The notes beneath the pieces are model-generated. The model was not told the origin of the DNA. It saw only the letters and a list, made by a program, of their open reading frames with translations, and did not search any database. DNA of 44,804 nt from Phycisphaerae bacterium (GTDB lineage Bacteria; Planctomycetota; Phycisphaerae; SM23-33), in NCBI GenBank assembly GCA_046541415.1, contig JBKHDI010000023.1:1-44804 (forward strand). Direction: 5' to 3'. Below are positions 1-44,804 of the stretch, in pieces (position 1 is the first letter of the stretch; the number at the start of each line of letters is the position of its first letter). The position numbers were made by a program, and so were the translations under genes.

Positions 1-42
1 GGGCCCGGGCACCGGTGGGAGGGAACACGAAGACTTGGCTTC

Positions 43-66
43 GCCGAGAGCAGGAGAGCAGGAGAG
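43..66. repeat. 3x tandem 8-bp purine-rich repeat (GAGAGCAG GAGAGCAG GAGAGCGG)
   Basis: Read directly at 43..66. It sits inside a strongly G-rich, C-poor stretch (about 1..250) that is atypical for the rest of the window. Confidence 0.6.
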
Positions 67-138
67 CGGAAAAGAGGGAATTGGTGAAATGTATGGGTGG
101 GGGGCCCGACTGAGGTGGTGGAAGTGGGTTGCATCGGC

Positions 139-162
139 TGATTGGTTGATTGGTTGATTGGC
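139..162. repeat. 3x tandem 8-bp repeat TGATTGGN (TGATTGGT TGATTGGT TGATTGGC)
   Basis: Read directly at 139..162, about 370 nt upstream of the first pspA start. Possible regulator-binding array or slippage-prone tract. Confidence 0.6.
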
Positions 163-530
163 GGGTGCGAGTGCAGGGCAGGTGCTCTGCCGGATGCGAT
201 GAGGCCTGGCTGGGGGTCGGGCCGTCGCGGTTATCCCGGAGGCCATGGGCGTCGGGAGCCTGAGAAAAGGAGAGACGATGGGACCTTGGGTTATGCAGCG
301 TGAGGCGGCTGGGGCGGATCTGTCGGCTGTCGTGGCTGATGGGTTGGGGCAGCGGCGGGGCGTTTTCATCGCGCAATATTCGGGGGGATTTCCGGAGAGG
401 CCCTGCTGTCGGCGGGGAGTAATCGGGACATGGGCGGGAGCGATTTCCTCGGATAGTTGGTTTCGTATTTCTGCAGATTCAAGTATGATCCGTGGGCCAT
501 TTTCTCAATCCTTCTAGGAGCGGCGGCAGG

Positions 531-1226
531 ATGGGGTCGATTCTGGGACATATCAACCGGGTTCTGAAGTCCAACGTGCGTTGGCTGATCGACAAGGCCG
601 GGGGTCCGGTCGTGGAGTGCGAGCACCGGATCGGGCAGATCGAGCAGGCGATCGAAGCCGGGCGGGCTGCGGCGTCGAACTACGCGGCGACGTACCACCG
701 CCTGGAGCGGAAGTCGCAGCAATACCGCCAGAGTCAAGATCGGCTGCTGGCCGAGGCGCGTGAGGCGCTTTGCGAGGGGCAGGAAGACCGGGCCCGGAAG
801 CTGGTTGTCAGGAAGGTGGAGTTGGAAGAGCGTATTGCTTCGTTGCAGCCGGGCATTCATCGCGGCCAGGAGGCGTATGAGCGTTTGTGCAGGTCGCTGG
901 GTGACCTGCAGAACCAGTTGATTCAGGCCCAGACTCGCCTGGCGGAGTTGAAGGATCGCAAGACGGCCGCGGAGGCGGAGATCGAATTCGACCGGGCTTT
1001 GGTCGGCAAGTCGTCTGGCGGGTTGGGCGAGGCCCTGGAGCCGTTGGAGGAGCAGGTCGAATCGGCCGAGTCCGAGGCTGAGGTCCGTCGGGACATGCGG
1101 GACGAAGAGGGTCTGGACCGGGCGCTGCGTCTGCAGAGCCGGGAGATGCAGGTCGAGGCGGAGCTGGAGTCGCTGCGTGACAGGCTTGACGGCGAACCCC
1201 GGTGGCGGGAGGTGGAAGATGATTGA
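531..1226 (+). CDS. pspA: PspA/IM30 (phage-shock protein A / Vipp1 / ESCRT-III superfamily) paralog 1
   Basis: N-terminus MGSILGHINRVLKSNVRWLIDKA matches the PspA N-terminal amphipathic helix. Long heptad coiled coil and acidic C-terminal tail. AGGAG 11 nt upstream of the ATG at 531. The listed ORF 492..1226 begins with GTG, so the internal ATG is preferred. Confidence 0.85.
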   Translation: MGSILGHINRVLKSNVRWLIDKAGGPVVECEHRIGQIEQAIEAGRAAASNYAATYHRLERKSQQYRQSQDRLLAEAREALCEGQEDRARKLVVRKVELEERIASLQPGIHRGQEAYERLCRSLGDLQNQLIQAQTRLAELKDRKTAAEAEIEFDRALVGKSSGGLGEALEPLEEQVESAESEAEVRRDMRDEEGLDRALRLQSREMQVEAELESLRDRLDGEPRWREVEDD

Positions 1227-1878
1227 GTTTTTCAGCTTTGCGTTCTCGGCCTCTGTGGCGTTGTTTTCGATCCTGACGGTGGTGCTGCTGATTTACTGGT
1301 CGGTGGTCGTGCTGGGGCTTGCGGGGACGGACCTGTTCGACATCGACCTGGACGTGGACGTGGATGTCGATGGGGAGGTGGATGCGACGGAGATTTCGTC
1401 TGTCGGCGGGCCGATGGAGGCGATGCTGACGTTCTTCTACGTCGGTCAGGTGCCGGTGATGATTTTGCTGAGCATTCTGATTTTCAGCAGCTGGATCGGG
1501 GCGATGCTGCTGAATTACGAGTACAACCACCCGGCCGACGATTTGCGGATGGGTCTGCTGCTGGCGGCTGCGTCGCTGGGCATCGGCCTGGCGGCGGTGA
1601 AGGTGGTGGGCTGGCCTCTGGGGAGGCTGTTTTCGGTTCTGAACGACGAGCACGGCGCGCGGAATCTGAAGTTGACGGGGCGGATGTGCAGCGTGCTGAG
1701 TACGGTGACGTCGGAACGGATGGGCCAGGCGGAGATTCGCGCCGGTGGCGCTCCGATCGTGATATCCGTGCTGAGCGAAGGGGAGGTGGCCTTTCATCGC
1801 GGGGATGAGGCGTTGGTGTTCGATCATGACAAGAACAGGAACGTGTACCTGATAGCACCTGTAGAATTGGAGAGATAG
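1219..1878 (+). CDS. YqiJ/NfeD-like membrane protein (N-terminal TM helices plus C-terminal OB-fold-like beta domain), flotillin partner
   Basis: Hydrophobic N-terminal half with at least 3 predicted TM segments and an acidic DxD repeat loop. C-terminal beta-rich segment typical of NfeD/YqiJ. Start ATGATTGA overlaps the pspA stop. Sits immediately upstream of the flotillin gene, as in the yqiJ-yqiK and nfeD-floT arrangements. Confidence 0.55.
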   Translation: MIEFFSFAFSASVALFSILTVVLLIYWSVVVLGLAGTDLFDIDLDVDVDVDGEVDATEISSVGGPMEAMLTFFYVGQVPVMILLSILIFSSWIGAMLLNYEYNHPADDLRMGLLLAAASLGIGLAAVKVVGWPLGRLFSVLNDEHGARNLKLTGRMCSVLSTVTSERMGQAEIRAGGAPIVISVLSEGEVAFHRGDEALVFDHDKNRNVYLIAPVELER

Positions 1879-1881
1879 AAG

Positions 1882-3876
1882 ATGAACGTGTTAGCAGCGC
1901 CGGTGCAGACCGGAGTGATCATTGCGGGCATCGCCTTCGGCGTGCTGGTGCTCCTGGCGATTTACGTCGCCATCAAGTGTTTCCACAAGGTCTCCCAGGG
2001 CGAAACGTTGATCCGCAACGGCATGGGGGGCTCGAAGGTGACGTTTTCGGGGATGGTGGTCTGGCCGGTGATTCACCGGGCCGAGTACATGGACATCTCG
2101 GTCAAGCGGATCAGCATCATGCGGCGTGGGGATACGGGCCTGGTCTGTCACGACAACATCCGGGCCGATATTGAAGTGTCGTTTTTTGTTCGCGTCAACA
2201 ATACCTCCGAGGACGTCATGTCTGTCGCCCAGGCCCTTGGCTGCAAGCGGGCCAGCGATGAGAACTCGCTGCACGACCTGTTCGACTCGAAGTTTTCCGA
2301 GGCGCTCAAGACGGTAGGCAAGCGGTTCGAGTTCATTGAACTTTATACCGGGCGGGACAAGTTCAAGGAGGAGATCCTGCAGGTCATCGGTCGCGACCTG
2401 AACGGGTACGTCCTGGAAGACGCGGCGATCGACTATCTCGAGCAGACCGACAAGAAGCTGCTGAACCCGGACAATATCCTCGATGCCGAGGGCATCAAGA
2501 AGATCACGGTCATCACGGCCAAGGAGTTCGAGTTCGCCAACGCCCGGGAACGTGAGAAAGACAAGACGATCACGCAGCAGAACGTCGAGGCCCAGGAGGC
2601 GATCCTGGAGCTGAACAAGCAACTGGCCGAGGCCGAGGCAAAGCAGAAGCGGGAGATCGCGACGATCCAGGCCCGCGAGACGGCCGAGACCAAGAGCGTC
2701 GAGGCCCAGGAAAGCGAGCGGCAGGAGAAGGCGCGGATCGCGGCCGAAGAGCAGATCCAGGTTGCCGACGAGAACAAGCAGCGGCAGATTATCGTCGCTG
2801 CCCGGGCCAAGGAGCGGACGGACAAGGTCGAGACCGAGCGTGTCGAGAAGGACCGCGAGCTGGAACACGTCGAACGGACGCGCGTGGTGAGCCTGGCGGA
2901 CCTGGACAAGGACAAGGCCGTCGAGGGCCAGAAGCGCGAACTGCAATCGGTGATCCGCGACCGCGTCGAGGCGGAGAAAGCGGTCGTCGCCGAGGAAGAG
3001 AACATCAAGAACACGCGTGAGTTCGCCACGGCGGATCGTAGCAAGCGTGTGAAGATCACCAAGGCTGAGGAAGAAGCCGAGCAGGCCCTGGTCAAGGACA
3101 TCAAGGAAGCCGAGGCGGCCAAGCGTGCGGCCGAGCAGTACGCCGAGAAGAAGCTCATCGACGCCGACGCCGAGCAGAAGGCGGCGGACAAGAACGCCGC
3201 GGCGATCAAGACGATGGCCGAGGCGCACGTGAAGGAACGTGCGGTCGACGGCGTGGCCGAGGCGCAGGTGATGGAAGCCAAGGCGTCTGCGACTCGCAAG
3301 CAGGGCGAGGCCGAGGCGGACGTGATGAAGCTGAAGTACACGGCCGAGGCGGAGGGCATTACCGAGAAGGCCGATGCGATGAAGAAGTTCCACGAGGCCG
3401 GCCAGAGCCACGAGGAGTTCAAGCTGGCCCTGGACAAGGACCTGCAGGTGGAGATGGCCGAGATCGAGGCCCGCAAGAAGATCGCCGCCGAGCAGGCGGG
3501 CCTGGTCCGCGAGGGTCTCAAGCAGTCGAAGATCGACATCATCGGCGGGGAGAACCGCTTCTTCGAGCGTCTGGTCAACTCGGTGACGCTGGGCAAGCAG
3601 TTCGACCGCGTGCTGGATCACTCCGATACGCTCTCGGAGCTGCGAGACGCGTTTATCGGCGGCAACGGCCAACAGGCGGCCCAGAAGCTCAAGGACTACA
3701 TCGCCAAGTTCGATCTGTCCAGCGAGGACGTGAAGAACCTGACGATCTCGACGCTGATGATCAAGCTGATCGGCATGAGCGACGGGCGCGAGAAGAACAC
3801 GCTCCAGAAGCTCTTCGGGACCGTCAGGGACATGGGAATGGGCAACCGCCCGGTCAGCGAGCTGGGCCTGGAGTAA
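1882..3876 (+). CDS. SPFH/band-7 flotillin-like protein (YqiK/FloT-like) with long Glu/Ala/Lys-rich coiled-coil C-terminal extension
   Basis: N-terminal TM helix, SPFH-domain motifs, then about 350 aa of EA/KR-rich heptad repeats. GGAGAG RBS 8 nt upstream. Only a 3-nt gap after the preceding gene. Confidence 0.85.
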   Translation: MNVLAAPVQTGVIIAGIAFGVLVLLAIYVAIKCFHKVSQGETLIRNGMGGSKVTFSGMVVWPVIHRAEYMDISVKRISIMRRGDTGLVCHDNIRADIEVSFFVRVNNTSEDVMSVAQALGCKRASDENSLHDLFDSKFSEALKTVGKRFEFIELYTGRDKFKEEILQVIGRDLNGYVLEDAAIDYLEQTDKKLLNPDNILDAEGIKKITVITAKEFEFANAREREKDKTITQQNVEAQEAILELNKQLAEAEAKQKREIATIQARETAETKSVEAQESERQEKARIAAEEQIQVADENKQRQIIVAARAKERTDKVETERVEKDRELEHVERTRVVSLADLDKDKAVEGQKRELQSVIRDRVEAEKAVVAEEENIKNTREFATADRSKRVKITKAEEEAEQALVKDIKEAEAAKRAAEQYAEKKLIDADAEQKAADKNAAAIKTMAEAHVKERAVDGVAEAQVMEAKASATRKQGEAEADVMKLKYTAEAEGITEKADAMKKFHEAGQSHEEFKLALDKDLQVEMAEIEARKKIAAEQAGLVREGLKQSKIDIIGGENRFFERLVNSVTLGKQFDRVLDHSDTLSELRDAFIGGNGQQAAQKLKDYIAKFDLSSEDVKNLTISTLMIKLIGMSDGREKNTLQKLFGTVRDMGMGNRPVSELGLE

Positions 3877-3983
3877 GTCGGCCGGCTAGCGCGGATCAGA
3901 CCTGATTTTCCACATCGAGGCAGCAATGTCTTCCCGGCGGGTCGGCCGGATCGACCCGCCGGGGAGAATCCCACGAGGGCCCT

Positions 3984-6900
3984 ATGTCCGAAGAACAAGC
4001 ACAGCAAGTCCAGCAGCGTCCGGGCGACGGGCAGGAACCCGCCGAAGGGCGGGCCTCCGCACAGTTGGCCGGCGGGACGTACGAGATCCTGCGAAACCGC
4101 CTCCAGGCCCACGCGTCCGAACTGCGAAAGAGGCTGGATACACTCAACGCCGAGCGCAAGGACGTCTTCGGCGCCATTGACTTCCAGCTGCTCGGCTCGC
4201 AGCGCATCCTGACCGACAACAACTGCGTGCCGCGGGACATGGTCGCCCTGGGCGACCGCCTGCTGTTCGGCTACAACGTGTTCATCGGGCTGCGGACCGA
4301 GACGCGGCTGGACGATGTCTTCGCCGTCTACCAGATCGGCGAGGAGAAGATCGTCCGGGAGGATCTGGGCATCCTGCAGGACGAGCGGTTCGTCAAGGAC
4401 TTCCAGAACCTCTACAAGTATTATCGCGAGACGCGTTTCGCGAAGTTCGCGCGGATCGGGCCGAACCTGTTCATGGTCTTCCGGGTGGGCAAGAGCCCCA
4501 CGGACGTCAAGACCTTCAAGTGGGTCGCCGCCCCGGACGGCAGCCTGCAGTACATCGACAATCGCAGCGACCACGAGTACCGCTTCCCGCCGCAGCACCA
4601 GTTCGAGTGGAAGCACGTGACGCTCGACATGCACCGGACCGGGCGTCACCCGCATATCAGCATCGAGGACCGCGTCTTCGTCGAGACCGTCGGCGGGGAC
4701 CTGACGATCAAGATCGAGGACAACACCGAGACGGGGGAGGGCATCTACTCCGAACCGGTGGACAACCCCGACCAGACGCTCGACGACGCCGACATCTCCT
4801 ACGCCTGCGTGGGCAACGTGATCCTCCTGCGGGTCAAACCCTACCAGGAACAGCAGCATCGCTATTATGTCTACAACGAGAAGGTCCAGGAAGCCATGCG
4901 GATCGACGCGATAGCCGAGTCTTGCGTGCTGCTGCCGGAAGACCACGGCCTGATCTTCCCCAAGGGCTACTACCTGCAGACCGGCGAGAAGAAGCTCTTC
5001 GAACTGGACACCAGCGACCTGCTGTTCGAGAAGCGCCTGGCTGCGCCCAACGGCGAGGATTACCTCTACATCTTCTTCAACCGCGAGACCGGCACGTACG
5101 TGCTGCTGTCGTACAACATCATCGAGCAGCAGGTCGCCACCCCGACGGTCTGCCACGGGTACTGCTTCTTCCATGACGGGCAGCTGATCTACTTCCGGGC
5201 CGACTCCGAACCACAGAAGACCCATGCCCTGCAGATCTGGCAGACGCCATACTGCGACCCGGACTACAAGGCCCCCGTCCAGACCGACTCGTTTTTGTAC
5301 AAGGTGGGCAATCGCGAGCTGGTTCGCTGCATGGCCGAGTGCAACGAACTGCTGGGCCTGCTGGGCAAGGAGGAACGCTACGCCAACCTCTATGTCGACC
5401 TGGCCAAGCGCAGCGGCGACCTGCTGGACACGTTCTTCTGGATCAACGACGAAAAGGCGGGCAACCTGGGCCAGCCGCTGGAACAGATCCGCCAGGCCGC
5501 CCAGGCCGCCATCGAAGAGTTCGAGAAAGTCGTCCGCGCCCGCCAGAACACCGCCAGGCGCACCGGGGAGGTGGTCTCCGCTGTCGAGAAGCTCCAGGAA
5601 GAGATCAGCCTGGCCAGCCTGGACAACATCGACACCTTCGTGCAACTGCTGGGCCGGCTGCGGTCGATCCGCGGGGAGATCATCTCCCTGGGCGAGCTTC
5701 GCTACGTCGACGAGCAGCGCGTCGAGCAGCTCGAAGAAACGGTCGTCGAGGCGACCGAGAATCTCTCGGGCCAATGCGTCCAGTTCCTGCTGCGCCCCGA
5801 CGCGCTGGACGCTTACTGCCAGCGGGTGGCCCAGCAGGCCGAGCAGGTCGAGCAGCAGGATACGGTCGTCCAGGCCCGCAAGCTCCAGGAGCAGGTCGCC
5901 CAGACCGGCGACGACCTGGAGATGCTCACCGAGATCGTCTCGAACCTCAAGATCGAGGACGCCACGCAGACCACGCGGATCATCGACTCGATCTCGCTGG
6001 TCTACTCCGAGCTGAACCGCGTTCGCAGCGCCGTCAAGAACCGCATCCAGCACCTGGCCGGGATCGAGGGCAAGGCGGAGTTCGCCTCGCAGATGAAGCT
6101 GATCGACCAGTCTGCAGCCAACTTCCTGGACCTCTGCGACACGCCGGAATCCTGCGACGATTACCTCGGGCGGGTCATGGCCCAGCTGGAGTCGCTGGAG
6201 AGCCGCTTCGCCGACTTCGAGGAGTTCATCGTCCGCCTGGCCGAGAAACGCGAGGAGCTCTACAACGGCTTCGAGTCTCGCAAGGTCCAGCTGGTCGAGG
6301 CGCGGAACCGGCGGGCGTCGGCCCTGGCCGAGGCGGGCAAGCGGGTGCTGAAAGGCATAGCCAATCGCGTCGAACAGCTCGAATCGATCAACGAGATCAA
6401 CGCCTACTTCGCCGGCGACATGATGATCGAGCGGATCCGCGAGACCATCCGCCAGCTGGAACAGATCGGCGACACCGTCAAGGCCGAGGACATCCGCAGC
6501 CAGCTCAAGGCGATCCAGCAGGATTCGGTCCGCCAGCTCAAAGACCGCAAGGGCTTGTACGAGGACGGCGAGAACGTCATCCGCCTCGGCGAGCACCGCT
6601 TCGCGGTCAACCGCCAGAACCTGGAGCTGACGATGCTCCAGCGGGACGGGCGAATGTTCTATCACCTGACCGGCACGGGCTTCTTTCATCCGGTATCCGA
6701 ACCGGAAATCCAGCAGATGCAGGACGTCTGGAACATGGAGGTGCTCAGCGAGTCGCCCGAGATCTACCGCTCGGAGTACCTGGCCTGGCAGATGCTCGAA
6801 CAACTCAAGGCCCAGGGCGATGGGCAGCTGGAGGCGGCCTCCCTGGCCCCGCTGGAAGAGTTGATCCCGAAGGTTTCGGCCTTTATGGCCCCGCGGTACG

Positions 6901-9482
6901 CAGAGGGGTACGTCAAGGGCGTCCACGACCACGACGCGGCCAAGATCCTCCAGGCGCTGATCGGCCTGGAGGCGACGGTCGGGCTGCTGCGCTTCGGGAC
7001 CCAGGCCCGCGCCCTGGCCCGCGTGTTCTGGATGCTCGTCGGCGGCGAGGACAAGGCCGTCGCCCTGGCCGCGCAGATCGCAGGCATCGGCCGGGCGCGG
7101 AGACTTTTTACCGCAGCCAGGCCCGAAAGGCCCTACGTGGCCCGCCTGGTCGGGCTGATCGACGAATTCGTCCAGGCCAACAGCGAACTGTTCGAAGCAC
7201 GGTGGGTCGCAGCGGCCGCCGAGTATCTCTTCGAAGAAATCGCCGCGGGAGGCAAGATGATCGCCTCGACTGCAGCGCTGGATCTGATCGACAGTTTCCA
7301 GAGCCACCTGGCAGACCACCAGGCGACCGAGGACTTCGAGCAGGGCCTCCGCACATTCGCCGATCAGCCCCTGTTGCGGTTCTGCATCAGCCGCGACTGG
7401 CTGCGTTCGTACCTGACGGAAGTCGAAGACGAGACCCAGGCCGAGTATGCCGACGAGGCCGCCGCCCTGCTGGCCGATAACGCCGACAACCGCCAGGGCG
7501 TCCACGCCGAGATCACCCGCACCCTCGAAGGCCTGGCCGGGTCGCACCGGAAGATCCGGCAGGGCACCTGCCAACTGAACTACTGTCACCTGGCCGCCGA
7601 CCTGGCCGAGCACAACCAGCAGGTCGCCCCGCGTTTCCAGGCCTGGCAGCAGCTGCGCAAGAGCTGTCTCGAACGCTTCGCCGACAACCTGCGCCTGGAC
7701 GAATTCCGCCCGCGCGTCCTGACGACGTTCGTCCGCAACAAGTTGATCGATCGCGTCTACCTGCCCCTGCTGGGCGACAACCTGGCCAAGCAGATCGGCA
7801 CTTCCGGTGCGTCCAAGCGGACCGACCGCCAGGGCCTGCTGCTGCTGATCAGCCCGCCGGGGTACGGCAAGACGACGCTGATGGAATACATCGCCAACCG
7901 CCTGGGGCTGATCTTCATGAAGATCAACGGACCCGCCCTGGGCCACCAGGTCACTTCGCTGGACCCGGCCGAGGCGACCAACGCCGCCGCCCGCGAGGAG
8001 GTCGAGAAGCTCAACCTCGCCCTGGAGATGGGCGACAACGTGATGATCTACGTCGACGACATCCAGCACTGCAACCCGGAGCTGCTGCAGAAGTTCATCA
8101 GCCTCTGCGACGCCCAGCGGCGGATGGAAGGCGTCTTCGCGGGCAAGACGCGGACGTACGACCTGCGCGGCAAACGCGTCTGCGTGGTCATGGCGGGCAA
8201 CCCGTATACCGAGAGCGGCGAGAAGTTCCGCATCCCGGACATGCTGGCCAACCGGGCCGATACCTACAACATCGGCGACATCGTCGGCGATACCTACGAC
8301 GAGTTCGTTGCCAGCTACGTCGAGAACTGCCTGACCAGCAACCCGGTGCTCTCGACGCTGGCCAACCGCAGCCAGGACGATGTCTACGCCGTGATGCAAC
8401 TGGCCGAGACAGACAGCCGGGAGGGCATCGAGTTCGAGGGCAACTACAGCCCCGACGAGATCAACGACTTCGTCGCGGCGATGAAGAAGCTCTACGTCGT
8501 CCGCGACGTGGTGCTGAAGGTCAACCAGCAGTACATCGCCTCGGCTGCCCAGTCCGACGCCTATCGCAACGAGCCGCCGTTCCTGCTCCAGGGCTCGTAC
8601 CGGAACATGAACCGCATAGCCGCCCGCGTCCTGCCGGTGATGAACGACCAGGAGCTCTGGACGCTGATCCACTCGACCTACCAGCAGGACGCCCAGACGC
8701 TGACCAGCGGGACCGAGGCGAACATGCTGAAGTTTATGGAGCTGATCGGGCGGCTGGATGAGAAGCAACGGGCCCGCTGGGACGAGATCCGCCGGACTTA
8801 CCGGCAGAACCGCATCCTGGGCGACTCGGATGACAAGCTCGACCAGGCGGTCCGCCAGCTGGGCGTCTTCGGCGGCAACCTCGAAGCGATTCGCGAGGCC
8901 ATCCGCGACGGCGTGGGACAACTGGCGGCAGAAAGGGCATCCGAGGCGGAGCAGGGGCCGGCCGAGCAGCTCGCCCAGGCCGTCGGCGCCAACTTCAGCC
9001 AGGTCGGCCGGCAACTCGATGCGATCCGCCAGGTCCTGGAAACTGCCGCCGACCGCACCGACCCCGGCGGTTCGATCCGCCAGGATCTCCAGCAGGCGGT
9101 CTCGACCGTCGAGCAGCGACTCGGGCAGGTCGTCCAGCTGCTTTCGCAGCAGAACGACGGCCGCGCCGACGCCCTGGCTGAATCGATCCAGAAGAAGGCA
9201 GATACCCTGACTTCGGTTCTGGAAGAGCAGTTCCGGACGATGGAAGTCTGGCTGCGCCCGGTGGCCCGCTCGGAGAAGGGGCGCGTGGAGTATGTCCAGG
9301 ACCTGATCGACCGCTTCCAGGAGATGATCGACGGCTACAGCCACCTCGTCGAGGTCCTCCAGGCCAACGCCGCCGCCAACGACGAGATGCACACGCTGCC
9401 CGAGAAGTCACGCGACCAGGCTGCGGGGCGAAAGAAACAGGACGCAGCGGCCGAGAGAAAACCGCCGAAGAAGAAAAGCTAG
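3984..9482 (+). CDS. Giant (1832 aa) protein with C-terminal-third AAA+ ATPase domain (MoxR/AAA_5-like clade); N-terminal beta-rich region and extensive coiled coils
   Basis: Single uninterrupted ORF. Walker A LLLISPPGYGKTTLMEY (nt about 7855-7878), Walker B VMIYVDDIQH (about 8041-8067), sensor-1 VCVVMAGNP (about 8185-8212) and a candidate Arg finger ANRAD. Long Q/E/R-rich heptad segments flank the ATPase. Homologs of this size are often annotated 'DNA repair ATPase', but I cannot verify a family assignment here. Confidence 0.8.
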   Translation: MSEEQAQQVQQRPGDGQEPAEGRASAQLAGGTYEILRNRLQAHASELRKRLDTLNAERKDVFGAIDFQLLGSQRILTDNNCVPRDMVALGDRLLFGYNVFIGLRTETRLDDVFAVYQIGEEKIVREDLGILQDERFVKDFQNLYKYYRETRFAKFARIGPNLFMVFRVGKSPTDVKTFKWVAAPDGSLQYIDNRSDHEYRFPPQHQFEWKHVTLDMHRTGRHPHISIEDRVFVETVGGDLTIKIEDNTETGEGIYSEPVDNPDQTLDDADISYACVGNVILLRVKPYQEQQHRYYVYNEKVQEAMRIDAIAESCVLLPEDHGLIFPKGYYLQTGEKKLFELDTSDLLFEKRLAAPNGEDYLYIFFNRETGTYVLLSYNIIEQQVATPTVCHGYCFFHDGQLIYFRADSEPQKTHALQIWQTPYCDPDYKAPVQTDSFLYKVGNRELVRCMAECNELLGLLGKEERYANLYVDLAKRSGDLLDTFFWINDEKAGNLGQPLEQIRQAAQAAIEEFEKVVRARQNTARRTGEVVSAVEKLQEEISLASLDNIDTFVQLLGRLRSIRGEIISLGELRYVDEQRVEQLEETVVEATENLSGQCVQFLLRPDALDAYCQRVAQQAEQVEQQDTVVQARKLQEQVAQTGDDLEMLTEIVSNLKIEDATQTTRIIDSISLVYSELNRVRSAVKNRIQHLAGIEGKAEFASQMKLIDQSAANFLDLCDTPESCDDYLGRVMAQLESLESRFADFEEFIVRLAEKREELYNGFESRKVQLVEARNRRASALAEAGKRVLKGIANRVEQLESINEINAYFAGDMMIERIRETIRQLEQIGDTVKAEDIRSQLKAIQQDSVRQLKDRKGLYEDGENVIRLGEHRFAVNRQNLELTMLQRDGRMFYHLTGTGFFHPVSEPEIQQMQDVWNMEVLSESPEIYRSEYLAWQMLEQLKAQGDGQLEAASLAPLEELIPKVSAFMAPRYAEGYVKGVHDHDAAKILQALIGLEATVGLLRFGTQARALARVFWMLVGGEDKAVALAAQIAGIGRARRLFTAARPERPYVARLVGLIDEFVQANSELFEARWVAAAAEYLFEEIAAGGKMIASTAALDLIDSFQSHLADHQATEDFEQGLRTFADQPLLRFCISRDWLRSYLTEVEDETQAEYADEAAALLADNADNRQGVHAEITRTLEGLAGSHRKIRQGTCQLNYCHLAADLAEHNQQVAPRFQAWQQLRKSCLERFADNLRLDEFRPRVLTTFVRNKLIDRVYLPLLGDNLAKQIGTSGASKRTDRQGLLLLISPPGYGKTTLMEYIANRLGLIFMKINGPALGHQVTSLDPAEATNAAAREEVEKLNLALEMGDNVMIYVDDIQHCNPELLQKFISLCDAQRRMEGVFAGKTRTYDLRGKRVCVVMAGNPYTESGEKFRIPDMLANRADTYNIGDIVGDTYDEFVASYVENCLTSNPVLSTLANRSQDDVYAVMQLAETDSREGIEFEGNYSPDEINDFVAAMKKLYVVRDVVLKVNQQYIASAAQSDAYRNEPPFLLQGSYRNMNRIAARVLPVMNDQELWTLIHSTYQQDAQTLTSGTEANMLKFMELIGRLDEKQRARWDEIRRTYRQNRILGDSDDKLDQAVRQLGVFGGNLEAIREAIRDGVGQLAAERASEAEQGPAEQLAQAVGANFSQVGRQLDAIRQVLETAADRTDPGGSIRQDLQQAVSTVEQRLGQVVQLLSQQNDGRADALAESIQKKADTLTSVLEEQFRTMEVWLRPVARSEKGRVEYVQDLIDRFQEMIDGYSHLVEVLQANAAANDEMHTLPEKSRDQAAGRKKQDAAAERKPPKKKS

Positions 9483-9512
9483 CCTTCATCCACCCGCTCG
9501 GGGACCCAAGCC

Positions 9513-10199
9513 ATGGCCCTGATCCGCAGACTCCAACGCATCACGCTGGGGCGTATCGAGGCGTTCCTCGAATCGCTCAAGGCCCCGCATGCCGTCCTGC
9601 CCGGCCTGCTGGCCGAGCTGGACCGGGCGGTGGATTCCGCCGCCCAGGCCGAGGCCAAGGCGCTGTCCGCCTTCAAGTCCGCCCAACGGCGGATCGACGA
9701 GGCAAACGGCAAGCTCCTGCGCCTCGAACAGGGCGCCCAGTTGGCGCTGTCTCGAGACGACGAACCGCTGGCCCGCCGGGCGCTGGCCGAGCAGATCCGG
9801 GTCCAGCAGGAGGGCGAGTCGCTGGCCCAGCGGTTCGAGCAGGCCCGGCAGGCCCACGCCAGTGCCCGGCAGGTCCGCAAGCAGCTCCAGCACAGCCGCA
9901 GGCAGATCCGCCGGCAGGCAGGCGACTTGCCCGCTGTCGCCCGCGCCGGCCAGGCCGCCGCGAAGGCCGAAGACGTCCTCTCGGGGCTGAAAGACCAGGC
10001 CGACTGGGCCCTGCTGGACCTGGTCGCCCGGATGGACAGTCCGGATGTCCCTGCCGATCCGCACGAGGACGAGCAGGCGGACCCCGACGGTCCCGGCCCT
10101 GCCGCCGGGGTTCTGGCCCCCCTGGGGGCCGCCACCGACGCGCCGCCCGAAATCCGGGTCCGCATCGAGCAGATCCGCAACGAACTCCAGGACAGCTGA
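9513..10199 (+). CDS. PspA/IM30-like protein paralog 2 with Pro/Asp-rich disordered C-terminal tail
   Basis: MALIRRLQRITLGRIEAFLESLKAPHAVLPGLLAELDRAV aligns to the PspA helix alpha0/alpha1. Coiled-coil body. The tail DSPDVPADPHEDEQADPDGPGPAAG is absent from paralog 1. Starts 30 nt after the giant-protein stop. Confidence 0.75.
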   Translation: MALIRRLQRITLGRIEAFLESLKAPHAVLPGLLAELDRAVDSAAQAEAKALSAFKSAQRRIDEANGKLLRLEQGAQLALSRDDEPLARRALAEQIRVQQEGESLAQRFEQARQAHASARQVRKQLQHSRRQIRRQAGDLPAVARAGQAAAKAEDVLSGLKDQADWALLDLVARMDSPDVPADPHEDEQADPDGPGPAAGVLAPLGAATDAPPEIRVRIEQIRNELQDS

Positions 10200-10446
10200 C
10201 CGGCCCGGTCGGCAGAGGCCTCCCAGCCACAAGTCGCATCTAACCATTGTCGATATAGTTGGTTACAGGATAATGTCTGCGGCGGACCGGGCCGCATGAT
10301 CCGCAGGGGCCCCCCAGCCGGAAAACTCGACCCTGCTTCTGTGATTTCCACCATTTTCTTGCTTCGGTTCGCTTGGAAATCCGCCGAATCGTACTGTACC
10401 TCCAGGGGGAAAAGCGAAGTGGCTTTTGTGTGCTGGAGGGCTCCCC

Positions 10447-11367
10447 ATGGTTGAAAATGCAAGGCGAACCCAGGCGTCGTCCAAGGTCGGAAACGACAAG
10501 AAGGACCGACGCATGTCCCTGCTCAAACGCGCAGGCCTGTTCTCGAATGACACCCAGGGCGCCCGGATCTTCCGGGCTGTCACCGTCGAGGATCTGCTCG
10601 GCGCCTACGGGCTGACGCACGATGTTTTCGTCCGCCAGGGCTACATCCACCCCGACCCCACGGGCGTGCGCCTGCGGGCGTACGAGGCCCTGCCCCAGAC
10701 GGCTACCTTTGTCGCCGCCGACGGCGAGGACATTGTCGGGGTCACCAGCGTCGTCGTCGATACCCCCCAGCTGGGCCTGCCGACCGACCACGCGTTCGGC
10801 GCGGAGGTCGACTCGATCCGAGGCCCGAACCGCAGGATCTGCGAGGGGACCAACTGGCTGGTCTGCGACTCGCACCGAAACTCGGCGGTATTGACCGAAC
10901 TGATGCGCTGCAGCTTCGCCCACGCTGTCGAAGCCGGCTGCACCGATTTCCTCGGCACGGTCAGCCCGGGCCACGCGAAGTTCTACGAACTGCTGGGTTT
11001 CGAGATTCTCGGCTCGCAGCGCAGCTACTCTGAGGAGATCTACGACCCGGTCGTGCTGGTCCGCCTGGACCTGACGGGCCTGGACGCGCGGTTCCTCTAC
11101 GTCGAGGCCGGCTTCGGGGATGTCGAAAGCTTCCTGAAGCACTACTACATCGAGGACAACCCGTATCATCGTCAAGTGGCGGCCTGGCAGATCCAGTCCG
11201 ATCGCCTCTTCGCCGACCGGACCCTCCTGTCGGTCCTCTTCGTGCGGGAATCGGACCTCCTGCCGCGCTGCAGCGCCGAAGAACTCGATGCGATCGGGCA
11301 ACACTGGAAACAGGTGCCTCTCTGCGAAGTCTATCAGCCGGGCCAGACCAGTCGGCTGCCCAGCTGA
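10447..11367 (+). CDS. GNAT-fold N-acyltransferase (Acetyltransf_5; OlsB/FeeM N-acyl amino acid synthase-like)
   Basis: Sequence pattern (FRAVTVEDLLGAYGLTHDVFV ... LVCDSHRNSAVLTELM ... HAKFYELLGFEILGSQRSY) resembles N-acyl amino acid synthase / ornithine N-acyltransferase families. GGAGGG RBS 6 nt before the ATG at 10447. Alternative starts are 10426 and 10513. Confidence 0.5.
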   Translation: MVENARRTQASSKVGNDKKDRRMSLLKRAGLFSNDTQGARIFRAVTVEDLLGAYGLTHDVFVRQGYIHPDPTGVRLRAYEALPQTATFVAADGEDIVGVTSVVVDTPQLGLPTDHAFGAEVDSIRGPNRRICEGTNWLVCDSHRNSAVLTELMRCSFAHAVEAGCTDFLGTVSPGHAKFYELLGFEILGSQRSYSEEIYDPVVLVRLDLTGLDARFLYVEAGFGDVESFLKHYYIEDNPYHRQVAAWQIQSDRLFADRTLLSVLFVRESDLLPRCSAEELDAIGQHWKQVPLCEVYQPGQTSRLPS

Positions 11368-11449
11368 GACCCCCCGACGCCGCCGAACCAACCATCGCAG
11401 GTCGCTGCCGCAACACGCGGCGCGGCCTGCGTTGCTGTTTCCGGACGGT

Positions 11450-12355
11450 TCACGGCGGGCCCGGCCCGTGGGTGTCCCACTCCAACGCACGCTCCACGTA
11501 CAGCGGCCCGACCCGCATGTTCTGGCCGAAGGTGTGCGGGACGAAGCGGGCAAAGCAGCTGGCCAGCAGGCCCATCGAGATCGCCAGCCAGACCAGGTGC
11601 GTTCGCTTGAGCACGTAGAAGCCCGCCCAGACGGCCCCGCCGACCAACGTGGCGACCATCAGCGGGCCGTTGGGCCAGTGCAGCAGGGCGAAGAGGCAGG
11701 CGGCCATGCCGACACGCTCGACCGGCTCGAGCCCCATCCTCCGCAGCCGCGGGACCAAAAAGACCAGGAACAGCCCCATCTGCGCCAGGGCGTACAGCGG
11801 ATACGTCGCCAGCGAGACGGCCAGCTTGTCCCAGCGGACTCGGATCGGCCCGTGGATCATCATGGCCAGGCCCAGCCCGCCGGCGATGGTTACCACGCAC
11901 AGCAGCAGCGTCCAGACCGCCAGTGGCCCGGGCCATTTCGGGCGCCGCAGCAGGCGCCGGCGCAGGTCGTGGACGTCGAGGCGATGGCGGGCGAAGATGG
12001 CCAGTGTCATCGCCAGCCAACCTGCCAGGGCTGTCCAGTCCAGCCAGCCCAAGTCGCGGGGCTTGGACGGCAGGACCGCCCAGGCCAGACCCAGCAGCGA
12101 GGCGAAGACCAGCAGCGTCTCGGCCCAGGCGACCGTCGAGACCCGCCGGCGGCGCTGTCGCAGATCGGCCCGGGCCAGCAGAAGCCCGGCTGCGACCAGG
12201 CCGGCCCCGATGAGAACCGGCCACATGCCGTGGTCACCGCCGGTCGGGGTGACGAACCGAGCGTGCCGCCCTCCGTACCGCAGGGCCGCGGCCGCCATGA
12301 CCAGGCCGAGATGTATCAGAACCAACGACAGACCCACAAGCCTCTCCCTGAACAC
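11450..12355 (-). CDS. Polytopic membrane protein, possible CPBP/CAAX-type intramembrane protease family
   Basis: Eight or more hydrophobic segments. FALLH and H-x3-N/D-like motifs suggest CPBP but are not conclusive. GTG start at 12355; alternative ATG at 12298. Confidence 0.4.
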   Translation of the reverse strand: MFRERLVGLSLVLIHLGLVMAAAALRYGGRHARFVTPTGGDHGMWPVLIGAGLVAAGLLLARADLRQRRRRVSTVAWAETLLVFASLLGLAWAVLPSKPRDLGWLDWTALAGWLAMTLAIFARHRLDVHDLRRRLLRRPKWPGPLAVWTLLLCVVTIAGGLGLAMMIHGPIRVRWDKLAVSLATYPLYALAQMGLFLVFLVPRLRRMGLEPVERVGMAACLFALLHWPNGPLMVATLVGGAVWAGFYVLKRTHLVWLAISMGLLASCFARFVPHTFGQNMRVGPLYVERALEWDTHGPGPP

Positions 12356-12426
12356 CGGCGGCGCAGGAATCGGGGCCGGGAGGGTTCCTGCCGCCCGACC
12401 CCGCAGCTGCGCTGGCTCGACCTGGC

Positions 12427-13491
12427 CTAGACCTTTACCGCGAAGGATTCGTTCTTCTTGACATCGGCGCAGAAAGCGGCCAGAAGCTCAGCGGTGTTCT
12501 GCAGGTCGCGCAGGTCGAGCATTTCGACCGTCGAATGCATGTAGCGGTTGGGGATCGATACGATCATCGCCGGGATCCCGCCGTTCTGCGTCCAGTAGGC
12601 GTAGGCGTTGGTCCCGCCGGTGAGGCTGAAGGTCTCGATCTGGTAGTCGATCTTTTTTTTCCTGGCGACCTTCTGGAGGCGGTCGGTGAGCATGGGGTGG
12701 TTCTCGCGACCCAGCGACAGGGCCGGGCCTTTGCCCAGCAGGATCTCGCCGTGCTGCTTGACGTCAATGCCCGGCGTGTCGGTGGCGTGGGTGACGTCGA
12801 CGGCGATGGCGATGTCGGGCTTCTGGGTGAAGCCCTGCATCCGCGCGCCGTTGAGGCCCGTTTCTTCCTGGATGCTGCTGGCGGCGATGATGCACGCCTT
12901 GGGGTCGGACTTCTTGGCGATGCGCAAGGCCTCGATGACCGCCCAGACGCCGGCCTTGTTGTCGAACGCCCGGCTGATGCCGATATTCTCATCGAGCATC
13001 TCGAACTCGTCGACGAAGGTAATCGGGTCTCCCACGGCCACGCGTTTCCTGGCTTCGTCGGCATCGGCGGCGCCGATGTCGATGAACAGCTCGTGCATTT
13101 TGGGGGCTTTGGCGTCCTTGGACTTGTCGCCGAGGTGGATGGCGGTGGCGCCGATCACGCCGCGGACGGCGCCCTTGGCTGCGTGGATGTCGACGCGTTT
13201 GGAGCGGATCAGGGCCGGGTCGACCCCGCCGATCCGCTGGAAGTAGATGTAGCCCTTCGGGTCGATGTACTTGACCATCAGGCCGATCTCGTCGACGTGC
13301 CCGTCCAGGACGATCCGCGGGCTGCCCTTGGGGTTGACGATCGCCACCGCATTGCCGTACGCGTCGGTCTTGACCTCGTCGGCGACCTTGCGGGCGTAGT
13401 CGCACCAGACCTTCTGATTCTTCGTCTCAAAGCCGCTGGGCGACGGGGTGGCCAGCAGCTTCTTGAGAAACTCCAACGATTCTTTACGCAT
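12427..13491 (-). CDS. M42-family metallopeptidase (glutamyl aminopeptidase / FrvX-YsdC-like)
   Basis: LDGHVDEIGLMV, FDNKAGVW and EETGLNGA metal-binding signature blocks of M42/M20 peptidases. 354 aa. Confidence 0.85.
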   Translation of the reverse strand: MRKESLEFLKKLLATPSPSGFETKNQKVWCDYARKVADEVKTDAYGNAVAIVNPKGSPRIVLDGHVDEIGLMVKYIDPKGYIYFQRIGGVDPALIRSKRVDIHAAKGAVRGVIGATAIHLGDKSKDAKAPKMHELFIDIGAADADEARKRVAVGDPITFVDEFEMLDENIGISRAFDNKAGVWAVIEALRIAKKSDPKACIIAASSIQEETGLNGARMQGFTQKPDIAIAVDVTHATDTPGIDVKQHGEILLGKGPALSLGRENHPMLTDRLQKVARKKKIDYQIETFSLTGGTNAYAYWTQNGGIPAMIVSIPNRYMHSTVEMLDLRDLQNTAELLAAFCADVKKNESFAVKV

Positions 13492-13639
13492 GATGCTTCC
13501 TTCCTGGTATTCGAGGGTCAGAACAGCTTATCGGCCGGCCGGGCCAGACACAATAGCCATCCGCTCGGGCGACCGGGACGGGCCTGCGGGGGATTTGGCG
13601 TTGGCAGCGGGCCCGCGGCTGCCTACACTGTCGGACATT

Positions 13640-15286
13640 ATGGCAAATCCTTACCTGGATCGCAGATACCTGATCAGCTTCGAGACGCGTCGCCTGCCGT
13701 ACGTCTTTACCGACGTGCTGGTCATCGGCTCGGGCATCGCGGGGCTGCGGGCCGCCCTGGCAGCGGCCGAGAACTGTCGTGTGCTGCTGGTGACCAAATC
13801 GGACCTGGCCAGCTCGAATTCGTACAAGGCCCAGGGCGGCATGGCGGCGGCGATTGCCCCGACCGACAGCATCGGCCAGCACCAGGCCGACACGCTGAGA
13901 ACCGGCTGCGACCTGTCCGACCCGGACGTGGTCGGCGACGTGCTCAGCCAGGCACCGGGGCAGGTCGAGCAGCTCAAGGGGTGGGGCGCGGCGTTCGATG
14001 AGTCTGCCGGACAGCTGGAACTCGGGCGCGAGGGGGGGCACGGCGCCGACCGGATCGTCCACGCCCACGGCGACGCGACCGGGCGCGAGCTGGTCGACGT
14101 GCTGGCCCGCCAGGCCCAGGCGGCCGGGAACCTCAAGCTCTGGTCCGACTGCTACGTGCTGGACCTGATTACCGACCCGCCGGGCGGCGGGAACGCAGCC
14201 AGTTGCCTCGGGGCCCTGACGTGGCACGAGCGGTACGGGCTGCAGATCATCCAGGCGCGGCGGACGATCCTGGCCGCCGGCGGCAGCGGCATGCTCTGGC
14301 GCGAAACGACCAACCCGCCGGTTTCGACCGCCGACGGACTGGCCATCGCCTTCCGGGCCGGGGTCAGCCTGGCCGACGTGGAGTTCATGCAGTTCCACCC
14401 GACCACCCTGTATGTCGCCGGCGCGACGCGCTCGCTGATCAGCGAGGCCGTCCGCGGCGAGGGGGCCAAGCTGCTGAACCGCAACATGCAGCGGTTCATG
14501 CCCGACTATCACGAGATGGCCGAACTGGCCCCGCGCGACGTGGTCAGCCGGGCCATCCTCGACCAGATGCAGAAGACCGAATCGACACACGTATACCTCG
14601 ACGTGCGTCATCTCGATGCGGCCGCCTTCGCGGCGCGGTTCCCCTACATCGACCGCCAGTGTCGCTCGTTCGAGATCAACCCGGCCGAGGATTTGATCCC
14701 CGTCCACCCGGCCGCCCATTACATGATCGGCGGGGCGAAGGTCGACTCGGCCGGGCGGACGAACGTGGCGAACCTGCTGGCCTGCGGCGAGGCGGCTTGC
14801 ACGGGCCTGCACGGGGCCAACCGCCTGGCCTCGAACAGCCTGACCGAGGCGCTGGTTCTGGGCCAGCGCTGCGGCGAGCTGGCAGGCAGGGAGTCGGCCG
14901 AGGCGGAAGACAACCTCATCCCGCGGGATTTTGCCTGGTCCAACCCCACGCCCGAGCGCAGCGAGATGGACCTGGTCGACATCCGCAATTCGCTGCGGTC
15001 GGTCATGTGGCGGAACGTGGGCATCGTCCGGCGCGGCGACCACCTGGCCGACACGCTGGAGATCGTCTCGTTCTGGGGTCGTTACGTGCTGGACAAGGAA
15101 TTCTTCGACCCTGCCGGCTGGGAGGTCCAGAACATGCTCACCGCGTCGTACCTGATTGCCGAACTGGCCCTGCGCCGCACCGAGACCCGCGGCGTGCACT
15201 ATCGCCAGGACTTTCCGGACCTGGACCCCAACTGGGCCCGCCACCAGGCCGTCCAGCGCAGCCAGCACCAGTTGATCGTCCAGTAG
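13640..15286 (+). CDS. nadB: L-aspartate oxidase
   Basis: FAD-binding VLVIGSGIAGLRAALAAA and SNSYKAQGGMAAA motifs. RGEGA and HYMIGG signature regions. About 548 aa. Confidence 0.85.
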   Translation: MANPYLDRRYLISFETRRLPYVFTDVLVIGSGIAGLRAALAAAENCRVLLVTKSDLASSNSYKAQGGMAAAIAPTDSIGQHQADTLRTGCDLSDPDVVGDVLSQAPGQVEQLKGWGAAFDESAGQLELGREGGHGADRIVHAHGDATGRELVDVLARQAQAAGNLKLWSDCYVLDLITDPPGGGNAASCLGALTWHERYGLQIIQARRTILAAGGSGMLWRETTNPPVSTADGLAIAFRAGVSLADVEFMQFHPTTLYVAGATRSLISEAVRGEGAKLLNRNMQRFMPDYHEMAELAPRDVVSRAILDQMQKTESTHVYLDVRHLDAAAFAARFPYIDRQCRSFEINPAEDLIPVHPAAHYMIGGAKVDSAGRTNVANLLACGEAACTGLHGANRLASNSLTEALVLGQRCGELAGRESAEAEDNLIPRDFAWSNPTPERSEMDLVDIRNSLRSVMWRNVGIVRRGDHLADTLEIVSFWGRYVLDKEFFDPAGWEVQNMLTASYLIAELALRRTETRGVHYRQDFPDLDPNWARHQAVQRSQHQLIVQ

Positions 15287-15306
15287 ATCTCAAGGGCCCG
15301 GAGTTC

Positions 15307-15328
15307 CGGCGGCCGAGGGTTGCCGCCG
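15307..15328. terminator. Stem-loop (7-bp GC stem CGGCGGC/GCCGCCG, 8-nt loop) between convergent nadB and TPR genes; candidate bidirectional terminator
   Basis: Read directly. Flanked by a direct repeat AGTTCCGGC (15302-15310 and 15334-15342). No U-tract. Confidence 0.3.
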
Positions 15329-15329
15329 A

Positions 15330-16367
15330 TCAGAGTTCCGGCAGGTTTCGGCGGGGGGTGTACTTGCGGACCAGTTGTCGCAGCCTGGGCTGGTCGGCAT
15401 GCAGGTCCAGCGAGCGGTTCCAGGAGTCCAGGGCGTTGGTGCGCAGGTCCAGCTGCTCGGGGTCCTGGAGGAACTGTGTCATGAAGGTATAGCCGCGTCC
15501 TCGCCAGGCGGCGGCGGAGTTGGAGTCGATTTCAAGGGCCTTGTCGTAGGCCTCGAGGGCCTTGTCGTACTGCTGCTGGGCGAAGTAGGCCGCCCCGATC
15601 TGCACCCAGGGGGTCGGGTCCGCGGGGACTTCCTCTGCCGCGGCCAGGAAGACCCGGATGGCCTCCCGCGTCCGCCCCTGCTGGGCATAAATGCCCCCCA
15701 GGGCCAGCAGGATGTCCGGCTGGTGGATGTCGAACTCCAGGGCCTTGTTGTAGGCTTCGACGGCCTCGTAGACTTTGCCCTGACTGTGCTGGATGACCGC
15801 GAGGTTCTTGTGGGCTTCCTTGCGGCCCGGTTCCAGCTGGATGGCCTTGCGGCAGTACTGTTCGGCCATCGAGGCGTTGCCGAGATCGAAGTAGCAGGCG
15901 CTGAGGTTCAGGTGTGCGTCGTAGTCCTTGGGTTTCAGCGTCACGGCCCGCAGGTAGGTTTCGACGGCCTTGGATACGTAGCGTTTGGCTTCCGCGGCGG
16001 TCTGGGCGGCGCGGGCCAGGGCCTGGTAGGTCACGCCGAGGTTGTATGCGGGGGTGAAGGCGAAGGGGTTGGCCGAGACGGCGTTCTCATAGGCCACCCG
16101 CGCCATGTGGTGCTCTTTTCGTTTCTGGTAGATGTTGCCCATGGAGGTATGGGCGATCGAGAGGGTCGGGTCGGCCTTGACGGCCTGGCGGAGTTCCTCC
16201 AGGGCTGCATCGAGGTCGCCTCCCTCTGCCAGCAGCTGACTGCGGACGTAGAGTTCGGTAGCCAGCCGGGTATCGGCCGGGCTGGGGCCTTGGGAGGTCT
16301 GACAGCCGCCCGTCAGCAGCAGGGCCAGCAGGACGACAGTGGTGGGAGCAGCAGTCTTTCTGGACAT
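15330..16367 (-). CDS. TPR-repeat lipoprotein
   Basis: Signal peptide with lipobox LLTGGC. Multiple 34-aa TPR repeats (AxxxYxxAL pattern). Confidence 0.8.
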   Translation of the reverse strand: MSRKTAAPTTVVLLALLLTGGCQTSQGPSPADTRLATELYVRSQLLAEGGDLDAALEELRQAVKADPTLSIAHTSMGNIYQKRKEHHMARVAYENAVSANPFAFTPAYNLGVTYQALARAAQTAAEAKRYVSKAVETYLRAVTLKPKDYDAHLNLSACYFDLGNASMAEQYCRKAIQLEPGRKEAHKNLAVIQHSQGKVYEAVEAYNKALEFDIHQPDILLALGGIYAQQGRTREAIRVFLAAAEEVPADPTPWVQIGAAYFAQQQYDKALEAYDKALEIDSNSAAAWRGRGYTFMTQFLQDPEQLDLRTNALDSWNRSLDLHADQPRLRQLVRKYTPRRNLPEL

Positions 16368-16450
16368 CCGGTCGGTCTCCGTGGAAGATAATGTTTGTCC
16401 CTGTTGTATAGGATCGGAATATCTCCGGTCAAGCCATCAAGGAACCTGGA

Positions 16451-16834
16451 TTGTCCGCACCGCAAAGCCAACCCCGCCGCCTGGGCCGAGACCGGCGGAT
16501 CAAATCGAAGCGCGAGTTCTCGCGGATGTTCGATTCGGCCATCCGTGTCGGGGACGATCAACTCACGCTCTTCGTCCTGCCCAACGAGCTTGCGTTCAGC
16601 CGGGTGGGGGTGGCGGTCTCGCGCCGGCTGGGCTCGGCCGTGCGTCGAAACCGCGCCAAACGCCTCTGTCGCGAGGCCTTTCGGCTGGTCCAGCACGACC
16701 TGCCCGGCGGGTGGGACTACATGCTCCTGCCCCGGGCCGGGGCCCAGCTGAAACTCCAGCGGCTGGAAGGGTCGATCCGTCGTCTCGGCCAGCAGGCCAT
16801 CGCCCGGTATCGCCGGGACCGGTCGGGCCGATGA
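16451..16834 (+). CDS. rnpA: Ribonuclease P protein component
   Basis: RLGRDRRIKSKREFSRMF ... VAVSRRLGSAVRRNRAKRLCREAFR matches the RnpA RNR motif. TTG start with an AAGGA RBS. No rpmH (L34) is detectable upstream. Confidence 0.75.
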   Translation: MSAPQSQPRRLGRDRRIKSKREFSRMFDSAIRVGDDQLTLFVLPNELAFSRVGVAVSRRLGSAVRRNRAKRLCREAFRLVQHDLPGGWDYMLLPRAGAQLKLQRLEGSIRRLGQQAIARYRRDRSGR

Positions 16835-17175
16835 TGCGGCGCGAGCTCCGGTGGGTCTGGCAGCTGCCTCGTCGGGCGCTGGTGGGTCTGGCGCGGCTGT
16901 ACCAGGTCACGCTCTCGCCCCTGGTCGGCCGCCAGTGCAAGTACCTGCCGACCTGCAGCAGTTACTTCATCGAGGCGGTCCAGAAGAAGGGCGCGGTGGT
17001 CGGCACGCTCAAGGGCCTCTGGCGGATCTGCCGCTGCAACCCGTTTGCCGCCGGGGGGTACGACCCGGTCGAACCGGAAAAGCCCGACCGCGAATCACCA
17101 GGGCTGGGCCAGTCCTCGCTGGGCCAGGAGGGGCCCGGCGACGGCGACGAACCGCTCGATGAACCTGGCCGGTGA
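16831..17175 (+). CDS. yidD: Membrane protein insertion efficiency factor YidD, with low-complexity Gly/Pro/Asp C-terminal tail
   Basis: YQVTLSPLVGRQCKYLPTCSSYFIEAVQKKGAVVGTLKGLWRICRCNPFAAGGYDPV is the YidD signature. The ATGA overlaps the rnpA stop. No yidC follows. Confidence 0.8.
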   Translation: MMRRELRWVWQLPRRALVGLARLYQVTLSPLVGRQCKYLPTCSSYFIEAVQKKGAVVGTLKGLWRICRCNPFAAGGYDPVEPEKPDRESPGLGQSSLGQEGPGDGDEPLDEPGR

Positions 17176-18252
17176 GAACCGACCAGCCCAGCGGTGCATC
17201 GCCGCGGGATCGAAGCGGCAGGTGAGCTGCTCGAACCGTTCGATCGCCTCGGCCAGGGCCTGCGGGGTCTGCGGGGCATAGTGCAGGCCGGTCGGGCAGT
17301 CCTGGTCGTCAGCGTCGGCCGAGCGGACCGTCTCCAGGGCCCCGCCGGCGGCGAAGGCGATTACCGGAGCGCCGCATGCGGTGGCTTCCAGCGGCACGAT
17401 GCCGAAATCCTCCAGGCCCGGAAACAGCAGCGCCCGGCAGCGGCGCAGGTGGTCGCGGATCGCCTCGTTGCTCTGCCAGCCGAGGAATTGGACGTTGTCC
17501 GGGGCGGCAGCCTGGAGTTTTTCGGCCATCTGTCCGGTTCCGATGATCTTCAGCGTCCGGCCGCTGATCCGGGCGGCCCCGACGGCGTGGTCGATCTTCT
17601 TGTACGGTGCCATCGCCGAGACAACCAGGTAGTAGTCCTCGCGTTGGACCCCCGGATCGGGCCGGTAGAAGTCTACGTCGACGGGCGGATAGACGATGTC
17701 GCTGCTGCGGCCGTAGCAGCGGGCGATGCGATCGGCGATGCACCGGCTGATACCGATGAACCGGTCGACGCGTTGGGCGGATCGTCGGTCCCAGGCCTTG
17801 AGATAGGGGCGAAAGGCCTTCAGGGCCCAGCCGGCCGGGCCCATCCGCCGGTCGTAGTCGTCGGCGACGGCCCAGATGTAGCGCATGGGGCTGTAGCAGT
17901 AGCAGATGTGCAGCTGTCGGCCGGTTCGCCCGCCGATGCCCTTGGCCACACAGTGCGAGGAGCTGACCACCAGGTCGAAGTCGCTGACATCCATGGACTC
18001 GATGGCTGCGGGAAGGACCGGCAGGAGGTGGCGGTAGATCTTTTCCGCCCGGGGCAGGTCGTTGACCCAACTGGTGTGGATCGCCCGGGATTCGATCGTC
18101 TCGCTGCAGCTGCCCGGCAGGTGCAGGAGCGTGAAGATCTCGGCGGTGGGCATGAGACGGCAGAGCAGTTCGAGGACTTTCTCCCCGCCGCGCATGCCGG
18201 TCAGCCAGTCATGGACCAGGGCGACTCTCGGTTTGCGTAACGGGTAGGGCAT
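17095..18252 (-). CDS. Glycosyltransferase family 4 (GT-B fold)
   Basis: Motifs ALVHDWL and E-x7-E (FPGLEDFGIVPLEA) of GT4 enzymes. The 3' end overlaps the convergent yidD by 81 nt. Confidence 0.75.
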   Translation of the reverse strand: MPYPLRKPRVALVHDWLTGMRGGEKVLELLCRLMPTAEIFTLLHLPGSCSETIESRAIHTSWVNDLPRAEKIYRHLLPVLPAAIESMDVSDFDLVVSSSHCVAKGIGGRTGRQLHICYCYSPMRYIWAVADDYDRRMGPAGWALKAFRPYLKAWDRRSAQRVDRFIGISRCIADRIARCYGRSSDIVYPPVDVDFYRPDPGVQREDYYLVVSAMAPYKKIDHAVGAARISGRTLKIIGTGQMAEKLQAAAPDNVQFLGWQSNEAIRDHLRRCRALLFPGLEDFGIVPLEATACGAPVIAFAAGGALETVRSADADDQDCPTGLHYAPQTPQALAEAIERFEQLTCRFDPAAMHRWAGRFSPARFIERFVAVAGPLLAQRGLAQPW

Positions 18253-18312
18253 GGCCGCGGATTCTAGCCCGTCGTCGAACCGATCGCAAATCTCCGCCCG
18301 CAGCGGCGGGGC

Positions 18313-19092
18313 TCATTTTTTGTTGTTCTTGCCGTACTGCTTGCCGCGCTGGGGCTTGTCGGAGTCGTACTGGCGGCTGGGTTTGCCGATGACGGTACCC
18401 TCGGCCGTGTGGGGCAGGTGGGACTCCTGGTCGGTCGGATAGACTTCCTTGACGATCTGGCGGGCCTCCTCCAGGTCGTCTGTCAGGGTGAACAGGTCGG
18501 TGTCTTCCGGGTCGATCTTTCCGTAGCCGTCCTTGAGCATCGTCCGCTTCATCCAGCGGATCAGGCCCGACCAGTAGTCCTTGCCGATCAGCACGACGGG
18601 GAATTTTTCGGCCTTGCCCGTCTGGATCAGCGTCATGGAGTTGTAGAACTCGTGCAGCGTGCCGAACCCGCCGGGGAAACAGACAAAGCTGCGGGCGTAC
18701 TTGACGAACATGACCAGGCGGGCGAAGAAGTAGCGGAAATCCAGCTGGATCGACGCCCAGGGGTTGGCCTTCTGCTCGTGCGGCAGGGTGATGTTCAGGC
18801 CCACGCTGGGTTTGCCCGCGTCGTCGGCGCCGCGGTTTGCGGCCTCCATGATCCCCGGCCCGCCGCCTGTGATGATGCTGAAGCCGTCCTCGGCGAGCAT
18901 GCGGGCCAGTTTGCGTGCGCGGGTGTAGTCAGAGTCGCTGCGGGGCGTCCGGGCCGAGCCGAAAATGCTCACCGCCGGACCGATCTGGCTCATCGTCTCG
19001 AAGCCTTCGACGAACTCGGCCATGATCCGGAAGACCCGCCACGGGTCTTCGTTGACGAACTGTCCGGTCCTGTCGCCGTGTGTATCAACCAT
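18313..19092 (-). CDS. LOG-family protein (cytokinin riboside 5'-monophosphate phosphoribohydrolase / TIGR00730)
   Basis: PGGxGTxxE motif (FPGGFGTLHE) and GGGPGIMEA motif. Confidence 0.85.
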   Translation of the reverse strand: MVDTHGDRTGQFVNEDPWRVFRIMAEFVEGFETMSQIGPAVSIFGSARTPRSDSDYTRARKLARMLAEDGFSIITGGGPGIMEAANRGADDAGKPSVGLNITLPHEQKANPWASIQLDFRYFFARLVMFVKYARSFVCFPGGFGTLHEFYNSMTLIQTGKAEKFPVVLIGKDYWSGLIRWMKRTMLKDGYGKIDPEDTDLFTLTDDLEEARQIVKEVYPTDQESHLPHTAEGTVIGKPSRQYDSDKPQRGKQYGKNNKK

Positions 19093-19232
19093 CTGGAACT
19101 CCTGGGGCTGGTAAAAGCTTGTCGTATTGCTTACCTTATCGGCTGACCGGCGGTTTCATGCCAAGGGATTTTCCCCAAGCCCGGTTCTGCCAAGAGGCGA
19201 GAAGATCGTCAACACTCTGGAAGGAACGACGG

Positions 19233-20057
19233 ATGATTCGTACGGCTGCGATTCTGTGCCTCGCTGCCCTGGCCGGCGGCTGCGGAGGCGACTATATCCT
19301 GACGGCGCCGGACCAGCTGGCCCCGGCCGGCAAAGAGGCAACAGTGGTTACGCGCCTGCAGCGGAATGACTTTTTCGTTCTGGCCCTGCCGGTCGAAGAG
19401 GCCGCCATGACCTATCGTGCCGGAGATCTGCCCGAGCGCGGTGCATATACCGACGAGCTGGGCTATGCGGGCACGGTGATTCCGGCCCCCGAAAAGCCGG
19501 GCCTGTACGATCTCCGCGTCGCCCACCTGGATGTCTACGGCGACCTGATCGAGAAGAAGGCCCGCCTGTTCGTCTGGCCGGCGGACAAACCCCTCGTCGC
19601 CGTCGACCTGGATTCCCTGCCGTGGGAGATGTCCGGGCAGTCCGATCCTGCCGCCAAGGCCATCGCTGCTGTGGGCGACTCGGCCGGGGTGATCTACCTG
19701 ACCCGGCAGGAGTCCGACCAGCACCAGCGCCTGCACGACTGGCTGGCCGGGCAGGGTTATCCGGCCGGGCCGATCCTGCTCTGGCAGCACAAGAAGTGGC
19801 ACATCGTCCAGGGCAGCTGGCGGATTCCGAAGATCGTCATCGAGGACAAGATGGTCAGCCGCCTGCCGGAGGTCAAGAAGGCCTTTGCCAACCTGGACTA
19901 CGGGATTACGAGCTCTTCGGTAGCGGCAGGGGGATTCGCCCAGGCCGGGCTGAGGCCCGTGATCATCGGCGGCGCCGGCCATGACGGGCCCGCCCTGCGG
20001 CGCGCGAACTGGGAGGCCCTGGAGGCTTCCGGCCTGGAGAGCACAAGCTCCGACTGA
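19233..20057 (+). CDS. Hypothetical lipoprotein
   Basis: Signal peptide plus lipobox AALAGGCGG. No confident family assignment. First gene of the LPS-core operon. Confidence 0.5.
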   Translation: MIRTAAILCLAALAGGCGGDYILTAPDQLAPAGKEATVVTRLQRNDFFVLALPVEEAAMTYRAGDLPERGAYTDELGYAGTVIPAPEKPGLYDLRVAHLDVYGDLIEKKARLFVWPADKPLVAVDLDSLPWEMSGQSDPAAKAIAAVGDSAGVIYLTRQESDQHQRLHDWLAGQGYPAGPILLWQHKKWHIVQGSWRIPKIVIEDKMVSRLPEVKKAFANLDYGITSSSVAAGGFAQAGLRPVIIGGAGHDGPALRRANWEALEASGLESTSSD

Positions 20058-20059
20058 CG

Positions 20060-21145
20060 ATGGCGAGCCCACAGCGAATCGCGATATTCCTGCCCAACTG
20101 GGTCGGCGACGTGGTGATGGCCACCCCGGCGATCCGGGCGATCTCGGAGCTTCTCGGCCGGGAGTCGGTCACGCTGGTGGGCAAGCCCATCGCCCTGCAG
20201 ACGCTGTATGGCAATTGCTGGTCGGCTCGTTCGATCGAAGAGATCAGCCGCGAGGGGCTGGGCGGTCTGCGGCAGATGGTCCGGACGCTTCGGGCAGGGC
20301 GGTTCGACACCATCGTGCTCATGCCCAACAGCTTCCGCACCGCGGCCGTGGCGCGCCTGGCCGGGCCGCCGCGGCTGGTCGGCTACAACCGCGACGGGCG
20401 CGGCTGGCTGTTGACCGACCGACTCGAACCGCCACGGACCGCCGAGGGGCGTTTCAAGCCCGCGCCCATGCTGGACTACTACAACCGTCTGGCCCTGGCC
20501 GTAGGGACCGCCGATCCGGGCTACAGGATGCAGCTGCCCGTCAGCCCGCCCCACGAGACCCAGGCCGAACAGATGCTCGACTCTGCCGGCCGCGACCCAA
20601 GCAGGCCCCTGGTGATCCTGAACCCGGGCGGTTCGTTCGGCCCCAGCAAGATGTGGATGCCCGACCGCTACGGTCGCCTGGGCGACAGGCTGGTGGCCGA
20701 GTACGGCGCCCAGATCATCCTCAACGTCGCCCCGAACGAGAAGGCGATCGCCCGGCAGGTGGCCGCCGCCATGGTCTGCCGTCCGCTGATCAACTTCGCC
20801 GAGCAGGACAACTCCCTGCCGCTGCTGGGGGCCCTGGTCCGCCGGGCCGATCTGATGGTTACCAACGACACCGGAGCCAGGCACTTCGCCGTGGCAGGGG
20901 AAATGTCCGTCGTGACGCTCTTTGGCAGTACGGATCCGCGATGGACGCATCTATACTACAATCGGGAGCGATGCCTGCGAGTCGAGCTGCCCTGTTCGCC
21001 ATGTCAGGAGAAGCTCTGCGTCATGCCCGCCGGCCCGCTCTACCACAAATGCATGCTGGACATACCGGTCGACAGGGTCATCGCTGCCTGCCGGGATCTG
21101 CTGGGCCCGGCAGGGGTGGAGGGACAGAAGCAATGCTCCTGCTAA
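20060..21145 (+). CDS. ADP-heptose:LPS heptosyltransferase (GT9)
   Basis: RIAIFLPNWVGDVVMATPAIRAI N-terminus and DTGARHFAVA C-terminal motif are typical of WaaC/WaaF-family heptosyltransferases. Confidence 0.8.
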   Translation: MASPQRIAIFLPNWVGDVVMATPAIRAISELLGRESVTLVGKPIALQTLYGNCWSARSIEEISREGLGGLRQMVRTLRAGRFDTIVLMPNSFRTAAVARLAGPPRLVGYNRDGRGWLLTDRLEPPRTAEGRFKPAPMLDYYNRLALAVGTADPGYRMQLPVSPPHETQAEQMLDSAGRDPSRPLVILNPGGSFGPSKMWMPDRYGRLGDRLVAEYGAQIILNVAPNEKAIARQVAAAMVCRPLINFAEQDNSLPLLGALVRRADLMVTNDTGARHFAVAGEMSVVTLFGSTDPRWTHLYYNRERCLRVELPCSPCQEKLCVMPAGPLYHKCMLDIPVDRVIAACRDLLGPAGVEGQKQCSC

Positions 21146-21960
21146 GAGAACAACAAGACGCGTCCCTGGCCGAGGCGATCCGCCGGGCCGGGCTGGACAA
21201 CCTCCAAGGCGCATTCGACTTCAGCGGCGGGCAAGACCTGGACAAACCGGGCCTGGGCTGTCGTCGCCGGACGCGCCTGCACCTGACCGACTCGACCGGC
21301 GCCGACCACCTGCTCTACATGAAGCGTTACAACGCGATGGACCGGGCAGGGCTGGTCCGGGCCAGGCTTTCCGGTCAGAGGCAGGGCAGCCAGGCCTGGC
21401 TGGAGATGCGGAACATCCAGGCTGTCCGCGACGCCGGCGTGCCGACCATGCAGGTGCTGGCCTGGGGACAGCAGCCGCCGCGAAGCTACATCCTGGTCAC
21501 CTCCGTGCCCGGCGAGGCGGTCGAACGGTGCGGTAACGCCTTCTTTGCCCGGTACGGACAGGACATGACCGTCTGCGACGCGTTTACCTGGCAACTGGCG
21601 AACATGGCCTCGCGGCTGCACCAGGCCGGGCTGTTCCACCGCGACTTCTACGCCTCGCACGTATTCCTGGAGATCCGCGACGAATTGCCGCATCTCTACC
21701 TGATCGACCTGGCCAGGATCATCGCGCCGCGGTTCCGCCGCTTCCGATGGGTCGTCAAGGACCTGGCCCAGCTGAAATACTCCATGCCCGACCGCTGGGT
21801 CAACGGCTACTGGGAGGGGTTCCTCCAGCGGTACCTGGAGCATCCATCGGGCCCGGGCCTGCGCAGGCTGCAGCGCGCGATCGACCGGAAGGTCCAGCGG
21901 ATGACGCGTCACGACGTTCGTCGTCGCGCCCGCCGGATCAAGCGGAGCCCAAGCCTGTGA
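21133..21960 (+). CDS. Lipopolysaccharide kinase (Kdo/WaaP-InaA family)
   Basis: LHQAGLFHRDFYASHVFL catalytic-loop region and the DLARI motif of LPS-core kinases. Overlaps the upstream gene by 13 nt. Confidence 0.7.
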   Translation: MLLLREQQDASLAEAIRRAGLDNLQGAFDFSGGQDLDKPGLGCRRRTRLHLTDSTGADHLLYMKRYNAMDRAGLVRARLSGQRQGSQAWLEMRNIQAVRDAGVPTMQVLAWGQQPPRSYILVTSVPGEAVERCGNAFFARYGQDMTVCDAFTWQLANMASRLHQAGLFHRDFYASHVFLEIRDELPHLYLIDLARIIAPRFRRFRWVVKDLAQLKYSMPDRWVNGYWEGFLQRYLEHPSGPGLRRLQRAIDRKVQRMTRHDVRRRARRIKRSPSL

Positions 21961-23102
21961 AGATCGCCTTGGTGATCGAACGGATGGACCCCCGGCGGGG
22001 GGGGCGTGAGCGGTCCACCGCGCAGATCGCCAGGCACCTGGCCGAGGCGGGCTGTGGCGTCAACATCCTCTGCTACCAGGCCGACTGGCAGGACACAGGC
22101 GTCAACGTCCGCCTGCTGCCGATCGCAAAGGCAGGCCGCCTGGAGACGCTGCGGCGCTTCAACCAGGCCGTTTCCGACGAGGTCGCCAACGGGGACTACG
22201 ACATCGTCCACGGTACGCTGCCGCTGGAATCGCTGAACGTCTACCAGCCGCGCGGCGGGACCCTGCCGGGCCAGCGGGCTGCCAGCCTGCGCAGGCGGCG
22301 CCACGCGGCGAAGCTCTCGGCCTGGCTGGGCTGGAAGACCAACCCGGTCCGCAGGCAGTTGGTCCAATGGGAGAGGCAGATCGTCGAGTCCGGGCGGGTG
22401 CGATGCCTGGCCGTCAGCGAGATGGTCGCCCGGGAGTTTCAGGACCACTACGGCCGGGACGCGGAGGTCGTTTTCAACGGCGCAGACCCGCCGCCGATGT
22501 CGCCGGAGATGGTCGAGTCCTGCCGCAAGCACAAGCGGATGGCCCTGGGCGCCGGGCCCGATGCGCCGGTCTTCGTGAGCATCGCCACCAACTGGAAGCT
22601 CAAGGCCGTCGACAGCGTCATCCGCGCCTTCGGGCGGCTGGTCGACCGCACCGGCGGCGACGATGCCCGCCTGGTCTGCATCGGGCAGGACGAGCCGGCC
22701 CGCTACGCCCTGCTGGCCGAGAAGCTCGGCCTGGGACGCCTGGTGGACTTCCCCGGACGCCTGGACGATGCCTGGCAGTGGTACACCGTGGCGACCGGGA
22801 CGGTGCTGTTGAGCTGGTACGACCCGTGCAGCCGCGTCGTGCTGGAGTCGATCGGCCTGGGCGTGCCGGCGATCACCACGCGCTTCAACGGGGCGGCCGA
22901 GGCCTTGACCGACGGGGCGGGCATCGTCGTGGATTCCCCCCGGGCGGTCGAGCAGGTGGCCCAGGCCATGGCCCGCCTGGCCGACGCCCAGCAGCGCGCC
23001 GAATTCCAGGAAGCTTGCAACGTTGCGGCCGGGCGGGTAAGTATGCACCATCATACCGAGCAATTGCTGTCCGTTTACCAGAAAGTCGCCGCGAGTCGAT
23101 GA
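21957..23102 (+). CDS. Glycosyltransferase family 4/1 (GT-B)
   Basis: VKIALVIERMDPRRGG N-terminus and a C-terminal EGFGL-like region (LESIGLGVPAITT). The GTG start overlaps the kinase TGA (GTGA). Alternative ATG at 21984. Confidence 0.7.
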   Translation: MKIALVIERMDPRRGGRERSTAQIARHLAEAGCGVNILCYQADWQDTGVNVRLLPIAKAGRLETLRRFNQAVSDEVANGDYDIVHGTLPLESLNVYQPRGGTLPGQRAASLRRRRHAAKLSAWLGWKTNPVRRQLVQWERQIVESGRVRCLAVSEMVAREFQDHYGRDAEVVFNGADPPPMSPEMVESCRKHKRMALGAGPDAPVFVSIATNWKLKAVDSVIRAFGRLVDRTGGDDARLVCIGQDEPARYALLAEKLGLGRLVDFPGRLDDAWQWYTVATGTVLLSWYDPCSRVVLESIGLGVPAITTRFNGAAEALTDGAGIVVDSPRAVEQVAQAMARLADAQQRAEFQEACNVAAGRVSMHHHTEQLLSVYQKVAASR

Positions 23103-23788
23103 CAGACAACCCCTGGATTCTCTATCTGCTGTTCCCTCTGGCTGCTTACGTGCTGGGCTCGACGCCGGTGGGCTTTCTGGTGGCCCGGTCGCGCGGCGTG
23201 GACATCCGCAAGGCAGGCAGCGGGAACGTGGGGGCGACCAACGTCGGGCGCGTGTTGGGCAGGAAGTGGGGGGTCTTCTGTTTCGCCCTGGACGTGCTCA
23301 AAGGCGCCCTGCCGGTTCTGCTGGTGGGTCTGGTTGTCCGGGCCGACGGCGTGCCGAGCCCGACATCGCAGGGGGCCTGGCTGGCGGTGGGGCTGGGGGC
23401 GATTCTCGGCCACGTCTTCAGCTTCTGGCTGGGCTTTCGGGGAGGCAAGGGCGTGGCGACGTCTTTGGGCGTGGTGCTGGGCATCTGGCCGTATTTCACC
23501 CTGGCGGGGCTGGCGGCCTTCGGGCTGTGGATCTGCGTCGTGCTGATCTGGCGATACGTGTCGCTGGGCAGCATGGTCGCGGCGGTCTCATTCGTGCCGC
23601 TGGTGGTCCTGCTGAACCTTTCGGTCTGGCGACAGCTCTGGCCGCTGCTTGGCTTCGCTTCGGCGATGGCGCTTCTGATCGTGGTCCGACACCGCTCGAA
23701 CCTGGTCCGCCTGATCCGGGGAGGCGAGAACCGGATCGGCCAGTCGAAGAAGGCTGCGGCGCCCGAGGGGACCGAAGCGTCGACCTGA
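23099..23788 (+). CDS. plsY: Glycerol-3-phosphate acyltransferase PlsY
   Basis: GSGNVGATNVGR and GFRGGKGVAT motifs. ATGA overlap with the upstream glycosyltransferase. Confidence 0.85.
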   Translation: MTDNPWILYLLFPLAAYVLGSTPVGFLVARSRGVDIRKAGSGNVGATNVGRVLGRKWGVFCFALDVLKGALPVLLVGLVVRADGVPSPTSQGAWLAVGLGAILGHVFSFWLGFRGGKGVATSLGVVLGIWPYFTLAGLAAFGLWICVVLIWRYVSLGSMVAAVSFVPLVVLLNLSVWRQLWPLLGFASAMALLIVVRHRSNLVRLIRGGENRIGQSKKAAAPEGTEAST

Positions 23789-23872
23789 GCTTCGGCGAAA
23801 TATCGCCATTGTGCGGCGGGAGGGTGTATAATCACCTGCAGGCAGAGAACCCCTGAAACGAAAAGGCAGCAG

Positions 23873-25453
23873 ATGCGCGCCAACCGCCATCCCAACATCC
23901 TGTTCGTGATGACCGACCAGCAGCGATTCGACACGATCGCCGCGCTGGGCAATTCCCGGATCTACACGCCCAACCTCGACCGGCTCGTCGCCCGCGGTGT
24001 CAGCTTCACCCGGGCCTACTCGACCTGCCCCGTCTGCGTCGCCGCACGCTACACGATCCGGACCGGTTGCGAGCCGGCCACCACGCGCGTCTTCTCCAAC
24101 GCCGTCTGCGAGCCGGCCCCCGGACAGGCGGCGAGCATCGAGGACCGCTGCGGGGCGTATCTGCCCAAGACCATGGCCCTGCTGGGCTATCGGACGTGGG
24201 GGATCGGCAAGTTCCACGCCCAGCCGGACTCCGAGGACCTCGGCTACCACGACTACCAGCAGATCCGCGAGACCTATCGCGACAGCGAAACCCGCCACGA
24301 CGACGCCTACGCCCGGTGGATCATGCAGGACCACCCGGAATACGCCCACCTCGAACTGCTCCACGGCGAGCGGACCGAGATGTACTACATGCCCCAGTGC
24401 GCCGCCGTTCCGGCTGACTGCACCGCCGAGGCCTTCGCCGCCGAACGCGCCGTCGACCAGATCCAACGCGGCCAGGAGGACCACGGGCCCTGGTTCGGGT
24501 TCGTCTCCTTCGTCGGACCGCACCCGCCGCTGGCCCCGCCGATCCCCTTCAACCGCATGTACGACCCGGACGAGATGCCCGCCCCACGCTGCGGCGATGC
24601 GAGCATCGACCACCTCGACGACTTCCTGCCGATGATGAACTACATGACTTACGCCGAGTCGGTCGATCCGACCCGCGCGAAGATCCTCAAGGCTCGCTAC
24701 TACGGCGAGATCAGCCACATCGACGACTGCCTCGGCCGCATCCTCGACGCCGTCGACGCCCAGGCCGATCCGTCCAATACGCTGATCTGCTTCTTCAGCG
24801 ATCACGGCGACCACATGGGCGACCACCGCAGCTGGCAGAAGGAGAGCTTCTTCGACGCCGCCTGCCGCGTGCCCATGCTGATCAGCTGGCCCCACCGCCT
24901 GCCCGCGGGGCGCCGCAGCGACGCGCTGGTCACGCTGACCGACCTGTTCGGCCTGGCCACCAGCGCCGCCAACGAACGCGAGCTGCGGGAGGGGATCGAC
25001 CTGCTGGCCGTGGCAGAAGGCCGCCACCCCGGCCGCAGCGCCGTCATCGGCTGTTACGGCCAGCCGGGGACCAGGCAGTTCAAGGTCATGGTTCGCGACG
25101 ACCAGTGGAAGTACATCTTCCTGGCCAATGGCGGCAGGGAGTTGCTGTTCGACATGGACGAAGACTCCTGCGAGCTCGTGCCTCGCAATGGCGACAGGCC
25201 GGAGATCATCTCGCGGATGCGGATGATGGCCGTGGCGGCGTTGAAGTCCCCCGGCACGGCCGACGCGCTGGACGGCCTGCAGCTCAAGTCGCTGCGGTTC
25301 GAGAAGTTCCCGCGCCGTCGCCTCAAGCAGTTCGACCGCTCGGCCGACGTGATGGACTTCCCCGCCAACCCCGGCGACATTGTGCCCGGCCCGCCGAAGC
25401 GGCAGAAACCCGCCGCCTCGCGCGCAAGTCAAGATGCAGCCCCGAACGTCTGA
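23873..25453 (+). CDS. Cys-type sulfatase (arylsulfatase family), no signal peptide, variant C-x-A-x-R motif
   Basis: FVMTDQQRFD, GKFH and FSDHGD catalytic/metal residues are present. The FGly motif reads CVAAR (24035-24049) instead of CxPxR. Confidence 0.8.
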   Translation: MRANRHPNILFVMTDQQRFDTIAALGNSRIYTPNLDRLVARGVSFTRAYSTCPVCVAARYTIRTGCEPATTRVFSNAVCEPAPGQAASIEDRCGAYLPKTMALLGYRTWGIGKFHAQPDSEDLGYHDYQQIRETYRDSETRHDDAYARWIMQDHPEYAHLELLHGERTEMYYMPQCAAVPADCTAEAFAAERAVDQIQRGQEDHGPWFGFVSFVGPHPPLAPPIPFNRMYDPDEMPAPRCGDASIDHLDDFLPMMNYMTYAESVDPTRAKILKARYYGEISHIDDCLGRILDAVDAQADPSNTLICFFSDHGDHMGDHRSWQKESFFDAACRVPMLISWPHRLPAGRRSDALVTLTDLFGLATSAANERELREGIDLLAVAEGRHPGRSAVIGCYGQPGTRQFKVMVRDDQWKYIFLANGGRELLFDMDEDSCELVPRNGDRPEIISRMRMMAVAALKSPGTADALDGLQLKSLRFEKFPRRRLKQFDRSADVMDFPANPGDIVPGPPKRQKPAASRASQDAAPNV

Positions 25454-25516
25454 GAGCAGTGGCTGGTTGCTGGCGATTTGTCGCCCTGATGAAAGTCGTT
25501 AATCCCTTCAGGGGGA

Positions 25517-25801
25517 TCAACCGGAGGGGTCTTCGATCCAGCGGCGGTAGCAGCGGTTGCAGAGGTGGATTGTCAGGCGGCGGTGGACCTGGTCGTTGAG
25601 GTCCTGCTCGCTGGTCTGGCCCAGTTGGCTGATCAATTCATCGATTTCGGCAGCCAGTTCGCCGGTGTCGAAATCGGCCGTGTCGAGCTTCGGCGGGTAG
25701 GGGTCGGCAAACGCCTCGATCCGCACGACGTAGAAGTTGCCCCTGCCCGGATGCAGATCGCACCCGCAACGGTGACAAAGCAGCGACTCAGCCTCGTTCA
25801 T
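25517..25801 (-). CDS. Small (94 aa) zinc-ribbon protein, CxxC ... CxxC
   Basis: C9HRC12 and C81NRC84 pairs flank an acidic middle. Starts 15 nt downstream of the sulfatase-2 stop. It is the 3' part of listed ORF 25517..26365, whose upstream part is out of frame and antisense to the sulfatase. Confidence 0.45.
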   Translation of the reverse strand: MNEAESLLCHRCGCDLHPGRGNFYVVRIEAFADPYPPKLDTADFDTGELAAEIDELISQLGQTSEQDLNDQVHRRLTIHLCNRCYRRWIEDPSG

Positions 25802-25815
25802 GTCCTGTCCCTGCC

Positions 25816-27270
25816 TCAGCGGCCGAAGGGCCTGGTCTTGCTCGGCGGCGGCCAGTGCAGGCCCCGCTGGCCGTGCAGGTCCAGCCCGACAGAAGGCGTC
25901 CAGTCGGTCTTGTCGGGCAGGCCCACCAGCTTTCCGTCGCGCGCCCAGGCTTCGTCCCCGCCGTAGAGGTTCTCGATCAGCCGGGCCGTCAGGCGGCTGC
26001 GGACCTGGCGACAACTGTCCCGCTCGGACAAATCGTGCAGTTCGCGCGGGTCTTCCTGCAGGTCGAACAGCTGGACGACGTTGCCCACGGGATAGTAGAT
26101 CAACTTGTAGCGACCATCGTGGATCATCCGCGTGGCCCTGAAGTCTTCGTTGACTTCGCCGTAGAGCGCGTCGCGCGGCTGGCTGGAGAGCATGGATCGG
26201 CCCTCCACCGTTTCGGGCACGTCCACGCCCGCCAGTTCCAGCAGGGTGGGCATGACATCGGCCAGGCCGACCAGGCGGTGGTCGACGCGGTCTTTGGGGA
26301 TGTCCCGCCCGGCGAGGATCATCGGGACCTGGGCGGAGTTCTCGTAGAAGCACCGCTTGGCCCACATCCCGTGGTTGCCCAGCATGTCGCCGTGGTCGCT
26401 GGTGAACAGGACGACCGTATTGCCCAGCAGCCCCTCATCTCGCAGGGTCCCGATGACCAGGCGCAGCTGGTGGTCGATGTGCGTGGCCAGGGCATAGAAC
26501 GCCTGGCGCGCCCGGCGGATGGCCCGTTCGTCCTTCTCGCCGCACAGGCCCGTTCGGCGGCTGCGGATCGAAGCGGCGGGCTCTTCCACCCAGTCGCCCT
26601 GGAAAGGCAGTTCCAGCCGGTCCGGATCGTACATGTCCAGGTAGGCCTCCAGCGGCGCAAGCGGCGGGTGGGGGTGACAGTAGGACAGGTAGTAGAAGCC
26701 CGGGCGCTTCGGGTCGTGACGCTTGATCTGCCTGCACATTTCGCGCGTCGCCCAGTTGGTCACGTGCATGTACTCCGGCAGGTGCCAAGGCCGCGTGACA
26801 TAATCGTTGTTGCACATGCCGTGGGCGAATTCCATGCCCACCTGTCCCTGCTGGCCCAGCCACGTCTGGTAATCGTCGACCACGCCGAACTGGTAGCGGG
26901 CCTCTTCGGCGAGGATCACGTCGTCGAAGCCCACGCGGTCGCGCTGGGGGTAGACGTGCATCTTGCCGACCGCCCGTGCCTGGTAGCCGGCCCGGGCGAA
27001 CGTGCCGGCCAGCGTGGGCAGGTCGGGCATCTCCAACTGGGCCTGGTAGATCCGGTCGCCGTGGGTCCGCGGGACCGTGCCGGTCATCAGCGTCCGGCGG
27101 GCGGGGATGCAGACGGGACACTCGGTGTAGGCCCGGTCGAACCGTGTGCCGGCGCCGGCCAGGCTGTCCAGCGTGGGGGTCTGGATGTCGGGATGGCCGG
27201 CAGAGCCCAGCATCGAGCCGGGCCAGTGGTCGGTGCAGATCATCAGGACATTCGGGCGGTCGTGGCTCAT
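25816..27270 (-). CDS. Cys-type sulfatase (arylsulfatase family), no signal peptide
   Basis: Canonical CIPARRTLMTG (CxPxR) motif. LMICTDHW, GKMH and TSDHGD motifs. The start at 27270 has AGGAG at -13. The ORF extends to 27306 without an RBS. Confidence 0.8.
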   Translation of the reverse strand: MSHDRPNVLMICTDHWPGSMLGSAGHPDIQTPTLDSLAGAGTRFDRAYTECPVCIPARRTLMTGTVPRTHGDRIYQAQLEMPDLPTLAGTFARAGYQARAVGKMHVYPQRDRVGFDDVILAEEARYQFGVVDDYQTWLGQQGQVGMEFAHGMCNNDYVTRPWHLPEYMHVTNWATREMCRQIKRHDPKRPGFYYLSYCHPHPPLAPLEAYLDMYDPDRLELPFQGDWVEEPAASIRSRRTGLCGEKDERAIRRARQAFYALATHIDHQLRLVIGTLRDEGLLGNTVVLFTSDHGDMLGNHGMWAKRCFYENSAQVPMILAGRDIPKDRVDHRLVGLADVMPTLLELAGVDVPETVEGRSMLSSQPRDALYGEVNEDFRATRMIHDGRYKLIYYPVGNVVQLFDLQEDPRELHDLSERDSCRQVRSRLTARLIENLYGGDEAWARDGKLVGLPDKTDWTPSVGLDLHGQRGLHWPPPSKTRPFGR

Positions 27271-27362
27271 GGCGGGGCGGGCTCCTGGCTGGGGACGTTG
27301 GTGCATCTATGCCAGAAGATACCGCAGAACCCGCCTGCGGACCAGTGGGCGGCTGATTTTGC

Positions 27363-28382
27363 TCAGAGAGCGCGGTGGGCGTGGACTTCGTCGAACGTCG
27401 CGACCCGGTTCTTGCCCAGTTCCTTGGCCACGTAGAGCGCCCGATCGGCCATCGAGACCAGCGCGTCGCCGCTGGTGGGGTGGTGGCGGGACAGCGAGGC
27501 CACGCCGATCGACATGGTCACCGCGTGGTTGAGCACGGGATGGTTGGCGGTACGCTGGGCGAGTTGCTCGGCGATTCGCTCGACCACGGCCCGGCCGTGG
27601 GACAGGTCGGTGTGCGGCAGGAGCAGGACCATCTCGTCCCCGCCGTAGCGGGCGCCGATGTCGCTGGTTCGCAGGGAGTTGCGGATGATCTCGGCGGTGA
27701 TCTGCAGGATCTCGTCGCCGATCTGGTGGCCGAGGGTGTCGTTGATCTGCTTGTAGTGGTCCAGGTCGGACATGCAGCAGGTCAGGTCAAAGCCGTACCG
27801 CGTCGCCTCGCTGAAGCTGCGGGTCAGGGCATCGGCGAAGCTGCGTCGGTTGTGCAGACCCGTCAGGTGGTCGGTCTCGGCCATGTCTTTCAGACGATCC
27901 AGCGATTCCTCCAGCTGGAAGTTCTTGATCCGCAGCTGCTCGCAGGTGGCCTGGAGTTTGTTCTGCAGTTCGATGTTCTCCCGCCGCATGTGGTGCTGGA
28001 TCAGGGCCTTTTTGACCACCGCGGGAATCGCGAAGATATAGTCGCCCATCTTGACAAGGTAGTCGGTGGCCCCGCGTTCGATGGCCTCGGCCGCCTTGGA
28101 GGTGTTGTTCTCGCTGGTAACGAAGATGATCGGCACGTCGGCCATGCCGAGGATCTGTTCCAGAAGCGCCAGGCCCCCCATGTCCGGCAGGTGGTAGGCC
28201 AGCAGGATGATATCGAAGCTTCCGGGATCGGCTGCGATGCACTCTGCGGCCGAAGTGGCCGGGACGATGTTCTTCTGCCGCCCGCTGCGGTAATGAATCG
28301 CCAGCGTATCGCAGATGAGCCTGCGATGTTCGGTATCGTCGTCTACGACCAGGATGCGGGGGTGTTTGCGGGGGATTTCCAT
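27363..28382 (-). CDS. Response regulator with GGDEF diguanylate cyclase domain (REC-GGDEF; motif variant GGDEM, I-site RxxD present)
   Basis: REC domain with ILVVDDD and the phospho-acceptor Asp region. GGDEF domain with I-site RTSD five residues before the GGDEM motif (nt 27630-27644). Confidence 0.8.
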   Translation of the reverse strand: MEIPRKHPRILVVDDDTEHRRLICDTLAIHYRSGRQKNIVPATSAAECIAADPGSFDIILLAYHLPDMGGLALLEQILGMADVPIIFVTSENNTSKAAEAIERGATDYLVKMGDYIFAIPAVVKKALIQHHMRRENIELQNKLQATCEQLRIKNFQLEESLDRLKDMAETDHLTGLHNRRSFADALTRSFSEATRYGFDLTCCMSDLDHYKQINDTLGHQIGDEILQITAEIIRNSLRTSDIGARYGGDEMVLLLPHTDLSHGRAVVERIAEQLAQRTANHPVLNHAVTMSIGVASLSRHHPTSGDALVSMADRALYVAKELGKNRVATFDEVHAHRAL

Positions 28383-28566
28383 GCGATCGCCTTCAGGCCG
28401 CCCCGGCGCCGATGGCTACCGGCGCAGGTCGGCCTTGATGGCAATATCGGCCAGAAGAGTCACGGGCTTTGCCAACTTTGACGAACTGGACAGTTCCGAC
28501 CCGAGCGAATAGAATGCTGCCCGTTCGCCACCATCTGCAACAGCCCCGCAAGAGAGAGACCTTCGC

Positions 28567-30255
28567 ATGTCAAGCTACGCCATTGGTTTGGACTACGGCA
28601 CGAATTCTGTCAGGGCGATCCTCGTTCGCTGCGCCGACGGGGCGGAAGTCGCTGCCGCCGTGATGGAATACCCCCACGGGCAGGCGGGGATCATCCTCAG
28701 TCCGGAGGATCCGAACCTCGCCCGCCAGCACCCGGCCGACTATGTCCTCGGGGCCGAGACGACCATCAAGCAGGTCCTGGCCGAGGCAGCGGCCAGCGTC
28801 GACGGATTCGACGCGGCCGAGGTGGTCGGCATCGGCGTGGACACCACCGGCTCGACCCCCCTGCCGGTCGACCAGGCGGGCAGGCCGCTGGCCTTCGAGG
28901 ACCGCTTCGCCAAAAACCCCAACGCGATGGCCTGGCTGTGGAAGGACCATACCTCGATCGCCGAGGCCGAGGAAATTACCGCCCTGGCCGCCGAGATCCG
29001 CCCGGACTACCTGCTCAAGTGCGGCGGGACCTACTCCAGCGAGTGGTTCTTCGCCAAGCTGCTGCACTGCATCCGCGTCGATGCGGAGGTCTTCGACGCC
29101 GCGGCCAGCTGGGTCGAAATCGCCGACTGGATCCCCGCCTTCCTGACCGGCGCCCAAAAGCCGGCCCACCTGACCGCCTGCGTCTGTGCAGCCGGCCACA
29201 AGGCGATGTACTCCGACCAGTGGGGCGGCTACCCGGACGCCGAGTTCCTGGGCAAGCTGGATCCCAGACTCGCCGAGCTTCGCGAGGTACTCCAGGACAA
29301 GGCCCATGCGATCGACCACGTCGCCGGGACCCTGACCGAGCAGTGGGCCCTCAGGACGGGGCTCAGGCCGGGGATCGCCGTGGCAACCGGAGCCTTCGAC
29401 GCACACCTCGGGGCCGTCGGGGCGGGAATCGGACCCGGCACGATGGTCAAGGTCCTCGGTACCAGCGGCTGCGACATGGTCGTTGCCCCGGGCGATGAGC
29501 CCGTGGCCGACATCCCGGGCCTCTGCGGGATCGTCAAGGGCAGCATCCTGCCCGGTTTCTGGGGCCTGGAGGCGGGGCAATCCGCCGTCGGCGACCTGTA
29601 CAACTGGTGGGTCAATGTCATTCAGCCCGGTGGGGGCCTGTCGCACGAGCAACTGACGACCGAGGCGCAGAAGCTTTCTCCGGGCCAGTCGGGGCTGCTG
29701 GCGCTGGACTGGAACCACGGCAACCGGACGATCCTGGTCGACCAGCGGCTGACGGGGCTGATGATCGGCCAGACGCTCTCGACCACGCCGGGCGAGGTGT
29801 ACCGGGCGCTGATCGAGGCGACGGCGTTCGGGGCCCTGGCGATCATCGAGCGCTTCGAGCAGTATGACGTGGCCATCGAGCAGGTCGTCAACTGCGGCGG
29901 GATCGCCGAGAGGAACCCGATGGTCATGCAGATCTACGCGGACGTAACGGGCCGACCCATGAAGATCTCCCGATCCGCCCAGACCTGTGCGCTGGGTGCG
30001 GCGATTGCCGGGGCCGTCGCTGCCGGAAGCGAAGCCGGCGGCCACGACAGCTTCGCCGACGCCCAGGCGGCCATGACGGGCCTGAAGGAGGCAGTCTACA
30101 CGCCCCACGCCGGCGCGCACGAGACCTACCGGAAGCTCTATCGCCTCTGGATGCAACTGCACGACAGCTTCGGCGGGGTCAGCGACTCAGCCGACCTCTC
30201 GAAGGTCATGAAGGACCTGCTGGCCATCCGGGCCGAGGCCCGATCTCAGGGCTGA
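28567..30255 (+). CDS. araB: Ribulokinase (FGGY family)
   Basis: Strong end-to-end similarity pattern to E. coli AraB (IGLDYGTNSVRA ... GVDTTGSTP ... NAMAWLWKDHT ... YSSEWFFAKLLH ... GLEAGQSA ... LGAAIAGAVAAG). Confidence 0.85.
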   Translation: MSSYAIGLDYGTNSVRAILVRCADGAEVAAAVMEYPHGQAGIILSPEDPNLARQHPADYVLGAETTIKQVLAEAAASVDGFDAAEVVGIGVDTTGSTPLPVDQAGRPLAFEDRFAKNPNAMAWLWKDHTSIAEAEEITALAAEIRPDYLLKCGGTYSSEWFFAKLLHCIRVDAEVFDAAASWVEIADWIPAFLTGAQKPAHLTACVCAAGHKAMYSDQWGGYPDAEFLGKLDPRLAELREVLQDKAHAIDHVAGTLTEQWALRTGLRPGIAVATGAFDAHLGAVGAGIGPGTMVKVLGTSGCDMVVAPGDEPVADIPGLCGIVKGSILPGFWGLEAGQSAVGDLYNWWVNVIQPGGGLSHEQLTTEAQKLSPGQSGLLALDWNHGNRTILVDQRLTGLMIGQTLSTTPGEVYRALIEATAFGALAIIERFEQYDVAIEQVVNCGGIAERNPMVMQIYADVTGRPMKISRSAQTCALGAAIAGAVAAGSEAGGHDSFADAQAAMTGLKEAVYTPHAGAHETYRKLYRLWMQLHDSFGGVSDSADLSKVMKDLLAIRAEARSQG

Positions 30256-32222
30256 TCGACCTTGCGGTCTATCACGACGCTGGTGGCGTGGATATAGAAG
30301 GCGTCGGCCTTCTCGCGCCCGGACTTGATGGTCACCTTGACCGACTCGCCCAGCTTGTCCGGGCTGATCCGGTAGAGGTGGATGCCCGGCCTTTCGGCGA
30401 TCGGCATCCAGTCGCCATCGTCGATGCGGATCTGCGAGCCGGGATGGTCCGAGCCTCCCAGGGCGATCCGCACCCAGGCTGCCTGGATGGCCGGGTCGGC
30501 GGGGTTCGGCACGTCGATGCTCTGCGAGACGATCTCGTCGGGGTTCATCCGCAGGAAGACGTCCTTGCTGAAGTGCTGGACCCGGCTGACTGAACCCAGC
30601 GATCCAGGCTCGCGCAGGTCCACGAGCAACCGGACGGCCGAACGGGCCGGCAGGGACAGGCTCACCGGCCTCCGGCCGGGGTCGGCCAACGTCTGGTCGT
30701 CCATTCTCTCCACAGGCACGTCGACGAGCTTGAGCTTGCGAGCCTTGGCGTCCACGTCCACCGACGTTGCCTCCACCGCCCGATGGGCCGGCAGGGAAAC
30801 CGAAAGTTCCCGCGGTCGGTTGTCGTCGTTGTAGACCAGCACGACCAATCGCTTGTCCGCATCGATCGACGCGACGGACCAGACGTCCGGGTCGTCGGTC
30901 CGGGTCTTTACCAGTTTGCCGCGCAGGGGCTTGAGCAGGCGGAAGACGAATTCGTCGCCGCCCAGGCCCCAGTCGGCCTTGTCGGGTCCGTGGCTGGTGC
31001 GCGTCGCTGCCTTGTCCGGCTGGAATGTCAGCTGGCAGAGGATGTCCCGCGTGCCGTAGCCGAAACTCCCCACGGCCGTGGCCAGCGGGTCGTCATTCTT
31101 TGCCTCGCCGGTGTCGTAGCCGGGCATCTGCGGGTCGGTGCGTCCCTGGGTTTCGGTGTTGAAGTTCCGCAGCCACTTGTCGTGCTTGACCTTGCCGTAC
31201 GCGGTGATCAGCTCGTAGGCCGCGGCGACCCGGCGGGGGTCGGTGTAGTAATGATGCTCGGTGATTCCGTCGATCCACTCGGCCCCGGCGTCGATGGTGG
31301 GGCGGTAGAGCGTTTCCCAGGCGGCGTAGTTGTTCGAGTAGATGTTGTAGCCCCACCCGGCGGCCAGGGTGGCCGAGGGAAGCTCCTTCTTGAGCACCGG
31401 TGCGTAGGCCCGGAGCATCTGGAGGTACCACTTGAGGTTCTGCTGTCCCGAGAAGTAGCTGACCTGCGTCGGGTCGCGGCCCCACCAGAGCTCGACGTTG
31501 CGGTACTTCCCGCCGCGGAACTCGAACTCGTAGCCTTCCGGGTTCTTGCGCCCGATGTAGTTGTAGGCCAGGTACGCCATCAGGTCCGTCGAGCCATCCT
31601 CGGCGTGGACGCTGCGGACGGCGCGGGTCCAGACGAGGTGTTCGGTGGGCTCGGACCGGCCCTTGAGCGTCATTCGCCCGCCCTCGCGGCGGTTTTCGGG
31701 CTTGTAGAACTGCCCGTCGTAATTGACGGCCGGCTTGTAGGCCCAGTTGAGGTACGGTTCGTTCCAGAACTCCACCCAGCCGGGCCAGTCGGCCCGTTTG
31801 CAGGCGGCAGCGTAGTCCCTGGCTGCCTGGGTGAGGATCTCGCGGAAGTCGTTCGGGTTGGTTACCGCCAGGGCCGGCCGGTAGCGGTCGCCGAGACAAT
31901 CGAGCACCATGGGGATCTGCCCCAGCTCGGGGTTCTTGCTCGGCAGGAAGGGCCCGGCCAGCGGGTCGCTGTGCATCTTGCGGAACAGCTCGATGCCCCA
32001 GTCGTCGATGGTCTCCGGATCCGCATCGAACCAGTGGACGCCGAACAGCCCGGCGGGGATCTCGTCGTAGCCGTTGACCGTCAGCAACTGGTCGTACACC
32101 TGTACGCGGACGCGTTCGGCTTCCGGCGTCGGTTTCGGTTCAGCCGCCCCGGTTTGTGTGCAGCCGGTCATCCCAAACAGGCCCGCTGCGCAAAGCAGTG
32201 CGGAAAGGCAGGTGGTTCTCAT
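30246..32222 (-). CDS. Secreted lipoprotein glycoside hydrolase (TIM-barrel clan GH-A-like; EFWNEP motif)
   Basis: Signal peptide with lipobox FGMTGC. WVEFWNEPYLNW resembles the catalytic acid/base NEP motif of GH5/GH30/GH39-like enzymes. 658 aa. The 3' end overlaps araB by 10 nt, convergent. Confidence 0.5.
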   Translation of the reverse strand: MRTTCLSALLCAAGLFGMTGCTQTGAAEPKPTPEAERVRVQVYDQLLTVNGYDEIPAGLFGVHWFDADPETIDDWGIELFRKMHSDPLAGPFLPSKNPELGQIPMVLDCLGDRYRPALAVTNPNDFREILTQAARDYAAACKRADWPGWVEFWNEPYLNWAYKPAVNYDGQFYKPENRREGGRMTLKGRSEPTEHLVWTRAVRSVHAEDGSTDLMAYLAYNYIGRKNPEGYEFEFRGGKYRNVELWWGRDPTQVSYFSGQQNLKWYLQMLRAYAPVLKKELPSATLAAGWGYNIYSNNYAAWETLYRPTIDAGAEWIDGITEHHYYTDPRRVAAAYELITAYGKVKHDKWLRNFNTETQGRTDPQMPGYDTGEAKNDDPLATAVGSFGYGTRDILCQLTFQPDKAATRTSHGPDKADWGLGGDEFVFRLLKPLRGKLVKTRTDDPDVWSVASIDADKRLVVLVYNDDNRPRELSVSLPAHRAVEATSVDVDAKARKLKLVDVPVERMDDQTLADPGRRPVSLSLPARSAVRLLVDLREPGSLGSVSRVQHFSKDVFLRMNPDEIVSQSIDVPNPADPAIQAAWVRIALGGSDHPGSQIRIDDGDWMPIAERPGIHLYRISPDKLGESVKVTIKSGREKADAFYIHATSVVIDRKVDQP

Positions 32223-32244
32223 CGAAATGTCTCCTCAAGGCCCC

Positions 32245-32778
32245 TCAGGACGATTCGTTCTCATCCCGACCCTGCCGCATTGCCTCCCGCAAGGCCTGGC
32301 AGATATCTTCATGATAGCCGACCAGCGTGACTTCTTCGAGGGTCTGGTCATCTTCCAGGAACTGGCGGATCGTCTGGACGGCGATCTGGCAGGCCTGTCC
32401 GATCGGATACCCGTACACCCCGCAGCTGATGGCCGGGAAGGCGACGGTCTTGCATCCGCTCTCCACCGCCAAAGACAGGCTGTTGCGGTAGCAGGCGGCC
32501 AGGAGGTCCCGTTCGTCCATGGTCCCGCCTGCCCAGACGGGCCCGACCGTGTGAATCACGTAGCGGGCGGGCAGGTTGTAACCGCCGGTGATCTTCGCTT
32601 CGCCGGTCTCGCAGCCGTCGAGGGTCTTGCACTCTTCCAGCAGTCCGGGCCCGGCCGAGCGGTGGATCGCACCGTCGACCCCGCCTCCGCCAAGCAGCGT
32701 CTTGTTGGCTGCGTTGACGATCGCGTCGACCTCCAGGCGGGTGATATCCCCGCGGATCAGCTTCAGTCGCTTGCTCAT
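32245..32778 (-). CDS. Macro-domain protein (O-acetyl-ADP-ribose deacetylase, YmdB-like)
   Basis: [18 protein letters not shown] ... [15 protein letters not shown] ... [18 protein letters not shown] signature. Confidence 0.85.
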
Positions 32779-33320
32779 CGCGGCCCCCTTGCCAGCCAGA
32801 TCGCCAGGTACACCTTGACGTCGATCTTGTGGCCTTGCCTGCGCATCGTTTCCAGCCAGGTCTCGGCGGAGTCCAGTTCGACCAGGTGCACGCGGATGTC
32901 TTCGGAATCGTCCCCCCCGCCGTGGTCGATCTTCTCCAGATCAGTGCAGCGGTAAAGCGTCATCGTCTCGCCGGTCGTCCCGGCCGATACGGTCGCCTCG
33001 GCGACAACTTCCTCGATTCGCCCGGCCCGGTAGCCGGTCTCCTCCAGCAGTTCGCGTCCAGCGGCCTCGGCCATGGCTTCGCTACGGCGGTCGGGTTCGT
33101 CCCCTACCAGCCCGGCGGGGATCTCGATGACCGTCGAGCCGATGGGGGGGCGGTACTGTTCGATCAGCACGACCTTACCATCGTCGGTGTAGGCCATCAT
33201 CCCCACGATGCCCGAGATGTTCTTGCGCTGGGTGTATTCCCAGCCGTCGGCATCGAGGAACCGGAGGAACTTGCCCTCGGCCAGCAGACGCGGTGAATCC
33301 GTTCCTGACTTGCTGCTCAT
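32775..33320 (-). CDS. NUDIX hydrolase (ADP-ribose pyrophosphatase-like)
   Basis: Nudix box [10 protein letters not shown] (REUxEExGU). Start chosen at the internal Met; the upstream ORF extension lacks family similarity. ATGA overlap with the macro gene. Confidence 0.75.
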
Positions 33321-33462
33321 CCTGCACGCTCCTTGCTCTGAGACTGCCAATCTACTCTGCCCCGGCGCGGGCTGCAACCGAATGGAGGGGAGGAATTCGT
33401 TTGACGATCCGCTGCGGGCGGTCTTGAATGGACCGCTGCTGCAGATCCATGGAGGAATCGCC

Positions 33463-34443
33463 ATGGCGAAAAAGACAAAATGGGGCATCCTGGCCACCGG
33501 CAGGATCGCCGGCCAATTCGCCCGGGGCCTGGCCTCGGCGGAAGGGGCCGAACTGGTTGCCTGCGGATCGCGCAGCCGGCAGTCCGCCGACGCCTTTGCC
33601 GCCGAGCACGGAATCGGCCGTGCCTGCGGGTCGTACCAGCAGCTGGCCGCCCAAAGCGATGTCGATGTGATCTACATCGCCACGCCGCATACCGAGCACT
33701 GCGAAAACACGCTGCTTTGCCTGCAGCACGGCAAGGCGGTTCTCTGCGAGAAACCCTTCGCGGTCAACGTCGACCAGGCCCGGCGCATGGTCGATGCTGC
33801 CAGGTCGGCCGGGCTGTTCTGCATGGAGGCGATGTGGACGCGGTTCTTCCCGGCCATGGCGAAGCTGCGGGAGATCCTCGCCGCCGGGACGATCGGCCAG
33901 CCGCGGTTGGTCCAGGCGGACTTCGGCTTCCGCACCGGCTGGGACCCGCAGTCGCGCCTTCTGAACCCGGACCTGGCCGGCGGGGGCCTGCTGGACGTGG
34001 GCGTCTATGCGATTTCGCTGGCCTCGATGGTTCTCGGTCCGGCCCAGCGGGCCACGGGCCTGGCCGAGATCGGCGATACCGGTGTGGACACCCAGGCGGG
34101 CATGGTCCTGCAGCACGACGGCGGGGCGATTTCCGTCTTGGCCTGCGGCGTGCGGACGCAGACACCCCAGGACGCCTGGGTCCTCGGCAGCGAGGGCCGC
34201 ATCCGCATCCACAGCCCGTTCTGGAAACCGGCGAAACTGACGGTCTATTCCGGCGACTCGGAGCAGACGATCCAGCCGGATTGCAGGGGCAACGGCTACA
34301 ACTACCAGGCCGAGCACGTCGCCGATTGCCTCCAGGCCGCCCGAACCGAAAGCCCCGTCATGCCCCTGGACGAAACGGTCCGGATCATCCGGACAATGGA
34401 CCAGTTCCGCAGCCAGTGGGGCCTGCAGTATCCTTTTGAATAA
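33463..34443 (+). CDS. Gfo/Idh/MocA-family NAD(P)-dependent oxidoreductase
   Basis: WGILATGRIAGQFA Rossmann N-terminus and EKPFA motif. GGAGG RBS 7 nt upstream. Confidence 0.8.
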   Translation: MAKKTKWGILATGRIAGQFARGLASAEGAELVACGSRSRQSADAFAAEHGIGRACGSYQQLAAQSDVDVIYIATPHTEHCENTLLCLQHGKAVLCEKPFAVNVDQARRMVDAARSAGLFCMEAMWTRFFPAMAKLREILAAGTIGQPRLVQADFGFRTGWDPQSRLLNPDLAGGGLLDVGVYAISLASMVLGPAQRATGLAEIGDTGVDTQAGMVLQHDGGAISVLACGVRTQTPQDAWVLGSEGRIRIHSPFWKPAKLTVYSGDSEQTIQPDCRGNGYNYQAEHVADCLQAARTESPVMPLDETVRIIRTMDQFRSQWGLQYPFE

Positions 34444-34460
34444 CACGCAGGAGTCTTTCG

Positions 34461-35435
34461 ATGCCCATGCAGTACGGCAATATTCCGGGGGTGGAAAAGC
34501 CCGTCTCCCGCATCGTGCAGGGGACGGTGATGATCAACTCGGCCGAGGATGACGGGCAGTTCGCGTTGCTCGACGGCATCTTCCAGCGCGGGTGCAACAC
34601 GTTCGATACCGCCCACGTGTACGGCGGGGGCAGGAACGAACGGGCCGTGGGCCGGTGGGTCCGCGACCGGTCCCTGCGCGACCGGGTGGTGATCATCGCC
34701 AAGGGCGCCCACCACAACGCCGACCGCCGCCGCGTGACCCCGTTCGACATCACCTCGGATCTGCACGACTCGCTGGCGCGGCTGGGGTTCGAGTACATCG
34801 ACCTCTACCTGCTGCACCGGGACGACCCCACCCAGCCGGTCGAGGGAATCGTCGACGTACTGAACGAACATCTCGCCGCCGGGCGGATCCACGCGTTCGG
34901 GGCTTCGAACTGGACGCACAAGCGGATCGCCGAGGCCAACGCCTACGCCCGCCAGAACGGCCTGACGGGGTTCGTCGCCTCCTCGCCGAACTTCTCCCTG
35001 GCCCAGCAGAACGCCGAGCCCTGGGAAGGCTGCGTGAGCATATCCGGCCCGTCGCAGGCCGACGCCCGGAAGTGGTACCAGTCGGCGCAGATGCCGCTGA
35101 TGAGCTGGTCGTCGCTGGCGGGGGGGTTCTTCGCCGGCCAGACTCGCAACGATACCCTGGAAGCCTTTCAGCAGAGTCTGGACGGGATGGTCCGCACCAG
35201 CTACGCCAGCGAGGAGAACTTCCGGCGACTGAAGCGGGCGGAAACGCTGGCCGACGAGAAGGGCCTGACCGTGGCACAGATCGCCGCAGCCTGGGTGCTC
35301 TGCTCGCCGATGAACACCCTGCCCATGTTCGGCCCGCGAAGCCTGGAGGAGTTCGACCAGAACCTCGCTGCTTTGGATGTCGTGCTCAGCGATGCCGAGC
35401 GCGACTGGCTGGATCTGCGGTCCGATCAGCGGTAA
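34461..35435 (+). CDS. Aldo/keto reductase
   Basis: FDTAHVYGGGRNE and IIAKG motifs of the AKR family. RBS GCAGGAG. Confidence 0.8.
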   Translation: MPMQYGNIPGVEKPVSRIVQGTVMINSAEDDGQFALLDGIFQRGCNTFDTAHVYGGGRNERAVGRWVRDRSLRDRVVIIAKGAHHNADRRRVTPFDITSDLHDSLARLGFEYIDLYLLHRDDPTQPVEGIVDVLNEHLAAGRIHAFGASNWTHKRIAEANAYARQNGLTGFVASSPNFSLAQQNAEPWEGCVSISGPSQADARKWYQSAQMPLMSWSSLAGGFFAGQTRNDTLEAFQQSLDGMVRTSYASEENFRRLKRAETLADEKGLTVAQIAAAWVLCSPMNTLPMFGPRSLEEFDQNLAALDVVLSDAERDWLDLRSDQR

Positions 35436-35457
35436 CCGCCGGGAGCGGGGGCGGGCG

Positions 35458-36906
35458 TCAGTCTTCTTCCGGCTCGTTGGCGCTGCGGGCGTAGGTCGGC
35501 TGGCCGATGACTCTCGATGCGGATTCGGCGATCGCGCGGGCCAGGATCGGGTCTGCCTGCTGGGTCCGGCGGTCTTCGACGGCCTCGTCCGGGTCGATGC
35601 CGGTGACGGAGTAATCGTCGCCGCGCGGCGAGAGGATGGTCAGTTCGGCCCGGAAGCAGATGACGTACCCGTTGGCCAGGGTGTGCTGGTCGCGTCCGAA
35701 CAGGGCCCCGAAGGTGTCTTCGCCGACGATCCGGGCTGCGCCGTTGTCTCGCAGGGCCATTGCGAGCATCTCGGCGGCGGAGGCGGTGGCGCGGTTGGTC
35801 AGGAGGGTCACTTCGGCCTGGACGGCCCCGGGTTTGGAGAGGAAGACCACCCGCTGGCCTACGCGGAAGGCGAAGGTCTGCAGGGTGCGGCGGTCCAGGA
35901 AGATGTCGGCCACCGCGTTGGCTTCCTCCAGTTTGCCCCCCGTATTGCCCCGCAGATCGAGAACGAAGCGGGTCATCCCGGCCTGCCGGGCCCGGTGGAC
36001 GAGGGTCGAGACCTTTTCGCCGACGCCCGCGCCGTCGAACGAGGGGATGCGGATGTAGCACAGGCCCGCTGTGGGTACCGCGGCGCGGACGGCCAGCGAG
36101 GCGGCAGAGGCCCGTCGCAAGCGGAAACGCAGGCCTTGGCCGTCGCGGACGGCCTTAATTTCCAGGCTCGATCCGACGGGCCCGGCCAGCAGGTCGTCGA
36201 CAGTCTGTGCGGAATCGGCGCTGCTGACAGGCCGACCGTTGACGGAAGTCACCCGGTCGCCGTCTTGCAGGCCCGCCTGGTGGGCGGGGGAAAGCGGCAG
36301 GACGTCGACCACGGGCCAGTTGTCCACCGCCAGGCCCACCACGCCCGGTTCGGGCTGGCTGTTGCGGCGGCGGGACTGTTCGATCGCCGCGGCGACGGCG
36401 GGGGTGTACAACTGGGCGGATTTCGGACCGGCCCCGCGGAGCAGGCCCGCCAGACCGGCGGCGATCAGCTGCTCTTCGTCGTGGACGGCCGGCTGGCGGT
36501 CGTGGATCTGCTGGAGCACGTGGGCGAAGCTGTGGCTGCGGATGGCCGTCCAGATCCATGCCTCCCGATGGGCCGAGGCGATCGGGGCGCCGGTCTGGCT
36601 GCGATACTCGTTGCACATCGCGTCGACGGCGGACCGCGCCAGGCTGCGCGGGTCCGGCTGGGGGTAGGCCCGCTGCATGAGCACGTCGAAGGCCTCGTCG
36701 AGGCAGTTGGTCCGGGCGGAAGGCGGGGTCGAAGCATCGGCGCCGACCGGCCCGGCCGGGGCCGAGTATTCCGCAAGGACCTGCGTTTCCTGCCCCGTCT
36801 GGCAGGTCTTGACGAAACTGGGCGCAGACTGGTCGCGGAAGACGTTGAAGTTGCATCCGCCCAGGCAAAGCAGCGCGGCGGAGAAGATGGCGGCCATCTG
36901 TTTCAT
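35458..36906 (-). CDS. S41-family C-terminal processing peptidase with PDZ domain (lipoprotein)
   Basis: PDZ (GLQDGDRVTSVNGRPV) and S41 core (VLDLRGNTGG). The start at 36906 gives a lipoprotein signal peptide MKQMAAIFSAALLCLGGC with a GGAGGA RBS. The ORF extends to 36936. Confidence 0.7.
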   Translation of the reverse strand: MKQMAAIFSAALLCLGGCNFNVFRDQSAPSFVKTCQTGQETQVLAEYSAPAGPVGADASTPPSARTNCLDEAFDVLMQRAYPQPDPRSLARSAVDAMCNEYRSQTGAPIASAHREAWIWTAIRSHSFAHVLQQIHDRQPAVHDEEQLIAAGLAGLLRGAGPKSAQLYTPAVAAAIEQSRRRNSQPEPGVVGLAVDNWPVVDVLPLSPAHQAGLQDGDRVTSVNGRPVSSADSAQTVDDLLAGPVGSSLEIKAVRDGQGLRFRLRRASAASLAVRAAVPTAGLCYIRIPSFDGAGVGEKVSTLVHRARQAGMTRFVLDLRGNTGGKLEEANAVADIFLDRRTLQTFAFRVGQRVVFLSKPGAVQAEVTLLTNRATASAAEMLAMALRDNGAARIVGEDTFGALFGRDQHTLANGYVICFRAELTILSPRGDDYSVTGIDPDEAVEDRRTQQADPILARAIAESASRVIGQPTYARSANEPEED

Positions 36907-37135
36907 AACCCGTTCCTCCAGGGGTCGGTTGCTCATTCCTCTCCGGCCTGCGACGATGCGTCGGCCGGCAGAGCAGGGCTTTCGCCCCTGCCGGCTATAT
37001 CGACCGCCTGGGAGGGGAGCATGACTTGGGATCGGGCCACAGATGGGATTTTGCAGATGGGATCACCCGGGCCCTGCGGGCTGGGACGACTGTGCTGAAA
37101 ATACCGGTCGCCCGCCGGCAACCAGGTGGGTGTAT

Positions 37136-39106
37136 TTACCTGTCCAGCCGGGCAGGCTGGGCTTGCTCACTGTCTGCCAGCTTGCGGTTGAACTCGAGCA
37201 ACTGCTCGCGAAGCTCGTTGATCGACCAGGCGATGTAGGCCTCGCTGTGGGCGGGTCTGCCCCGTTTCTCCCGCATCAGTCCCTTGTGGACGGCCATCAG
37301 GAAGACGTCCGCCTCGGCCTCGGTGATGGCCGTCGGATGGGCGCCCCATTCGATCAGTTCCTCGAACCGGCGGCGATGGGCCTTGGAGCTGGCGTACTGC
37401 TGGGCCGTCAGGAAGCTGCCGGGCCTTTGCGAGATCTGCACGCCCTTCAGGGCCATGACGATCGGTTCGTAGTTCAGTTCGGCCGAGAGACGCAGGAACC
37501 GGAACTGCTGTACGTACGTGCCCGTCCGCTGGCCCATCGTGGCCGGGTAGAGCTCGTCTGAGGTCTGGCTGTAGCGTTTGCGGATCTCCGAGAAGAGCAT
37601 GTGGGCCCCGCCGGGGGCGCAGCCGATAATCTCGTTGGTCGCCAGGCGGTTGATCCGGTACTCCCCGTCGGGCCGGCGATAGAGCTCGCCTGCGATTGCG
37701 AAGAGACACTTGAAGATCGCCAACTCGGGCAGGCGGTTGAGCACGGGCTTGTGCTGCTGGCTCTTCAGCTGCATCGAAATATGCACGCTGTGCGGTTCGA
37801 TGTCGAAGAATCGCCGGGTCTGCTGGATGAACTGGCCGAGGATCCACGGGTCGTCGGTGATCGGCTTGGAGAGGTTCGCCTGCAGCGACAGGTTGCCCGG
37901 TGCGACCTCGAAGAACCCCCGCCTCTGACGCTGGGAAAGCTTCGTGTGGTGGTCGTCGACGTGGCCGCCGAGTTTCCAGGTCAGCACGTCCAGGCCGAAG
38001 TCCGGGAAGTAGTAAAACCCGTCGTACTGCCGGTCCCGCAACTGCTGGCCGGAGGGGTTGTCGATCACATCGTGGCCGAGGTTGGAGAACTCCAACTCCG
38101 TTCCCAGGCTGATCGCGCCGCTGCCCATGTGGGTGCGGATGAAGGTCAGTTCGCGTTTGGCCTCGGCCGGTTCGTAGATCGCATCGGCGGCCACGATCGA
38201 CCACCGCACGAAGTCGATGAGGTGATCCTGCTGGAAGTCCAGGTCGGTCAGACAGTCCCCGGCGAGCATGGTCAGCAGAGCCTGGGACGTGTTGAGGATC
38301 CGCAGGGCCATCAGCGAGCTGATCGTCCGGTCGTAGTAGCGCTTCGAGAGGCCCAGGTGGTCCAGTTCGTACCGGAAGTCGCGACGGATGCGTTCCTCGA
38401 ACTGGTTGAAGATCACCTGTCGCATGACCATGGTCAGGTAGTTCGGGGCCAGCAGGCGGGCGTCCTGGTCGCCGGTGATCGCGTGAAAGTCCCGCAGCGG
38501 GTCGTCCTTGATCGAGTGGCGGATGGCGTAATCGCTGATGCCCCCGACCTCGAAGTGGTGGCGGCGCAGGTCGCGGATGGTCGAGCCCCGCAACTCGCCG
38601 ACCGCCCGCCGGGCCGTCCGCTCGGTGGTGTGCAGCTTCTCCCGCTCGGTCTCCAGCAGGGCCGCCTCGATCTTCCGGTCCAGCAAAACCTCCTGCTTGA
38701 GCTCGTCGCGGAACTCGTGGCCGAAGCTGTAGTCCACGCGCTTCTCGTGGCCGATAAAGGCCACCGCCCGCACCGAACCGCTGGAGGTGTAGACCTCGAC
38801 GGTACGCCTGCGATAGTTGTTGCCCTCGTACTTGCGCAGGGCAGCCAGGACCGAGTAATCCAGAGGCCCGATGACCAGCCCGCGGATGCGCCCGTGCTCG
38901 TCGGGGACCGCGTAGAGGTAGGTGTTGTCCGGGCTGATCTTCTTATAGCCGTCCAGCACGCCCTCGCGGGCCAGCAGGACCTCGGGCCCGTCCAGCTGGT
39001 CGGGCCTCATGACGAACTGCAGGCCGGTCACCGCCCGGAAGACCGTCGGGTCCATCAGTGTCCCGTAGGCGAACAGGTTGAACGGCTTGCGTCTGCGTCG
39101 GGTCAT
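37136..39106 (-). CDS. Large (656 aa) protein with N-terminal gamma-glutamyl cyclotransferase (GGCT/AIG2-like) domain fused to an uncharacterised C-terminal region of about 530 aa
   Basis: FAYGTLMDP ... YxxxxxxG pattern of AIG2/GGCT at the N-terminus. The remainder has no recognisable motif. Its start lies 9 nt after the sppA stop. Confidence 0.55.
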   Translation of the reverse strand: MTRRRRKPFNLFAYGTLMDPTVFRAVTGLQFVMRPDQLDGPEVLLAREGVLDGYKKISPDNTYLYAVPDEHGRIRGLVIGPLDYSVLAALRKYEGNNYRRRTVEVYTSSGSVRAVAFIGHEKRVDYSFGHEFRDELKQEVLLDRKIEAALLETEREKLHTTERTARRAVGELRGSTIRDLRRHHFEVGGISDYAIRHSIKDDPLRDFHAITGDQDARLLAPNYLTMVMRQVIFNQFEERIRRDFRYELDHLGLSKRYYDRTISSLMALRILNTSQALLTMLAGDCLTDLDFQQDHLIDFVRWSIVAADAIYEPAEAKRELTFIRTHMGSGAISLGTELEFSNLGHDVIDNPSGQQLRDRQYDGFYYFPDFGLDVLTWKLGGHVDDHHTKLSQRQRRGFFEVAPGNLSLQANLSKPITDDPWILGQFIQQTRRFFDIEPHSVHISMQLKSQQHKPVLNRLPELAIFKCLFAIAGELYRRPDGEYRINRLATNEIIGCAPGGAHMLFSEIRKRYSQTSDELYPATMGQRTGTYVQQFRFLRLSAELNYEPIVMALKGVQISQRPGSFLTAQQYASSKAHRRRFEELIEWGAHPTAITEAEADVFLMAVHKGLMREKRGRPAHSEAYIAWSINELREQLLEFNRKLADSEQAQPARLDR

Positions 39107-39115
39107 CTGGTGGTT

Positions 39116-40981
39116 CTACCGGCGGATTTCCAGGCCATGGGGCATGGCCGTCAGGATCGTCGATCCGTCCATCATCTGCCCCAACTGCAGCAGGTATCGG
39201 ATCGCGGGCTTCTTCTCCAGCAGGCCGACCAGCAGGGCCGCGTCGAGTCGGCCTGACGGGTCCGGCAGGCTGATCGCGCCGCTGGACGAGCCGAACAGGT
39301 CGGCCAGACCGCGGGGACGGGGCAGGTCGATGAAGTTCTGCGTCTTGACCCCGCTGAGCTTCTGGGCAGCGATGACCGCCTGGCGCAGGCCGCCCAGCTG
39401 GTCGACCATGCCGAGCTTCTGGCCCTGGGCTGCGGTGAAGATCCGCCCCTGGGCGACCTGGCTGACATCGGCGATCTGCCCGCGGCGCGACTCGGTCACG
39501 CGGTCGACGAAGAGCTTGTAGGTCTTCTCGGCGTGTTGGCGGATCACGGCTATCTCGCGCTGGCTCCACGGACGCGACAAGGCCAGGCCCGCGTTGGCTC
39601 CACGCGTAAAGGACGTGGTCTGGACCTTGAGCTTCTCCATCAGCCCCTCAGCGGAGATCTTCCCGGCCACCACGCCGATCGAGCCGACGATTGCGGCGGG
39701 GTCGGCGATTATCTTCCTGCCGCCCATCGCCACGTAATAGCCGCCCGAAGCGGCCATGCCCCCGATCGAGACGATCACGGGCTTGTCGCGATTGCAGCGG
39801 GCGGCGGCCTGGTAGATCAGTTCGCTGGCCAGGGCCGATCCGCCGGGCGAGTCGATCCGGAGAATTACCGCCTTGATGTTCGGCTCGGTTCGGGCGGTCT
39901 CCAAGGCCTGGATCAGCGTTTCGTGGCCCGCCCCGCCGGAGGAGAACAGCCCGCCACCGCTCGTGCCCATCATGATCACGCCGTCGACGTGGACGATCGC
40001 GATGGTCGGTTGATTGATCGCCCGGCCCTGGCCTCCCCCCGCCAGCATCGACAGCAGGGCGAAGGGGTTGGAGAAGTCCGGCCCTTTACTGGACTTGGCG
40101 CCGTAGCGGTAGACGATTTCGGCGTCTCGCTGGTCGCTGCTCTGCTGCTGGATGACCCACTGCTCCCACTCATGCAGGGACTGGAGACGATCGACGAACT
40201 TGTGCTTTCTGGCCTGCCGGGCGTCGAACGGGCCCTGGTCGATGGCCTTGCGGACATCCTCGAGAGGCAGGGAGCGGGCCTGGGCGAACTGCCCGCACAT
40301 CTGCGAATAGAGCCCGTCGAGCAGGCGGTTGTACTCGCTGGTCAACTCGTCGCTGGGCTCGGTGCGTGTCAGCGGCTCGGCGGCGCCCTTGAACTTGCCG
40401 ATCTGCACGAACTGGGGCGTCAGGCCCGCCCAGTTCAGCGTGTCCTTGAAGAATGTCACTTCCGCGGCCAGGCCGTAAATGAGCAACCCGCCGGCCGGCT
40501 CGCACGTGACGGTCGTCGCCGAGGAGGCCACCAGGTACTGCACGGCCCCGGCCTCGGTCAGGTGCACGTGGACGGGTTTGACCTTGGCCATCCTGTCGAT
40601 CGCGTCGGCCAGCTCCTGTCCCTGGGCCCAGTTCAGCAGGGGCATGTCGATCTGCAGGGCCACCGCCTCGATCGAGTCGTCGTTGCGTGCCTTGGCCAGT
40701 CGGTGCAGCCAGTCGCGCAGAGTCATCTCGGACGAATCGCCAAAGAGGCTGAAATCCGCCGGGGCGCTGTTGATGATCCCGTCGATCCGCATGTGGGCGA
40801 TCCGCGCCGGACGCGCGGGCTGGGTTTGTTCCTGGACCTCGCCCGGATTCTCGGAACCCACGGCGGTCTGGACGTCTGCCTCGTCCGCCGGGGCTTCTGC
40901 CCGCACCTGCGACCAGCCGAGCGCCAAGACGACGGTCAGGACGATCCACTTGAGTCTGTTCAATGATCCGCAACTGTTCAT
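39116..40981 (-). CDS. sppA: Signal peptide peptidase SppA, 67K (two-domain) type
   Basis: Tandem ClpP/crotonase-like S49 domains (AVILRIDSPGGSALASE ... VSIGGMAASGGYYVA). The start at 40981 has a GGGGGAGA RBS and is followed by a TM anchor. The ORF extends to 41056. Confidence 0.8.
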   Translation of the reverse strand: MNSCGSLNRLKWIVLTVVLALGWSQVRAEAPADEADVQTAVGSENPGEVQEQTQPARPARIAHMRIDGIINSAPADFSLFGDSSEMTLRDWLHRLAKARNDDSIEAVALQIDMPLLNWAQGQELADAIDRMAKVKPVHVHLTEAGAVQYLVASSATTVTCEPAGGLLIYGLAAEVTFFKDTLNWAGLTPQFVQIGKFKGAAEPLTRTEPSDELTSEYNRLLDGLYSQMCGQFAQARSLPLEDVRKAIDQGPFDARQARKHKFVDRLQSLHEWEQWVIQQQSSDQRDAEIVYRYGAKSSKGPDFSNPFALLSMLAGGGQGRAINQPTIAIVHVDGVIMMGTSGGGLFSSGGAGHETLIQALETARTEPNIKAVILRIDSPGGSALASELIYQAAARCNRDKPVIVSIGGMAASGGYYVAMGGRKIIADPAAIVGSIGVVAGKISAEGLMEKLKVQTTSFTRGANAGLALSRPWSQREIAVIRQHAEKTYKLFVDRVTESRRGQIADVSQVAQGRIFTAAQGQKLGMVDQLGGLRQAVIAAQKLSGVKTQNFIDLPRPRGLADLFGSSSGAISLPDPSGRLDAALLVGLLEKKPAIRYLLQLGQMMDGSTILTAMPHGLEIRR

Positions 40982-41072
40982 GGGTATCTCCCCCCGGCCT
41001 GGCGGGCCGGAAAAAAGGCTTGCAACCAGTGTAGCGTTTGGCGGAGCGGACGGCAAACTTTACAATGGACGC

Positions 41073-42119
41073 ATGTCACGCAACCGCAGCGAACCGATGC
41101 CCGTGAAGTACTGGTCCCGCGCGGGCCTGATGCTCAGCTGGTGGTGCAACGCGCGCTGTCCGTCCTGCTACCTGGCCTGCAGCCCCGCCCACAAGGGGTG
41201 GGTCGATCCGGACTGGCTGCTGCGCGTCTGGGCGGGGCTGGTCGCCGCCAGCCCGCATGGCTGTCGGGTGCACCTGACCGGGGGCGAGCCGTTCGGCAAC
41301 TTCCCGCTGCTGCTGGAAATCTGCCGCCGCGCCCGGACAGCAGGGCTGGGCCCGCTGGAGAAGATCGAGACCAACGCCTTCTGGGCAAGCGACGATGGCA
41401 GGACCGCCGAGTGGATCGGCCTGCTCGACCGGGCGGGGATGGAGAAACTGGCCATCTCCGCAGACCCGTGGCACCAGCGATTCGTGCCGATCGCCCGCGC
41501 CCGCTCAGCGGCGCGGATCGCCCGCGACATTCTCGGGCCCGACCGCGTCCAGGTCCGCTGGGAAGACTGGCTGGCCGAGGGTACCGACACGGCCGGGCTG
41601 GCCGGTGCAGCCCTGGAGCAACTGGCCCGGCGGCTGGGCAGCCAAGGTCGCGACCGCTACAACGGCAGGGCGGCAGAGGAGTTAGCCGGCGGAGTTGATC
41701 TCAAGCCCCTGTCCACGCTGGCCGATAGAGCCTGTAACCACGCCCTGTTGCGGGGCAAGCACGTGCACATCAGCCCGGAAGGACTGGTGATTCCCGGCAC
41801 GTGTGCGGGAATCGTGCTCGGGCGCATCGGACCGGACGCAAACGTCGGGGCGATCCGGCAGGGGTTGCACGACGAGCGATTCCCGGCCACCTTGGCGGGA
41901 ATCCTGGCCGAGAAGGGACCTGCAGGCCTGGCCGAACATGCCCGACCGGCGGGGTTCATCCCCCGGGCGGGGTACGCCTCGAAGTGTCACCTGTGTTGGC
42001 ACGTTCGCAGTTGGCTGCACCGACAGGGCGGCCCGGGCTGTCAGCAGTTGGGGCCGGACTGGTGGTATCGCCCGCAGAGAGCCGGATCGGGCCGGGACCA
42101 AGCGGCGGGGCAGGCGTGA
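41073..42119 (+). CDS. Radical SAM domain protein (CX3CX2C), function unknown
   Basis: CNARCPSC cluster 20 aa from the N-terminus and LTGGEPF SAM-binding motif. Additional C-terminal Cys residues include CHLC. No adjacent precursor peptide or obvious substrate gene. Confidence 0.6.
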   Translation: MSRNRSEPMPVKYWSRAGLMLSWWCNARCPSCYLACSPAHKGWVDPDWLLRVWAGLVAASPHGCRVHLTGGEPFGNFPLLLEICRRARTAGLGPLEKIETNAFWASDDGRTAEWIGLLDRAGMEKLAISADPWHQRFVPIARARSAARIARDILGPDRVQVRWEDWLAEGTDTAGLAGAALEQLARRLGSQGRDRYNGRAAEELAGGVDLKPLSTLADRACNHALLRGKHVHISPEGLVIPGTCAGIVLGRIGPDANVGAIRQGLHDERFPATLAGILAEKGPAGLAEHARPAGFIPRAGYASKCHLCWHVRSWLHRQGGPGCQQLGPDWWYRPQRAGSGRDQAAGQA

Positions 42120-42180
42120 ATTGTGGAAACCTGACAGCATTTTGCGCAGTTGACGCTGCTTGGAGGCCGATGTAATGTAT

Positions 42181-42230
42181 TGGAAATGTGAACGTTTCCA
42201 CCTCCTGATTTCCGCCGGAAGGGATTCCGG
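42181..42230. promoter_or_regulatory. Two inverted repeats upstream of the kinase gene: TGGAAA-N8-TTTCCA (42181-42200) and CCGGA-N6-TCCGG (42215-42230)
   Basis: Read directly. 12-60 nt upstream of the STK start codon. Candidate operator sites. Confidence 0.3.
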
Positions 42231-42241
42231 ACCGAGCAGAT

Positions 42242-43486
42242 ATGAGTAATGAGAAGGCAAACAGTTCGGGCCAATCGATGTCGATGGACACCGAGATCGG
42301 CAAACTGGTCGTCGAGCGTGGCCTGGCGACGCAGGAGGAGGTCCAGAACTGCCTCTCCCTCCACGGCCAGGCCGACCCGTCCGAGGGCTCATTGGCCCAG
42401 ACGCTGATCCAGCACGGCGTGGTGACCCCGGGGCAGATCCAGCGGGTCAAGAAGACCATCGAAGACTCGCGCAAGGGACAGCAGATCCCCGGCTTCCAGA
42501 TCCTCAGCCGCCTGGGTTCGGGGGCCATGGCCACGACGTTCAAGGCCCGCCAGGTCAGCCTCGACAGGCCCGTGGCGATCAAGGTCCTGCCCAAACGCCT
42601 CAGCGAAAACCAGGAGTACGTCGAGCGGTTCTACAAGGAAGGCCGCGCCGCAGCCAAGCTCAATCACGCCCACATCGCCCAGGCCTTCGACGTCGGCGAG
42701 GCAGGCGGATACCACTACTTCGTCATGGAGTTCGTCGACGGCCACACGCTTTACGACGAGATGGCCTCGGGAAAGGTGTTCTCTGAGGCCGAGGCCCTCG
42801 AGGTGATCATCCAGGTCGCCGAGGCCCTCCAGCACGCCCACAGCCAGGGCCTGATCCACCGCGACGTGAAGCCCAAGAACATCATGATCACCAAGTCCGG
42901 CGTGGTCAAACTCGTCGACATGGGCCTGGCCAGGAACGTGACCGACATGAAGGCCGCCCGCGCCGAGGCAGGCCGCGCCTTCGGCACCCCCTACTACATC
43001 AGCCCCGAGCAGATCCGCGGGGAGGTCAACATCGACTTCCGGGCAGACATCTACTCCCTCGGTGCGACACTGTACCACATGGTCACCGGCAAAGTGCCTT
43101 TCGAGGCCGAAACGCCCACCGCCGTCATGCACAAGCACCTGAAGGAAGAGCTCCGCCCGCCGGACCACATCAACGAGTCGCTTTCCAGCGGCCTGGGCGA
43201 AGTGGTCGAAGTCATGATGGCCAAGAACCGCGACAGACGCTACTCGACGACCTCGGATCTGCTGCTGGATCTCAAGGCCATCCAGGCCGGCGAACCTCCG
43301 CTCCAGGCCCGCAAGGCGATTCAACCGGACGTGCTGAACGAACTGGCCCAGTCCAACCCCAACGAACAGACCGCCGAACAGCAGGCAATCTCCCAGCCGA
43401 ACAACCTGATGACCTACGTGGTCATCCTGGCGGTGGCCCTGGGCCTGAGCCTGCTGGTCAACCTCATCCTCCTGGTCGGCGGATGA
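42242..43486 (+). CDS. Ser/Thr protein kinase with N-terminal GspE-N/MshEN-like tandem motif and C-terminal TM anchor
   Basis: Hanks kinase motifs (VAIKVL, HRDVKPKN, DMGLAR, SPE). N-terminal 80 aa contain two about 24-aa LVxxGxxTxxxLxxxLxxQ-like repeats (EIGKLVVERGLATQEEVQNCL; LAQTLIQHGVVTPGQIQRV). C-terminal hydrophobic helix. Confidence 0.85.
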   Translation: MSNEKANSSGQSMSMDTEIGKLVVERGLATQEEVQNCLSLHGQADPSEGSLAQTLIQHGVVTPGQIQRVKKTIEDSRKGQQIPGFQILSRLGSGAMATTFKARQVSLDRPVAIKVLPKRLSENQEYVERFYKEGRAAAKLNHAHIAQAFDVGEAGGYHYFVMEFVDGHTLYDEMASGKVFSEAEALEVIIQVAEALQHAHSQGLIHRDVKPKNIMITKSGVVKLVDMGLARNVTDMKAARAEAGRAFGTPYYISPEQIRGEVNIDFRADIYSLGATLYHMVTGKVPFEAETPTAVMHKHLKEELRPPDHINESLSSGLGEVVEVMMAKNRDRRYSTTSDLLLDLKAIQAGEPPLQARKAIQPDVLNELAQSNPNEQTAEQQAISQPNNLMTYVVILAVALGLSLLVNLILLVGG

Positions 43487-43540
43487 CCGGAGGCCAGAAG
43501 GAAACTTGCCCTCCCCGGGCTGGAGGTTGTCTATACTTGC

Positions 43541-43569
43541 TTGACACTGCCTCCGGCGAGGCTTACGAT
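43541..43569 (+). promoter_or_regulatory. Sigma70-like promoter candidate TTGACA-N17-TACGAT upstream of the STAS-RsbW-STAS genes
   Basis: Perfect -35 hexamer at 43541-43546 and a 17-nt spacer. The -10 hexamer TACGAT matches 4 of 6 positions (43564-43569). It lies 31 nt before the STAS start. Confidence 0.35.
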
Positions 43570-43599
43570 TCAGGCCAACGCGTGCGGTAGGAGAAGCCC

Positions 43600-43956
43600 A
43601 TGGCCCAGAACAATCCACGAATGAACGTGGTCGTCCAGCAGGACGTCATGATAATCGAGTTGATGAGCCAGAAGATCCTCGATGAGATGGTCATCTCCGA
43701 GATCGGCGAACAGCTCTACAGCCTCGTCGAAAAGTCCGACTATCCCCGGATGATCGTCGACTTCTCGTCCGTCTCTCACATGTCTTCCAGCGCCCTGGGG
43801 ATGTTGATCACCCTCCAGAAACGGATCAAGGAGAAGGACGGCATCCTGAAGCTCTGCTGCGTCCAACCGGCGATTTACGAGGTATTTGTAATCACCAGGC
43901 TCAACGAGATCTTCGACATCTGCGGATCCCTCGAAGAAGCGCTCAAGGGCATGTAA
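43600..43956 (+). CDS. STAS-domain anti-sigma-factor antagonist
   Basis: STAS fold pattern with conserved phosphorylatable Ser region DFSSVSHMSSSALGMLI. GGTAGGAG RBS. Confidence 0.8.
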   Translation: MAQNNPRMNVVVQQDVMIIELMSQKILDEMVISEIGEQLYSLVEKSDYPRMIVDFSSVSHMSSSALGMLITLQKRIKEKDGILKLCCVQPAIYEVFVITRLNEIFDICGSLEEALKGM

Positions 43957-43963
43957 CGGCAGG

Positions 43964-44371
43964 GTGGCGGACTTGCTTGAATCGGCTGTCATAGAATCGG
44001 ATTTCATGCAGGCCAAGCAACTGCAGCAGAAGATCCTGTCGGAAATCGACAAGTACGATTACGACCAGTGCGCCGTCTTTGCCATCCGCCTGGCGATGGA
44101 AGAGGCCCTCAACAACGCCATCCGCCACGGCAACGCGGGCGACCCGAGCAAAAAGGTCGAAGTCGAGTACGAAGTCTCGCCCGAGAAGGTGATGATCCAG
44201 ATCACCGACGAAGGCGTGGGGTTCATCCCCGAGAAGGTCCCGGACCCGACGGCCGACGAAAACCTCGAAAAGCCGTCCGGACGGGGCATTATGCTCATTC
44301 ACGCATACATGGACGAGGTCGAATACCTCAAACGGGGCAACTGTGTTCGCATGGTCAAACTCAACCAGTAG
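43964..44371 (+). CDS. Anti-sigma regulatory factor, RsbW/SpoIIAB-like Ser kinase (HATPase_c)
   Basis: EALNNAIRHGN (N-box) and DEGVGF (G1 box) of GHKL anti-sigma kinases. GTG start. Confidence 0.7.
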   Translation: MADLLESAVIESDFMQAKQLQQKILSEIDKYDYDQCAVFAIRLAMEEALNNAIRHGNAGDPSKKVEVEYEVSPEKVMIQITDEGVGFIPEKVPDPTADENLEKPSGRGIMLIHAYMDEVEYLKRGNCVRMVKLNQ

Positions 44372-44386
44372 ACCCGGGCGGTCCGA

Positions 44387-44737
44387 ATGACCTCTCTGCC
44401 TCCCATTGACCTGCAGGTCGACATCCAGGAAGCCGGCGGCTGCGTCTTCGTCTCGGTCGACGGCTCGGTTGGTGTCACCGAGGCCGATGTGCTTCGCAGC
44501 CGACTGGAACCGGTGGCCCGCTCGGCAGCGCCGATTATCGCGGTGGACCTTTCGAAGATGGACTTCATCTCTTCGCCCGGCCTTTCCGTGCTGCTCAAGC
44601 TCGCCCAGCGCGCCCGAACCTGGGACGGGCAGGTCAAGCTCGTCTCCCCGCGCCCGATTATCCGCGACCTGCTCAACCGGACCCGCCTGACCGAAATCTT
44701 CCCGATCTGCGAAACGCGCGAAGACGCGATACAGTAG
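44387..44737 (+). CDS. STAS-domain anti-sigma-factor antagonist (second copy)
   Basis: DLSKMDFISSPGLSVLLKL STAS core with the conserved Ser. 116 aa. Confidence 0.8.
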   Translation: MTSLPPIDLQVDIQEAGGCVFVSVDGSVGVTEADVLRSRLEPVARSAAPIIAVDLSKMDFISSPGLSVLLKLAQRARTWDGQVKLVSPRPIIRDLLNRTRLTEIFPICETREDAIQ

Positions 44738-44804
44738 CGACCCCGTCCTTCGCCCACGCACCGCCGCAAGCGGCGCTACGCGATAGGGACCAGACGCACT
44801 CCCA

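Follow-up and report, generated by a model that had tools for sequence, protein, structure and literature searches.

A flotillin-centred gene module with a giant predicted AAA+ ATPase and position-specific PspA paralogues in Phycisphaerae

Genes and features of the locus

The window, that is, the whole 44,804-nucleotide stretch of DNA analysed here (contig JBKHDI010000023.1 of a Phycisphaerae bacterium), carries five plus-strand genes between positions 531 and 10199 (Table 1). The initial annotation had listed these genes with junctions, in gene order, of an 8-nt overlap and gaps of 3, 107 and 30 nt, and all of the ORFs were found where it had placed them, with the same junctions. The chosen start codons are backed by the N-termini of orthologues. 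The operon is flanked in the window by housekeeping genes encoding an M42 peptidase, a succinate dehydrogenase-type flavoprotein and a TPR protein; a flanking 90-aa ORF and a FeeM-like gene are not kept beside the operon in other loci.

Table 1. Positions of the genes, domains and other features discussed in the text
Feature	Position	Strand	Remarks
Conserved structured 5′ leader	195..260	+	P1 stem with internal hairpin, then P2 hairpin (predicted)
Orphan ORF	278..517	+	79 aa from the ATG at 278 (ORF list gives 245-517); slot of the missing PspA "A"
PspA paralogue "B" gene	531-1226	+	231 aa; 8-nt overlap with the YqiJ-like gene
YqiJ/YuaF-type (short NfeD-like) membrane protein gene (putative)	1219-1878	+	
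YqiK-type flotillin gene (predicted)	1882-3876	+	664 aa; SPFH/Band-7 and long coiled coil
Giant soluble ATPase gene (predicted)	3984-9482	+	1832 aa
Beta-propeller domain of the ATPase (predicted)	4185..5243	+	aa 68-420; AF2 secondary structure; Foldseek propeller matches
AAA+ module of the ATPase (predicted)	7746..8813	+	aa ~1255-1610; Pfam AAA at aa 1286-1407
PspA paralogue "C" gene	9513-10199	+	228 aa; starts 30 nt 3′ of the ATPase gene

The products of the two flanking genes both scored above the Pfam gathering cutoff for PF04012, which is 33.9 bits (65.8 bits and E 5.7e-18 for PspA-B; 46.4 bits and E 4.7e-12 for PspA-C). On these matches, we assign both to the PspA/IM30 family, part of the ESCRT-III superfamily, with the corresponding putative fold. 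Neither reached the NCBIfam "equivalog" cutoffs for E. coli-type PspA, indicating that they are members of the family rather than strict orthologues of PspA.

The second gene passed the YqiJ_N model PF21001 (27.6 bits against a cutoff of 23). BLASTP of its product against E. coli YqiJ gave no match; the profile of its family, compared using hhalign, aligned with E. coli YqiJ from end to end (aa 4-197 of 209; probability 94.8%; E 5e-8). TM segments are predicted at aa 13-31, ~72-98 and ~109-130, together with an acidic loop and a C-terminal soluble domain. No match to the NfeD OB-fold (PF01957) was detected at E ≤ 0.01, and the C-terminal region aligns with the C terminus of E. coli YqiJ. We assign the product of gene 2, which lies directly upstream (3 nt) of the SPFH gene, to the short NfeD-like proteins of the YqiJ/YuaF type. 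The product of that third gene, searched alone, had no match in Pfam (including Band_7), NCBIfam or PDB sequence searches. Its family profile matched the E. coli flotillin YqiK across the SPFH and coiled-coil regions (hhalign probability 100%; E 1.4e-39; 397 columns), distant orthologues in the same slot match Band_7 (PF01145), and one N-terminal TM helix is predicted at aa 13-31. It is the profile match to YqiK that settles the assignment of gene 3 as a YqiK-type flotillin.

The giant product of gene 4 contains DUF3686 (E 1e-194), DUF7902 and one AAA domain in Pfam. From its N terminus, a helix is followed by a beta-propeller of ~7 blades (DUF3686, aa ~68-420), for which AF2 secondary structure gives some 28 strands that fall into seven sets of four, and then by spectrin-like helical repeats (aa ~437-855, including DUF7902) and a small beta domain (aa ~865-903). 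The C-terminal part comprises a helical middle domain, one AAA+ module, and a poorly conserved coiled coil with a basic tail. The propeller and spectrin-like folds are supported by the structural models. No TM segment was predicted in the ATPase.

Conservation within the protein is highest in the AAA+ module (column conservation of 0.82-0.91 over aa 1251-1450), whose GYGKT, hhhhDD, AGN and ANRAD motifs are invariant in 79 ATPase sequences. The module scored 33.1 bits with PF00004 (AAA; cutoff, 21.2), its AF2 model matches subunits of AAA+ hexamers in Foldseek, and both Walker motifs, sensor 1 and the conserved arginine can be recognized in an alpha-beta-alpha core plus lid. We assign gene 4 on this basis as a predicted AAA+ ATPase. 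Walker B has DD rather than DE, which makes the rate of hydrolysis uncertain, and a predicted beta-hairpin (aa ~1380-1393) separates Walker B from sensor 1. The protein had been described as MoxR/AAA_5-type, a label that we do not retain: AAA_5 scored 30.3 bits, below AAA; a VWA partner gene was absent from all neighbourhoods examined; and the fold matches are weak and scattered (Foldseek E ~0.01 to RuvB, NorQ/CbbQ, ClpB-NBD2 and MCM). Since these matches are scattered among AAA+ clades, they point to no firm threading or unfoldase mechanism. The remainder of the claimed gene content, i.e., two PspA proteins, an NfeD/YqiJ-like protein, a flotillin and a giant AAA+ protein, agrees with our family assignments.

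Constant and variable partners of the ATPase

We examined ATPase loci from 80 genomes of Planctomycetota, Bacteroidota, Polyangia, Calditrichia, Verrucomicrobiales, Desulfobacterales and Hydrogenedentota, a set made up of the closest relatives and skewed towards Planctomycetota. ATPase orthologues are present in cultured Bacteroidota (Hymenobacter and Dokdonia). The flotillin gene lies directly upstream of the ATPase gene in all loci with enough sequence (57/57), and the YqiJ gene is likewise upstream wherever the sequence on that side extends for 3.1 kb or more (53/53). The complete YqiJ-flotillin-ATPase triad was also found in four of four distant relatives (29-34% identity in the N domain) with enough upstream sequence. 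Gene order is kept in many loci at just 30-60% protein identity, indicating that the arrangement is not due to chance. The recurrence of the same order across many loci agrees with the earlier proposal of a conserved, membrane-linked functional unit.

PspA genes, counted within ±10 kb of the ATPase gene, were found at only 6 of 41 loci. The HMM behind these counts picks up E. coli PspA (E 6e-35) as well as the divergent PspA of locus L092 (E 2e-5), and the PspA-negative loci are therefore credible. The operon had been described as PspA-centred, whereas it is flotillin and YqiJ that accompany the ATPase in every informative locus. We conclude that the module is flotillin-centred, not PspA-centred, and that its invariant core consists of three co-transcribed genes, whose products are a 3-TM protein of the YqiJ/NfeD type, a YqiK-type flotillin with one TM helix and the giant cytoplasmic ATPase.

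PspA genes have joined this core repeatedly and in differing layouts, of which we distinguished at least four: two PspA genes upstream and one downstream (A-B-core-C) in Phycisphaerae; CesT/Tir-PspA-core in four Bacteroidota loci; a divergent PspA gene upstream of the core in Polyangia; and a convergent PspA gene downstream of the core in L092. Six Planctomycetia loci have a PLD-like (HKD) gene upstream of the core; there is none in the window.

PspA paralogues and a structured leader in Phycisphaerae

PspA-B and PspA-C of the window are only 14% identical to each other, and PspA-B is 36-40% identical to the PspA proteins in the same slot of L082, L084, L086, L031 and L005. The PspA-C slot is likewise filled by a PspA in L001, L003, L005, L031, L040, L082-84 and L086-88. 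In the reverse test, all homologues of PspA-C/A on contigs long enough to judge fell in this type of operon. A homology search with PspA-B yielded one close relative only, the next match being an ordinary stand-alone PspA. The mutual divergence and the position-specific relatives bear out the earlier view of two divergent, specialized paralogues; the supposed pair, in turn, is a set of three paralogues cut down to two, since relatives carry two PspA genes upstream and one downstream.

The slot of the missing PspA-A is occupied in the window by an orphan ORF, whose ATG at 278 aligns with the PspA-A start codon of L087, L082, L086 and L089. In the closest relative, L087/L088, this slot holds a 230-aa PspA. 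The orphan ORF has no Pfam match and no similarity to PspA; it is probably a remnant from deletion or decay of the PspA-A gene. We conclude that the Phycisphaerae PspA proteins are dedicated, position-specific paralogues, with A and B upstream and C downstream, and that A has been lost in the window.

A leader with predicted secondary structure precedes the operon, and in relatives it lies immediately 5′ of the Shine-Dalgarno sequence and ATG of the first PspA gene. Its P2 hairpin reads GGTTATCCCGG-loop-TCGGGAGCC. Positions 220-272 of the window are 83% identical to the L087 leader over 53 nt, and conservation is seen in an alignment of 8 loci. RNAalifold predicted 22 pairs from this alignment, 10 of them with compensatory changes; 94% of cells were paired, compared to 31-60% in slid controls, and none of 500 shuffles equalled the observed covariation. 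A regular-expression scan for the P2 pattern gave 11 occurrences in 1.68 Mb, each directly 5′ of the first PspA gene in a multi-PspA operon. No Rfam family matched positions 1-700 of the window at E ≤ 1. We conclude that the Phycisphaerae operons are preceded by a conserved leader of predicted structure, which makes it a candidate cis-regulatory RNA.

Possible functions and relation to known systems

The core synteny, the facultative but recurrent linkage to PspA, the invariant catalytic motifs, the predicted folds, and the precedent of SPFH-AAA+ pairing, lead us to lean, with some reserve, towards a model in which the ATPase is an ATP-driven remodeller of a flotillin/NfeD scaffold that engages PspA. 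Flotillin and YqiJ would form an oligomeric scaffold at the cytoplasmic face of the inner membrane. The ATPase would dock onto this scaffold through its propeller or its spectrin-like arm and oligomerize via the AAA+ module, and ATP hydrolysis would cause the scaffold to be assembled, turned over or dismantled. Where PspA proteins are co-encoded, the ATPase would also work on PspA (ESCRT-III-fold) polymers recruited there during membrane stress. Flotillin/NfeD would thus be the obligate partner of the ATPase, and PspA a lineage-specific client or effector. PspA may matter more than this if loci without it draw on PspA encoded elsewhere in the genome, which they could, since our counts cover ±10 kb.

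An alternative is that the operon is PspA-centred after all, with the ATPase serving as a non-homologous analogue of Vps4 that chiefly disassembles or remodels a PspA heteropolymer, and with flotillin/NfeD as the platform only. In Phycisphaerae, as many as three dedicated PspA paralogues exclusive to this operon type do lie around the ATPase, linkage to PspA has arisen independently several times, and what regulates PspA polymerization in bacteria is regarded as unknown in the field (PMC7619361). The C-terminal helix of A/C-type PspA proteins, moreover, fits the eukaryotic MIM1 consensus (D/E)xxLxxRLxxL(K/R) exactly in 8 of 20 sequences. However, this helix is a general feature of PspA (the E. 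coli protein ends in DDAISEQLAQLK), and B-type paralogues have Glu where the MIM1-like helix has Arg. The ATPase has a propeller at its N terminus and no MIT domain by Pfam, and most of the family has no PspA within 10 kb, yet always has flotillin and YqiJ. We therefore regard a PspA-centred operon as possible but rather unlikely. The fullest version of the idea, which we consider doubtful, is that the ATPase is a bacterial counterpart of Vps4 on a flotillin/NfeD platform, reading the MIM1-like tails of the dedicated A/C PspA proteins, using ATP to remodel a PspA heteropolymer and expressed under the control of the structured RNA leader. If true, this would be an ESCRT-like machine built of non-homologous parts and controlled by a previously unrecognized RNA leader.

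The giant protein could instead be mainly an element of a sub-membrane skeleton or coat, in which nucleotide binding governs oligomerization rather than mechanical work. In fold it best matches clathrin heavy chain, proteins of the nucleoporin type that combine a propeller with helices, and tandem spectrin/plectin/desmoplakin repeats, the non-ATPase scaffold makes up ~1200 of 1832 residues, and the DD of Walker B would suit such a role. We hold this to be improbable: the coat-protein matches have low TM-scores, and the AAA+ module is where conservation peaks, with invariant sensor-1 and arginine positions in the pattern of an active enzyme. Some defence systems contain large propeller-fused NTPases, and together with the PLD-like gene 5′ of the core in six Planctomycetia loci this could suggest an anti-phage or conflict system, with the NTPase as the sensor that sets off membrane or phospholipase effectors. 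We give this very little credence, since PADLOC searches with the five proteins yielded nothing significant (noise from coiled coils and a single match at the level of Walker A, E 0.007), the window has housekeeping neighbours and lacks the PLD gene, and across phyla the core shows vertical conservation amid varied housekeeping genes. The family's inherited database name, "DNA repair ATPase," and the Pfam description of DUF3686 are all that speak for a role in DNA repair, which strikes us as scarcely credible: no nuclease or DNA-binding domain was found with Pfam, neighbourhoods contain no conserved repair genes, the obligate neighbours are membrane proteins, and weak SMC/JetC matches fell on the coiled-coil PspA proteins, with none on the ATPase. 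The ATPase is thus not a member of a characterized DNA-repair or defence family, consistent with the membrane role first proposed for it.

The module bears on the disassembly and regulation of bacterial ESCRT-III-fold polymers (PspA and Vipp1), an open question, and on the role of bacterial flotillins, which is poorly understood. A flotillin/NfeD pair encoded with a large, active-looking AAA+ protein and, in some lineages, up to three dedicated PspA proteins offers an experimental handle on both. According to a 2025 review, a Vps4-like ATPase appears to be absent in bacteria (PMC7619361). Like the Vps4/ESCRT-III systems of archaea and eukaryotes, the module has an AAA+ ATPase encoded beside several ESCRT-III-fold paralogues and a MIM1-like C-terminal helix in PspA. 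The ATPase differs from Vps4 in having no detected MIT domain, in size and architecture, in its obligate partner (flotillin, not PspA), and in the predicted hairpin before sensor 1, which is absent from classical AAA proteins; its sequence similarity to these is confined to the region around Walker A (E ~1e-5 to Cdc48/p97). With a propeller at the N terminus and no MIT match in Pfam, we do not place it in the Vps4 family.

SPFH cages pair with AAA+ machines, as in HflK/C-FtsH. The module shares with such pairings an SPFH-family scaffold genetically coupled to a membrane AAA+ machine; its ATPase differs in having no protease domain, no TM anchor and a divergent AAA+ module. E. coli yqiJ-yqiK has homologues of genes 2 and 3 in the same order and tightly coupled, but neither the giant ATPase nor PspA at that locus. 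In B. subtilis pspA-ydjGHI, PspA is encoded with an SPFH protein, YdjI, which links PspA to the membrane and is reportedly required for its recruitment there (PMC8581546); that operon contains no ATPase and involves another SPFH subfamily and other membrane partners.

The closest known system is the one reported by Ravi et al. in 2024 (PMC11237479; bioRxiv 2020), who described by comparative genomics an operon of PspA, YqiJ/YuaF, Band-7/flotillin and a beta-propeller/coiled-coil/AAA+ ATPase, as well as abbreviated flotillin-YqiJ-ATPase operons, and proposed a chaperone-like role in assembling membrane complexes. The Vps4 comparison in that study was made for another, different AAA+ partner of PspA. 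The initial annotation had considered the arrangement undescribed; the core association has in fact been published as a genomic prediction, and the window is a variant of that system. Our literature searches found no experiment on any member of the ATPase family and nothing under DUF3686, PF12458 or "DNA repair ATPase" in combination with flotillin. The published class and the window share the YqiJ-flotillin-giant ATPase core, the gene order and the ATPase architecture (propeller, helical region and single AAA+ module). Bacteroidota orthologues in our set (ATPase 52-53% identical) have the published layout, with CesT_Tir_1 (PF22550, E 5e-56) and PspA upstream, and the optional PLD/HKD gene also occurs among our loci. 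Unlike the published operon, which is headed by a CesT/Tir-PspA dyad, the window and all Planctomycetota loci searched have no CesT/Tir (present in 4/4 Bacteroidota loci). The window type also has multiplied, position-specific PspA proteins, one of them 3′ of the ATPase, and the Phycisphaerae operon is preceded by the putative structured leader. The locus is thus an apparently unreported Phycisphaerae variant distinguished by these three features. To the published system, we add flotillin as the invariant partner, the multi-PspA variant, the domain anatomy of the ATPase and a candidate cis-regulatory RNA.

Gene partners of the ATPase

On the window, a 44.8-kb contig from a Phycisphaerae MAG, all five plus-strand genes of the initial annotation were reproduced with their coordinates, including junctions of -8, +3, +107 and +30 nt between positions 531 and 10199. 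The family profile of the YqiJ-like protein, which has three hydrophobic segments, aligned full length with E. coli YqiJ (probability 94.8%; E = 5e-8). The protein in the flotillin slot gave no Pfam or PDB sequence match, even with 24 orthologues scanned. Its family profile matched E. coli YqiK (probability 100%; E = 1.4e-39), and the window protein has a single N-terminal transmembrane helix. A FeeM-like N-acyl amino acid synthase gene (10426-11367, +; PF21926, E = 1.5e-35) lies 226 nt 3′ of the second PspA gene, a position not kept in other loci.

We compared the 80 closest genomic loci, which fall into seven phylum-level groups. Flotillin was encoded directly 5′ of the ATPase in 57 of 57 loci whose upstream sequence reaches 2.3 kb or more, and YqiJ was present in 53 of 53 with 3.1 kb or more. 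The same triad was found in four distant relatives (29-34% N-domain identity) having enough upstream sequence. In contrast, of the 41 loci having both flanks, just 6 encode a PspA at a distance of 10 kb or less. These PspA-negative loci are credible, since the PspA HMM that we built recovers not only E. coli PspA (E = 6e-35) but also one PspA that is very divergent (E = 2e-5). Where PspA is linked, at least four separate layouts occur: flanking the core (Phycisphaerae), upstream with CesT/Tir (Bacteroidota), divergent (Polyangia), and convergent with overlap of the ATPase stop codon (locus L092). Genomes carry few pspA genes, and we estimate the chance of finding one in a 20-kb window at roughly 1%; hence, the recurrence indicates a real link. 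We conclude that the module is flotillin/NfeD centered, not PspA centered as initially proposed, and that the PspA link is real but facultative. In the loci with enough flanking sequence, co-occurrence across phyla held for flotillin and YqiJ throughout and for PspA in a minority.

Several loci carry additional features. An FtsH protease gene lies directly 5′ of two multi-PspA operons (L082, 7110-9173; L083, 7092-9155). In the distant locus L091 such a gene (137-2098) is found ~3 kb 5′ of the core, whose YqiJ-like gene is at 5239. These placements may be coincidental or may reflect another SPFH-AAA+ link. L091 also has a TelA (toxic anion resistance) gene after the ATPase (13001-14221), in the slot of the Phycisphaerae PspA-C. 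Extra small ORFs separate YqiJ and flotillin in L072 (6960-7511; 183 aa, marginal Band_7 match, E = 0.078) and L084 (12177-12335; 52 aa). The ATPase of L086 (4677-9992) is split into two ORFs (237 and 1,520 aa), both with a DUF3686 match, probably through a frameshift or assembly error; a GrpE-like/HSP70/TerB cluster lies 3-8 kb downstream.

Features of the operon, its proteins and its leader
Feature	Position	Strand	Basis or remark
Two-stem leader (P1, P2), roughly 70 nt	195-260		Upstream of first PspA; common to all multi-PspA operons
Orphan ORF, 79 aa from ATG 278	245-517, likely start 278	+	Slot of PspA-A in relatives
PspA (paralogue B)	531-1226	+	Above Pfam PspA_IM30 threshold
YqiJ-like protein	1219-1878	+	Above YqiJ_N threshold
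Flotillin	1882-3876	+	Profile match to E. coli YqiK
ATPase (P0001), database annotation "DNA repair ATPase"	3984-9482	+	DUF3686, DUF7902, one AAA domain (Pfam)
PspA (paralogue C)	9513-10199	+	Above Pfam PspA_IM30 threshold
ATPase, N-terminal helix	aa 30-62		AF2 model
ATPase, beta-propeller, about seven four-stranded blades	aa 68-420		AF2 model, Foldseek
ATPase, small beta domain	aa ~865-903		AF2 model
ATPase, helical middle domain, confident	after aa ~903		AF2 model
ATPase, AAA+ module	aa ~1255-1610		Pfam, AF2 model, conservation
ATPase, coiled coil with basic tail, poorly conserved	C-terminus		AF2 model, conservation
C-terminus compared with MIM1, gene 531-1226	aa 208-216		Examined
MIM1-like C-terminus, gene 9513-10199	aa 214-222		Examined
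Leader in relatives	L031 ~5540-5614; L082 ~9420-9496; L084 ~9920-9995; L086 ~320-390; L087 ~150-225; L089 ~300-367

Architecture of the ATPase and possible mode of action

Clustered at 50% identity, the N-domain family yields 773 clusters, of which 276 have E ≤ 1e-30, and full-length members are consistently 1,600 to 1,900 aa. AF2 models had a mean pLDDT of 81 (aa 1-920) and 74 (aa 901-1832). The propeller matched those of clathrin heavy chain, Elp1, a nucleoporin and prolyl-oligopeptidase in Foldseek. Four motifs do not vary among 79 ATPase sequences: Walker A (SPPGYGKTT), Walker B (hhhhDDIQH), AGNPYTESG and ANRAD. The nearest solved relative by sequence is Cdc48/p97 D1, with similarity around Walker A only (E ~1e-5); the best fold matches of the AAA+ module (RuvB, NorQ/CbbQ, ClpB-NBD2 and MCM) are all weak (E ~0.01), and the AF2 model predicts a hairpin ahead of sensor 1. 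No transmembrane segment was predicted in the window ATPase. The protein is apparently an active, soluble AAA+ ATPase. The "DNA repair" name was without support; PADLOC found nothing, and the operon's remaining neighbors in the window are housekeeping genes.

Three observations suggest a mechanism: the triad is conserved, the AAA+ protein is soluble and apparently active, and PspA has been recruited repeatedly. Flotillin and YqiJ would form a membrane scaffold, on which the ATPase would dock via its propeller or a spectrin-like arm. It would then spend ATP on building or taking apart this scaffold and, in operons that also encode PspA, the PspA polymers. There are supporting precedents: SPFH cages partner AAA+ machines, e.g., HflK/C-FtsH, and in B. 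subtilis an SPFH protein reportedly brings PspA to the membrane (PMC8581546). It is also possible that, as initially proposed, the ATPase is a Vps4 analogue acting on PspA. The terminal helix of A/C-type PspAs has the pattern D-x-x-[VI]-x-x-R-[LM]-x-x-[LM]-[KR], which corresponds to the MIM1 consensus of eukaryotic ESCRT-III, and 8 of 20 sequences fit that consensus exactly; C termini of paralogues from L084, L086, L031, L005, L040 and L001 were also compared. However, the terminal helix of E. coli PspA is similar (DDAISEQLAQLK), so that the likeness is only a lead. Since B-type paralogues and E. coli PspA also carry the helix, with Glu and Gln, respectively, at the Arg position, it is a general PspA feature.

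The Phycisphaerae multi-PspA variant and its leader

PspA-C homologues are scarce (12 clusters at E ≤ 1e-5), and all those on contigs long enough to judge lie in operons of the PspA-PspA-YqiJ-flotillin-ATPase-PspA type. The PspAs form three position-specific groups; A and C are sister groups (~35% identity), and B is ~20% identical to either. The window has PspA-B and PspA-C only, whereas its closest relative, L087/L088 (ATPase 81% and operon DNA 78-80% identical), carries all three. The window keeps the PspA-A leader and, after it, the corresponding Shine-Dalgarno sequence and start codon (ATG at 278), but the 79-aa ORF that starts there has no similarity to PspA. Together with the three paralogues of L087/L088, these remnants indicate that the PspA-A gene was lost in this lineage.

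RNAalifold gave 22 pairs for the leader, with compensatory changes at 10. Paired cells amounted to 94%, against only 31-60% in slid controls, and the covariation was reached by 0 of 500 shuffles. The P2 pattern occurred 11 times in 1.68 Mb (both strands scanned), each time at the leader position. The leader had no match in Rfam. We consider it, on only seven sequences, a good candidate for a new cis-regulatory RNA. Upstream of it, three copies of a short tandem GATTGGTT repeat lie near 138-161; the plus strand of the contig start (1-530) is strongly G-rich, with a GC skew of +0.29 across the first 2 kb.

Relation to described operons

A four-element operon class has already been described by Ravi et al. 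(mSystems 2024, PMC11237479; bioRxiv 2020), with Dokdonia donghaensis (Bacteroidota) as an example context, a PLD/HKD gene as an occasional member and abbreviated flotillin-YqiJ(-ATPase) operons as the more widespread form. Four Bacteroidota loci (L072, L074, L075 and L078) have the order CesT_Tir_1 (PF22550, E = 5e-56)-PspA-YqiJ-flotillin-ATPase, and their ATPases are 52-53% identical to that of the window, which belongs to the same family. The arrangement is therefore not undescribed, and the initial interpretation was partly right, failing on novelty and on PspA-centeredness. We found no experimental work in the literature on any member of the family.

Six Planctomycetia loci (L011, 5757-6440, and five others) have a small PLD-like (PLDc_2, HKD) gene on the same strand 5′ of YqiJ, corresponding to the optional PLD component of the Ravi et al. 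operons. Unlike the Bacteroidota operons of that class, none of the Planctomycetota loci has a CesT/Tir gene. We conclude that the window operon is a variant, with multiple PspAs, no CesT/Tir and a structured leader, of a computationally known system, and that the variant itself is apparently new.
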